Positions 1 through 64,000 of a stretch of 64,000 nt of DNA are shown here, piece by piece. The stretch is taken from contig NW_024704743.1 of NCBI RefSeq assembly GCF_018977255.1, forward strand, positions 2,978,001-3,042,000, written 5' to 3'. Both the position numbers and the translations under genes were made by a program. Under the pieces are notes generated by a model. The model had not been told where the DNA came from and ran no database searches. It was given only the letters and a program-made list of their open reading frames with translations. Within the stretch, counting starts at the first letter, position 1. Every line of letters starts with the position of its first letter. The DNA is from Callorhinchus milii (lineage: Eukaryota).

Positions 1-206
1 GGCAGCCAATTGCGCACAGCAATGTCCCACAAACAGTCGTGGATGGAAAATGACCAATTTATTATTGTTTTTGGTTTTGGAGGATTATTATTAGGCTCTG
101 TGTGGAGTAAGGAAACTTGCCCAAGGTTTCGCCCTCTGCCTGGAATTGAACTCAGGTCTCTCGCATGCAAAGCGAGTGCTCTGACCACTGAGCTACAGGA
201 CTCCAC
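1..206 (-). mobile_element. Young tRNA-derived SINE, family A short variant (cut by window edge)
   Basis: Reverse complement of the ggagtcctgtagctcagtggt...gttcaattcc A/B-box head; nearly identical to the 26174 and 35143 copies. Confidence 0.85.
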
Positions 207-539
207 AATAACAATAATGTGGCTTTCATGTTTCCTTTCTCCACACGCCCCTGTTTACCTAGCAGTAAGTAGGAATCCGATGGTTAGTCGATTGGCAGAT
301 CACTTTTTGGGGGTAATAATCCCTCCAAAAAAAATAGAAATTGGTCACTCAATCCACGACTGTTTGTGGGACATTGTTGTCAATTTTACCCACAAAATAT
401 ACAGTCAATCCACTTTACGATATATTCTGTGAAGTGCACTGATACATCTCAACGTCATGATAAGGCGCTATATCAAATGCAAGGATTATTATTATTAATA
501 ATAGAAAAGTGTGGCTGCCCTTTTTCTGTGTAATCGGCT

Positions 540-1065
540 GCAAACGTTCCCTCCCCCGGCCTCCGCGCGCTGTTTGCTCGTCGCAGCCGCTGTCGATGGA
601 GCGGCGCCGCTCGTGCGCGGCGCGGGTGGAAGGTCGGCTGCGCCCGTTGGTGAGCGAACCACGATCGAAATACCCAGCTGCGTGACAGACACTACTGCGG
701 TCTGCTCGCCCGACACCGAGCTCCCGCGACAAATTTTCGTTCAGTGCTTCGCCATTCAAATGAACATTTTTAGTTTTCAGTTAAACGCGACTACGCGTTC
801 AGGAAATATACGGCTACAGTTTTAATCCAGGCTGTTTCCCGAAACGCGTCCCCTCAATAGCACCAATCAAGCCTCTGCAGTTTGCTGCAAAATTTGTCAA
901 AAGGCCCGCAATTATTGGCAACTATTTGGGCAAATATTTTCTATTGGCCCCAGCTCATGACTCGTGATGCGACGGACGGAAGCACAATGGTCCAGGCATC
1001 ACAATGGGAGCGGTGAGGCAACACATCAGTATAAAAAGGCTGCGCGACAACACCACCGGCAGTCA
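540..1065 (+). promoter_or_regulatory. Putative promoter of protamine-like copy 1 (CpG-rich block, CCAAT boxes, TATA)
   Basis: CpG-dense 540-850; CCAAT 863-867; ATTGG 914-918 and 943-947; TATA 1030-1037, 58 nt before the ATG. Confidence 0.6.
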
Positions 1066-1087
1066 GAGACGCGGCTGAATCTCAATC

Positions 1088-1219
1088 ATGGCAAGAGGTC
1101 GTTCCCACAGGAAGAGGTCCGGACGGGCAAAGAAGGGGAAAAAGCGAGTACGCCATCACCGCCATCACCGCCATCACCGCTCGCGACGAGGGGGGAGACA
1201 CAGGCAGCTACAGCCATAA
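1088..1219 (+). CDS. Small basic protamine-like protein, copy 1 (43 aa, MARGRSHRKRSGRAKKGKKRVRHHRHHRHHRSRRGGRHRQLQP)
   Basis: Kozak context atcATGG; TATAAAAA at 1030-1037; AATAAA at 1504-1509; 14 R, 8 H, 5 K, no acidic residues; too short for the ORF track. Confidence 0.8.
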   Translation: MARGRSHRKRSGRAKKGKKRVRHHRHHRHHRSRRGGRHRQLQP

Positions 1220-1503
1220 ACAACCAGAACATTGAGAACATGGAAAAACAAGACCTATTTCGCTATCCCGAGGGATCAAGAGTAGAGTCTTGACCACCAT
1301 GAACAAACCCTGCCCCCCGAGTCCTGTCTCGTCTTCTACCCTCACCGTCACATTGACCCCCCACCCCACCCCCCGCTCTCCTCCGTGGGACCTTCATCAC
1401 CGTCACACTGCACCCCCCACCCCCCACCCCCCACCCCTAGCTCCCTGCTACATGGGACCATTATCTCCACTCCTCCCCACACCTTGTTGATTTGTTGTCA
1501 GTG

Positions 1504-1509
1504 AATAAA
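1504..1509 (+). terminator. Polyadenylation signal, protamine-like copy 1
   Basis: AATAAA followed by a GT/T-rich element (tgtgtattttgagttt); conserved in copy 2. Confidence 0.65.
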
Positions 1510-1761
1510 AGCAAATGATGCTTCAAAAACATGTGTATTTTGAGTTTCTTATGGCTTAAGCACCAGATGAGATACTGTGGACCTGTTAATGGGATGTTAG
1601 TGGCTTTGATAATACAGTTTCTTAAGATGATACCGTACCTAGCCCTGTAAAAAAATAGTATTCCTTGCATTTGATACAGCGCCTTTCACATTAGATGGAT
1701 GTTAGGGTGGGGATTGGGGCTGGGGTTGGGCCGGCTGGGTTACTTAACTATGGTTACTTAC

Positions 1762-1839
1762 CTGCAGTCCAGGAAGCCCCACACCAGGAGGGCCAACGTC
1801 TCCCGGTAACCCAGGGTGACCAGATTCTCCTGGGTCTCC
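1762..1839 (-). CDS. COL22A1: COL22A1 Gly-X-Y exon (GDPGESGHPGLPGDVGPPGVGLPGLQ); last exon seen, gene continues past position 1
   Basis: 78 nt, tgcag/gtaagt; GVG imperfection. Confidence 0.93.
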
Positions 1840-3884
1840 CTGCAAAAACAAAATAAAATTAGAATAACTGCGACGTGGTAAGTCAAATAGCTAGAGATGT
1901 GGTTTGTGATGTAGTATGTGATACGGTTCCCTCACAAAATTAGAGATGTGATTAGTGATGTGGTTAGTTTAGAACAATAATAATCCTTGCATTTGACATG
2001 GCACCTTATCACATCTCCGAGATGTTTGAACATTTACAGAATATGAATTGACTGTATATTGTGTGGGCGAAACCCGGCAGCCAATTGCGCACAGCAGCGT
2101 CCCACAAACAGTCGTGGATTGAGTGACCAAATCAGTATTATTTTAAAATTAGTTTTTGAAGGGATTTTTACCCCCACAAAAGCAGTCCGCCAATCGACTA
2201 ACAACTGCGTTCCTACTTACTGCTCGGTAAACAGAGGTGTCTGATAGTAAGGAAACTTGTCCAACGTTTCACCCTCCCCAGGAATCAAACCCAGGTCCTC
2301 TCGCTTGCGAGGTGAGTGCTCCAACCACTACGTTGTGAGACGTTTAGAAGACGTGATAAGGCGCTATATCAAACGCAAGGATTATTATTATTATTCAGTG
2401 TAGTGACTTTGATTCATTGGGGGACTAAATAATAATAATCCTTGCGTTTGACAATGCACCTTATCACGTCGTTGAGACAACTCAGTGCTTCCCTGTAAAA
2501 TGGGTGGATTATACTTTTGTGTGATAAGGTGTGATAAAGTGCTATATCAATTGTAAAGATTATTATTGTACAGTATTATTATTTGCCACATAGCGTTTGC
2601 GTTAAGTACCTCCCGGATACTCACCCTCACAAAACTCGGTACCCCCCCCCCCATCACACCAGTCCTCGCCAGACTCCACTGGCTTACAATCACCGAACGG
2701 ATCGCTTTCAAGACCCTCTCACTCGTCTTCAAGTCCCTTAATCCGTATCCCTATCCATGCAATCTGCAAGTTGTTGTTGTTGTTCTTGTTGTGATGTTGT
2801 CAGTGATGCAGTTATTGATGTGGTTTGTCTTTGTGGTTAGTGATGTTGTGATAAAGTTAGTGATACAGTTAGTGATGTAGTGCTGCGTTTCTCCCACAAA
2901 ATACGCAGTCAATTCGCTTGACAGTGTATTCTGTGAAGCGCTTTGAGAGGTCTCAAAGACCTGATAAGGTGCCATATCAAAGGCAAGGATTATTATTATT
3001 TAGCGTAGTGACTGTGTAATTTGTCGGCGTATGCAACAATCACAATGAATTTCTGCACAGCAAAGATCCAGGAAATGAGGGTGCAATTTATTGGGAGGAT
3101 TGTTGGCCACTAAATAGTGTTGTCGGCTCTTTCAATAATAATAGTTGTGTTTGAGGGGCCACACCTTATCGTGTCAGCGACATGTCTCAAATCTCATCGC
3201 TTGATTTACTGTGAAGTGTAGTGACTGTGGCAAAACATGGCAGCCGACTTGCGCACACCAACGTCTCGCAGTCATAAAGTGACCAACTTTGGGGCATTTT
3301 AACGCCCACGTGAACAGACAGGACTTGGGCTCAACATCTCAACCAAAGCACTGCATACATAGCTCTGACAAACCTAACTGCCTTGGAAGAATCAACTTAA
3401 ATTGGGAGCTCAAAGAGCCCTAATGTGGGCCTTTAACCCCACCCGGCAAATCCTACCCACCTACGGGGTTGGCACACTTTATGACTATTGCTTTCAATCT
3501 GACGTCCCATAGCGGTTAGTGCGCTCGCCTCGCAAGTGAGAGGATCCGGGTTTGATTCCCGGGTGGGAGCGAAAATGTCGGCAAGTTTCCTTTCTACATA
3601 AGCCTCTGTTTGCCCAGCTGTTAGTAGGAACTAGCGGATCACTTTCCTGGGGTAATAATCCCTCAAAAAAAAGAAATGTGATCACTCGATCCACGACGGT
3701 TTGCGGGACACTGCTTCCGCGCAATTTGCTGCCGAGTTTTGCACACAAGTACATGGTCAATCCACTTGACGGCATATTCTAGCGAAGCGCTGAGTGATAA
3801 GGCGCTGTGTCAAATGCAAGGATTGTTACGATTATGATTATTGTTAATTTAATGATTTAGAATAGGAGGATCAGACGCATGTGG

Positions 3885-4065
3885 CTGACTGACCTTATAA
3901 GGCCACGAAACATGACCGCTCGGGCGATAGCTTTGCACAGTGATGAGCGCCTTATAAGGTCACAACTGACCAAATGGCCCAGGCATCACAATGGGAACAG
4001 GGATGGCTCGGCCTGGGGATCAGTATAAAAAGGTCAAAGATTTCCCTCAAACAGGAGTCAGAGAC
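3885..4065 (+). promoter_or_regulatory. Putative promoter of protamine-like copy 2 (two CCTTATAAGG palindromes, TATA)
   Basis: CCTTATAAGG at 3893-3902 and 3950-3959; TATA 4024-4031, 60 nt before the ATG. Confidence 0.6.
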
Positions 4066-4083
4066 CACGGCTGAATCTCAATC

Positions 4084-4215
4084 ATGGCAAGAGGTCGTTC
4101 CCACAGGAAGAGGTCTGGACGGGCAAAGAAGGGGAAAAAGCGAGTACGCCATCACCGCCATCACCGCCATCACCGCTCGCGACGAGGGGGGAGACACAGG
4201 CAGCTACAGCCATAA
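4084..4215 (+). CDS. Small basic protamine-like protein, copy 2 (identical 43-aa product)
   Basis: Same ORF with one synonymous change (TCC>TCT); TATAAAAA at 4024-4031; AATAAA at 4452-4457. Confidence 0.8.
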   Translation: MARGRSHRKRSGRAKKGKKRVRHHRHHRHHRSRRGGRHRQLQP

Positions 4216-4451
4216 ACAACCAGAACATTGAGAACATGGAAAAACAAGACCTATTTCGCTATCCCGAGGGATCAAGAGTAGAGTCTTGACCACCATGAAC
4301 AAACCCTGCTCCCCGAGTCCTGTCTCGTCTTCTACCCTCACCGTCACATTGACCCCCCATCCCAGCCCAGCCTCCTGCTACATGGGACCATCATCTCCAC
4401 TCCTCCTCCTCCTCCTCCTCCTCCTCATATCTTGTTGATTTGTTGTCAGTG

Positions 4452-4457
4452 AATAAA
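4452..4457 (+). terminator. Polyadenylation signal, protamine-like copy 2
   Basis: AATAAA in the same ttgttgtcagtgAATAAA context as copy 1. Confidence 0.65.
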
Positions 4458-5677
4458 AACCTCAGAAAATGATGCTTGAAAAAAAAAACGTTTCGAGTTA
4501 AAACATTTGGCTCAAGCACTATACGAGATAGTGTAGACTTGCTGATGGGATGTTAGTGAACGTCAGCAATAAAATAATGTGCTCAATCTCTTATGCCTTC
4601 ACGGGCCATAGAAAGTGAATGCAAATGCCATGCGGCCAATAATAATATAATCATAATCTTTACATCTGATAGAGCACCTTAACACCTCGTTGAGATGTTT
4701 GCGCTTCATTATAATATATTGTTAAAAGTGTATTTTGCGAGCAAACACAGCAGGCAATTACACTGTATCCCACAAACAGTTCTGGATTGAGCGACAGNTT
4801 TTTTGAGGGATTATTTATTACCCCTGGAAAGCGATCCGCCAATCGACTAACAACCGGTATGTGGTTAACAACTGCTAAGGTAAACAGGCCTGCGGAGTAA
4901 GAAAACTTGCCTAATAATTAAAATAGCCCTTGCATTTGATACGGCGCTTTTCACATCTTCCGAGATGTCTCAAAGCGCTTCACAGAATATACTGTAAAGT
5001 GACATTGAGAAACAACCTAACATTCTGGGATTCACAAGTACATACAGACAGGACAAATCAGCTGTTATAGACCAACACTGCGCTGTTGTGGGTCGATTGT
5101 TTAATCGCAATTTGTGGTTATAATAATCCTTACACTTGATATGGAGCCTTTCGCGACAGGACATCCCGAGGCGTTTCATAAGATTTACTGTAAAGTGCAG
5201 TGACTGTGCATTTTGTGAGCAAAATGCGGCTTCAGCTCGCGCACGGCAACGTCCAGCAAACAACCGTGGCGCGAGGGACGAATTTTATCTGGGGGATAGT
5301 TGGCTAGGACACCGGGAGAGAGAAATTCCCCTCTCTCGCTACGGGATCTTTAACGTCCACCTGAACAGGGCAAGATGGGGTCTTGGTTTCACGTCTCATC
5401 CAAAGGACAATGCAGCACCAGTATCTGATTATGTGCGTACGTGTGTGTGTGTGTGTGTGCGTGCGTGCGCGCGTGTGCGCGCGTACGTGTGCGTGTGTGT
5501 CCCCGTCGTCATATTTTTTTTTAAACCGAAAAAAATGAAATACAAAGCTCGTTGGAATAAGCCCTTCGACATCTGGGTTGAAAACGTGGCCCAAAAAGGC
5601 AGGAAGTGTACATGGCGGGCTCTACCCTGAGCTCACACCTCCACAGGCGATGACTTACCCAACGCTCATTGGCTCAC

Positions 5678-5722
5678 CTTGTGTCCTTGGGGTCCTGCCA
5701 AGCCAGGCGCTCCAGGATGCCC
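5678..5722 (-). CDS. COL22A1: COL22A1 Gly-X-Y exon (GHPGAPGLAGPQGHK)
   Basis: 45 nt, cag/gtgagc. Confidence 0.92.
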
Positions 5723-7295
5723 CTGCAAACGCCAAACAGGATCAAAGTAAACACCTGGTCCAGAGACGTGGCAGGTTCGTTAACAGGACGATAGTCTGGT
5801 CGTTAAGGTAGCTGCACGCTTTATAGGTCACGTCTTGTATCGTAGCCGTTGACTGCGACAGAGTATTACGGGCAAAGAGACGCGGAGCAAGTTCGGAGCG
5901 AGTCGACAAGAGTTGCGGGAGAACGTGTGAGTCGGCCCAATCGACGAGCCCAGATGTGTCAGGTTACTCATGTCGCAAGATCTCCCTCACAAACCCCGGC
6001 CATCGTGCGGTAACGGTTACTCCGTCACGCAAACAAACAGACATCGATTGAATAATCACCCTCCACGGCTGACAACAGGGCGTTATCACAAATAATAATC
6101 CCTGCGTCTGATGCAGACCCTTCGCACATCGTCAGTACGTCTCGCAGCACTTCACAGGATATACTATAAAGTGTAGTGACTGAGTGCAGCGACTATGTGT
6201 TTTCTAGGCGAAGGTGGCAGCCAATTTTGCGCATAAAAACTACCCACAAATATCCTTGAAGTCAATGAGCGACTTTTATGTGGTGGATTGTCAGCTAATA
6301 CACTGGGAGAGAGAAACTCCCTTCTCTTTTCGAACAGCGCTGCCGCCAGCGCAACTCTTTAACGTCCGCCTGGACAGGCACGGATGAGGCCTCGGTTTAA
6401 CGTCTCAACCAAAGGATGGCACCTCTTACAATGCATTGCTCTCCCCAGCATTGCACTGGAGTGTCGTCCTAGACGAGACGGGTTCCAAGTCCGACACGGG
6501 GCTTGAGCTTACAACCCTGCGACTCAGAGGCCAAATTTATGACTGAGCCAGGCTGCTAAAACATCGAAGCATCTTAAAGCTCCTGTCCTGGGGGGGATTT
6601 GCTGTCTGGTGTAGTGACTATGTGGTTGTCGGCAAATGGATGGACAATCCATTGGTCGGGGTCCAAATTAAAAGGCAGATCAAAAACAATAATAAACACA
6701 AACGACTGGATAATCACCTTTCTTATAACAATAAGGGCGTTATAACAAATAATAATCCTCGCATCTGATGAGACGCCTTATCACATCACGATAAGGCGCT
6801 GCATCAAACACGGGAATTATTATTTATAATCCTATCTTGCTCTATAAGTAAGGATTATTATGTATAATCCTAGCCTGCTCGAGCCATTAACTCTTCCCTC
6901 ATGTATTTGATGTCTCCATCAAATTTTTTTTTTAAAAAAATCATCATTATTCATCATCGTCGCCGACAATATGGAGCTCTCTTCCTCCATCCCTCCATCT
7001 TGCCCCCTCCTGCAATTTCAGGACAGACATCAGGAAGGTTTTCTTTACCCCGAGGGTAATTAACAACTGGAACAGGGTTACCAGGAAGGGTGGTTGAGGC
7101 CAGGACATTGGGACTCGGCTAAAAAACACCTGGATGCTGTGGTAGGAGGATGGTAGGGTGGGTTGTTCTGGAGGGATGAGATCAGATAGGCTGAAGGATC
7201 TCCAAATATTGGGATCCACTGGGGACTAAAACAGATTTTAAACTCCTCCGCGCCCTCCCCTCCCGGCCCCCCCACCACCAGACATACAAACTTAC

Positions 7296-7400
7296 CATTT
7301 TTCCGGCTCTCCCCTCTCCCGGTACGCCGGGAATCCCCGGGGAACCAGCCTGGCCCACAGCTCCAGGTGGACCTAGCTCTCCATCTCTCCCAGGCTCCCC
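7296..7400 (-). CDS. COL22A1: COL22A1 Gly-X-Y exon (GEPGRDGELGPPGAVGQAGSPGIPGVPGEGRAGKM)
   Basis: 105 nt, cag/gtaagt; G-X-G imperfection where collagen XXII has one. Confidence 0.93.
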
Positions 7401-7911
7401 CTGAACACGACCAGCAGCCGAGAGGTTTGGGGTGAAACAGGGAGAAGGAAGAAGTAATTCCACACGTGCAAAGGTCTCGAAACGTTTCGCACTGATTGCT
7501 GTCAGGGACTTTAAGCGCCTCTGGGACTCTACCCTGCATGAGGGGCACAATATAAATGCAAGTTGTTGTTGTCACATTAGTCATTACTTTGGGGGGGGTG
7601 GTGGCAGGGAAACACAGGAGAGATTTTACACACTGCACGATCAGCCGTGGAATGAATGACAGATTTTATCTGGGGGATTATCGGCCAGAATACCGAGAGA
7701 GAGAGAGAGAGAGAGAGCAACTCTTTTCTCTTTTCCACCGGCGCTGTGGGATGTTTAATGTCCACCTGAATAGGCAGAGAGAGGACCTTGCTTTAACTTC
7801 ATCCTAAGGATGCAACACCCCCCGCCCCCCCACCCCCAGCGCCAGCTCAGACTCCAAGTACGTATCACTTTGCCTGTCTCTAACACATTCCCAGCAGCAA
7901 AGCTTTCTTAC

Positions 7912-7965
7912 CTTCTGCCCATTTACACCATCAGCCCCTGATGGGCCCACACCACCTGGCGTCCC
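7912..7965 (-). CDS. COL22A1: COL22A1 Gly-X-Y exon (GTPGGVGPSGADGVNGQK)
   Basis: 54 nt, cag/gtaaga. Confidence 0.93.
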
Positions 7966-8461
7966 CTGTGGCAGTGAGAGAGATTGTGGTTGGTTAGATT
8001 TGGCGCTCGCACATCACAGGACGGGTCAGGGTGATGAAAGTCCCCTCGACCTATTTGAGCTCGTCCAATAATAATAATAATGATAATAATAATAATAATC
8101 CTTGCGTTTGAAACAGCGCCTTATCACGTCGTTGAGACATCTCGAAGCGCTTCACAGAATATACTGCGAAGTGTATAGATTGACTGTGTAATGTGTGGGC
8201 GAAACGCAGCAGCGAATTACGCACAGGAGTGTCCCACAAACAGTCATGGATTTTGAGGGATTATTACCCCCGGAAAGCGATCTGCCAATCCGCTGTCAAC
8301 TGGGTTCCTACTCACTTCTAGGCAAACAGAAGCATGTGGAGTAAGGAAACTTGCCTAAGGTTTCGCCATGCCCGGGAATCGAACCTGAGACCTCTCACGA
8401 GCAAGGTGAGCGCAAGGTTGGGTGTTAAGTCTACAGAGCTTCGCTCTTGCAGTGCACCTAC

Positions 8462-8515
8462 CACGCTGCCTGGCAATCCGTGGGCTCCCGGCAGACCTGG
8501 GCTTCCCCCAACGCC
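8462..8515 (-). CDS. COL22A1: COL22A1 Gly-X-Y exon (GVGGSPGLPGAHGLPGSV)
   Basis: 54 nt, cag/gtaggt. Confidence 0.93.
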
Positions 8516-9519
8516 CTGTTATGAGAGAGAGGAGATGTTCATTAACATGCTCATTAACCCTCCAAGCCACGTAAATACGTCCGGTGATTCAGATCTCCGC
8601 CGCCCGCATACTGCCTCATCACACCAGTCCTCACCGGGCCCACTGGCTCCCTATCACAGAATGAATCGATTTCAAGATCCTCTCACTCGTCTACAAATCC
8701 CTTCATGGCTTGGCACCTCCCTACCTCTCCGACCTGCTTACTCCCCTCCTCACCACCCGCTGCCTCCGCTCGGTCGGCTCAAGCTTCTGCTCATCGCTCG
8801 TCCCCTCCATTCCACCAACGGTAGTTGGGCTTTTGGCTGTGCTTATGGTCACCTCTTCCCTCCCCTCGGCTCGGTGTCAGCTACTGTTAAGCGCTCAGAG
8901 ACACTGCCCTGCATGAAGGGTGCTGTATAAATGCAGGTTGTTGTGGTCCGTGTCCAACATGGACACAGGGCCGCTCTCCTGGGACAACAACAATAATAAT
9001 CCTTACGTATTATACAGCGTCTTTCACATGAGGAGAACATTGTAGAGTCACTGTACATTTAGCCAACACACCCCGTGTGTCAAGCTGACTCAGCTCGACT
9101 CTTAGTCAGGGCCTTAGTTGGGACTTGGAATCATATAGTCTTAGGGTCCAACCTTCTGGCTGCTGAGGGCCGGATGCCCTATTTCAGAAACTTCTGCGGG
9201 ATGCATAAGCAATATTTTTGTGTTTCCCTTCCAGAAACAAAACATAACATTCATGGGTTATGGAGAGAGAGGATGGACCAGATGAAATGGGGGTGGGGGG
9301 AAAGAGGATGAAACTAAATTCATCCAATTGGACCACCCTGGGCCTCCAGCACAGTGCTGGGATGCAATTGGCGAATTTGATTCATAGGAAATCCTTCTTT
9401 GGATTTGAGCTCACAGTCCAATTTGCAAATGGAGCCATCCCATATCTTTTGGTGATCATAAGTACCTCACTCCAGGTTCACAGCAGACAGGGAGGGGTTG
9501 GTCAAACTCGACAACTTAC

Positions 9520-9573
9520 CATGTCTCCTTTTGCCCCTGGTTTCCCAGGAAGCCCGTGTTCACCTTTCGCACC
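9520..9573 (-). CDS. COL22A1: COL22A1 Gly-X-Y exon (GAKGEHGLPGKPGAKGDM)
   Basis: 54 nt, tag/gtaagt. Confidence 0.93.
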
Positions 9574-9724
9574 CTAGGTGAAAAGAAAGGCTTGTGAGAG
9601 AACTGCTGATTAGACTTCTGTAGAACCACAGGCATTTACAGCACAGAAGGCCGTTCGGCCCATCGTGTATGTGCTGGCTCTTTTAGGAGCAATCCTTTCA
9701 GTCACGTTACTTGCTTACAATGAG

Positions 9725-10050
9725 CAGAGCTCGTTAGTTGGAGTGCCGCTCTGGGCTGAGTTTCCTGGTCCCGGCCGGGGCTACGAAGGAGAGGTTGAAT
9801 TATCCCTGGTGAATTCCAGGGTTAGGGAGGGGGAAACCAGCCAGGCTTCCTGCTCCTGGTCCTCTACGACACCTGTTTGCGTGTGTGTCGGATGGGGAGA
9901 GGTCAGGCTTGGCTGTGACGTCCTCTATAGGGGAATGATTAAGCGACACTCATTGCCCAGCCTTACACATGGACAATAGTTACTCGGGGTGAGGGGTACT
10001 GAAGGCCAACCAGAGCTCGAAGGAATTGCACCCCAGAGAGGAGAGGCCAG
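9725..10050 (+). mobile_element. Old SINE-like element followed by a GA-rich tandem tail
   Basis: Degenerate tRNA-like head; gcttcctgctcctg...ggcttggctgtgac...gacactcattg resembles an ancient chondrichthyan repeat (from memory). Confidence 0.4.
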
Positions 10051-10296
10051 ACTAGGGGCAGAGACGAAGGTCAGACCAGAGGCAAATAGAGAGGCCAGAC
10101 CAGGGGCAGAGAGAGAGAGAGAGAGACCAGACCAGGGGCAGAGAGAGAGAGAGAGAGAGAGACCAGACCAGGGGCAGAGAGAGAGAGAGCCCAGTGGCAA
10201 AGAAGAGGAGTGGGGAGAAAATTAGAAATAAATAATTGGATACGCCATTTTCTCGAAGAAAACAATAGTTGGTTGATCTGAGAGAGCATTGCTTAC

Positions 10297-10341
10297 CTTA
10301 ACTCCTGCAGGACCTCTTCCGCCCGGATTGCCGTGGGAACC
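10297..10341 (-). CDS. COL22A1: COL22A1 Gly-X-Y exon (GSHGNPGGRGPAGVK)
   Basis: 45 nt, cag/gtaagc. Confidence 0.92.
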
Positions 10342-12137
10342 CTGAAAAGCAAAGGGTTAAAGCCGCTAGAAAAATGACCCACTGAATGTGATGGGACCAC
10401 AGGTGCGTTAGCTGATGTTAATTGGTGGCTTTTGCTGATTCGCAGCTCTCAAGAGTTCGTTTGCCTCCGTCGGTATTTCTCTGTCCTGCAGGTTGTGGGT
10501 TCAGTAAAAATAAATAATCTTTGCATTTGATATACCACCTCATCGTGTCGTTGAGAGGTCTCAAAGCGCTTCACGGGATACACCGTAAAGTGCAGTGACT
10601 GCGCGTTTGGTGGGCGAAACGTGACGCCCAATTGGTGTCCCACAAACAGAGATGGTGAGTGACCGATTTGGATGGGGGTTGGGGGCTGGGGCGGTGGTAG
10701 GGGCGGGGGTTGGAGAGGGGAAGCGTGGGAAACGGGGAAGGAAAATTACAGGGGGAATAAAATGAAGGGAAATACTTCCAGCTTGCGAAATTGCCTCTTT
10801 AACAGGAGAGTCGGTGGCGTGACTCGCGCGCGGCCAGTGATTTATTTTAATGGCATTCCCTGCGTCTGTTCAGCCTGCAAAGCCCCTGCTCCGTTCCCCA
10901 GTCTAATATCTAACGGTGTGAAATCCCTGGCCCTGTCCTGGAGGTAAATGTGTTCCTCATATTAGAATGAATAAAGTTTCCCGCAGAGGCCAAGGGGAGA
11001 AACTGTGGCTTTGAGGTTTAATAGCCGAGAGAGATTATTACAGTTAATCCATGCTTGTCTGCACGGAGAGCTCAGCGGGTACCGATCGGCTCCCCATGTG
11101 CAAGGCTAGACACTATTAACGTAACGCTTCCTGTTCCCACCATCACTGGGCTGTGAATTCGCTGCCTCTCATCGGCTCTCACCCCCCACCCCCAACCCCC
11201 CCCCCACCCCCGCACGCATCATCCGTCCTTCAGATGAGACGTTAAACCGAGGCCCCGTCTGTGTTCAGGTGGATGTGAAAGATCTCGCGGTGCAATCGGA
11301 AGAGAGAGGGGAGTTTTCTTTCTCTGTGCCCTACCTGAGACGATAAAATTGGTCGCTCACTCTGTGGCTGTTTGTGGGACGCTGCCGTGTGCGATTGGCT
11401 GCCACGCTTCACCCACAAAAAATACACGGTCAATCCAGTTTACAGCATATCCCGTGAAGCACTTTTGAGCCATCTGAATGACGTGATAAGGCGCTATATC
11501 AAAGATTATTATTATTATAATGTTTCAGGCTCTGGCTTCAAGTCAAGACATCTCAAAGCGCTTCATAGGATTTTCTATAAAGCAATAGAGACTGTGTATT
11601 TTGTAGGCAAACTTGACAGGCAATTTCCGCACAGCAACGTCCCGCAAACAGCCAAGAAGTGATTGAATGATTTTAACTGGGGGGTTGTTGACCAGGACAC
11701 CGGGGCAGAGAGAAACTCTCTTCCCTTTTCTGATAGCGCCGCGGGATCTTTGACTTCCACCTGAACAGGCACATCCTCAGCTTAAAATTCGCACGCAGGA
11801 CGGCACCTTTGAGAATGAGCGCTCCCCCCAGTACTGCACTGGAGCATCAGCCTGGAATGTGAGCTCAAAGTACCCAACGTGGGGCTTGAACCCACAATTT
11901 TTTGACTCAGAGACGAGAGCGCTACCAACTGAGCCAGGCTCCAAAAGCAAACTGTGCATTTTTTGCTGGTTGGACTCCAGCAGGTACTCCAACCCATACT
12001 CTGGGTTCCCCAAGCCTTGGCTCTCGCCAACCTGCACCTATTACTCTCTGGAATTAGGTAAGCAGCGTGTGTGTCCCTGGGGAGAGAGAGCTCTCAATTA
12101 GAATGGATTTTAAGCTCAGTAACGGGGTTCCATGTAC

Positions 12138-12605
12138 GTCAGACACCCGGCTGATCACCGTGATGGGTTTCCCAGCGTGTCAGACACCCGGCTGATCACC
12201 GTGATGGGTTTCCCAGTGTGTCAGACACCCGGCTGATCACAGTGATGGGTTTCCCAGTGTGTCAGACACTCAGCTGATCACCGTGATGGGTTTCCCAGTG
12301 TGTCAGACACCCGGCTGATCACAGTGATGGGTTTCCCAGTGTGTCAGACACCCGGCTGATCACCGTGATGGGTTTCCCAGTGTGTCAGACACCCGGCTGA
12401 TCACCGTGATGGGTTTTCCAGTGTGTCAGACACCCGGCTGATCACTGTGATGGGTTTCCCAGTGTGTCAGACACCCGGCTGATCACAGTGATGGGTTTCC
12501 CAGTGTGTCAGACACGCGGCTGATCACCGTGATGGGTTTCCCAGTGTGTCAGACACCCGGCTGATCACCGTGAAGGGTTTCCCAGTGTGTCAGATACTTG
12601 GCTGA
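12138..12605. repeat. 41-bp minisatellite, about 11 units
   Basis: Unit gtcagacacccggctgatcaccgtgatgggtttcccagtgt at 12138, 12179, ... Confidence 0.97.
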
Positions 12606-13199
12606 AAGGTTATTTCGCAGTAGTGCAGTGTCACCCAGTGGCAAACTATTGTCCCTGCAATTCACAACAACGTTATCCTTTTCTGGTGAGGAGTGGTCAA
12701 ATAACCTAATCCAATGTGAAAGGCGCTATATAACTGCAGACTGTGTTATACAGTAAATTATAAATCGTATAATCTTTTAAGTCGTACATTCACACAAAGT
12801 CTCATTCGGTTTCCCATCAAAACCACTTAGGCTTCTTTGCACGAGTCTTTCAATCACCTCCTGACTTGTGACTCCGCTCCCCTATCCTCCATTACTCCCA
12901 CACTTACCGGCTGCCTTGAGTAGCATTTGCCGGTTAGTGCGCATGTGGTGGCGGGTCAAGACACATTGAATCGTAGGAAACATAGTCTTGACCCATCACA
13001 GCATGAGCCCTAACCAGCTGCATTATTGTAAATTATTGATTAAATCGGATTATATACGACTTATACAGTTTTTGCCTGTAACTCAGACTTCGGGTAAGAT
13101 ATATTATATGTTAAAGGACTGATATGACTGGCGTGAGTTTTACTGTATTTACTGCCGGACTCTGCTCCCCTGTGATGTCCACAACAGCCTCATACTCAC

Positions 13200-13253
13200 A
13201 GGCTCTCCCACAGCTCCTTTATCACCTTTATCACCTTTCTCTCCCTCCGCACC
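13200..13253 (-). CDS. COL22A1: COL22A1 Gly-X-Y exon (GAEGEKGDKGDKGAVGEP)
   Basis: 54 nt, cag/gtgagt. Confidence 0.92.
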
Positions 13254-13292
13254 CTGCAACGAATAACACGCTCAAGTCATTCAACTCCAACA

Positions 13293-13552
13293 GTGTGCGT
13301 CAGCCAGGCTCGGTGTGTGTATCAGCTCGGCTCGGTGTGCGTCAACCAGGCTCGGTGTGCGTCAGCCAGGCTCGGTGTGCGTCAGCCAGGCTCGGTGTGT
13401 GTATCAGCTCGGCTCGGTGTGCGTCAGCCAGGCTCGGTGTGTGCATGTGTCAACCCGGTTCAGTGTGCGTGTGTCAGCCCGGCTCAGCGTGTGTGTCAGC
13501 CCGGGTCAGCGTGTGTGTCAGCCCGGCTCAGCGTGTGTGTCAGCCCGGCTCA
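13293..13552. repeat. 20-22 bp minisatellite (gtcagccaggctcggtgtgc type)
   Basis: Tandem units visible directly. Confidence 0.95.
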
Positions 13553-13695
13553 ATGGATGGATCAGTGTGGGTTCCCCCATTGCGTCTGCGCTGGTGTTCG
13601 TTCCCCCACTTGTACTCTCTACTCTATTCCCATTCCTTGATCTCTCTCTCTCCACATCGTGACCTTGATGGTGCAGTCTGTAAATATAAACATAC

Positions 13696-13725
13696 CGGAA
13701 AGCCAGGTAGTATGGGACCATCCGC
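13696..13725 (-). CDS. COL22A1: COL22A1 interruption exon (ADGPILPGFP)
   Basis: 30 nt, tttcag/gtatgt, phase 0, at the expected interruption. Confidence 0.75.
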
Positions 13726-13894
13726 CTGAAACAAACACACAAAATAAGAGTCAAATGTAGCTCTCATTAATGTGGTAAAAACATGACGGATTTGGGGTTA
13801 AGTGATTTTGGGACGTCCCATTTGCTCACGAAACCCATTCCATCACGATTTTAAACAATAATAAAAAGAATTACTGCATTTGCATTTGATAACA

Positions 13895-14460
13895 ACGACA
13901 AAAAACATTTGGATGGCGCCTACACATCAGGAGGACGTCCCAAAGCGCTGGACATTCAGGGATTTGGACCCGAGCTGGGGTTTCGGATCAGGAGGGGTAG
14001 AGGGCAGGGAAGGTAGGGGTAGGAGGCTGACTGAAGGTGCGGTCGTGGAGGAGGGTCTTGAGACACGCTTTGAAGGAGACAAGGCAAGGAGCAAGCCGAA
14101 GGGTCTGGGAGATGGAGTTTCAAAGGATGGGGGCAGAGAGACTGAAAGCCCGACCGCCAATGGTAGGGTGGGCTGGGCGGGGAACGTGGAACAGGAGGGA
14201 GTGGACAGGTCTATATAATGTTAGCAGGTCGCGGAGGTAGGAAGGAGCAAGCCTGTGGAGGGCTTTGAAGGCGAGGACAAGGACGAGGATTTTGAACTCT
14301 ATCCTCTGGGGTACGGGGAGCCAGTGGAGCCGGGCGAGGGCGGGGGCGATAGGGTCACGGAGCCTGGCGCGGGAAGAGGACACGAGCTGCAGAGTTCTGA
14401 ATGTTCTGCAACTTGTGGAGGGAAGAGCTGAGAAGGCCGACAAGAAGGGAGTCACAGTCT
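13895..14460 (-). mobile_element. L2-clade LINE 3' fragment
   Basis: LQLV...ARL...IAPALARLHWLPVPQRIEFKILVL...LAPSYLRDLL...GGRAFS is the typical L2 ORF2 C-terminus; similar pieces at 8620-8945, 16830-17125, 24050-24470, 29570-29990, 59640-60110. Confidence 0.88.
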
Positions 14461-14834
14461 ATATATTCTAACGTGAATTGACCGTGTATTTTGTGCGCAA
14501 AACACGGCAGCCAATTGTACACAGTCGTGGATTGAATGACCAACATTTTGGGGGGGAGGAGGGATTATTACCCCCAGAAAGTGTTTCACCAATCGGTAGT
14601 AAGTAGTTATTTATTGCAAAGTGGTTTGGGTGTGTGTTTTGTGGGCGAATTTGGGATGTTTTTCTGTGATGGAATGAGATGTGCTCCGAAATTCCAACCA
14701 ATCTACAAACCCCCAAACTGGAAGGGGGCAGTAGGGGGTTGGGGCGTGGTGGGGGGGTGGGGGGGTGGTGGGTGACCGTCACCTGAAAAATCACACAAAG
14801 AAGTGCCCGCTCGGCGTGCGGAGCAGCCACTCAC

Positions 14835-14876
14835 CGTGCCTGGTAAGCCTGGTTGTCCCGGAGCTCCCACCTCGCC
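14835..14876 (-). CDS. COL22A1: COL22A1 Gly-X-Y exon (GEVGAPGQPGLPGT)
   Basis: 42 nt, tag/gtgagt. Confidence 0.92.
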
Positions 14877-15201
14877 CTAGGAGAAGAAAGACAACAACCT
14901 ACTTTTACACGGAGACTGTCGCCCACGATAGCATCCGGGAGCGCTGCGTGGTGACGGAGGTGGACGCTGAGCGAGCGAGGTAGAGGCAGGGAGTTGCAGA
15001 GTTCAGTGGGTGAAGACGCGGCCACCAGAGGGTGGCGCGGAGGCAGGGGCGGTGGGGACGTACAGAGGTCCGTGTTAGCTGGATAAAGGGATCGGGTGGG
15101 GGTAGAGGAGTGGAGGATGTTGGGGTGTGAGGCTGAGGAGCTGGGGAGGGGGTAAGGGAGGGGGTGAATTCCGCTGCACTTTACGTTAGCAATCTCCCCA
15201 C

Positions 15202-15255
15202 CTTTTGACCCTTTTCGGACTCCGGGCCGATGGGACCCGACTCCCCCCGATCCCC
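15202..15255 (-). CDS. COL22A1: COL22A1 Gly-X-Y exon with Ser at a Gly position (GDRGESGPIGPESEKGQK)
   Basis: 54 nt, cag/gtgggg; fifth triplet starts with TCC. Confidence 0.85.
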
Positions 15256-15721
15256 CTGTCAAAACATCACAGGAGACGATAGGGAGAGATGGTTAGACAC
15301 GGGTTAGAAGAGGCGATACACCGGCTGAACCCCATCCCCTTTATATCACGCCCCTGTTAAACGCGGATCACTTTGGAAGACGGAAGCGCGGTCACTCTCC
15401 CGGCTTCCTCAGGAAGTGACCTCCTTAGACCGCGGTCATCCGGCCCCAATAGCCCATCAGCCCCGTCGCCAGCCGAATCAAGGGTGAAAGGATAACATGG
15501 CTGACGTCAGAGCACAGATGACATCGCTTCCCGACAGTCAGTCATCGCTTCAGCGTACGGGAAGCGACATCAGCAGCACTTGCAGGGTGTGCAGGAAGTG
15601 ATGCCAGCGACCACCCGATGATCCGTCGACGGGCGAGAGCTGCATGGGCGCGTGGCGTAGCCTCCGAGACTGATCCACGCCTCATTCGCACAGGCCGCCA
15701 CCCCCGCCACGCACCTCTTAC

Positions 15722-15784
15722 CTTCTCTCCTCCGACTCCCTTGGGGCCGGAGGCTCCGTCAAGCCCAGGAAGCCCGGATTCTCC
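15722..15784 (-). CDS. COL22A1: COL22A1 Gly-X-Y exon (GESGLPGLDGASGPKGVGGEK)
   Basis: 63 nt, cag/gtaaga. Confidence 0.92.
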
Positions 15785-16257
15785 CTGTGAAGACAGCACA
15801 TGGGCACAGGTCACTGGACACGAACCGCAAGGCACCACGTCAGGCCAGGGCACCAGTAACGTTGCCCCCTGCCTGGGTTTTAACTGGACTGACTGTGTGC
15901 TTTGACTTGCCTTGCCGGTTGCTGGCTTTTAAGTCTTTTAAGTTAAATGGCACGTATTATTTGCGGGACATTGCCGCGTGCAAACCGGCGGCCGAACGTT
16001 AGTCAGTTAGCGATACCCTCCGACTCGCTTCAGTATGATGAGGTGGGGATTACGATTATTATAAACACTATTTATCCCTTCATTAAACACAACTTCAGAC
16101 ACACCGAGGCAACCAGTCAAGAGGAGACGGGTTTAGAGTTGTAAAGGGGCAATTTTAGGACAGACACCAAGAAATGTTTCTTCACTTAAAACAGCAGCTT
16201 AATGCTGTTGTGGGGGGAACGGTGTGACACTGTGACCAGCGGTCGCTGTGTGCCTAC

Positions 16258-16302
16258 CTTCTGACCCACGGACCCCGCGACCCCTGATCTCCCCGGCTCT
16301 CC
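16258..16302 (-). CDS. COL22A1: COL22A1 Gly-X-Y exon (GEPGRSGVAGSVGQK)
   Basis: 45 nt, cag/gtaggc. Confidence 0.92.
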
Positions 16303-16332
16303 CTGTGAAAACAAGCAGAAAATAATTAATTA

Positions 16333-16732
16333 AGCCCGGCTCGGTGTGTGTATGTCAGCTCGGGTCCGTGTGTGTATGTCAGCCCGGGCCAGTGTGAGTA
16401 TGTCAGCCCGGCTCGGTGTGTGTATGTCAGCCCGGCTCGGTGTGTGTATGTCAGCCCGGCTCGGTGTGTGTATGTCAGCCCGGGTCCGTGTGTGTATGTC
16501 AGCCCGGGTCCGTGTGTGTATGTCAGCCCGGGTCCGTGTGTGTATGTCAGCCCGGCTCGGTGTGTGTATGTCAGCCCGGCTCGGTGTGTGTATATCAGCC
16601 CGGCTCGGTGTGTGTATGTCAGCCCGGCTCGGTGTGAGTATGTCAGCCCAGCTCGGTGTGTGTATGTCAGCCCGGCTCGGTGTGTGTATGTCAGCCCAGC
16701 TCGGTGTGTGTATGTCAGCCCGGCTCAGTGTG
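16333..16732. repeat. 24-bp minisatellite (gtcagcccggctcggtgtgtgtat)
   Basis: About 16 tandem units. Confidence 0.97.
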
Positions 16733-17258
16733 CGAACACTCTGGAACACTCTTCCCCCAATCCCTGCGCCTTGCTCCCTCTCCCCTCTTTCAACTCCCAC
16801 GTGAAAATTTTCCTCTTTGACCGTGCTTACGGCCACCAAGGGAGAGGGCGAGGTGGAGATGGAGGGATGGAGTTCCAGAGGGTGGGGACAGAAAGGCCGA
16901 AGGTCTGACCATTGATGATGAAACAGGCAGGGAGGGGGATGTGGAGCAGTCCAGTGACGGCCGAGTGGATGGAATGGGCAAGTTGGTGAAGTTTTAATAG
17001 GTTGTAGAGATAGGGAGGAGCAAGACTATCGAGGGCCTTGAAGGTGAGGGCAAGGATCTTGAACTGTATCCTCTGAGTGATGGGGAGCCAGCGGAGCTGG
17101 GCGAGGACGGGGTGGGTAATCGGCTCACAAGGAGAGGACATTATAGCGTTACCCTACGTGAAGGTTCCTGTACGAATGTAAGTCATTGTGGTTTTGTTAT
17201 AACAATGCCTCACAATATTCCAGTCCATTAATGAGGTGACCTGCAGTTTTCCTCCTAC

Positions 17259-17312
17259 CTTCCTTCCAGGTATTCCCGGGAATCCGTCTTGTCCCCTTTC
17301 TCCGGCTTCTCC
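17259..17312 (-). CDS. COL22A1: COL22A1 Gly-X-Y exon (GEAGERGQDGFPGIPGRK)
   Basis: 54 nt, cag/gtagga. Confidence 0.93.
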
Positions 17313-18221
17313 CTGGGTTGAGCCAAAGGTGGAAAGAGGGAGTGAAAGGCGGGTCACGTAGTGTCCGGACCAGGTTTTATTATTGTCCAATTCCAAAAAA
17401 AAAAGGTCGAGCTCTGAATGTCCCATGCACCGCAAAAAAATCCAATGGTTTGCAAAACTCCACCGCCTCCTTCCATCACCCGCATCAAACCTCGCACCCC
17501 ACCTCGCCCCAGTCCTCACCGGGTTCAACTGTCTCCCTGCCTCCCAGTACAATACAAAATTACATTTATAAAGTGCCTTTCATGTTGGGAGGAGGTCCCA
17601 AGGCGCTGAGCAGTGATTAGGATTAGTCAGGGATTAGGACCCGAGCGTGGGAGGCGGGGGGGAGGATTGGGATCAGGGAGGCTGGAGGGCAGAGAGGGTC
17701 TAAGTTTGGCTTCAGGGGTATGGTGATGGTGAGAGAGGAAGGGGGTGGGGGGGGGGAGACGGGTTTGAAGGTGTGGAGGGAGGGGTGCGTGGGGTTCGGA
17801 GTGCGAGGGAGAGATGGGGAGAGGGTGGCGGTTGGGTGGGCGGCGGGGGCTGAACGGATCCCCTCAATTTTTGGTCTTGAAGAAATCCAGCAACTCCTCG
17901 GAGTTGGAGTTGGAGGAGGATGGGAGAGGCATGAGAGGGTGGAACGAGGAGCTGATTGGTCGTGAAGAAGAAGCCTGGAGTTGTCCTTGGCCTCAAAGAT
18001 TATCTTGGAGTAGATCGAAAAGCTCCTCACTCTCACTTACAAACCCCCATCACGCCTCCAGCAACTCCCTAGCTTTGCTGTAATGGAGTAACGAAGGGTT
18101 GATGGCTGGGAGTGATGGGGGGGTTAAAGTCCCAATTTCCTGCAGTGTCTCACCACTCCCGTGGCTGGAAGACAGAGTGGTTGAAGCAGGACACTGGGAC
18201 TCATTTAAATAAACAGCTCAA

Positions 18222-18456
18222 TGCCTCCTCCCTTTCCTCCTTCAAGGCCGGTCTCAGGACCTTTCTCTTTGACCGTGCCTTCAGCTCCCCTCTCGACTCT
18301 CTACCCCCTCCTCGCTCCCTCCCTTCCCTCCCCTCACCCTGACCATTTCCCCCCCAATGCTCGGGTCCTGACCCAACTGTACAGCGCCTTGGGACGTCCT
18401 CCCGACGTGAAAGGCGCTCTATAAATGGAACCTTGTTGTTATTGTTGTTGTTGTTG
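18222..18456 (+). mobile_element. Young L2 3' UTR copy
   Basis: Near-identical reverse complement of 56108-56340. Confidence 0.85.
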
Positions 18457-18769
18457 AATGGGGGGGGGGGGGGAGATGGTGGGGTGAGCGTTCCGGAGGG
18501 CCGAAGTGTTTTCTTCACCGAATCAATGGTATGGTTGTTAGCACACGGGCATAGTTGGGGGTGGGAGGGAGGAAAAGGAAAGGGAAGGTAAGATGTATTG
18601 GAGGAATCTTTTGAGAAACTGTCTGGACACCCCAATGCTCCACTGCCGGCTGAACGTGTTATTATATAGTAGACAACAAGCACACAAAACCAGAGCAGCG
18701 AGTGAGACATTCGCCCATCCATTTTCCAGTTTTACGTAAAGAGACGTCTATCTCAAGTCAGTCACTAAC

Positions 18770-18823
18770 CTTGCCTCCTGGAATCCCAAGCAAACCATGA
18801 TTCCCGTCCGCCCCTGGGGAGCC
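18770..18823 (-). CDS. COL22A1: COL22A1 Gly-X-Y exon (GSPGADGNHGLLGIPGGK)
   Basis: 54 nt, cag/gttagt. Confidence 0.92.
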
Positions 18824-19541
18824 CTGAAGGAAGAAGGCAGAGGTTAATCCCGAGGACAGAAGATCACAAGATTAGGTCAGGTTAAGGTTAAGAAGATCCT
18901 TCAACCGAAACCTATGTCTGAGGTGACGTCCCTTCGGAAGAGACCTTAAACGGAGGTCCTGTTCAAGCGGATGTCAAAAATCACATGGCACTGCTCGAAA
19001 AGAGACGGGAGTTTCTCTCTCCCCCGTCAAACAAAATCGGTCACTCGCATGTTTGCGGGACCTTGTTATGTGCCAACCGGCTGCTGCACTTCGCCCCTAA
19101 AATACATGTCCTGCAAAGCGTTTTGAGGTGTCTCAATGCCGTGATAAGGTGCTATATCGAACGCAAGAATATTATTATTTTTATTATGTGAACAAGAACA
19201 ACAGCTTGATTTACAAAGAATCCTTCGGGCTGGGCAGAGTCTCGGAGCGCTTAAAAGTGGAGCATTGCGATGCCGAGCCGGAAGCAGAGGGAGGCGACCA
19301 TAGAACTAAGGAAGTTTTATTATTATTATAATAATAATAACGATAATAACCCTTGCAATCGATAAAGTGCTGAGATATCTTAAAGCACTTTACAGAGATT
19401 TTATTTAACTTTTTTTTTGGTCAGCCGTGTGTCTGACACATGCGGAAACCCTCCACCGTTGCGTAAGGATCTCCAAACCGAACTGAGAATTCCACGTCTC
19501 CCACCTACACATGGAAATCCCAGAGATAGGTTGTTGGAATG

Positions 19542-19586
<45 letters not shown>

Positions 19587-20222
19587 GGAGGGACCCATCC
19601 CGCTTCCCTAATCCCAGAAAGTATTAGGCGCAGGTTGGCGAGAGCCAAGGCTTGGGGACCCCAGAGTCTGCGTTGGGGTAACTGCTGGAGTCCAACCAGC
19701 AAAAAAAACACAGCTTGATTTGGTTTAGATGTAGTGACTGCGTATTTATAAACAAAAGCAGAGTCGAAATTGCTCCATGTAATTTCAAGAGAACGGACAA
19801 TATTTACTGTTGGCCAGGTCACCAGGAGAGAGAAACTCCCTCCTCTTCTCCCGAGAGCGCCGAGGGATCTTTAACGTCCACCGGAACAGGAAAAAATAGG
19901 AGGGCAACAACTTGTATAAGCCGTCTACATGCGAGGTAGCATCTCAGAGCATCAGTGACCTCAATTTAATGTCTCACCCGAAGGACAGCACCTCCAACAA
20001 TATAGTGCTCCCCCAGCACTGCACTGGAGCGTAGGTGGACTGTGGGAGCAGCCTATGGTTGAATTAATTATTCTGAAAAAATGTTTCTTCATCCATTAAA
20101 TCTGGTCTGCGAGCTATACAACACGCACCGCGTCTCACCGCACTCCACCCCACCCCACCCCACCGCACCCTACCCCATCACATGACACCGCACCGCACCA
20201 CACCGCGTGTGCCATTCCTTAC

Positions 20223-20276
20223 CGGTTCTCCCACTAGTCCTGGTTTTCCTGGCAATCCAATTTCACCGGGCAAACC
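20223..20276 (-). CDS. COL22A1: COL22A1 Gly-X-Y exon (GLPGEIGLPGKPGLVGEP)
   Basis: 54 nt, cag/gtaagg. Confidence 0.94.
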
Positions 20277-20919
20277 CTGAGAAATAAAACAGCAAACAGC
20301 ATCATTGGCAGCAAGCTTTAAGATCTATCTTTTTGACCATGCTTTCAACCATCCTCTCCTCAGCCACCTTCCCCCCCCCCCCCCCCACTCCACCATAACT
20401 TGCAGGTCCTGAAATTGTCATTCACACTGGACGCTGTGTTTCTACTGTTTGGTTTGCCTTTCTGGGCCTCGGAGATTGTGGAATGGTTTGCTATGATTCT
20501 TTTTTTTGTCACTTGTTCTTTTTGTCAGATGTTCTATCGAGCAGCTTGGGACTGTCTACCTGAGGTCCTCTTTGGGGTTGAATTGGCTCCAAGGTGACAT
20601 ATTTGGCACAGGAATGTCGGAATCGAGCCAGCCCTCCGCTGACAGTACAGGTCCAGCCTCAGTCATTGGCAGGACCTGGAAGGGCAGACCAGTCACTGGG
20701 AGCAGGGAATCATCCCACTCTGCTCCTGTTAACCCTGTGACCAAAGCCCTGATCGTCCTAGCTGGACAAACACCCGGAAAGCTTGCCAGACAGCGCTCTC
20801 AATGGAAAGCTATGCAGGTTTAGCTGGTTAGACTCCAGCAGTTACCCTAACGAACACTCTGAGCTTCCCAAGCCTTGGCTCTCGCCAACCCGTGCCTAAT
20901 ACTCTCCGTAAACTCTCAC

Positions 20920-20973
20920 CTGCTCGCCTGGAGATCCCGGGGGCCCGGCAACGTCGGATTGTCCTTCAGCTCC
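20920..20973 (-). CDS. COL22A1: COL22A1 Gly-X-Y exon with Asp at a Gly position (GAEGQSDVAGPPGSPGEQ)
   Basis: 54 nt, tag/gtgaga; third triplet starts with GAC. Confidence 0.9.
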
Positions 20974-21430
20974 CTACAAAGAGGAGGATCTGATTAACCG
21001 ATGACCTTGACCAAATCTTAGTGCTTCACAATACAGTTTGCACAGTCGGGGGGGAGAGACCCGAAGCGCTTGATGGTTCTGGCTGGGAACCCGAGTTCAG
21101 GTGAGTCTTGTTGTAAGCATTGGTCAGTAGAGGGAGACATTTCCCCACTCAGATTGAGCTTCGAGCACCAGTTGGTGACGTCTCACAATTAACACACGTT
21201 GTTTAGCCTGAAAACAATTAGAAATATTCCCAGGGATTAAATATTCATCAGGGTATTGGATATTTGACGGAAAATAATGTGAATGGGAAAGCGCAGGGAA
21301 TGGGATTAGAGTAGAGAGCTCCGGTAGGGGAGCGAGACCAGCACAGACACCATGGGGGAGAGAGAGCAGAGTGTCTGTGTGTCACCGTGTCCGTGCATCT
21401 GAAAGAAGGAAGACAGGACGTGTTACTCAC

Positions 21431-21484
21431 CGGAGGGCCAACTCCGCCCTGAGCCCCTGGCAGCCCTGGGTCACCCTTCCTGCC
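21431..21484 (-). CDS. COL22A1: COL22A1 Gly-X-Y exon (GRKGDPGLPGAQGGVGPP)
   Basis: 54 nt, tag/gtgagt. Confidence 0.93.
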
Positions 21485-22294
21485 CTAGAGAACGTGAGAC
21501 ACAGATGGAGGGCGTTAAAAATTGACAGCAATAATATGACAGAAAATCATTCTCCAGAAAAAAAAAACAGCGAGAGACGCCAGGAGCATTTGGATTACAC
21601 AGAACGTTATCAGGGTCCAGGCGCTGAAGTCACGGTTGCTTTACAAAAGAGGTTTAGAACAACATCAACAAAAACAACAATTTGCACTCAAACACCGTTC
21701 ACGTGCAGAAGTCTCAAAGCACTTTACAGGCAGCGTGGAGTCCGGTAGCTCGGTGGTTAGAGCGCTCGCCTTGCAAGCGAGAGACCTGGGTTCAATTCCC
21801 GGCAGGGCGAAACCTTGGGCAATTTTCCTTACTCCGCACACCTGATAATAATCCCTCAAGACCTACCTCTTTGACCTATGGCCGCCTCCCCCTCTCCCTT
21901 CCTCGGCCACTGTTCAGCGCTCCCAGAAGCTACCTTGAGCGATATAAATGCAAGTTGTTGTGGTTGTGTACATGGCGTGGAAATAAATATTTGATGCAGA
22001 AATTACTTGATTATTTTGCCCACCTGAATCTATTTGGTTAAGAGTTAAGGAGCAAAAGGGGAGGTGTTACGCTGCTGGGTATATACTATAGGCCACCAAA
22101 TAGTAGGAACGAGCAAATCTACAAGTAAATTTCAGAAAGATGTAAAAACAATGGAGTAGTGGTAATGGGGGACTTCAATTATCCAGTGATAGACTGGGGG
22201 GAGGAAACAGTGTAAGGGGTAAGAAGGGGGAAGAATTCCTGAAATGTGCACAGGAGAATCAAGTAGATTACAGAAAGTGGAATTGGATATGTGA

Positions 22295-22512
22295 AAACCC
22301 ATCACCGAGATCAGCCGAGTGACTGACACACACAGAAACCCATCACCGAGATCAGCCGAGTGACTGACACACACAGAAACCCATCACTGAGATCAGCCGA
22401 GTGACTGACACACACAGAATCCCATCACCGAGATCAGCCGAGTGACTGACACACACAGAAACCCATCACCGAGATCAGCCGAGTGACTGACACACACAGA
22501 AACCCATCACAG
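22295..22512. repeat. 41-bp minisatellite, about 5 units, opposite orientation to the 12138 array
   Basis: Unit aaacccatcaccgagatcagccgagtgactgacacacacag at 22295, 22336, ... Confidence 0.95.
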
Positions 22513-22648
22513 TGCTCAAGGGTCTCCAAACTCGACTGAGGGTTCACATATGTATGTCACCCTACACGTGGAAACTCCCTTGACTGTGATGGAAAGCATA
22601 CGCTTCTCTCTCTCTCTCTCTCTGGTTAATAATGAAATCATTACTTAC

Positions 22649-22702
22649 CCTCGGCCCCTGAAACCCAGGTGCGCCATCCGTCCCATCCCGACCTGGAGGT
22701 CC
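22649..22702 (-). CDS. COL22A1: COL22A1 Gly-X-Y exon (GPPGRDGTDGAPGFQGPR)
   Basis: 54 nt, tag/gtaagt. Confidence 0.93.
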
Positions 22703-22938
22703 CTACAATAACAACAATAAATCTCATCTCAACCAAAGACCCATAGAGTTTACAACTTGTGTCTGTGCTGGTGATCGTTGCTCCAATCGAGCTCTCTACT
22801 TTAATCTCATTCCCTGCTCTCTCTCCGCATCGTGTCTGTGCTGGTGCTCACTCCCCCACTGGAGCTTTCTACTCTCATCCTATTCCGCAGGTGCTGTGTT
22901 ATAACGGTGTAACGCAGGGCTGTGTTCTTATTACTCAC

Positions 22939-22983
22939 CATGGAGCCGGGCGGCCCATGAGGACCTATGGGGCCCGGGGGTCC
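22939..22983 (-). CDS. COL22A1: COL22A1 Gly-X-Y exon (GPPGPIGPHGPPGSM)
   Basis: 45 nt, cag/gtgagt. Confidence 0.92.
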
Positions 22984-23382
22984 CTGTGTAATAACAGAAA
23001 GTCTCAGTTACGGTCAAGTGAAGAAACACACAATCATAATAACCCTTAAATTTGATACAGCGCCTTTCACACCAGAAGGGTTTACCGCCAGCTAGGACTA
23101 CCGTGCTCACGAGGGCTTTGGCATGCAGGGTTAACAGGAGCTGAGTGGGATGACTCCCTGCCCCCAGTGACTGGTCTGTACCTCCAAATTCTGCCGTTGA
23201 GCCAGGCCGGCTGTGCGGTCGTTAACATGACCCGCCTGGCTCAGGAATCAGACCCGATCGAGCCTGTCACAGAGAGTGGGAGCCTGAGCCAGGCTGAGCC
23301 AGGCTGACACACACTGAGCCAGGCTGACACATCCTGAGCCAGGCTGACACGCACCAATACTACTGTGCCCAACACTACTCAC

Positions 23383-23412
23383 AGCTTCTCCTTTCAGCTC
23401 AATAGTCGGTAC
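23383..23412 (-). CDS. COL22A1: COL22A1 interruption exon (VPTIELKGEA)
   Basis: 30 nt, cag/gtgagt; corresponds to the VxxxxLKGE interruption of collagen XXII. Confidence 0.82.
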
Positions 23413-24488
23413 CTGAAAGAGATGATGATATGTATCAATTAGCACCAAACAAGACATCAATCAGGAGAACAAGGCAGAGTCAGATGTTCCCTGAGGTGTT
23501 ACCAGGGATGAGGGCTTCATTTGTTGAGTGTCAGCCTGGCTCAATGGTAGCGCTCTGAGACACCGTCCGGCTTGGAGGGCGCTAAATAAATCCAAGTTGT
23601 TGCTGTTGTAGCATCTCTTGCCTCAGTTACCTCAACAACCTCTGTCAGGTCATCCCTTAACCTTCTCAGCTCAGCTCTAAATAAACACTAAATAATAAAA
23701 ATAATAATCTCTGCATTTGTTGGAGCGCCGCATCACGTCGTCGACACATCTCAAAGGATATAGTGAAAAGTGTAGTGACTGTGTATTTTGTCGGTGATAC
23801 GCGTCAGCCTATTTGCGCACAGCAATGTCTCATCGGAAGGACGCCACCACCAACAATGCAACAGCTCCCCCAGCGTTGCATTGAAGCATCAGCCTGGATT
23901 TTATGGGTTCCAAATCCTGACGTGGGGCTTGAACCCAAAATCTTCTGACCCAGAGGCGAGAGTGCTACCACTGAGCCGGGCTGGCACCCTGGGTTTGATC
24001 CTAGGCCTCAGCCGTGGGTGCTCGGCAAAACAACAATAACAAATTGCATTTCATGTCGGGAGGACGTACCGAGGTGCTGGACAGTCAAGGGTTTGCACCC
24101 AAGCTGGAGCCAAGTGGGGTGGTGGGTAAGTGGTGGGGGTGGGTGGTGGCAAGATGACCGAAGTCACAGTCAAAGAGGAAGGTCTTGAAACATGCCTCGA
24201 AGGAGGCGAGGGAGGGGTCGAGATGGAGGGATTCCAGAGGTTGGGGACAGAAAGGCAAAAGATCCCACCCCCGATCTTGGACCGAGCAGTGCAGGGGACA
24301 TATTGCTGGCTAGAGACCGCTAGTGATAGGGTTTGGGGAGATTACATAGGTAGGGAGGAGGAAGACCACGGAGGGCTTTAAAAGTGAGGACAAGGATTTT
24401 AAACTCGATCCTCTAGGGGATGGGGAGCCAGTGAAGCTGGGCGAGGAGGGGGCGATCGGATCGGCAAATGTAAGACGCATATCCTTAC

Positions 24489-24524
24489 CACATCTCCCAA
24501 TGTTCCTGGGGATCCAGCTTCTCC
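24489..24524 (-). CDS. COL22A1: COL22A1 Gly-X-Y exon (GEAGSPGTLGDV)
   Basis: 36 nt, cag/gtaagg. Confidence 0.85.
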
Positions 24525-24879
24525 CTGGGCAGGTTAAAAGATAAACATACACTGGGGTTAACAGCACAGGATCTCCCCGAGCTCCACACGTGTGCAGTGA
24601 ATGGGAACCGCAGAGACCTGAGCGACAGAGGAGCTATAGAGCTATAGAGGGGCTGCGCTGTAGTAAGATTATTTCCACTGGATAGCGAGTCAGCGTGAGG
24701 TTGAGGCACAGCAGATAGAGGGGTTTAAAGTTGTGAAAGGAGTCGAGACGGTGGATGTTGATGGGCTGATTTTCACTTGTTGGGGAGTCTATAACGAGAG
24801 GGTATAATTATACATGAGTCGGGAACATATCAAACAGGGAGTTTCACCACGACCATGGTGACAGTGTGCAACTCACATT

Positions 24880-25182
24880 CAATAGAGGGGTGTAGGAGAG
24901 GGGTAATAGAGGGGTATAGGAGAGGGGTAATAGAGGGGCATAGGAGAGGGGAATAGAGGGGTATAGGAGAGGGGTTGAGGAGAGGGGTAATAGAGGGGTG
25001 TAGGAGAGGGGTAATAGAGGGGTATAGGAGAGGGGAATAGAGGGGCATAGGAGAGGGGAATAGAGGGGTATAGGAGAGGGGAATAGAGGGGTATAGAAGA
25101 GGGGAATAGAGGGGTTTAGGAGAGGGGAATATAGGGGTGTAGGAGGGGGTAATAGAGGAGTGCAGGAGAGAGGAATAGAGGA
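24880..25182. repeat. About 23-bp purine-rich minisatellite (aatagaggggtataggagagggg)
   Basis: About 13 tandem units. Confidence 0.95.
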
Positions 25183-25381
25183 TCATTCGGATGGATTAGT
25201 TGAGCGAATGTCCTATTTCTGTGGGAGGGAGGGAGGGAGGGAGGGAGGGAGGGAGTTCAGAGGAGCCAGTTATTGGGGAGGGGGGTTTCAGGCTATACGG
25301 TGAGTTGGAATGTGGTGAGACAGTGTGAGAGTAGCGTCTCTCCCGCTGGACGTCAGCCTGACAAGGCAGCCCTGCACTTAC

Positions 25382-25435
25382 TTTCTCCCCTTTAATCCCG
25401 GGGACACCCTGGCTCCCGGGGCTGCCAGTCCGACC
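25382..25435 (-). CDS. COL22A1: COL22A1 Gly-X-Y exon (GRTGSPGSQGVPGIKGEK)
   Basis: 54 nt, cag/gtaagt. Confidence 0.93.
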
Positions 25436-26173
25436 CTGGGGAGAGGAAAGAAGAGGTCAGTGCACGTGGTATACCACCCCACCACCCCCCGCGTCCAGAC
25501 TGGCAGCTCAATGTCCCGATGTGAGTCAGAAGGCTGTGGGTTCGGGCCCCACGTCAAGGACTTTGAGCTCATAGTATAATTTGACGCTCGGGCACAGTGA
25601 TGGGGGAGTTGCTTGCTCCATTGTCAGAGGTGCCATCCCACTGATAATAATAATAATAATAGATAATAATATATTATATGTCCTATTTCTGCGTGAGGAA
25701 GGAGGGAGTTCAGAGGAGCCAGTTACGAGATCGTAAACGAAGAGAAGGGAGTTTCTCTCTCCTGATGGAAAAGAGAAATAATCCTCCAAATGAAACTGGT
25801 CGCTCACTCCTTGGCCGTTTGCAGAACATTGCTGTGCGCAAATCAGCTGCTGCGTTTGTCCACAAACACACAGTCACTACACTTTACAGTAAGCTGAAAG
25901 CATGATATCAAATTTCACACAAGGCCTTATCATATCACTGCTTTACTGTAAAGTATAGTGACCGCGTATTTTTGGGTGAACATGGGAGGCAATTTGTGGA
26001 CAGCAATATCCCGCAAACAGCTATGAAGTGAGTGACCAATTTTATTTGAGGATTGTTGGCCAGGACACCGGGAGAGAGCAACTCCCTTCTCTTTTTCCAA
26101 TAGCCCCGTGGGTTCTTGAACAGGCACAGATGGACTTGAAACCCACAACCTCTGTCTGTCTCAGATGAGATTT

Positions 26174-26500
26174 GTGGAGTCCTGTAGCTCAGTGGTTAGA
26201 GCACTCGCTTTGCAAGTGAGAGACCTGAGTTCAATTCCAGGCAGAGGGCGAAACCTTGGGCAAGTTTCCTTACTCCACACACCTAATAATAATCCCTCCA
26301 AAAAAACAAAACAATAATAAATTGGTCATTTTCAATCCACGACTGTTTGTGGGACATTGCTGTGCGCAATTGGCTGCCGCGTTCGCCCACAAGTATACAG
26401 TCAATTCACTTTACAGTGTGTTCTGTGAAGCGCTTTGGGACGTCGAGAAGACGTGAAAGCGCTATATCAAATGCAAGGATTCTTATTTATTATATTATTA
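26174..26500 (+). mobile_element. Young tRNA-derived SINE, family A short variant
   Basis: A box tagctcagtgg; B box gttcaattcc; gggcaagtttccttactccac core; tail gcgctatatcaaatgcaaggatt followed by AT-rich repeats. Confidence 0.9.
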
Positions 26501-28167
26501 CTGATTGAGCCGGGCTGAGCTTATTTGCGGATGAACACAGCAGCTAAATTCCCAGGGTTATTTATCGATTACTATCTTATTAATAATAAATTATTATTAA
26601 CGATCATTACTAATAAACCTTCAACTTGATACGGCATTGCCCTTTCACATCAGGAGGACATCTCAAAGGATTGAGTGTGGAGTGCAATGATTGTGTGTTT
26701 GTGTGGTGAGGTGTCAGAAGGATTCGATAGGGTAGATACAGAGAAACTATTTCGGAGAAGTTCGGAGGCAGTTTTTCACCCAAAGGGTAGTGGAAATCTG
26801 GAACTCTCCCCCAAAAGGCTGTGGATCCTGGATCCATTCACATAGTCAAAATTGTGATGGATAGATATCTGTTCGGTCAGAGTATTAAAGGATATAGGGT
26901 AAGGACGGGTAATTGGACTTGAGGTGCAGATCAGCCACGATCTTATAGGATGACAGAACAGGTTCGAGGGGCTGAATGGCTTACTCCTGTTTCTATGTTT
27001 CTATGATTGCCGCAGTGATCTGGTCTCGAGGCTGCATGTCCCAGTATCAAGCCAGGTTTCTCCGATCTGGAATTTCAATTGTATCCCCACATCCTGCGAA
27101 ACCCGGCCCACGGAGTCCCAGAACGACTGAGGGGGATTGCGGAAGTCAGCAAGCAGAGGCAGACTGGAGGAATTCCCCAGCCAATGCCCCAGCCTCTTCC
27201 TCTCTCTCTCCTACACATGGCCTGTCACTCAGTGCTGCGTGTTCCTGAGGTTTCACGAGCCCCAAATTTCCCCTGGTCCCTGACTGTGGACCTATCTGTC
27301 TCGAAACTTTACGATCCGGTGGATCCATCTGTGCCTGAATGGTGGAAAGATAGTACGGATGGTAGCAAGCGAAGACCCATGTTTGGTTCCCAGACGGGGC
27401 AAAACCTTAGGCAAGTTTCCTTACTCCACGTGCCTCTGTTTACCGCGCAGTCAGTAGGAACCCGGTCGTTATAGTTGATCGGTGGATCGCTTTCCAGAAG
27501 TAATAATCCCTTCAAAAAAAACTGGCTGTTTATGGGACAATGCTGACACACAAAATGCTCGGTAATCTTCCCACTTCAGCCACCCCTTGTCTGTCCGCCC
27601 TCTTAAGCCTATTAGACATTGTCCGACCTGTGGGCTTTGTGTTAGCCTGGCTCAGTTGGTAACACTCTAGCCTCCCAATCTGAAGGTTGTGGGTTCAAAC
27701 CCCACTTCGGGACTTGAAGCTCACAGTCCAGTCTGACACTGCAGTGCGATGCTGGGAGGAGCGCTGCATTGTCGGATGAGACGTGAACCCGAGGTCCCGT
27801 CTGTGCCCGTTCATGTTAAGTGGTTTGCGAAATCTGCGCTCAGCATTAGATCCTTCGGTTGCAAGCGTAGCTGCAACGGGTACAGCTATTAGATTATTGT
27901 TATTAATGACGCTCCTATTTTCCAGCCTTCAAAAATCATGTTTGGATACCATAGGGAAAGACGTTACGGACAGGATATGTTCCTGAGAATAAAAATCCAC
28001 ACCTGTTCTTGCTTTTCAAGCTCCAGTTAACTTAAAATACCTCCTTCAAAATAAAATACCTAAAATTCCATCTGGCATTGGAAACTAACCTTTGGCACTT
28101 GACCCACGAGTCTCTCCCTGCTCTCCCCCTTCCCCCCACCGCCCCCCCCTCAACTCGAGGCACCAAT

Positions 28168-28592
28168 TTGGCCCGGCTCAGTGGTAGCACTCTCACCGAG
28201 GAGTCAGGGTTCAAGCCCCCACATTGGGACTTGGAATCGCATCGTCTAAGCTGTCATCACAGTGCGGTACTGGAGGTACGTTGCATTGTTGGTGGTGAGA
28301 CCTGAAACTGAGGTCCCGTCTGTCTGTTCAGGTTAGAGATCCTGTGGCGCTATTCAAAAAGAGAAGGGAGTTTCTCTCTCCCGGTGTCCAGGCCAACAAT
28401 CCCCCAAATAAAATTGTTTACTCACTTCATGGCTGTTTGCGGGACACTGTTGTGCGCAAACTGCCGGCCGCGATTCACCCACAACATACATAGTCCCTGC
28501 ACTTTACAGTGTATCCAGTGAAACGCTTTGAGACGTCTCGACGATGCGATGAGGAGCTATACCAAATGCAAGGATTAATATTATTATTATAA
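28168..28592 (+). mobile_element. Family B SINE, DeuSINE/SacSINE1-like (representative; others near 6090-6555, 11530-11940, 30465-30870, 36030-36450, 37065-37480, 39425-39865, 60780-61172, 62540-62910)
   Basis: Head cggctcagtggtagcactctc...gggttcaagcccc; central gagac..aaac.gaggtcccgtctg...gatcc..tggc.ctatt...ccggtgtcc.ggccaa resembles the Deu domain (from memory); shares the family A tail. Confidence 0.75.
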
Positions 28593-30134
28593 TTCAGACC
28601 ACAAGGAGCTGGAGCCCCACCCCGCCCTCCTTCCACCATTACCGGGTCCTGCGCTCAGAAACAGCAGCACGGAACACCTCCGACAAACATCTGTCGAGTG
28701 ATTTACTACTACACATGAGGCGCTGCACAGATGTGCACATGGAAGAGTGGGCGGGGGAGGGTTGGAACAAGGAGGAACATTATAGGGTTAGAGATAGCAC
28801 AGCGGAGATTTCTCAGAGGTCACCGGGGAGACAGCTGTCAGCAAAGAAGGAATTCTTACTCCCGGAAAAGCAATCCGTCAATCGACTAACAATCAGGTTC
28901 CGAGTTACTGCTAAGTAAACGGAGGCGTGTGGAGTAAGAAAACTTGCCCAACCGTTCGGCCCTACCGGGAATCGAAGCCAGATCCTCTCGCTTGCGAGGT
29001 GAGCGCTCCATCCACAAAGCTTACACGACTCCACAAGACAGGAATGATATTGTAAAACATATTTTAATGTAATTTCCTCAGTAAAGCTCAGACGAGTCTC
29101 CCTGTGGCCAGTGTGTGATTGAGATACTTTTGAAATCATTCTGGGTTTGAGGCTGTTGTTCTAATTAAGAGGCTCAAAACTGAGACTGAAAACTGTCCAC
29201 AGTTCCCCATGATTCCTATCCGATTCCATTTAACCCCTCGCATTTGCCACAGGGTCGAGAACATCAAAATGTCTCAGAGGGCTTCACGGTGATTGATGTG
29301 AAAGCGTAGTGACTGTGTATTTTGTAGGCAAACGCGGCAGGCAATTTTCACGCAGCAACATCCCATCAACAACCATGGAGAGAGTGACCAATTTGTCGGC
29401 CAGGACACCGGGAAAGAGAAACTCCCTTCTCTTCTCTTCTCTTTTCCAATGGTGCCACAGGATTTTTAACGTACCCCTGAGCAGGCACAGACAGAACCTG
29501 GATTTAATGTCTCATCTGACTCCACTGCATTGGAATGGCAGTTTTTAGTCTATGTGATACCAACAACAACAACTTATACAGCGCCTCTCGCGCAGGGTAC
29601 AGTCTCAGAGCGCTTGACAGTGGCAGAGCACGACGCCAAGCCGTGACCGAAGGTGACCGTAGGCACCGTGGAAGAGGATGTTCTTCAGACGCGACCTGAA
29701 GACAGGGATGGAAGGAGCAAGAGGGAGAGTTCCAGAGTTTCGGAGCATAGTGCCTGAAAGTTCGGCCACTGCTAGTGGAACGGAGGGTATGAAGGACGTG
29801 CAGAAGGCCAGAGCCAGTCGGGCGCAGGCATTGGGTAGCGGGGTGGAGGGTAAGCAGTTCGGATAAGATAGGGAAGTGCCCAGGGCACGAAGGGATTTGA
29901 AGACAAGTGTGAGGATTTGGAAATCGATCCTTCTACGGAGCCAGCGGAGCCTGGCTAGAACTGGTGTGATGGGCGCCGGGCTGGGGAGCACTCTTTCTGT
30001 CGTATCACTGCTTTAATCCCGCTGCTCCCTCTCCAGCACCTTGTTGCGATTAGGAAACCATCAGTACCACAATTCTGACCCTGTTGATTTTGTGCAAGAA
30101 TACTGAATTCCAGAGGAACGGAATCCTCACTCAC

Positions 30135-30188
30135 CTCCGTTCCGGGAAGGCCGGGTTTTCCAAGATATCCGTCCAATCCATTTTCACC
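30135..30188 (-). CDS. COL22A1: COL22A1 Gly-X-Y exon (GENGLDGYLGKPGLPGTE)
   Basis: 54 nt, cag/gtgagt, (TC)n pyrimidine tract. Confidence 0.93.
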
Positions 30189-31673
30189 CTGAGAGAGAGA
30201 GAGAGAGAGAGAGGATGAGAAGACCACTCATGACTGTCCACAATACATGCCCTCCAGGCTGCATTGGTCAGGGTTAGGGTACCACATTTGCTACATAAAA
30301 CATAGTCACTACCTTTGCAGTAAATCCCTGTCTGAGAGGTTACGGGCAATGCAACAATTGTTATGATTATCCCAACCAACTAAGATATCACTTTTGCATA
30401 AATATAATTGTGTGTGTGTATGGGTGCGTGCCTGCCCTCATGAATCACTGAAGTCAATAAGACAGAAATAATAATCCTTACATTTGACGCGGCATCTTAT
30501 CGTGTCATTGAGATGTCTCAAAGCGCTCCACAGTATTTACTGTAAAGCAGGGTAGCTGTGTGTTTTGCGAGTGAACGCGGCAGCCAATTTGGGCACAGAG
30601 ACGTCCCACAAACAGCCATGAAGCGAGTGGTCAATTTTATTTGGGGAATTGTCGGCCAGGACGCTAATAGCGCCACGGGATCTTTCACGTCCACCTGAAC
30701 ATGCACCTGAACGAGGGATTTAAGGTCTCATCCAAAGGACCTCTGACGATGTGGCGCTCCCACAGCACTGCACTGCTGTGAGTATCAGCCTTGGACTGTG
30801 AGCTCAAAGTCCCATTGTGGAGCTCGAACCCACAACTGTGGTATTTGGAGGCGAGAGTGCTGCTGACTCGGATGACACACAGTGAAAGCATTCAGTCACC
30901 CACACAGACATCCTGAGAGAAAAAGGCTCCTTACACACAACAGCCGAGGAAACTATTCTGAGGTTAAAGTGAGGCGGAGAGGCCAGATGGGCAACGACTG
31001 AGAATGTTGCCTTACTGTTTGGAAAAACAGGACTCAATCTCTTTATGATTTTGTTTTTGAATTCAGTGGAGTCCTGCGGTGTCGTGGTTAGAGCACTTGC
31101 CTCCCAAGCGAGAGGACCTGTGTTCGATTCTCCTACTCCACGTGCCTCTGTTTACCGAGCAGTAAGCAGGAACCCACTTGTTAGTCGACTGGCAAATCAC
31201 TTTCCGGGGTACTGTTTGTGGGACACGGCTGTGCACAAATGGCTGCCGTGTTTTGCCCGTAAAATATAGTCAATTCATTTCACAGTATATTCTATGAAGC
31301 ACTTTGCGAGGTCTCAACGGTGTGATAAAGCGCTATATCAAATGCAAGGATTATTATGATTAACCCTCTGGCAAAAAAAGGGGGTGCATTCTCCCCAAAA
31401 AGGAACACACACACACACACTCTCCAGAAGAGAGGGTGCTCTCCCCAAAAGAGTCCCTCCTTCTAGTGAATCTGTGTCTACAACTTTCATAGCGGACAAA
31501 TGGAAACCAAACATATTGAATGGAACACATTAATCATAATAATTATTATAATATTCTCCACATTTGATAGAGTGCCTTTCCTGTCAGAAGTACATCTCAA
31601 AACACTTCACAGGGTCTTACTGTAATAAGTGTGCGTTTTGTGGGTGAACACAGCAATTGACACAGAGCAGTAT

Positions 31674-31985
31674 CTGACACACACTGAGCCGGGCTGACAC
31701 ACGCTGAGACGGGCTGACACTCCCTGAGCCGGGCTGACACACTCTGAGCCGGGCTGACACACGCTGAGCCGGGCTGACACACGCTGAGCCGGGCTGACAC
31801 TCCCTGAGCCGGGCTGACCCACACTGAGCCGGGCTGACCCATACTGAGCCGGGCTGACCCACACTGAGCCGGGCTGACCCATACTGAGCCGGGCTGACAC
31901 ACGCTGAGCCGGGCTGACCCACACTGAGCCGGGCTGACACACGCTGACCCGGGCTGACACACGCTGAGCCGGGCTGACACACGCT
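31674..31985. repeat. 20-bp minisatellite (ctgagccgggctgacacacg)
   Basis: About 15 units, reverse orientation of the same family. Confidence 0.97.
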
Positions 31986-32011
31986 ATTAAACAATTTATG
32001 AAACCTCTTAC

Positions 32012-32056
32012 CTTCTTGCCACTTGAGCCCTTCAGACCTCGCTCGCCCTGCATGCC
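32012..32056 (-). CDS. COL22A1: COL22A1 Gly-X-Y exon (GMQGERGLKGSSGKK)
   Basis: 45 nt, cag/gtaaga. Confidence 0.93.
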
Positions 32057-32109
32057 CTGAAACCACAAGGACACCAAGTCACACTCTGCCCCGAAGAGCA
32101 GCCAGCACT

Positions 32110-32553
32110 CACATAGAATCATAGCTCAGTCCCACTTCTCCGCTCTTTCCCCCATATCTTTGCAAACTTTTCCTTTTCAAGAACCTATCCAATTGCCTTG
32201 TGAAAGTTGTTATTGAATCCGTTTCCACCACACTTTCAGGCAGTGCATTCCAGACCGTAACAACTCTGTGTAAAAAAAAAATTCTCCTCGTCTCCCCTCT
32301 GGTTCTTTTGCCAATTATCTTAAATCTATGTGCTCTGGCTACTGACTCACCCGCCAGTGGAAACAGTTTCTCCCTATCTACTCTATCAAAACCCCTCATA
32401 ATTTTGAACACCTCTATTAAATCTACCCTTAACGTTCTCTGCCCTGAGGAGAACAATCCCAGCTTATCTAGTCTCGCCACATAACTAAGTCCCTCCTCTC
32501 TGGAACCATTCTGGTAAATCTCCTCTGCACCTTTACCAAGTCCTTGATATCCT
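32110..32553 (-). mobile_element. CR1-clade LINE 3' fragment
   Basis: LSY..RL.KLGLFS...DLIEVFKIMRGFDRVDREKLF...RVV.VWNALP is the CR1 ORF2 C-terminus; tail ctatgattctatg. Confidence 0.9.
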
Positions 32554-33329
32554 TTACATTTACAACACAATTTACATTTACACAGCGCCTTTCACCTCAG
32601 AAGGACGTCCCAACGATTAGACAAGCTTAGGCTTTCAGTCCTGAGAGAAGACGACTCAGATAGGACTTCTTAGAGATGTTTATCATTATAAATGGGATTG
32701 AAAAAGTAATACTTTCGGATGTACCGAGACAGAAGAACAAGAGGACACAGGTTTAGAGGTGTAAAGGGGCAATTTAGAACAGACACTAGGAAGTGTTTCT
32801 TTACCCAGAGAGTAATTAACGACTGGAACAGGAATGCCAGGAAGGTTGGTTCAGGACACTGGGACTTGTTTAAAAAACAGCTGGATGCTGTGCTGGAGGG
32901 GGTTTGGGGGTTCTGGAGGAATGAGATCAGATAGGCCGAAGGGTCTTCTTCATTCGATACAGATCTTGTGATGTTGTGATCATCTCGAGTGCAGCTATTT
33001 CTCAGATTTTTTTTTCACGATCGGCCTCTCGTGGTTTATTGAAGGAAAAAGAGTCCAGCCTCTGATTGCTAAAACTGGCCAAGGATTGAGCTTTTCACCT
33101 CTGAGGACCTTGGTTTGATTTCTGCCCTCAACAAATCGAATGGAATTGAGAAACCAACCCAGAACCGTTCGAGCAAGGGTGCAAGGACAAGAGGGTTAGG
33201 GACATGAAGTGCAATTCCACAGAACGTTCTGGGCAATAGGACACAGGACAGGGGTGGAGGAAGGGTCAGGAAAGAGGGAAAGAGATGGAATAGGGGCACC
33301 AGTCAGGGGCGAGGAATGGGGAATAGGGG

Positions 33330-33740
33330 TCGGCCATTTAGCCCTCAAGCGTGTTCTATTAGATCATGGCTGATCTGCACCTCCATTTATTCACCTTTGC
33401 CCCATGTCCCTTATACCCTGACCTAACAAACATCTATCCACCTCAGTCTTGACAACGTGACTGGATTCAGCATCCACTGCCTTTTGATTTCCAGATTTCC
33501 ACTACCCTTTGTGTGAAAAAGTGCTTCCTGATCTCACTCCTAAATGGCCTAGGTCGATTTTAAGACGATGCCCCCTTGGTCTGGTTTCCCAGTTTCTCTG
33601 TATCTGCCCTATCGAATCCCTTTATCATCTTAAACACCTCAATTAGATCACCGTTCAATGTTTTAAACTCAAGGGAAGACAAGACAAGTTTTCGCAACCT
33701 GTCCTCATAATTTAATCCTTTTAGCCTTGGTATCATTCGT
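33330..33740 (-). mobile_element. CR1-clade LINE 3' fragment (others at 22040-22260, 26720-27005, 32615-32985, 44540-44720, 46870-47110)
   Basis: RMIPRLKGLNYEDRLRKL...GDLIEVFKMIKGFDR. Confidence 0.85.
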
Positions 33741-33896
33741 GACATGGGTAGGTAATGGTGAGAGGAGGGGTAGGGGCTGGGAGGAGTGGGGTCTCTCTGG
33801 CAGGTGGAAGGGGTGCAAGAGATCTGAGGAACTGAAGGACTTCATCTTCATCTGAAGCTCTGCTGTGAGCGTGTGAGATACAAAGCACATACTCAC

Positions 33897-33950
33897 CGGG
33901 GGCCCAACGAAGCCTTCCATCCCTCGCTCCCCAGGCTGGCCACGATCTCC
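33897..33950 (-). CDS. COL22A1: COL22A1 Gly-X-Y exon (GDRGQPGERGMEGFVGPP)
   Basis: 54 nt, cag/gtgagt. Confidence 0.93.
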
Positions 33951-33983
33951 CTGTCAATAAAAGATCAATATTTACAAATCATT

Positions 33984-34342
33984 GTGGAATCCTGTAGCTC
34001 AGTGGTTAGAGCACTCGCCTCACAAGTGAGAGGACCCGGGTTCGATTCCCGGCAGGGTGACACGTTGGGCAAGTTTCCTGACTCCACATGCCTCTGTTTA
34101 CCTAGCAGTAAGTGGAAAAACGGTTGTTAGTCGCTTGGCAGATCGCTTTTCCGGGGGTAATAATCTCTTCAAAAGAAATAAATAATAAATAGTGATTTAG
34201 TCAGCGCTGTGCGCAATTGGCTGCCGCATTTCACCCACGAATTATACGGTCAATTCACCTTACAGTGTATTCAGTGAAGTGCTTTGAAACGTCTCGAAGA
34301 CGTGTAAGGCACTACATCAAAGGCAAGGATAATTATTATTAT
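33984..34342 (+). mobile_element. Full-length family A SINE (representative; others near 1975-2335, 3505-3845, 8070-8415, 40890-41220, 48715-49065, 50372-50724, 63340-63612)
   Basis: tRNA-like head with gttcgattcc B box, CORE-like central region, L2-type tail. Confidence 0.88.
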
Positions 34343-35142
34343 CCCAAGCGATCACAACGTAAGAAATAAGAAACCAGAGGAGATCAGAAAACATAGCGAT
34401 CTACAAATTAAACGCGGATGTATCTGGCAATGTGAAACAAACACGGTTCTTCTAATCGTGGTTACAACTGGGACTGTTAATAAGCCTATTCGGGAATGGC
34501 TTAACAAAATACCTGGTGCACAAAATATCAACCGCATATTTTCCCAACAGCGGCATCTTTAACGTCCAACTGAACCGGCACAGACAGAGCCTCGGTGTAA
34601 CGTCTCATCTGAAGGGCGCCGCCGCTGACAGTGCAGCACTCCACCAGCACTGCACTGGAGCATCAGCCTGGACTGTGAGCTCCCCAAAGCGGAGCTTAAG
34701 TCAACAGCTTTGGTGACTCAGAGGCCGGAGTGTTACCGACTGAGCCAGGCTGAGAGCCAGCAAGTGGGACTCAGCAAGGAAACACAAAGCAGATAATGCC
34801 AAGGCTGATCGGATGAATGATTTACATTTATACAGCGCGCCTTCGCACAGGATTGCGTCTCAGAGCGTCTCACAGTGTAACCACCGCGCAAGGCAGGAGA
34901 GGTGAGGGGGAGTTGACCATAGGCACGGTCAAAGAGGAAACCACAACAAACTGAAGGCCCGACAGCTGAATATATTGTAAAGTGGATCGACTGCGTATGT
35001 TGTGAGTGAAAAGTGGCGCACGGCAGTGTCCCACAAACAGCTGTGGATTGAGTGACCACATTGTTTTTTTGAGGCATTATCACCCCTGGAAAATGCGGAA
35101 GCCAATTGACTAACAATCAGGTTCCTACTCACTGCTAGGTAA

Positions 35143-35168
35143 TAATAATAATAATAATAACAATAATA

Positions 35169-35199
<31 letters not shown>

Positions 35200-35512
35200 T
35201 CCTTGCACTTGATAGAGCGCTTTTCACGTCGGGAGGACATCCCAAAGCGCTTCACAGAACACACTGTAGAGTGAATTGACTGTATATTTGTGGGCGAATG
35301 CGGCAGCCAATTGCGCACAGCAATATCCCACAAACAGTCGTAGATTGAAAATGACCAATTTATTATTGTTTTGGGTTTTGGAGGGATTATTATTAGGCTC
35401 TGTGTGGAGTAAGGAAACTTGCCCGAGGTTTCGCCCTCTGCCGGGAATTGAACTCAGGTCTCTCACTTGCAAAGCGAGTGCTCTAACCACTGAGCTACAG
35501 CACTCCACAAAC
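35143..35512 (-). mobile_element. Young family A SINE nested inside an older family A SINE
   Basis: Long (aat)n tail; aggtaa direct repeats at 35137-35142 and 35513-35518; host element resumes on both sides. Confidence 0.88.
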
Positions 35513-36563
35513 AGGTAAACAGAGGCACGTGGAGTAAGGAGATTTGCCTGAGGTTTCACCACCCCCACCCCCCCACCCCCAACCCCCCGGGAATCGAACC
35601 CGGGTCCTCTCGCTTGCAAGGCGAGCGCTCTAACCACTACGCGACTGGACTCTATAGTAAGTGCTGGCTGGCAAGCTTCGTAATGTTGGCCGGCACAGAC
35701 AGCCCAGTTGCTGACTTGCATTATAACAAATCTTGCTGTTCGAAGGTCTGGCAAGACAGAGCTGGGACCGGCTCCGTTAACACTGGTTCTGTTTGACTAA
35801 ATTTTACTCAGTACCCATTAACTCTAAACTTCCACAAAACAGCGCCTGTATGCGAATTAATTGATTCCTTTTGTTTAAGCGATGGGAAATCTCACTTGAT
35901 TCTTGCAATACCTTCGCCCTCTGTGCCTCCCCCAACCCCCCCCCCCCACCCTCACCACCCATTACCTCAGAAAGGGAGGCGTAAATTAAGCCAATTTCAA
36001 GGCTTTTTGTCTCTTCGGTGACTTAGAAATAACAACACTCCTTACGTTTAATATAGTAAACCTCAATTTAGGAGCACGTCTCGGATGCCTTCACAGGGCA
36101 TACTGTAAAGTGTTTTCTAAGCGAACACAGCAGCCAATTCGAGCATAGCAACATCCCACAAACAGCTGTGATATCACTGACCAATTTTATATTTGGGATT
36201 GTGGGCCAGGACACCAGGAGAGAGAAACTCCCTTCTCTTTTCCAATAGCGCTGCGGGTTCTTTAACATCCACCTGAACAGGCACAGACGGGGCCTCGGTT
36301 TAATGTTTCATCTGAAGGACGGCATCTCCGACAATGCAGCACTGCATTGGAGTGTCAGCTTAGATTAAGTGATTGCAAGTCCTGATGTGGGGCTTGAACC
36401 CACAACCTTCTGACTCAGAAGCAAGAGCGCTACCACTGAGCCAGGCTGACCTTACGATGTAATAAAAGTACAGAGATGGGTTAATGGCGTCCCCCACCCG
36501 TCCTTACGTTCCTAGTCAGTGTTACCACCACGGAGATCAAGGGTCACTTGAGGTCAGTCTTAC

Positions 36564-36617
36564 CTTAGGTCCTGTCGGGCCAGGAGGTCCCGCCAATCCC
36601 TGGATTCCTGCATCGCC
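36564..36617 (-). CDS. COL22A1: COL22A1 Gly-X-Y exon (GDAGIQGLAGPPGPTGPK)
   Basis: 54 nt, cag/gtaaga. Confidence 0.93.
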
Positions 36618-37615
36618 CTGAAACCAAGAGAGAATGGATTACGATAAGGGCAGGCTGGAATTATACTGGGACAACCCGATTTACAGCCTGACACGTTCGG
36701 AAACTCATCTCCGTGCTTCAGAGAATCCAAACCAAACTGAGAACTCCATGCATCCCACATGGAAACTCCAGAGAGGGATTGTCGGAATGGAATGCGCACT
36801 CTCCTCCTCCCTGGAGGGACGTATTCTGCTTACCTAATTCCGGAGAGTATTGGTAAGAGCCAAGGCTTGGGTACCCCAAAGTGTGCGTTGGGGTATCTGC
36901 TGGAGTCTAACCAGTTAAAATGGCATAGCTTTGTCATCTATAGCACTGTCTGGGAGAGGAGAGGAGAGGAGGGGAATTGAGGAAAGGAAGGAAGGGGTTA
37001 ATCAATTTGTTTCCCACTGGCACTAAAATGAGTTGGAACAGTATTCGGGTGATTAAGGTTAACAATAACAACAATCCTTACATTGGAAACAGCATCTTTC
37101 ACGTCGAAACACCTAATAACACTTCACAGGATTTACTGTAAAGTGTAGTGACTGTATTTTCTGGGTGAATGCAGCAGCCAATTTGCACACCGCGACGCCC
37201 CACAGACGACTGTAAAATGAATGACCAATTTTAACCGGGGGATTGTCAGCCAAGACACCAGGCAAGAGAAACTCCCTTCTGTTTTCTAATAGCACCACAG
37301 GATCTTTAACATCCACCTGAACAGAGCCTCAGTTCAACGTCTCATCAGAATGACGGCACCTCCGACAATGCATCACTTCCCCCAGCAATGCGCTGAAACG
37401 TCGGTCTTGATGTGAGCTCAAAGTCCTCAACGTGGGTTTTGAACCGAAGACGAGAGTGTGAGTGACTGAGTTGGGCTGATAAGAGTTTAGGATTGAGGGT
37501 TGTGGAGAGATTGAGATTCTCCCCTGAGACAGTAACACCTTCTAAACCTGATTAAGATCCTCTCTGAGGAAGTAATACATTTTGTTTAGAGATGTAAATA
37601 CTTTTGAATCGATAC

Positions 37616-37870
37616 CTTTGTGCCTTTGGCTCCATCTCACGGAGTTCAGTAGCTCAGTAGTTAGAGCACTCGCCAAGCAAGCAAGAGACCTGGTTTGTAT
37701 CCTGACAGGGCAAAACGTTATTTTCTACCACAAAATATACTATCATTTCACTTTAGAGTATATTCTGTGAAGCGATTTGAGACGTGTTGAAGGCTTGATA
37801 AGGCGCTATATCAAATGCAAGGATTATTATTATTATCCGTCCCCCTTAGTCCAGGCAGGCCCATCGCTCC
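37616..37870 (-). pseudogene. COL22A1: SINE-disrupted COL22A1 exon (ancestral 54 nt GAMGLPGLRGTD-GAKGTK)
   Basis: 5' half 37835-37870 after a cag acceptor; 3' half 37616-37633 before a gtatcg donor; 201-nt SINE-containing insert between them with an in-frame TGA at 37811-37813. Confidence 0.85.
37641..37834 (+). mobile_element. Family A SINE, internally deleted, inserted into a COL22A1 exon
   Basis: Head ggagttcagtagctcagtagttagagcact; tail aaggcgctatatcaaatgcaagg(att)n. Confidence 0.88.
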
Positions 37871-39965
37871 CTGTTAAAATAAAAATAATCCTTGCATTTG
37901 ATATAATGCTTTATCACGTCACTGTGACGTCTCAAAGTGCTTAGCAAAACATTGGCAGCCAATTGCACGCAGCAGCCTCCTACACACATTCATGGACCAA
38001 ATTATTATTTTTGTTTTTGGAAGGATTATTACCCCTGGAAAGCAATCTGCCAATTGACCAACAACCGGGTTCCTACTTACTGCAAGCTAAACAGGGGCAT
38101 GTGGAGTAAGGAACTTGCCTCCCCGGGAATTGAACCCCGGGTCCTCTCGCTTGCAGGAAGAGTGCTCTAACACTTTGAGTTAACACTGAATCAGAAGGTT
38201 CTCGGTTCAAGCCCCGGGTTGGAAAATAATCCTGGATTGAGTGACCAAATTCTTATTGTCCTAGGAAACTTGCCTAAGGTTTCGCTGCGCCCAGGAATCG
38301 AACCCGGGTCCTCTCGTTTGCAAGGTGAACGCGCTAACCACTAGGTTACGGGAGTCTACCGTGAAGCGTAGTGACTGTGGTGAATGGGGCAGTCGATATG
38401 TACACAGCAACGTCCAACAAAAACAGCCCTGAAGTGACTGAGCAATTTTATCCTGGGGAATTGTCAGGCAGGACATTGGGAGAGAGAAACTCCCATGGCT
38501 TTTCCAATAGCGATGCGGGATCTCTAACGTTCACCTGAACAGGTAGAGACGGGACCTCGGTTTAAACCTGTTAATCTGTGATTGAATTAATCTGTGAAAT
38601 TCTGCCATGTGAACTGAAGAACGACGCCTCCGACAACGCGCTGCTATCCCTTGTCAGCCTCACGTGTGAAAATGAAGCAATTTCGGGTCCTAAACAAACG
38701 TGGTTAATCCTGGCAGCGACTTGGGCTCCAGCCAACAGGTTTATTTATAATTTTTATGAATTAACAGAGAGATCTCAAGTGTAGCCTCAGACGTCAGATG
38801 CAGTCGATTAGAAAGAGCTGATAAGCGACAGGTGTCAGGCGCCGGCTGTGTTATTACAAGGTGGCGTCAGTTACCACAGGAGCTAAAGTAGCTCCATAAA
38901 GTGTAGTGGTCCCGAAGGGTATGAAACGAATGGCTGTGGAAATCAGCCGGTAACTCGCATCACACGAAGGCCCAACGGAACCACCTCCTGTCAACGTACA
39001 GTGGAGGGACATGAATGGGCAAACACCAGGAATAATAACCCTCGCATCTGACACAGCGCCTTAGTACGTCCGAATTTCGCAGATTAATTCAATTACAGAT
39101 TAACAGATTTAAATTAAATTAAATGATTACGCAGGGAGACAGAGCTGCAAAACTCTTCACAGGTTACATTGCAAAGTAGGGCCACTGTGTGCGTTTTGTG
39201 GGCAAAACCCAGCAGCCAGTTTGGACGCAACAATGTCCCACAAACAGCCATGAAGTGAGTGCCCGATTTTATCTGGAACATTGTTGGCTGGGACACCGAG
39301 GGAAGGGGTTGGGTGGGATGGAGGGGTTTAGGGTGGGGGTGGGATGGGGGTTTGAAACTCCCTTCTCTTTTTAAGTAGTGTTGCGGGATCTTTTAGGTCC
39401 ACCTATGGGCTTTTTTTTACACTGCTTCCCGTCCCACGTGTATCAGCCTGGATCGGTGGTAGCATTCTCGCCTCCGAGTCAGAATGTTGTGGGTTCAAGC
39501 TCCAGGCGGGACTTGGAATCACGAGGTCTAAGCTGACTCTCCAATGCGGCGCTGGGGGTGGGTTGCACTGTCAGAGGCTCCGTCCTTTGATGAAACGTTA
39601 AACCGAGATTCTGTTCGTGTCTGTTCAGGTGGATTTTTAAGATCCCACGCACTCCCCGTGTCCTGGCCGACAATCACCCAAACGAAACCAACTGGTCACT
39701 CACTCCACGGCCTTTTGTATGACATTGTTTTGCGCAAACTGGCTGCCCCGTTTCGCCCACAAAACACAAGGTCAAATCCACTTCACAGTAAATTCTGTGA
39801 AGCGCTTTGAGACATCTCGACGACAGGATAAGGCGCTATACCAAATACAAGGATTATTATTATGTTATTGTTATCCCCGCGTCTGTGAGGCACAGGAGGT
39901 GGATGTCTCGCTGGATGGTGCAGAGAGAAGCTCCAATAATACACAACGGAGGCACTGTGACGTAC

Positions 39966-40004
39966 CTTTGCCCCTCGTTCCACTGTCAACTGGCTCGAGC
40001 TCAC
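39966..40004 (-). CDS. COL22A1: COL22A1 helix-interruption exon (VSSSQLTVERGAK)
   Basis: 39 nt, tgcag/gtacgt, phase 0; size and position match a 13-residue interruption recalled from human collagen XXII. Confidence 0.65.
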
Positions 40005-40659
40005 CTGCAATTGAAAAGATAGTGTTGACAGGCTGTCCGCCAATGGGAATACGGGCTAACACAACAACAAATTGCATTTATACAGTGCCTTTGGGACAAT
40101 GAGGGGTTTGCACCTGAGTTATGGGTTGGGATCAGAGGAGGTGGAGGGCGAGGAGGGTGGAGGAGAGAAGATGACCAAAGGCAACGGTCTTACAGGGGGC
40201 AAGGGAGGTGCAATGTGTCATATCAGTGTATCAGTACAAGTTGGCAATGGGTCACAAGACAGATTCGGATTAAGAATGTTCCTTCCGTTTGCTACAGCAT
40301 CGAGACATCCCAAAGCACATCACAGGATTTTACCGTAGAGTATTGTTCGTGTGTTTTGCGGACGGACACTGCAGCACAGCCACAGAGTCGCACAGACAGC
40401 CACAGAGTGAATGAGGACACAGACAGACACAGAGTCGTAAAGGGGCAATTTCAGGACTTACACCAGGAAGTATATCTTTACCCAGAGGGTAATTAACGAC
40501 TGGAACCGGAAGGGTGGTTCAGACCCAGACATTGGGACTCATTTAAAAAGTAGCTGGATGCTGTGATGATGGGATGGTAGGGCTAGTGTTCTGGAGGGAT
40601 GAGATTGGGGATGAAGGGTCTTCTTCATTCAAACTGATTTTGTGATGTAAGGGGCCTAC

Positions 40660-40713
40660 CGTATCTCCTTTTTCTCCTTTGGGGCCAGGAAATCCCGGTT
40701 GACCTCTGTCTCC
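40660..40713 (-). CDS. COL22A1: COL22A1 Gly-X-Y exon (GDRGQPGFPGPKGEKGDT)
   Basis: 54 nt, cag/gtaggc. Confidence 0.93.
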
Positions 40714-41433
40714 CTGTTAACAGCAAGAAATAATAATAATATTATTATACTATTATTATACTATTTATTATTTTAATATTTAATACTATTCTGCCAGCGA
40801 TTAAGACAAGCTGTGGCTCTTCAGCCTCAGAAAGAGATGTTTCCGAGAGGACCTCATTGAGTTGCGTAAGGGAGACAACAACTTGCAATTTATAATAATA
40901 ATAATAATCCTTGCATTTGATACAGCGCCTTATCATGTCTCGAGACGTCTCAAAGCGCTTCACAGAACATACTGTAAGGTGAATTGACTGTATGTTTTGT
41001 GGGCGAAACGCGGCCGCCAATTGCACACAGCAGCGTCCCACAAACAGTCGTGGATTGAGGTGTCCAATTTTCTTTGGAATTATTATCCCCAGAAAAACAA
41101 CCGGGCTCGGTAAACAGAGGCGCGTGGGGTAAGGAAACATGCCCGACATTTCACCCGGCCGGGAATCGAACCCAGGTCCTCTTGCTTGCGAGGCGAGCGC
41201 TCTAGCCACTAAGCCACAGAATTAATTGGTACCATCTTGGAGCGCTGGACGGTGATGGAGCTTGATGCTGAGCTGGAGCAAGGCAAGTACACAATGCACG
41301 ATACATTAATACAGTGCCTTTCACATCAGTAGGACAGGATGTCTCTAAGGTTTACTGTAAAAGTGCAGTGACTGTGTTTTGTGGGTGAAACGTTTGCACG
41401 TAGAAACATTCACAGCGAACCACCAGTACTGAC

Positions 41434-41469
41434 CTTTGGACCTGGACGCCCCGCTTGTCCAAAGCTGCC
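41434..41469 (-). CDS. COL22A1: COL22A1 Gly-X-Y exon (GSFGQAGRPGPK)
   Basis: 36 nt, cag/gtcagt, phase 0. Confidence 0.85.
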
Positions 41470-42401
41470 CTGTGGAGGAACACAAGGGAACAGTCAGAGC
41501 ATGAGACGGAGGACATTTAATGCAACAGCCAAAACTTTTGCTGCGGAAAAATGTTCGTCGTAAATAGGAAATGAATTGCTGGGCGACCTTCTTTCTAACA
41601 CGGTCATCGAGGCCCAATCCCAAATCACGTCAGGTGAGAGAAAATGGCCACCTTCCAGGTCATCAGGTCACCACTGATGACGGCACAGCCCAGGTTGGCT
41701 CATCAGCAGGAATTGAAAGGGCAGACTAGTCAATGGGGGCAGGGAATCCTACCACTCAGCTCCCTTTAACCCTGCAAGCCAAAGCCCTATCTGGTCGGGT
41801 GGTCATAGCTTCACAAGTAGCAGCAAAACTTGTCTGTCAGTGCTTTGTCTTAAAACACTATGATAATAATCCTTGCATGTGATATAGCGCCTCATCACGT
41901 CTTCGAGATGCCTCAAAGGGCTTCTAAGATGAATTGACTATATATGGGTTAAACGCAGCAATAGTGCACAGCAGTGAGCCACAGACAGTCATGGATTGGG
42001 TGAACAAATTATTATTTTTTTAAATGGATTATTACCCCTGGAAAGCAATTCGCCAATCAATTAATCACCGCGTTCCTACTGATTGCGAGGTAGGCAAGGC
42101 AGGCATATGGAGTAAGGAAAGATGTCTAACGTTTTCAGAGATTATCACCCCCGGAAAGCGATCCGCCAATTGACTAACAACCGGGCTCCTACTTGCTGCC
42201 GGGTAAACAGAGGCGTGTGGAGGAAGGTGAGCAGGGAATTTCGCCCTGACCGGGAATCAAACCCGGATCCTCTAACTTGCAAGGCAAGCGTGCTGACCGT
42301 TACGCTACGTGGGGAAGATCCAAGGCTTGGGGACCAGAGTGTGCGTTGGGTGTAACCGCTGGAGTCTAACCAGCGAAAACTGCATAGCTTTCCATTGAGC
42401 G

Positions 42402-42755
42402 CACAGACACAGAGTGAGACACACAGACAGACACAGAGAGACAGTGACAGACACAGAGAGAGACAGTGACAGACAGAGAGAGAGACACAGAAAGACACAG
42501 AGAGACAGTGACAGACACAGAGAGAGACAGTGACAGACACAGAGAGAGACAGTGACAGACACAGAAAAACACAGAAACACAGAAAGACATAGAGAGATAG
42601 TGACAGACAGAGAGAGACAGTGACGGACAAAGAGAGAGACAGTGAGAGTGACAGTGACAGATACAGAGGGAGACACACAGAGATACAGTGGCAGACGCAG
42701 AGAGACACAGAGTCAGTCACAGACAAAAAGAGACAGAGAGAGAGAGAGAGAGAGA
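42402..42755. repeat. Compound GA/GACA microsatellite
   Basis: gacagtgacagacacagagaga-type units. Confidence 0.9.
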
Positions 42756-42771
42756 CCAAGCCAGCGTTTAC

Positions 42772-42888
42772 CTTCTCTCCCTTAGAGCAGGAGCAGTTGA
42801 TAGTTTGCCGACTATCAGCTTCTGCGGCGGGTGGGGTTCTTCCGGGGATCTCGATGTCAGGGGCCTGGGTGACAACTGTCAGTCCGCA
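42772..42888 (-). CDS. COL22A1: COL22A1 exon (linker CGLTVVTQAPDIEIPGRTPPAAEADSRQTINCSCSKGEK)
   Basis: 117 nt, cag/gtaaac; TINCSC motif immediately before the triple helix. Confidence 0.92.
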
Positions 42889-43520
42889 CTGGAGAGAGAG
42901 ACAGAGAGGGGTGGGGAGAGGGTCTCAGAGAAAGAGAGGGAGAGACAGAAGAGAGAGAAAGACCTCTGTTAACGACAGCAGAGACAAAAATATAAAGCCT
43001 TCCACACCCTGAAGTCCTTCACCAGAGCCAGGCGGAGACTGTTTTGAGGATGTCGGTAAGGACACAGTCAACAAGTCCGTTTTTTATGTCATGTTAGAGC
43101 TTCCATTTCTTCAATAATTCTCCAATTCTCTCCTCATCGGTATATGCTTCTCTGGCCCTGCGCTGGGCTCTCTGCCCTTGCTCTGGCCTCTCCTCTCCGG
43201 GTGCGTTGTCCCTCAGGCCCCGAGCCGGGGCGGGTGGAGGAGAAAGTAAACATGGCCGAAGAGGAAGGTCTTCAGTCATGATCTGAAAGAGGGGTAGGGA
43301 TTGGGTAGGGGGGTTCCAAGCTTCGGGGCATAGCGGCTGAAACTAAGGCCGCTGATGGTGGACCGAGGGGCTCGAGGGGCAAGCAGGAAGCCAGAACCAG
43401 CCCAGCGGAAGCAGCAGGTAGTCGTATGGGGAGAAAGCAAGTCATAGAGGTAGGGAGTTCGCCAGGTAGGGAAGGTACTTGGAGACAACTCCAACTAGCG
43501 GGCGGGGATGTGTTACTCAC

Positions 43521-43601
43521 CGGATTGCTTGGGAGATCACAGCAAGTCTCCAGCTCCGCGTCTCTGGCATCGCAGTAAATGACCATCCGCTGCAGTTCGA
43601 A
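43521..43601 (-). CDS. COL22A1: COL22A1 exon (TSPN end, FELQRMVIYCDARDAELETCCDLPSNP)
   Basis: 81 nt, cag/gtgagt; ETCCD motif. Confidence 0.95.
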
Positions 43602-44247
43602 CTGGAAGGGAAGTCCATCAAAACGCAACTTTCAGTCGTGAGCAATTGAAAGCAATTTATCTCGGATGCAGCAAATATACATAAATAATCCTCAGGCTTG
43701 TTGCAGCGCCTTATCGTGTCGTCGGGACCCCCAACCTCACTGCAGAGCCTGTCATTCCACTTTGGAAATGTCTCCGTCCTCAGCTCTCTTTGGTAAAATG
43801 GTAATGATCTTCACAGTTGCTATACAAAATATACAGTCAATTCACTTCACAGTGTATTCTGCGAAGCGCTTTGAGACGTCTCAAAGACGTGATAAGGCGC
43901 TATATCAAATGCGAGGATTATTATTATCGATACAGTTCCTTATCACATCGGGAGGAGTTCACAGGACTTACTGTTAAGCCTAACGACTGTGTTTTGTGGG
44001 TGAACGCAGCAGACAATAGATACCCAGCAGTGCCCCACAAATTAAGTTAATGTCTTATTTTATCTGGGGGATTGTCAGCCAGGACACGGGGAGAGAAACT
44101 CTCTTCTACTTTCCAATAGGGCCAAGAGATCTTTAACGTCCACCTCAATAGTCACAGACAGGACAGCGGTTTAAGTTCCCTTTCATGAGCTGGGCTGAGC
44201 CACTCAGGTGTAGTGACTGTGCGTTGCAAGAAGGGGGAGCCACTCAC

Positions 44248-44523
44248 ATCGATGGGAACGCTGTCGTACAGACGCTTGCCGATGACGGTTTTCCCTCGGA
44301 TGTCGATGTTCTCTCTCTCTTCGAGGGGTAAGGTGCCCACCAGCTGGCAGTCGATGTAGAGAGCCACGCTGCTGGACCCCACGCTCACCGCCAACTTGTG
44401 CCAATTCCGGTCAAACAAGTGGGCCACGTCACGGTGCCTGAACACGGCCCGTACTGCGTCCGTGCTCAGCCCCACCGCGTTGTACTCCACCATTTTGTTC
44501 TCACCGTCCAGTCGGATGGAAAC
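44248..44523 (-). CDS. COL22A1: COL22A1 exon (TSPN/LamG, VSIRLDGENK...KRLYDSVPID)
   Basis: 276 nt, cag/gtgagt; LFDRNWHKLA and VALYIDC motifs. Confidence 0.96.
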
Positions 44524-45516
44524 CTGAAAAATTGCAGTAATAGCCCTACGTTTGTACAATTCATATGTGAGACTGGGGTAAGCAGTCTGGAGGACTGTGT
44601 CCAGCTTCAGGCACCGCACTTCATGAAGGATGTTAAGACGTTGGGAGGGGCAGGAGAGCACAGGAGGCTGATCCCAGGAATGACGAGGGGGGCTACAGTT
44701 AAGAGGAGAAATTGGAGAAGCTGAATCACTACGCCCCGAGGAATGACGACAGACCCCGAGTGGTACACCCGGCAGTTTCCTCACAGAACGCTCCCTCTTT
44801 CCCCAGTGAGAAACTCCTCTACGTCCTTCATTCCCTGCCCAGCCCCCCTCCTCACCCTACCTCTGCGACCTACTGACCTGCCCGTTCCCTTTGCCCAGCA
44901 AACACCAGCTTGCTTCATGTCCCCCATCTGCCCCATCATTGCCATTTCGTCTCCGTTCTCTGGAGTTCCATTCCTGGAGTCCTTCCGACTCCCTCCCTCA
45001 CCCCCTCTTTCAAGGCATATCAAGACCTAACTCTTTGACCACGCTTTCGGTCATCTTTTCCAGCTCCCCATCCCAACTCTTCTCAGCTCCCACCCCCAGC
45101 TCAGGTGCCCAACCGGCAGTGCAGAGCCAAGGCGTCGTGTCAATGTTATGTTTCTGGAAAAAAAATATGCTTGTGCAGCCCCCTGGACCTTCATCAAACA
45201 GGGTATCAGGCCAGTGGCAGCCAAAAGGTTGGACCGCGATGATCTGGGGCATGGGGAGCCAGTGAAGCCGGAAGAAGATGGGAGTGATAGGGTCACGGAG
45301 CCTGGTGCGGGAGAGGACACGGGCTGCAGAGTTCGGAATAATCTGCAGCTTGTGGAGGAAAGAATTGGGAAGACGGGCGAGCGGGGAGTCAGCTTAGGTC
45401 AAGCCTGGATGTTACCAAAGCGTGGACGAGACTCAGTGAACTATGCGTCTGAGACCTGGAGGAATGCGTTGCTGGCTGGTTTGCCCCGGGGTGAGTGACA
45501 GCCCAGCTGTCAGTAC

Positions 45517-45640
45517 CTGGGGGATGCCGTATTTGTCAATGATCTGCCAGATGTACCAGTCTTGCTTCCTCGAGGCTTTCCTGAACTTGAAGGTGGTGAC
45601 GAAGGCATACTCATCAGGCAGGCCTTGAGGAAACACGTCG
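45517..45640 (-). CDS. COL22A1: COL22A1 exon (TSPN, DVFPQGLPDEYAFVTTFKFRKASRKQDWYIWQIIDKYGIPQ)
   Basis: 124 nt, cag/gtactg, phase 2-0; near identity to collagen XXII. Confidence 0.96.
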
Positions 45641-45644
45641 CTGC

Positions 45645-45965
45645 AGAGAGAGAGAGAGAGACACACACGCGGATAGAGAGAGAGAGGAGAGAGAGACGCG
45701 CACAGATAGATAGACTCGCGCACAGATCGAGAGAGAGAGAAACACACACAAAATATAGAGAGACAGATACACAGATAGAGAGAGAGAGAGAGAGGAGAGA
45801 GACGCGCACAGATAGATAGACTCCGCACAGATCGAGAGAGAGAAACACACACAAAATATAGAGAGACAGATACACAGATAGAGAGAGAGAGAGACACACA
45901 CACACACAGATAGAGAGCGAGAGAGACACACACACACACACACACACAGATAGAAAGAGACACAA
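45645..45965. repeat. Compound GA/CA microsatellite with an internal duplication of about 105 bp; forms the pyrimidine tract of the 45517-45640 exon
   Basis: gacgcgcacagatagatagact...gatcgagagag...aaaatatagagagacagatac occurs twice. Confidence 0.9.
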
Positions 45966-48900
45966 AACGTTAGGAAGTCCGCTTTGAGACGTCCTCTCGA
46001 CACGAAAGGCACTCGACTAGACCAAATGCAAGGATTATTATTAATATATTACACATTATTAATAATAAGAAACCTTGCATTTGATATCGTCCTTATCACG
46101 TCGTTGAGCCATCTCAAAACGCTTCACAGGATATACTGTAAAGTGAAGCGACTGTATGTTTTGTTGTCGAAACGCGAAAGTCAGTTTACGCACAGTATCG
46201 TCCCACAAACAGCCTGAATTCAGTGACTGATTTTATCTGGGGGACTGTTGACCAGAACACCAAGGAGAGAGAAACTCCCTTCTCTTTTTAAACAGCGTTA
46301 CGGGATCGTTAACCTGAACAGGCACAGACGGGACCTCGGTTTAACGTCGCATCCAAAAGATGGTGCAACTGGACTGCACTGGAGTGTCAGTCTCTAAGAA
46401 TGTATAACACTCCTTGCAGTTGATATAGTGCCTTAACACGTCTTCGAGATGTCTCAAAGCGCTTCACATAATATACTGTAAAGTGAATTGACTGTATGTT
46501 TTTATGGCCGAAACGTGGCAGCCAATTGCGCACAGCAGCGTCCCACAAACAGTCGTGGATTGAGTGACCAAATTATTACTATTTTTATTTATTTGGGAGA
46601 GATTATTACCCCCAGAAATATGATCCGCCAATCGACAAGCAACCAGGTTCTTACTTACTGCTACATAAACAGAGGTGCGTGGAGTAAGGAAACCTGCCGA
46701 AGGTTTTGCCTCACTCGGTGATCGACTTACGTGATTCCAAGTCCCAATTTCTGAGGCGAGAGTGCTACCACTGAGTCAGGCTGACACGCCATCAATATTA
46801 TCAATAATGTAAATTGTATTCTGCTGGAACTTCATCTGACGCCCTCCCTCCCTCCCTCCCTGCTCTTTACATAGATTTAATCAGAATGTACAGCACGGAA
46901 ACAGGCCACTCAGCCCAATCAGTCCATGTCGGTGTTTATATTTCACACTAGTCTTCACCCTTTCCTTTAAGCCTCTATTCCTGTCTCCCTCATATGAAGG
47001 TCTAGCTTCCTCTTGAACGCGCTTACACTGTCTGCTTCAAACACCGCTTCAGGCAGCGAGTTCCATAGTTTCACTAATCTCTGCGCGAAGTAGTTCCTCC
47101 TAAGTTCTCGCTCAAAGACCATCTCTCCATCCAGACTTTTGGTCATCTTTCCCCTCACTCAGCTCCCACGTAACTCAGGCTCAGCCAGCAGCAGAGTCAA
47201 GCTTCGAGTACAAATTGGCTGTTGTGTCGGCTCACGAAGCCCACAGTCACTACACTTGTGTCCCTCCAGAGAAGGAGACGAACAGAAATATCCCCACGTA
47301 ATCAGTATTGGAGACTCTTAAAAACACAGAGGTGGTCAGACCCGCAGCTGACCAAGCAGGAGGAATTAACACAACTTGATACAATGGTCTTAAGGCTGAG
47401 ACGATGTGAAATTCCAGGGGGCCTTATCCACGTTCTTACACAATGCTCAACCGTGTAAAGCTGAGCCTGAGGGGTGAGAGAGTGGTGTAGTATAACAGCA
47501 GAGCCTAAACGGTAACACATAACTCTAGGCTCCCTGCTATTCTGATCTGTTTTCCAGACTCTTGGTCAGAATGGAGCCGAATAATTCGGGTCTATTTTCG
47601 TCTGACTTTGCCTGAACCGGGGACAGAAACAGTGGGGGTGGGGGCGGGGGAGCGCGGGGTGGGAGGGAGAGAGCTGGAGGGTCGAGATCTATGGAGCAAC
47701 GGCCAGGCTGCCTAACTGGGAACATAAGGACTGCTCTCGAGAGGAAGATGGGTTTTGTGGCGATTCTCGTTGTCACATTCCACCTGTCCTCCATCTTGCG
47801 CAGAACCCAATCCCTCTTACCGTCACCAAGTTATCCAGTTTCCTATTATGCAACAATAATAACCCTTGCAGTTGGTACAACACCTTATCACGTCTCAAAG
47901 CAGTTTGGGTGAATTACCGTGAAATGAAACAACTGTGTGTTTTGTAGGCAAACATGGCAGCGCGATTGCACACGGCAACATCCCACCGACGGCCATGGAG
48001 TAAGTGATCAGTTTTATTGAGGGGATTGTCAGCCCGGACACTGAGAGAGAGAAACTCCCTTCTCTTTTCAAATAGTGGCATTGAATCTTTAATGTCCACC
48101 TTGAATAAGTCCCGACGTGCGGCCTGAACCCACAAGCTTCTGACTCGGAGTTACGAGTGCTACCACTAAGGCTAAGACACGTAAGGTGACACCCTATTAA
48201 AAGCACCCACATGGGCAGCTCCAAAGGTGTAGTGGACAGTTTAGTGAACCGAGTGTCTGGAATGGAATGAACACTCTCTCTCGCTGGAGGGACACATCCT
48301 ATTTACCTAATTCCAGAGAGTATTAAATACAGGTTGGTGAGAGCCAACGTTTAGGGACCCCAAGATTGTGCGTTGGGGTAACTGCTGGAGTCTAACCAGC
48401 AAAAACAGCTTGCCATTACGAGCACCGTCTGGCATGCTTTTCCACTGCTCGTTCAGCTAGGATCACTCTACAACAACTTGTATTTATATAGGGCCTTTCA
48501 CGTTGGGAGGACAGTGAAGGGTTTGAACCCTAGTTCAGGTTGGGATCAGAGAGGGCTGGATGGCAAAAGTGGGTGGAGGTATGAAGGATGACGGTCAAAA
48601 AAGGAAGGTCTTGAGATGGGCCTCGAAGGATCTGGGTTCCATTCCCAGGAAGAGTGAAATGTTGGGTAAGTTTCCTTACTCCACACGCCTCTGTTTGCCT
48701 AGCAGTAAGTAACAATAAAATAATAACCCTTGCATTTGATATAGCGCCTTATTATGTCTTCGAGACGACTCAAAGCTTCTTCACAGAATATACTGTAAAG
48801 TGAATTGACTGTATATTTTGTGGGCGAAACACAGCAGCCAATTGTGCCCAGCACACATTGATTGAGTGACCAATTTCTTTTTGAAGGGATTATTACCCAT

Positions 48901-50843
48901 GAAAAAGCGATCCAACAATCGATTAACAGCCGAGTACCGACTTGCTGTTAGGCAAGCAGAGGTGCGTGGAGTGAGGAAACTTATCTAACACTTCACCCTA
49001 CTGGGAATCGAACACAGGTCTCTCGCTTGCGAGGCGAATGCTCTAACCACTGAGCCACAGGACTGTTTGTTAAGTAGACTGGAGGATCGCCTTTCTGACC
49101 ACAAAATACAGTTACTCCAATTTACAGTATATTTTGTGAAGCGCTTTGAGACGTCTCAATGACGTGATAAGGTGCTGTATCAAATGCAAGGAGCATTATT
49201 ATTATTATTATTATTATTATAAGAAAGCAAGGGAGGGGGAGAGGCGGGGAGGCTCCGGGATGGAGTTCCAGAAGGTGAGGGCAGAAAGGCTAAAGGTCCA
49301 ACTGCCGACAGTGGAGCTGTTTAGTGATGACTCTAACCGTAGGTGCTTTGGTTGACAGGGATAACGAAACCTGAGAGGGAAGAATGCCTCCCTCCCTCCC
49401 CCCCACCCTCGCCAGACTGGCCTGTCCCCCAAGTACTGCCGATGAGCCAGGCTGGGCCACACTAGATTGGGCTGCGCTGGACTGGGTTGTCATCAGCAGT
49501 GCCCTGGAGCTGAGATACTCGCTTGCAAAGACATTATCGAGTGGGACAGCTGAGTTGAGAGCCCATTCCACATAAGCTGTGAGGCTGAAGCCTCGCCTGG
49601 GGCTACAGTTCATGTCCCGTCCTGTCATCACCGATAACATGGGTGAGAAGCACGAAGGGGGGGGAAAAAAAAACCTTTCATTGGCGCCTTATGTTAAATG
49701 AGCTTTGACTCTCCATTGGGCTGGAGAGGGGGAGCTTTCCCGTGGGAACGTGAGGTATTTATTTTGAGTTTAAATTTCTGATTGATGTCAACCGGACATT
49801 GAACTAATTTATCGATCTTTAACCTTCCCCACCCGCACACCCCCCACCCCCCACCACCACATACCCACACCTCCACTGATGTTTTTAATGAGAGACGCAG
49901 AATTCTGCCGCGCCTCTGCCTTGTTCAAACAACCAGAGGCTTTCTCGCCTCTGGGGAAGGAGGTTGTGGGTTCAAGCCCCCACGTCAGGAACAGAGCACC
50001 GCAATGCCAAAGGCGCCGTCCTTCTGATGAGACACTAAACCCCGTCTGAGTATTAAACCAAGCCCAATTGGTGTGGGCCTAATTGACCGCATTAACAACA
50101 ATAACTTTTATAGCGCACTACACGTGGGGTAGCGTCTTGGATCGCGTGTTAATAAAGTTCCGTTTATCAATCTCAGATCAGTATTGCTTCAGTACAATAC
50201 AGCACATGTTTACGCAAGCGCCTTTCACACCACGAGGACGTCTCCGCTGCTTCACACTGCTGGTCGGACGGCCGAGCAGGGTCCGACCGAAAGATGACCG
50301 TAAGCGCGGTTAAAGAGGCAGGTTTTGAGACGAGTTGAGGGAGAGGGTGAAATGTAAAATTACTGCTAAAGTGGAGTCCTGTAGCTCAGTGGTTTGAGCA
50401 CTCACCTGGCAAGCGTGAGGACCTAGGCTCGATTCCCAGGCCGGGCAAAATGTTGGGCAGGTTTCCTTACTCTGCTTACCTATTAGTAACTGGGAACCTG
50501 GGTGTTAGTTGATTGGCGGACCGCTTTTCCGGGAGTAATAATTCCTCAAAAAAATGGGTCACTCAATCCACACCTGTTTTTGGGACACCGCTGTGCGCAA
50601 TTGGCCGCCGCATTTCGCCCACAAAACATACAATTAGTTTGCTTTACAATATATTCTGCGCAGCGCTTTGAGACGTCTTGAAGACGTGATAAAGCCCTAT
50701 ATCAAATGTGAGGAATATTATTATACCGCACAGGAGGGATTGCACTGGAGCAACGGCACTGGAGCGACTGCACTGGAGCGGGGCGATTGCACTGGGACAA
50801 CTGTACTCGAGCAGAGAGCGCGATAGCGAGAAGGCTGACTTAC

Positions 50844-50943
50844 TCTGTCAGCTGGACGACGGGCATTGAACCAAGCCGGACAAATCCACCGTCCTTCATT
50901 TCAACGATGCTTTTCACATGGAACAACTCCATCAGGTCAAAGC
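50844..50943 (-). CDS. COL22A1: COL22A1 exon (TSPN start, GFDLMELFHVKSIVEMKDGGFVRLGSMPVVQLT-D)
   Basis: 100 nt, cag/gtaagt, phase 1-2; GFDLM motif of FACIT collagen TSPN domains. Confidence 0.92.
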
Positions 50944-51443
50944 CTGTGCCACACACAGGATGGGGTGGGGGGAGGGCGGGGGGGGGTTGATAGTGGGGAG
51001 AAGAAACAGGCTTACAATGGTGTATTCATTCTAAATCATTCATTAAAGGTTCATGTTGCCTCGGACGATGATGTGTTATTTCTGTGAAGGTGAACTCTCG
51101 TTCTTAAGGGTAAGGTTCACCAAAACTCACTGAGATCCTCAATGATCCAGTGTTTTGGAGTGAACGCACTCCAATCTATTAAGCATGATTTGACACATAC
51201 GCTAACTTTTGATCATGTAGTTGACACGTTTGCAACGATGAAAACACAGACGGAGAGGCGGGGTTGGGCGCGACTGTGGAGAGCTGTAAAGGTGAGGATG
51301 AGAATCTTGAACTCGACCCTCTGGGGGATGGGGAGCCAGTGTAAATGAAACAAGGAAAGGCGTAAGGTACAAACCCTCAGGTGATGGGAGGTAATTGCCT
51401 TGCAATACAAACAAAAACGTGTTTTGCTGTGAAATTGACTCAC

Positions 51444-51518
51444 CCGGTATATTGGCCGAGGATTGGCCGACTAATTTGAACTGGTCTCCGCTCACTCGCA
51501 GATTGGGACACAGCACGT
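51444..51518 (-). CDS. COL22A1: COL22A1 exon (vWA-TSPN linker, NVLCPNLRVSGDQFKLVGQSSANIP-G)
   Basis: 75 nt, cag/gtgagt, phase 1-1, keeps frame. Confidence 0.9.
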
Positions 51519-54500
51519 CTGCGAGAAACAAACAAGACGCATCATGTCATATCACATCAGGCAAATCCATCCTTCGGGTGAGACGTTAAGCTAAGCACGA
51601 CGACCGGTATTGTGGATTAGCTAATCAGTTGCGCAAAGCAATGACCCGCAAATAGCTATGAAGTGAGTGACCAATTTTATTTGGGGGGACTGTTGGGGAT
51701 TAAAAAAGATCTGCCGAGATACAATAACCCATGAAGGAGAATGGATCAATGGGACCAAATGGTCAATTCCTTGTCCCATCTTAGCCATGTGGCTCCCTCC
51801 CGGCACTAGTTTGGGAATACCAGTTTAACCCAACTTTATAGGGTGACGCTTGACGTATCTCACGCTTTCCCATTCCTAAGTGACATCAATCGTTGCGTTT
51901 GATGCAGCCCTTTTCGCTTTGTGAGCTCATCTCAAGGCGCTTCACGGGATTCACGGTGAAGTGTAGTGACTGTTCACCTATCCCCAGTGGAAGTTGTTAA
52001 TCAAGCCGTGGTGGTGCCGGTGCTCAGGAGACCCTCAGACTCAAGGCCACAAACCAGTCGCAAAAACGGCCGGTGTATATTTAACAAGACTATTTGCGGG
52101 GAAAGGGATTTGAACCTGAATCTTGATTGCATTGCTCTGAGTCAGTCGGCCGTTTTAAATGACAGCTGCACTCTTTTTATAAATTCCCCTCACTTGCTTC
52201 CAGGACGGACTGGGTGATGGCACTTTATAATTCCTTCTCCCGGCCCCCATCCCCAATCCATTCCCCCGCCGCCCGCAAGCTGGAGTGGGGCAGCAGGTGG
52301 GAGGAAGGAAGCACCACCTTGTGTTAAATATAATAGTGCTAAAATAACACCCTCTAAATCGCCCCCCCACCCCCCACCCCCCCGAAGGCTGCTCCCCTGC
52401 CCCCCACCCCACCCCCACAACACACCCAACAAACTGGGTGGGGGGGAGAATCTTGTGTGTCAACAGGAACTGTAAATTGGATTCCTCGTCTCCTCCTTGC
52501 AACCCTTTCACCTTGAAGGTCTACATCTTTCCCACAATACACAGTCAACCCCACTTTCCAGTGAATGCTGAGATGTTAAAAGCGAGGTATCACATGGAAG
52601 GACTGTTATTATTTATTCTGATGACACGGTATGACGCGATATCAATGTGATGTGCCAGTACGCCTCCCCCCCCAAACTCTAGAAACTCTGGAACGCTCTG
52701 TCTCTAAACCTCCTTCTTGTCCGCCTTCAGGTCACAATCGGGCTCATCGTAACAGTGTTGGTTTGCTATCCTCCAATAAAGCCAACAACCAAATCCTGAC
52801 TCCCTGCTCTATCCCCTCCCCTGCACCCTCACGATCCTTCCTCCCTGTTTTGCAAGATCACAAGATCGGTCTGGATGAAGAAGACCATTCAGCCCATCTG
52901 ATCTCCTCCCTCTATCGCAGCACCAAACTGGTTCTCAGCTGAATCCCAACACTGCCTGTTGTCACTGCCTATTAGAGGAAAAGGGTCATCCACTGCACGG
53001 TTTGGCTGAGAGTGTGCGTTGGGGTAACTGATGACGCTTAACCGGATAAAACCACATTTTGCAATACTATATATTTTGCAACCACTGTACTACATATCCT
53101 GTACTATAGTGGTTAGTGCACTTGCACTTGCGAGCGAGAGGACCCAGGTTCGATTCCGGAGTGGAGCAAAACTATTCTTCAGCGATGTGGATAATAATAA
53201 TAATAATAATAATAATCCTTGCGCATTATCAAGTGCAAGGATTATTTATTATTGAGAGCACTATCTGGCAAGCTTTCCCATGGCTTGTCTCGCCAGGACC
53301 ATCGTGCCTATTAGGGCTTTGGCTCACAGAGTTAACGAGAGCTGAGTGGGCGAGTTTTGTGTCTCTGGCAGAGAACATCCCACTTTGAAGTGGAGAGTAG
53401 GGCCGGGTCGGGGCGGACGCAAATAGCTGCCTCAGAATAGCTGTGGGTTAAGTGCCCAGTGTAATCTTTGCCTGCTGGCTCTGGTCTCTCTGGAAAAACA
53501 TCAGTTACCTTACATTGCATAGGCGTGTGAATTGTCCGTGTTTTTTTGGAAATTGGTTCCAGTCACTCGCTGCATGTGGCAAAGCAACATTCAGGATCGT
53601 TCGGTGCACAACAACTAAAGGCCATTGTCATCTCTATTTCCACCTCTATTTTCTATATCATCGCATTTAAGCGCTCTGAGACACTCCCCTGTGTGGAAGG
53701 GAAAAGATGAGGGAAAGGGGTGGACAAAGTTAGCTCCTGATGTGGTTTGAACGAGGTGAGCTTGGGAGTCAGAGTCAGAGGGACTCCGGGAATGGAGCTC
53801 TAGAGCGCAAGGGGGCAAAATGGCGGCGATGGGGGAGATGGGCGAGGGTGGAGGGAAGACAGGGGGCAAGCTGGGCCGGGTCAGGAGATGGCAGGGTGGG
53901 AGGGGGCGCGGGTGAAGGCCGTAATGGAGTTTCTCACTGGGAAAGAGGCAGCTTTTGGTGTGGAAACTACTGGGTGTGTGTCCGTCCGTGTTTGGTGATG
54001 GGGTGGGGCGGGGGGCCGGGGGGTGGGTGTTAGCAGAGGCTGCTCTCCAATCACTCGGCTTGGCTCAGGCCGCGTGCTACTGCTCTGTAACGGCTCAAGC
54101 GGGAGCCCGATGGACTATCCCGTTTGACACGACTCGGTGGCTCGCTATCTGGCAAGTGAGCCAATCAACAACAACAACAACTTGCACTCATGCCGCGCCC
54201 CTCACGCAGGGTAGCGTCCCAGAGCGCTCGACAGCGGCGGAGCACGACGCCGAGCCGGGGTGGGGGGGGGGAGTAGGGGGGTGTGGGAGGTGAGCTTGGG
54301 CTCGGCCAAAGAGGAAGGTCTTCAGGGCGTGACCTGAAGAGAGGGGCAAGGAAGGGGCGAGACATAAAGAAGAACGTTCCGGGGCGCGATAGCTGAGAGC
54401 ACGAGGGGACACGCGGAATTATCGATAGAGAGAGAGAGAGAGAGAGAGAGCAGGCGGCCGGAAGTTGGAAACGGTTCTCGGGACGGATGAAGATTAAGGA

Positions 54501-54531
54501 TCCTGGAGGGCTATTCATAAAGACGAGGGAG

Positions 54532-54566
<35 letters not shown>

Positions 54567-56107
54567 AGTGTCCTGGCCGACAGTCCCGCAGATAAAGCCG
54601 GTCACTCACTCCCTGACTGTCTGTGCGGGACGCCGTGCTGCGCGCAATTGGCTGTCGTGCTTCGCCCGCAAAACGCACAAGTCAATCCACTTTACAGGGT
54701 ATCCTGTGAAGCGCTTTGCGGCGTCTCGACGTCGTGAAAGGGCGTAATATCAAGTGCAATTTGTTTTTATATACATCATTGCTGCCCTGTGAGCTGTCCC
54801 CCGTGAGCTCCAATATGAGTACCCAAGCTCCCGCTAACTATAGCCAGGAATGCAAGTATGATAATTTTGTAAAAATATTCATTCCTCCCCCGAGCACCAG
54901 AACCCTTTGGCCTCAGCGACTTTCACGCTGACTTTGGCAGCGTTTCCTCTATTTTCCTGTTTTTTTAATGATAATAATCCTTACATTTCCCATCAGGACG
55001 ACGGCTCAAAGTACTTCAGGGTTTCCTATACGTGTGTTTTTGTGGGTGAAACGCGGCAGCCAATATACACGCGGCAATGCCCCACAAACGGTCATGAAAA
55101 GGATGACCCGTTTTACCTGGAGGATTGTCGGAAGGACACTGGGGAGAGAGAACTCCCTTCTCTTTTCCAATAGCGCCCTCCGTGAGCTGGACAAGCGACG
55201 GGAAATCTTATCAATCAGTGCTCTCAATGGTAAGCTGTGTGGGTTAGACAGCAGTTACCCCAAAGCACACTCTGAGGTCCCCAAGCCTTGGCTCTTGCCA
55301 ACCTGCGCCTAACGCTCTCCAGAACGAGGTAAATTGGCACAGACGAGGCCTTGGTTTCGCGTCTCAACCGACAAATTCTGTTCAAAGGGGCCATGGTCTC
55401 GGTTTGGATATTTAGAAAAATAGCCGGAAGCTGCCATCGGGATTTGATTCGCAGATGATACGCTGAACATCTACTCACTCACGTACTAACTCTCGTGCGC
55501 ACTCACTCACTCACTCACGTGCACAACCGTACGTGTGGGCTTACGCAATCGTGCTCATCCGTGCACGCGGACTCAATCACGCGCAGGACGGTGCACCCTC
55601 ACTCACTCATAGCGCTGTCCTGCGCATTCACTCACACGCTCACACGATTGAGATTAACAGGAATCGAGTGTAAGGATTCCCTGCCCCCAAGTGACTGGTC
55701 GGCCCTTCCGAGTCCTGCCGGCGAGCCAGGCCGGGCTGCGCTGTCGTCAGCAGCGCCCTGGGATGCTGCGGATCTGCCTGGCTCAGGAATCGGACTGGAG
55801 ACCATCACAGATATAAAGCTGTGTGATGTTTTTTTTTATTTCTGGCCTCCTCTACTCCAGCCTTTGGCAGCTCGCTGGTTTTCCCCTGCTGTGGGTTCAT
55901 TGCGTGGGCTGTAATTGGTGGGTGTGGAGCTGAATTCAAAGTGTTTGCTGAGTCCGGAGCCTTTAATCAGCCGGCGATGGGCCGATCAACGCCATAACAG
56001 CGTGTGGACTTTGTCCAACAAAAAAAAAAAAACGATTGAAAATTAGCTTCACACATTCCCTGAGTTTGACAAAGCTTCTGTCGCTTTTGAAGATCTCAAA
56101 GCCCTTC

Positions 56108-56575
56108 ACAACAACAACAACAACAACAAGATTCCATTTATAGAGCGCCTTTCACGTCGGGAGGACGTACCAAGGCGCTGGACAGTTGGGTCAGGACCCG
56201 AGCATTGGGGGGGGGGAAATGGTCAGGGTGAGGGGAGGGAAGGGAGGGAGCGAGGAGGGGGTAGAGAGTCGAGAGTGGAGCTGAAGGCTGAAGGTCAAAG
56301 AGAAAGGTCTTGAGACCGGCCTTGAAGGAGGAAAGGGAGGAAGCGGCGAAGGCACTGGGGGATGGAGCTCCAGAGCCTCGGGGCTGAGAGGCTGAAGGCC
56401 CGACCACCGATGGTAGGGCGGTTGGGGCGGGGGACGTGGAGCAGACCGGAGCCAGAGGAACGGAGGGTACGGGCAGGTAAGTAGGGGGATAGTAGGTCGG
56501 AGAGGTAGGAGGGAGCGAGGCCGTGAATGGCCTTGTAGGTGAGGATGAGGATCTTGAATTCGATCCTCTGGGTTA
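56108..56575 (-). mobile_element. Young L2-clade LINE 3' end
   Basis: QRIEFKILILTYKAIHGLAPSYLSDLLSPYLPARTLRSSG...GGRAFS...PRLW, 3' UTR and (gtt)n tail. Confidence 0.9.
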
Positions 56576-57702
56576 CTGTAAAGTGTAGTGACTGTGTTAA
56601 TATTCTGTGAAGCGTTTTGAGACGTCTCAGTACGTGATAAGGTGCTGTATCAATTGCAAGGATTAATATTATTAAACATCCCACCATTTCCCTGCGGTCC
56701 TGCCTCATGACAATGTGCCGCCTCTTTTTTCCTGGTGAAAGCCTATCCCTTGTGGCGTTCCAGCCGCCTGGCCTGGTGATGACCGACAGGCCGAGGGGAG
56801 AAAGATTAAGATCGGGTTCGCATCGCCTCTGAACCTCTGAGAGCTTCGCTGCAGTTACAAGGAGCATTCGGTGAATGGCAAACGCCAGGAAAGCTTCACC
56901 TGGAGGGGCACTGTATTGTCGGAGGCGCCGTCCTTCGGGTGAGATGTTAAACCGAGGTCCCATCTGCCTGTTCAGATGGACACTAAAGATCCCACAACAC
57001 TATTCGAAAAGAGAAGGGAGTTTTTCTCTCTCCCAGATAAAATTGTCACTCACCTCCAGGCTGTTTTGTGACACTGCTACGCGCAACTGGCTGCTGTGGT
57101 TCGTCCACCAAAATACACAGTCACTACACTTTATAGTATATCCTGTGAAGCGCTTTGAGATGCCTCGATGATGATGTGATAAGGTGCGACATAATGATAA
57201 TAATAGTCTTTGCATTTTTAATAAGATAACAATAAGAGTCCTTGGAATGTGATAATAATAGTCCTTGCATTTGATATAGCGCCTTATCACGTCATCGAGA
57301 CGTCTCAAAGCATAGAATATATTGGCACTTCACAGCCAATTGTGCGCCGGAGTCTTCCACACACCGTCATGGATTGAGCGAAGAAATTATTATTATTTTT
57401 GGGGGGCGTTATTATCTTTCAAAAAGCGATTTGCCAATTGACTAACAACCAGGTTCCTATTTACTGGGTCAACAGAGACGTGTGGAGTAAAGAAACTTGA
57501 CTAAGTTTTCGACCGCGCCCAGTACTCGAACCCGGGCCCTCTCGTTTGCGAGGCGAGTGCCCTAACCAATATGCTACAGCACTCCACCATAGGTCCACCA
57601 TATGTCAAGTGCAAGGATTATTATTATTATTATTCATGCGGGGCAGCGTCTCAGCTCGTGGCGGTGAGATACCGGATGGGACGGGCACGGATGGGCACTT
57701 AC

Positions 57703-58269
57703 TCTGGCATAGCCGCCGGCGTAGGACGCCCCTCACCCGGTCGATGGCGTTGTAGTCGGAGACATGGAAGACGTGGGCGGCCTTGGGCTCAGAGGCGATC
57801 TCCTGCAGCTCCTCTCGCAGCGCCTCGCCCACTCCCACTGCGAAGACCCGCAGGCCAGCCGAGTGTGCCAACGTGGCGTTGGACAGCACCTCATCCTGGC
57901 TACGGCCATCCGTCAGCAGCACCACCACCTGCTGGACCCCCGACTGGCCAGGCCGCCCACCCGCCTGGACTGTGAAGCTATCCAGAGCCACGTGGCCGAT
58001 GGCCTCCCCTGTCCTGGTGTTGCCCCGCCGGTACGGGATGGCGTTGGCTGCTCTCTGGACGGCCTCAGCGCTGTGGTGAGCCCCCAGCTCAAACTCGGTG
58101 TGGGGCCGGTCACTGTAGCTCACCACCCCAACGTGAGTGCCGTCCACCCCCACCTCGAAGGTTTCTACCAGCTTCACCACCCATTGCCGGACCTTCTGGA
58201 AGTTCTCTCGCCCCACGCTAGACGAGCTGTCCAACAGGAAGACCAGGTCATAGTGCACGTTCTTACAGC
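57703..58269 (-). CDS. COL22A1: COL22A1 exon, von Willebrand factor A domain
   Basis: 567 nt, cag/gtaagt; GCKNVHYDLVFLLDSSSSVG (MIDAS DxSxS) ... LLTDGRSQD ... EIASEPKAAHVFHVSDYNAIDRVRGVLRRRLCQ closely matches the collagen XXII vWA domain. Confidence 0.97.
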
Positions 58270-58785
58270 CTGTGTGGGGGGGAAAGGAGGAGTGGGTGGG
58301 GAGGAGGCACAGGGTCAACAAGTCAATGAGAGGCAATGACATCAAAGCTTCAGTTTGGCCCTCGAATATCCCTTCGATCCCCCCCCACTCCCACCGCTCT
58401 GCCCACCCACCCACGTCCAGAGGACGTCTCAAAGCGCTTCACCAGATTCGCTGTAAAAGATAGTGACTGTGTTTTGCAGGCCAACGCGCAGCCAATTTGT
58501 ACGGAGCGACGTCCCACAAACAGCCATGAAATAAACGATCGATTTTATCTGGAGGACTGTTGGCCAGGATACCATGGGAGAGAAACTGTTCTTCTCTTTT
58601 CCAATAGCGCCGCGGGATCTTTAATGTCCACCTGAACAGGCACAGACGGGACCTCAGTTCAAAAGATGGCACCTCAGACCATCTTTGGTCTAATGCCCCG
58701 CCCCTCCCGCCCGGAACCTGATGCCCGAAACAGGCACCAGCAGGCACCTGATGCCCAAAATTCAACAATGTGCCAAGATGGTCAC

Positions 58786-58876
58786 CTGCTCTCTGCGCCC
58801 TGGTCTCCTCTCCAGCCCATAGCAATGAGAGAACAGCCACCCACCACGCCAGACGGGGTACCACTCCACAGGTCAT
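58786..58876 (-). CDS. COL22A1: Collagen XXII alpha 1, first coding exon (signal peptide MTCGVVPRLAWWVAVLSLLWAGEETRAQRA-G)
   Basis: ATG at 58876; hydrophobic signal peptide ending AQRA-G as in collagen XXII; cag acceptor at 58894-58896 (so a 5' UTR exon lies upstream); gtgac donor, phase 1. Confidence 0.9.
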
Positions 58877-58957
58877 CTCAGGGGCAACAAACCCTGTGTG
58901 TAAAAGACAAAGAAATCAACCATGGAGCTTGGGGAACTGTGTCCGCCCACAGGTCGC

Positions 58958-59430
58958 ATTTTTTTGGGTGGGTCGGCCGGGTTTCTTAAGAGTCTCCAAA
59001 CCGACACATGGAAATCCCAGAGATAGAGTGTTGGAATGGAATGCGCTCTCTCTCCCGGGAGGGCCTCATCCTGCTTATCTCATTCTGAAAAAAGGTTAAG
59101 CAAAAGGTTGTCAGGTGTCCAGAGTGTGCGTTGGGGTAACTGCTGGAGTCTAACCAGCTGACGTCGTATAACTTGCATTGAGAGCACCGTCTGGCCAGCT
59201 TTCCCGCTGCTTGTCCAGCCAGGACCGCCCTAACCGTTAGGGCTTTGGTTTGCAGGGTTAACAGGAGCTGAGCGGGATGACTCCCTGCCCCCAGTTCCTG
59301 GAGTACAGCGGATCGGCCTGGCTCAGGAACCGGACTAGAGACCGTCATGGAGGGCTGGCTCGATTCTGACATTCCAATGCCAAACATGTCACCTTGGAGC
59401 CAGTTCAGCTCAGAGGAGAACCTGCTGATC
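58958..59430 (-). mobile_element. Unclassified A-tailed interspersed repeat, family X (copies also near 11945-12140, 19410-19710, 20555-20905, 36685-36950, 42318-42400, 48250-48460, 55225-55335, 60145-60515)
   Basis: Shared core gtgtgcgttggggtaactgctggagtctaaccagc in many copies on both strands; A/T run at the same end in three copies. Confidence 0.75.
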
Positions 59431-61397
59431 TTCCCCCCCAAAGGAGGATAGTCACCAGTTGCAGTTCTACAAACTTAGCATAAAATATTCTTTCAACCTG
59501 CCCAGCCAGCCAGACAGTCATGCAGATTAGATTATATGCCACGGCCATGTTTATTTTTAGCTGCTTTCTGTTAAGTGTTTTTTTTCCCCATGAAAAATGC
59601 ATCCTTTAATCAGCGGTTGAAATGCCAACTCCACTCGCAACACAGCATACATTTACACAGCGCCTTTCACTTCAGGAGGATATCCCAAAGGGCATTCACA
59701 GTTCCGGCCGGGGTACTCGAGCAGGGAGGGTGTGGTGGGGAAAGGCGACAGAAAGCGCGGTCAAAGAGGAAGGTCTTGAGATGGACCTTGAACGAGCGGA
59801 GGGAGCGCGTGTGTCGGAACGACTTGGGGAAGGATTTCGAGAGCGAGGGTGCAAAACAGCTGAAAGCTTGCCTGCTGATGATGGCGGGGGCGGGGGCGTG
59901 GGGGGGGGGTGGCAGGGAGGGGCAGGGGACATGAGTGAAGGGAACGGAACGGGCGAGTCAGTGGGTTGTGAGGAGGTTACAAAGGTAAGACGAGGGCGAG
60001 ACTGTGGACTCATTTGAAGGTGAGCACCAGGATCTTGAATCTCGATTCTCTGGGAGATGGGTGGGGTCTAGTGGAGCCGGGCGAGGATGGGTGGCGATTG
60101 GCTCGCAGAGCCTAGACCTAAACAATCTCTTGTCCCTTCTTAATGTTAACCCTGCAAGTCAAAGCCCTAATGGGCAGGGTGGTCCTTGCTGGACAAGCGA
60201 TGGGAAAGCTTGCCAGCCACACTCTCAGTGGCAAGCCATACGGTTTTAGTTGGTTAGACTATAGCAGTTACCCCAATCTACACTCTGGGCTGCCCCAAAG
60301 CCTTGGCTCTCGCCAACCTGCCCCTAATACTCTCCAGAATTAGGTAAGCCGGACGCGTCCCTCCAACAAGAGAGTGTACAGTCCAACAATCTATCTCTGG
60401 GATTTCCACGTGTAGTTGGGATGCTCGGAATTCTCAGTTGGGTTTGGAGACTCTAAAGCGACGGAGATGGGTTTCCACGTAAGTCAGACGCCCGGCGAAC
60501 ACCCCCCAAAAAAAGAATTAATGCGTCGACTGCTAAAAGATAGAGTCTTGGTGTGGTCCACACGACTTGCTGGTTGAGGCGTCAGTCAGGTAAGGCTCTA
60601 CTTATGCCTCAGCTGCAGCAGCTTCCGCAAATAGCTGAGCAGAGCCGGAGCACAGCCAGTCACCAGTAGAGGGTAAATATAGTCACCTGCCACCGCAATT
60701 CCACCCATTCTTAGCCTGTGAGACCTGCTTTTGCTTTCAAGTTTAACATAATGATTACATCTGACACCAGTGAGTGCCTGTCACATCAGCAGGACATCTC
60801 CGAGGGCTTCACTTGATTTACTGCAAAGCGCAGTGACTGTGGGAACGGGGCAGCCAATTTGCCATACAATCATGGAGTGAGCGACTAACTCTATCTGGGG
60901 AATTGTTGAGAGAATTGCGGAGGGAGAAACTCACTTCCCTTTTTCAATAGTGCCGCCGAATCTGTAACGACCGCCTGAACTTGGTTCAACGTCTCACCCG
61001 AACTTGGTTTAACGTCTCTCCTGAACGACAGCACCTCTTGACAACGCAGCGCTCCCCGCAGCACTGCGCAGGAGCAGCATCTTAGACTGTGTGATTCCAA
61101 GTCCCGAAGTGGGGCTTGAACCCGCAACTTTCCGACTCGGAGATGCGAGCGCTACCACTGAGCCAGGCTGACATCAGTGTTGGTGAAGGCTCATGGCTCA
61201 GAAATAAAACTGAAGATTGAAGCCATTTCTGACTTAAAAATGACATTGTTTGAGTTTATTCCAACATGGGAATGTACAATCCCGCCATTGGGAATGTTCA
61301 AAGGGTTTTCCATCGAAACAGATTGCAGGGTGGCTGTGGAATCTGTGACGCTATAGTTCACATCCCCGCCCGCATTGTGTTCCTCACATTGTGTGTC

Positions 61398-62485
61398 AAG
61401 CCGGCTCAGTGTATATCAGCCCGGCTCAGTGTATATCAGCCCGGCTCTGTGTGTATCAGCCCGGCTCTGTGTATATCAGCCCGGCTCTGTGTGTATCAGC
61501 CCGGCTCTGTGTGTATCAGCCCGGCTCTGTGTATATCAGCCCGGCTCTGTGTGTATCAGCCCGGCTCTGTGTGTATCAGCCCGGCTCTGTGTGTATCAGC
61601 CCGGCTCTGTGTGTATCAGCCCGGCTCAGTGTATATCAGCCCGGCTCTGTGTGTATCAGCCCGGCTCTGTGTATATCAGCCCGGCTCTGTGTCTATCAGC
61701 CCGGCTCAGTGTGTATCAGCCCGGCTCAGTGTGTATCAGCCCGGCTCTGTGTGTATCAGCCCGGCTCTGTGTGTATCAGCCCGGCTCTGTGTCTATCAGC
61801 CCGGCTCTGTGTCTATCAGCCCGGCTCAGTGTATATCAGCCCGGCTCTGTGTCTATCAGCCCGGCTCAGTGTATATCAGCCCGGCTCTGTGTGTATCAGC
61901 CCGGCTCTGTGTGTATCAGCCAGGCTGTGTGTGTATCAGCCCGGCTCTGTGAGTGTCAGCCCGGCTCTGTGTGTATCAGCCAGGCTGTGTGTGTATCAGC
62001 CCGGCTCTGTGTCTATCAGCCCGGCTCTGTGTGTATCAGCCCGGCTCTGTGTGTATCAGCCAGGCTGTGTGTGTGTCAGCCCGGCTCAGCGCGGGTCAGC
62101 CCGGCTCAGTGCGTGTCAGCCCGGCTCAGTGCGTGTCAGCCCGGCTCAGTGCGTGTCAGCCCGGCTCAGTGTGTGTGAGCCCGGCTCAGTGTGTGTGAGC
62201 CCGGCTCAGTGTGTGTGAGCCCGGCTCAGTGTGCGTCAGCTCGGCTCAGTGTGCGTCAGCTCAGATTAGTGTGCGTCAGATCAGATTAGTGTGCGTCAGC
62301 TCAGATTAATGTGCGTCAGCCCGGTTTAGTGTGTGTCAGCTCGGCTTAGTGTGAGTCAGCTCAGATTAGTGTGCGTCAGCTCAGATTAGTGTGTGTCAGC
62401 TCGGCTTGGTGTGTGTCAGCTAGACTTAGTGTGTGTCAGCTCGGCTTAGTGTGCATCAGCTCGGCTTAGTGTGCGTCAGCCCGGT
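61398..62485. repeat. 20-bp minisatellite (ccggctctgtgtgtatcagc), about 54 units with a variant gradient
   Basis: Exact 20-nt periodicity visible in the sequence columns. Confidence 0.98.
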
Positions 62486-64000
62486 GTCAACCCGGTTCTG
62501 TTTGTGTCAGACCAACTCCGTGTATGTCACCATGTTCTGTTGCCTCTGAGTCAGAAGGTTGTGGGTTCAAGTCCCACGTCTAGACTTGGAACCCATAGAG
62601 GATAAGGAACTCTAAACTGACACCTCGTTGCATTGTCGGTGGTGGTGGCCTTTGAATGAGACTTTAAACCGAGGTCCGGTCTACCGGTCCCGGTGGACAT
62701 TTACGATCCCCGGCACTATTGGAAACGAGAAGGGTGTTTCTCTCTCCCTATGTCCTGGCCGACAATCCCCCAAAACAAAATTTGTTCACTCACTTCATGA
62801 CTGTTTCGTTTGCCTAGGAAATGATCCAGTCACTACACTGCACAGTAAATCCCGTGATGCACTTGTGAAAGACACTGCATCAAATATACGGATTATTATT
62901 ATTATTATAATCACATTCCCACCTCCATATTAATTTCAGAATGCTCTTTTTTCCCTTTATACAGTAAGAATCCAAGACTTCTCAAAGTACTTCACAGGAT
63001 ATACCGTAAAGGGCAGTGACTGGACTCGTTTTCAAAGCAGCTGGACGCTGTGATGGGGTGGGGGGGGGATGGTGTTCTGGAGGAGATGAGATCAGATGGC
63101 CCGAAGGGGTTTCTTCTTCCAAGCCTATCTTGTGATTTTTGTGACCATTTCTAGCGCAGCCTTTTTTCTCAGATCTTTGATCGCTTTTAAACAACCAACT
63201 TCTCTCCTGTTTTATTGAAGGAAGAGGGAGTCTGACTTCTGACTGTGGAGTCCTGTACCGCAGCAATAATAATCCTTTCATTTGACGTCGCGTCTTATTA
63301 CGGCTTTAAGACGGTTTCGAGGCACTTCACGGGATATACTGTAAAATGTAGTGACTGTATATTATTTGGGCGACACTCGGCAGCCAATAGCGCACAGCAG
63401 TGTCCCACAAACAGTCGTGGATTGAGTGACCAAATTATTATTATTAGGGATTATTACCCCACAACTTGACTACCAACCAGGTTCCTACTTCTAGGTAAAC
63501 GGAGGCACGTGGAGTAACGAAATTTGCCCAACGTTTCGCCCTTGCCCGGGAGTCGAACTTATGTTTTCTCGTTGCGAGGCGAGTGACTCTAACCACTGAG
63601 CTACAGGACTTCACCAAATGGTTAGCGCCCTCGCCTCGCTAGCGAGAAGACCTAGTTTGGTTCCGGGGCAGTGCGAAACCTCAGTCAGGATGACGAGGAA
63701 GGGAAGAGGGCGATGGGGGTAGGTGGGAATTAAAGGCAGGTAGAGGGGAGGAGAGGTGGGTGTTTGGGATGTAGTTGCTTATGGCTCAACCCTGACGTTG
63801 GCTCAGTAGGGCCTCGGGAAGGGAGAGGGGGAGCAAGACACGAAAGACGGATTAGAAAACCTGCTACTGTCAGACGAGATGTTAAACCGAGGTCCCGCCT
63901 GCGCGTAAAGAATCCTGCGGCACCGCTGGAAAAGCGAAGGGAGTTTCTCGCTCCCGGTGTCCTGGCCTACAGTCCCCCAAATAAAATCAGTCACTCGCTC

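Follow-up and report, generated by a model that had tools for sequence, protein, structure and literature searches.

The 64,000-nt stretch of Callorhinchus milii DNA analysed here (the window) contains two real small genes for a very positively charged protein, whose reading frame and basic make-up are maintained by selection. They belong to a small multigene family of this chimaera that is presumably active in the testis and probably encodes sperm nuclear basic proteins of the protamine type. An earlier note on this DNA had described a sperm nuclear basic protein locus of two copies hidden in a collagen gene; the selected, protamine-sized basic gene stands, while the copy number and the tie to collagen do not.

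Two complete genes in adjacent collagen introns

Re-reading the window sequence bears out two complete, intronless units on the plus strand, each with a TATA box, a 132-nt ORF and an AATAAA signal. In copy 1, the TATA box TATAAAAA (1030..1037), which is invariant in all eight intact copies of the family, is followed by an ATG at 1088 (+58), an ORF at 1088-1219 and AATAAA at 1504. In copy 2, TATAAAAA at 4024 (4024..4031) is followed by an ATG at 4084 (+60), an ORF at 4084-4215 and AATAAA at 4452. These spacings agree with the roughly 60 nt between TATA box and ATG proposed before, as do the distances from stop codon to AATAAA (284 nt in copy 1, 236 nt in copy 2) with the proposed 3′ UTRs of about 240–290 nt. 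Both ORFs do encode the same 43-aa protein, in which 27 of 43 residues are Arg, Lys or His and Asp, Glu and Cys are lacking; it is marked by three His-His-Arg repeats, and the ORFs differ by a single, synonymous base. The combination of TATAAA, an ATG 35–90 nt further on and an ORF of 35 aa or more in which Arg, Lys and His make up 50% or more occurs twice in the window and not at all in 100 local shuffles of it.

Upstream of its TATA box, copy 1 carries an A-type region (737..1029, plus strand) shared with the A copy of a tandem pair at 1.17 Mb (G000:C2), which blastn matches at 67% over 737-873 and at 72% over 889-1030. Two putative regulatory CACAATGG motifs of the SOX type (ACAAT) lie there at 983 and 1000 (983..1007). 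The B-type promoter of copy 2 has two CArG-type boxes, CCTTATAAGG, at 3893 and 3950 (3893..3959) and one CACAATGG motif (3987..3994). The predicted 3′ UTR of copy 1 (1220..1509, with predicted transcript ends) comprises a possible 6-bp hairpin (1276-1293), a C-rich middle, a conserved box (1484-1503) and AATAAA (1504-1509); that of copy 2 (4216..4457) has the conserved box at 4432-4451 and AATAAA at 4452-4457.

The units lie, as the earlier note had it, antisense in adjacent introns of COL22A1, surrounded by minus-strand Gly-X-Y exons with AG/GT borders. A 78-nt exon of this kind with in-frame Gly-X-Y (1762..1839) separates the two copies, the next upstream exon found (5678..5722, minus strand) forms the edge of the intron containing copy 2, and Gly-X-Y exons extend further on both sides. 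A minus-strand VWA-domain exon (57734..58246; Pfam VWA, E 2.8e-50) identifies the host: its domain has its top identity, 70%, with white shark collagen XXII and is 62–66% identical to tetrapod proteins named collagen XXII. The host gene also has a weak laminin-G exon (Pfam), and FAM135 exons follow downstream on the same strand.

A dispersed family on one chromosome

Instead of a two-copy locus, we find a dispersed family of eight intact copies and one 3′-only remnant. The earlier note had named hundreds of transposon or LTR copies as a reason to abandon its reading; nine copies were found in the 991.5 Mb searched, these counts being lower bounds. The copies occupy six sites, all on one chromosome; these sites are spread across 110 Mb, and their flanks are unrelated. 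Besides the COL22A1 pair, the sites include the tandem pair at 1.17 Mb, a pair near FAM135B with a 6-nt insertion in the coding region, and sites at 2.49 Mb and 82.79 Mb. The family is not peculiar to a collagen gene, as six of the eight intact copies lie outside COL22A1, and because just two sit within it the nesting looks incidental. The spacer of the 1.17 Mb pair holds no remnant of the collagen exon that separates the window copies.

Every copy spans about 0.65 kb and is self-contained, with promoter motifs, a TATA box, an intronless ORF and a 3′ box with AATAAA that is conserved among family copies. The sequence common to the copies begins before the TATA box and runs on past AATAAA, which shows that they spread as DNA segments. 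At least one CACAATGG motif lies 30–50 nt upstream of the TATA box in all eight intact copies. In mouse testis, ACAAT ranks first among the motifs at SOX30 sites, and it is shared by all SOX proteins (PMC8136829).

The promoter tree places the two B copies together across loci (bootstrap 99), whereas the CDS tree groups the copies by locus, and the promoter and CDS alignments each reject the other's tree (AU p 0.0026 and 4.9e-7). This conflict points to gene conversion; the coding regions of neighbouring copies have been homogenised while each kept its own promoter.

Three other places were examined as further copies and rejected as chance: C2:110,273,913 (a 17-aa ORF, no 3′ homology), C9:3,278,892 (a 3′ box with two mismatches, no ORF or other homology) and C12:16,731,110. 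Loosening the promoter pattern yielded 37 matches, nine of which fall at seven known copies, the other 28 being judged from match text alone. Rfam on positions 1-6000 places no family over the units; outside them it reports only heads of tRNA-like SINEs and some weak matches.

Selection on the reading frame

The earlier proposal of a real small, intronless gene with a protamine-sized basic product holds up, since frame and composition outlast neutral expectation. In neutral simulations along the CDS tree, none of 3000 runs in any of six settings kept the coding features, defined for all copies as a start codon, an open frame, no Asp, Glu, Cys or Trp, and at least 24 basic residues. Counting dN/dS is 0.10–0.61 in all ten pairs, and in 64 of 74 replacements of a basic residue the new residue was basic too, summed over pairs that are not independent. 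Pairwise gaps are a multiple of three in 11 of 11 cases in the ORF vs 12 of 52 in the UTRs, counts that are likewise not independent and in which the 9-nt repeat alone favours in-frame slippage. Likelihood tests for omega below 1 are weak: three codon models on 39 codons give 2 × delta lnL of 0.5, 3.5 and 4.7, the parameter fixed at 1.0 being assumed to be omega.

Composition and comparison with known sperm proteins

The eight intact copies encode proteins of 43–51 aa and 5.2–6.1 kDa with a computed pI of 13.1–13.6. Calculated masses after loss of the Met lie near 5197, 5340, 5176, 5300 and 6136 Da. All eight contain 30–36% Arg, 10–17% Lys and 12–19% His (52–67% together) and lack Asp, Glu and Cys. 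Their longest pure Arg run is 2–4 residues (2 in the window protein), and their mixed basic runs are 10–13 residues long. The net charge is about +20, and a 43-aa polycation of this kind is expected to be unfolded. The absence of a signal peptide is upheld: seven of the eight have no hydrophobic stretch, their most hydrophobic 9-residue window being still strongly hydrophilic, and the eighth has one in its C-terminal tail only.

Protamine expression is confined to haploid male germ cells, and the P-type proteins contain at least 30% Arg, take the place of histones and occur in the nuclei of mature sperm. Two sources describe protamines as Arg-rich proteins of 3–10 kDa (PMC11607694) with 30–106 aa and a pI of 12 or more, of which Arg clusters are a named feature and which Arg content alone does not define (PMC12216123). 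All eight proteins lie within the P-type size range and are Arg-rich with a pI of 12 or more. With P-type protamines the family shares a mass of 5–6 kDa, a pI above 12, at least 30% Arg and the absence of acidic residues (PMC11607694, PMC12216123, PMC1479337). It differs from usual protamines in its short Arg runs, its His, which is arranged in His-His-Arg, its Lys content and its lack of a Pfam match. Protamine P1 has a Met-Ala-Arg start and Arg-Ser sites, both of which occur here. More broadly, fish and tetrapod protamine genes are multi-copy, intronless and TATA-driven and start with Met-Ala-Arg, a pattern that the present genes fit.

The ratfish Hydrolagus colliei has proteins R1–R3, known from protein sequencing rather than from genes. 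The closest by description, as opposed to sequence, is R3, a Cys-free, Arg/Lys-rich holocephalan protamine of about 48 residues with an Ala-Arg start, which differs in having little His against the 12–19% found here. Transitions of basic proteins in the ratfish have been the subject of a cytochemical study. The dogfish scylliorhinines Z1, Z2, Z3 and S4 are chondrichthyan sperm proteins of similar size. Three of them, Z1, Z2 and S4, have many Cys residues and form disulfide links, and such Cys-linked (keratinous) protamines are unlike the Cys-free family described here; Z3 is Cys-free and Arg/Gly-rich but has long Arg runs, against 2–4 residues here. Mammalian protamine 2 and transition protein 2 are zinc-binding spermatid proteins that are likewise His-rich, but they use Cys, have an intron, are single-copy and show no sequence match; PRM2 is also cut from a precursor. 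Salmonid protamines are not known to be related to chondrichthyan ones and consist mostly of Arg clusters; their genes share with the present family an intronless, TATA-driven, multi-copy layout and a conserved 3′ end. Salmon protamines measure 30–32 aa (PMC12216123), vs 43–51 aa here.

Database searches and sequencing runs

An exact look-up of four protein variants among about 15 billion proteins found none of them, which suggests that annotation has missed the family. Word-indexed searches returned none of 581 candidates at E 10 for a five-sequence alignment and no candidate for the 51-aa variant, and HMMER returned none among 1.84 billion representatives at E 0.001; for short, low-complexity proteins such blanks, including the Pfam result below, carry little weight either way. 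The ESM Atlas gave only unnamed viral clusters at scores of 0.76–0.79, below chance level, and no usable named match. Pfam, including the protamine models (Protamine_P1 and P2), assigned no family at E 0.05 to any of five distinct proteins, and the PF00260 profile found nothing on the genome, its controls being silent too. The literature searched, which included few subscription journals, gave no description of chimaera protamine genes. Among elephant shark full-length cDNAs (PMC3466250), 1,699 from testis were classed as non-coding; as BLASTX similarity decided coding status in that work, a protamine mRNA lacking database homologues would fall into this class.

Of 12 sequencing runs from one organism, none on record as RNA or labelled by tissue, five contain part of this sequence, and four (X1, X2, X6 and X9) were compared over 800-1960. 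Run X1, RNA by guess only, gave one contig (970-1267, depth 5.2) made mostly of promoter and leader letters of the FAM135B-side pair. This contig begins 60 nt upstream of the TATA box and mixes these letters without that pair's 6-nt coding insertion, so it is unlike a mature mRNA and may be DNA or a collapsed assembly. Over this stretch, runs X9 and X6 cover repeats only, plus a short piece in X6. Run X2, whose kind is not on record and which may be the source sample, has coverage in 30 of 30 bins; one of its contigs spans 1072-1531 and differs by one 3′ UTR base. These runs are counted neither for nor against expression.

Possible function and alternatives

As protamines, the proteins would be made in spermatids by transcription from the TATA/SOX-motif promoter, with the mRNA stored under the control of the conserved 3′ UTR. 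The unfolded 5-kDa polycation would then displace histones and neutralise DNA phosphates, and Arg-Ser sites near its N-terminus may be phosphorylated during loading. The weakest step concerns stabilisation: lacking Cys, the protein could be cross-linked only through its His-His-Arg repeats and a metal such as zinc. The collagen introns would be a tolerated address with no role in this mechanism.

A neighbouring possibility is that the proteins act earlier, as transition or intermediate spermiogenesis proteins that bind DNA in elongating spermatids, aid histone removal and are later replaced, being absent from mature sperm. Their short Arg runs and Arg/Lys/His/Gly mix would suggest weaker binding than that of canonical protamines, and whatever favours spermatid expression serves this explanation equally. 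Parallels are found in mammalian TNP1 (small and Arg/Lys/Ser-rich) and TNP2 (which binds zinc via His and Cys), and in the dogfish intermediate proteins S1 and S2. We nevertheless regard it as unlikely, as 30–36% Arg, 5–6 kDa and a pI of about 13 match the final P type, and eight copies would suggest the very high output of a final packing protein. The promoters raise the question of somatic cationic peptides (intracellular nucleic-acid-binding, metal-binding or antimicrobial) made in skin, muscle or gland under SRF control. CArG boxes characterise muscle and immediate-early genes driven by SRF rather than protamine genes, and at least one perfect CCTTATAAGG box is present in six of eight promoters, with two in each B copy, which speaks against protamines. 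Histatins and similar His-rich cationic peptides have antimicrobial activity, and multi-copy dispersal is also common among defence peptides. However, both A copies have no CArG box and still keep the SOX-type motif and TATA box, and in composition the proteins are polycations of the kind that neutralises DNA. Seven of the eight proteins have no signal peptide, pro-region or amphipathic or hydrophobic segment and therefore no ordinary secretion route, and a somatic role appears quite improbable to us.

It is very improbable that the units are a low-copy mobile-element remnant (a solo LTR or non-autonomous element) or a non-coding unit whose basic ORF is incidental. Such an origin would accommodate a TATA box and poly(A) signal within 0.5 kb, dispersal over 110 Mb and an A-run about 20 nt past AATAAA in all nine copies. 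Against it, just nine copies were found (a lower bound), all on a single chromosome, their alignment shows ragged ends and no termini in common (target-site duplications were checked by eye only), the four copies examined have no common terminal inverted repeat, and the ORF and its composition are kept far past neutral expectation. Among the neighbouring ORFs scanned (278 of 306 at the FAM135B pair, 150 of 213 at 1.17 and 2.49 Mb, 22 of 32 at 82.79 Mb and 0 of 143 at the remnant), none with a transposon domain adjoins a copy; the nearest is a fragment of a LINE endonuclease, about 3.5 kb away from the 1.17 Mb pair.

Returning to protamines, a more far-reaching version is conceivable, though we consider it doubtful. 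Here, holocephalan protamines would have evolved independently, with no descent from those of teleosts, sharks or tetrapods, and histidine-zinc bridges would take the place of disulfides. The self-contained 0.65-kb cassette would have spread through the chromosome, and conversion would hold the proteins identical while the A and B promoters remain distinct, two waves of expression being one conceivable purpose.

Significance

The number of protamine origins in vertebrates is an old open question, for which cartilaginous fishes are the key outgroup. The family is a clean case of coding-region conversion between copies that retain different promoters. If confirmed, it would belong among protamine-type systems rather than form a new type of system. 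It would also provide the genes of a holocephalan sperm protein in cloned-ready form, along with their promoters and 3′ UTRs, make synteny searches feasible in other chimaeras and sharks, and supply a natural Cys-free, His-rich protamine with which to probe metal-based chromatin stabilisation.

Two intronless units within COL22A1

The window holds the two plus-strand units that the earlier note had described, each with a TATA box, an intronless 132-nt ORF and a poly(A) signal. Inspection of the sequence places TATAAAAA at 1030, the ORF at 1088–1219 and AATAAA at 1504 for copy 1 (+), and TATAAAAA at 4024, the ORF at 4084–4215 and AATAAA at 4452 for copy 2 (+). The arrangement of TATAAA, ATG and basic ORF occurs twice in the window versus never in 100 local shuffles. 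Near-identity between the copies spans from just 5′ of the ATG to ~130 nt inside the 3′ UTR, with a single synonymous difference between the ORFs; promoters, leaders and distal UTRs are divergent. A lone assembly N (4798) lies ~340 nt past the second poly(A) signal. Members of a tRNA-derived SINE family, numerous and oriented either way, are spread through the window (e.g. 106–198, 2246–2394 and 3505–3569). It also contains mutually related 20-bp minisatellite arrays, one of them inverted (13293–13484, 31614–32045 and 61250–62340), and further 41-bp and 24-bp arrays (11996–12687, 16237–16812 and 22254–22559).

The antisense location inside COL22A1 introns, likewise proposed from the window alone, stands. 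Gly-X-Y exons with AG/GT borders run on the minus strand throughout the window and past its limits, and one of them (1762–1839, −, AG/GT borders) separates the two copies, which therefore lie in adjacent introns. The upstream part of the host gene includes an exon for a VWA domain (E 2.8e-50) and a weakly matching laminin-G exon. For the VWA domain, identity is 70% with white shark collagen XXII and 62–66% with tetrapod proteins bearing the collagen XXII name, versus 27–46% with matrilins, VWA2 and collagens VI and XII. Downstream of the collagen, and on its strand, are FAM135 exons, the arrangement of human COL22A1 and FAM135B. Together, the VWA identities and this neighbor provide good sequence support for COL22A1 as the host. 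A second FACIT-like collagen, with a laminin-G exon followed by Gly-X-Y exons, occupies ~2,940,500–2,954,400 (+) of the same chromosome (G000:C2, hereafter C2; stretches L023 and L024), tail-to-tail with COL22A1 and head-to-head with FAM135B. The order mirrors that of human COL19A1–COL9A1–FAM135A, and by that analogy the second collagen may be a COL9A1-like paralog retained there.

A gene family on one chromosome

DNA queries with three different copies and a search with the 3′ box pattern, across the 991.5 Mb genome, returned one identical set of loci, with counts that are lower bounds: eight intact copies and one remnant. The duplicated locus noted in COL22A1 is thus present as a pair (W), but belongs to a larger family, with only two of the eight intact copies in COL22A1 introns. 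DNA searches placed the others in an inverted, head-to-head pair 5′ of the FAM135B start codon (F; C2:2,924,426 and 2,928,232), a tandem pair (T; C2:1,174,571 and 1,173,122) and two singles (M, C2:82,794,301; D, C2:2,491,071); the remnant (C2 ~110,295,600) keeps the 3′ UTR and flank alone. Every intact copy has TATAAAAA, an ATG 51–60 nt further on, an ORF of 43–51 aa and a conserved 3′ box including AATAAA. The five protein types are 57–98% identical to the window protein.

Several loci show local peculiarities. The C-terminal tail of the 51-aa D variant (L008; C2:2,490,861–2,491,013, −) corresponds to 3′ UTR sequence of other copies, and its usual stop appears to have been lost through a deletion. 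Within the F-pair spacer, a FAM135B coding exon recurs as an inverted copy that lacks ~10 codons in frame (C2 ~2,926,300–2,926,500, +; L021), a sign of local DNA rearrangement. The 0.98-kb inverted duplication bearing the F pair adjoins another of ~1.0 kb, 94% identical (C2:2,929,317–2,930,342 and 2,931,908–2,932,914; L022). The T pair is flanked by a single-ORF rhodopsin-family GPCR on one side and a HIG1-domain exon on the other, with a LINE endonuclease fragment nearby (features at L027:1699–2946, −; L027:8760–9176, −; L029:3815–4201, +).

Gene conversion and selection

In both the W and the T pair, a B copy lies downstream of an A copy. Between pairs, leaders are 84% (A versus A) and 88% (B versus B) identical, compared with 71–75% within a pair, whereas coding sequences are 99% identical within a pair versus 78% between pairs. 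The promoter tree unites the B copies (bootstrap 99), the CDS tree groups copies by locus, and in AU tests each alignment rejects the other's tree (p 0.0026 and 4.9e-7). Conversion has occurred within pairs; on the simplest account of these sequences, an old A–B tandem pair would have been duplicated, after which coding regions were converted within each pair. A counterpart of the W-pair collagen exon was sought in the T-pair spacer and is absent there. Contigs from two sequencing runs aligned to the window (X1, possibly RNA, and X2) carry F-type promoter and leader letters at 970–1267, and none of those tabulated has the F-type 6-nt coding insertion; this mosaic could represent conversion polymorphism among individuals, or collapsed assembly bubbles.

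Among the five distinct CDS types, counting dN/dS is 0.10–0.61 in all 10 pairs. Of 74 pairwise cases in which a basic residue was replaced, 64 put another basic one in its place. Pairwise gaps are divisible by three in 11/11 cases in the ORF versus 12/52 in the UTRs; these counts are interdependent, and the 9-nt ORF repeat by nature favors in-frame slippage. Likelihood tests of omega below 1, over 39 codons, give weak results (2 × ΔlnL 0.5 with GY+F3X4, 3.5 with GY+F1X4 and 4.7 with MGK+F3X4). A stronger test simulated neutral, indel-free evolution on the CDS tree, whose branches sum to 0.77 substitutions per site, with three extant sequences as root, each with and without CpG hypermutability. 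All copies retained the start codon and open frame in 0–0.5% of runs, and the full set of observed features in 0/3000 in each of the six settings. This is no ascertainment effect, because the copies were found via DNA similarity rather than via their ORF. The family is a real, multi-copy coding unit under selection, the target of which, judging from the substitutions, is frame and charge more than exact residues. Protamine evolution likewise retains frame and charge over exact residues.

Relation to protamines and alternative readings

The encoded proteins measure 5.2–6.1 kDa, with a computed pI of 13.1–13.6 and a charge of about +20. They consist of 30–36% Arg, 10–17% Lys, 12–19% His and 10–16% Gly, with Ser or Thr behind basic residues at positions 6–7 and 11. 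They have no Asp, Glu, Cys or signal peptide, as first noted for the window protein. In published descriptions, protamines are Arg-rich and measure 3–10 kDa, and protamine-like proteins are rich in both Arg and Lys and measure 6–40 kDa (PMC11607694; PMC1479337). Arg clusters, a pI ≥12 and a length of 30–106 aa are listed as protamine features in a source that warns against calling a protein a protamine on Arg content alone and that finds such genes seldom annotated in insect genomes (PMC12216123). The chimaera family falls within range for size, pI and Arg content, but its Arg runs are short (2–4), with mixed basic runs of up to 10–13. Protein searches established no homologs, which fits an unannotated, fast-evolving, low-complexity microprotein; assignment to the protamines therefore depends on composition and gene anatomy rather than on homology.

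All eight copies have a CACAATGG motif 30–50 nt 5′ of the TATA box. In mouse testis, SOX30 sites have ACAAT as their top motif, but all SOX proteins share it (PMC8136829), so the motif is a lead only. Six of the eight copies have a perfect CArG box, CCTTATAAGG, which is present twice in each B copy and missing from the A copies, and some copies have CRE- or AP-1-like half sites; a somatic, CArG-driven cationic peptide is an improbable reading. A 27-nt 3′ UTR box ending in AATAAA matches a degenerate pattern with ≤1 mismatch in 9/9 copies; the sole further genome match has two mismatches and was judged to be chance. A 5–6 bp hairpin is predicted at one 3′ UTR position in five of six types examined. 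Protamine mRNAs are stored for days ahead of translation (PMC8812575), and by analogy such storage would give conserved 3′ UTR elements a role.

Homology between copies reaches ~75–290 nt 5′ of the TATA box and ≤~200 nt beyond AATAAA, with ragged limits that fall in simple repeats and SINEs. The promoter and the downstream flank moved along with the ORF, so today's copies spread as DNA. An A-run close to the expected cleavage site in 9/9 copies is, speculatively, a trace of older retroposition. The hundreds of dispersed copies expected of a transposon or LTR are not what the genome-wide searches returned, and a mobile-element remnant is very unlikely. A nuclear DNA-binding polycation of spermatids, of protamine or transition type together, is quite probable; the final protamine type is moderately favored, and a transition-type spermatid protein is unlikely, if slightly less so than the somatic peptide. 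We regard these genes as most likely encoding His-rich, Cys-free sperm nuclear basic proteins. Tentatively, their transcription might be SOX-driven, their mRNA storage mediated by the 3′ UTR, their Arg-Ser sites phosphorylated and zinc bridged via His-His-Arg.

Agnathan and chondrichthyan sperm proteins were reportedly treated by Saperas et al. in 1997. Full-text literature searches found no description of chimaera or elephant shark protamine genes; the supplements of PMC3466250 and of papers on the elephant shark genome may be relevant to whether the genes are undescribed. The microgene family is real and apparently unannotated. Protamines are expected in a chimaera, and the class itself is unsurprising; what is new here are the genes, their His-His-Arg composition and the promoter-versus-CDS mosaic.
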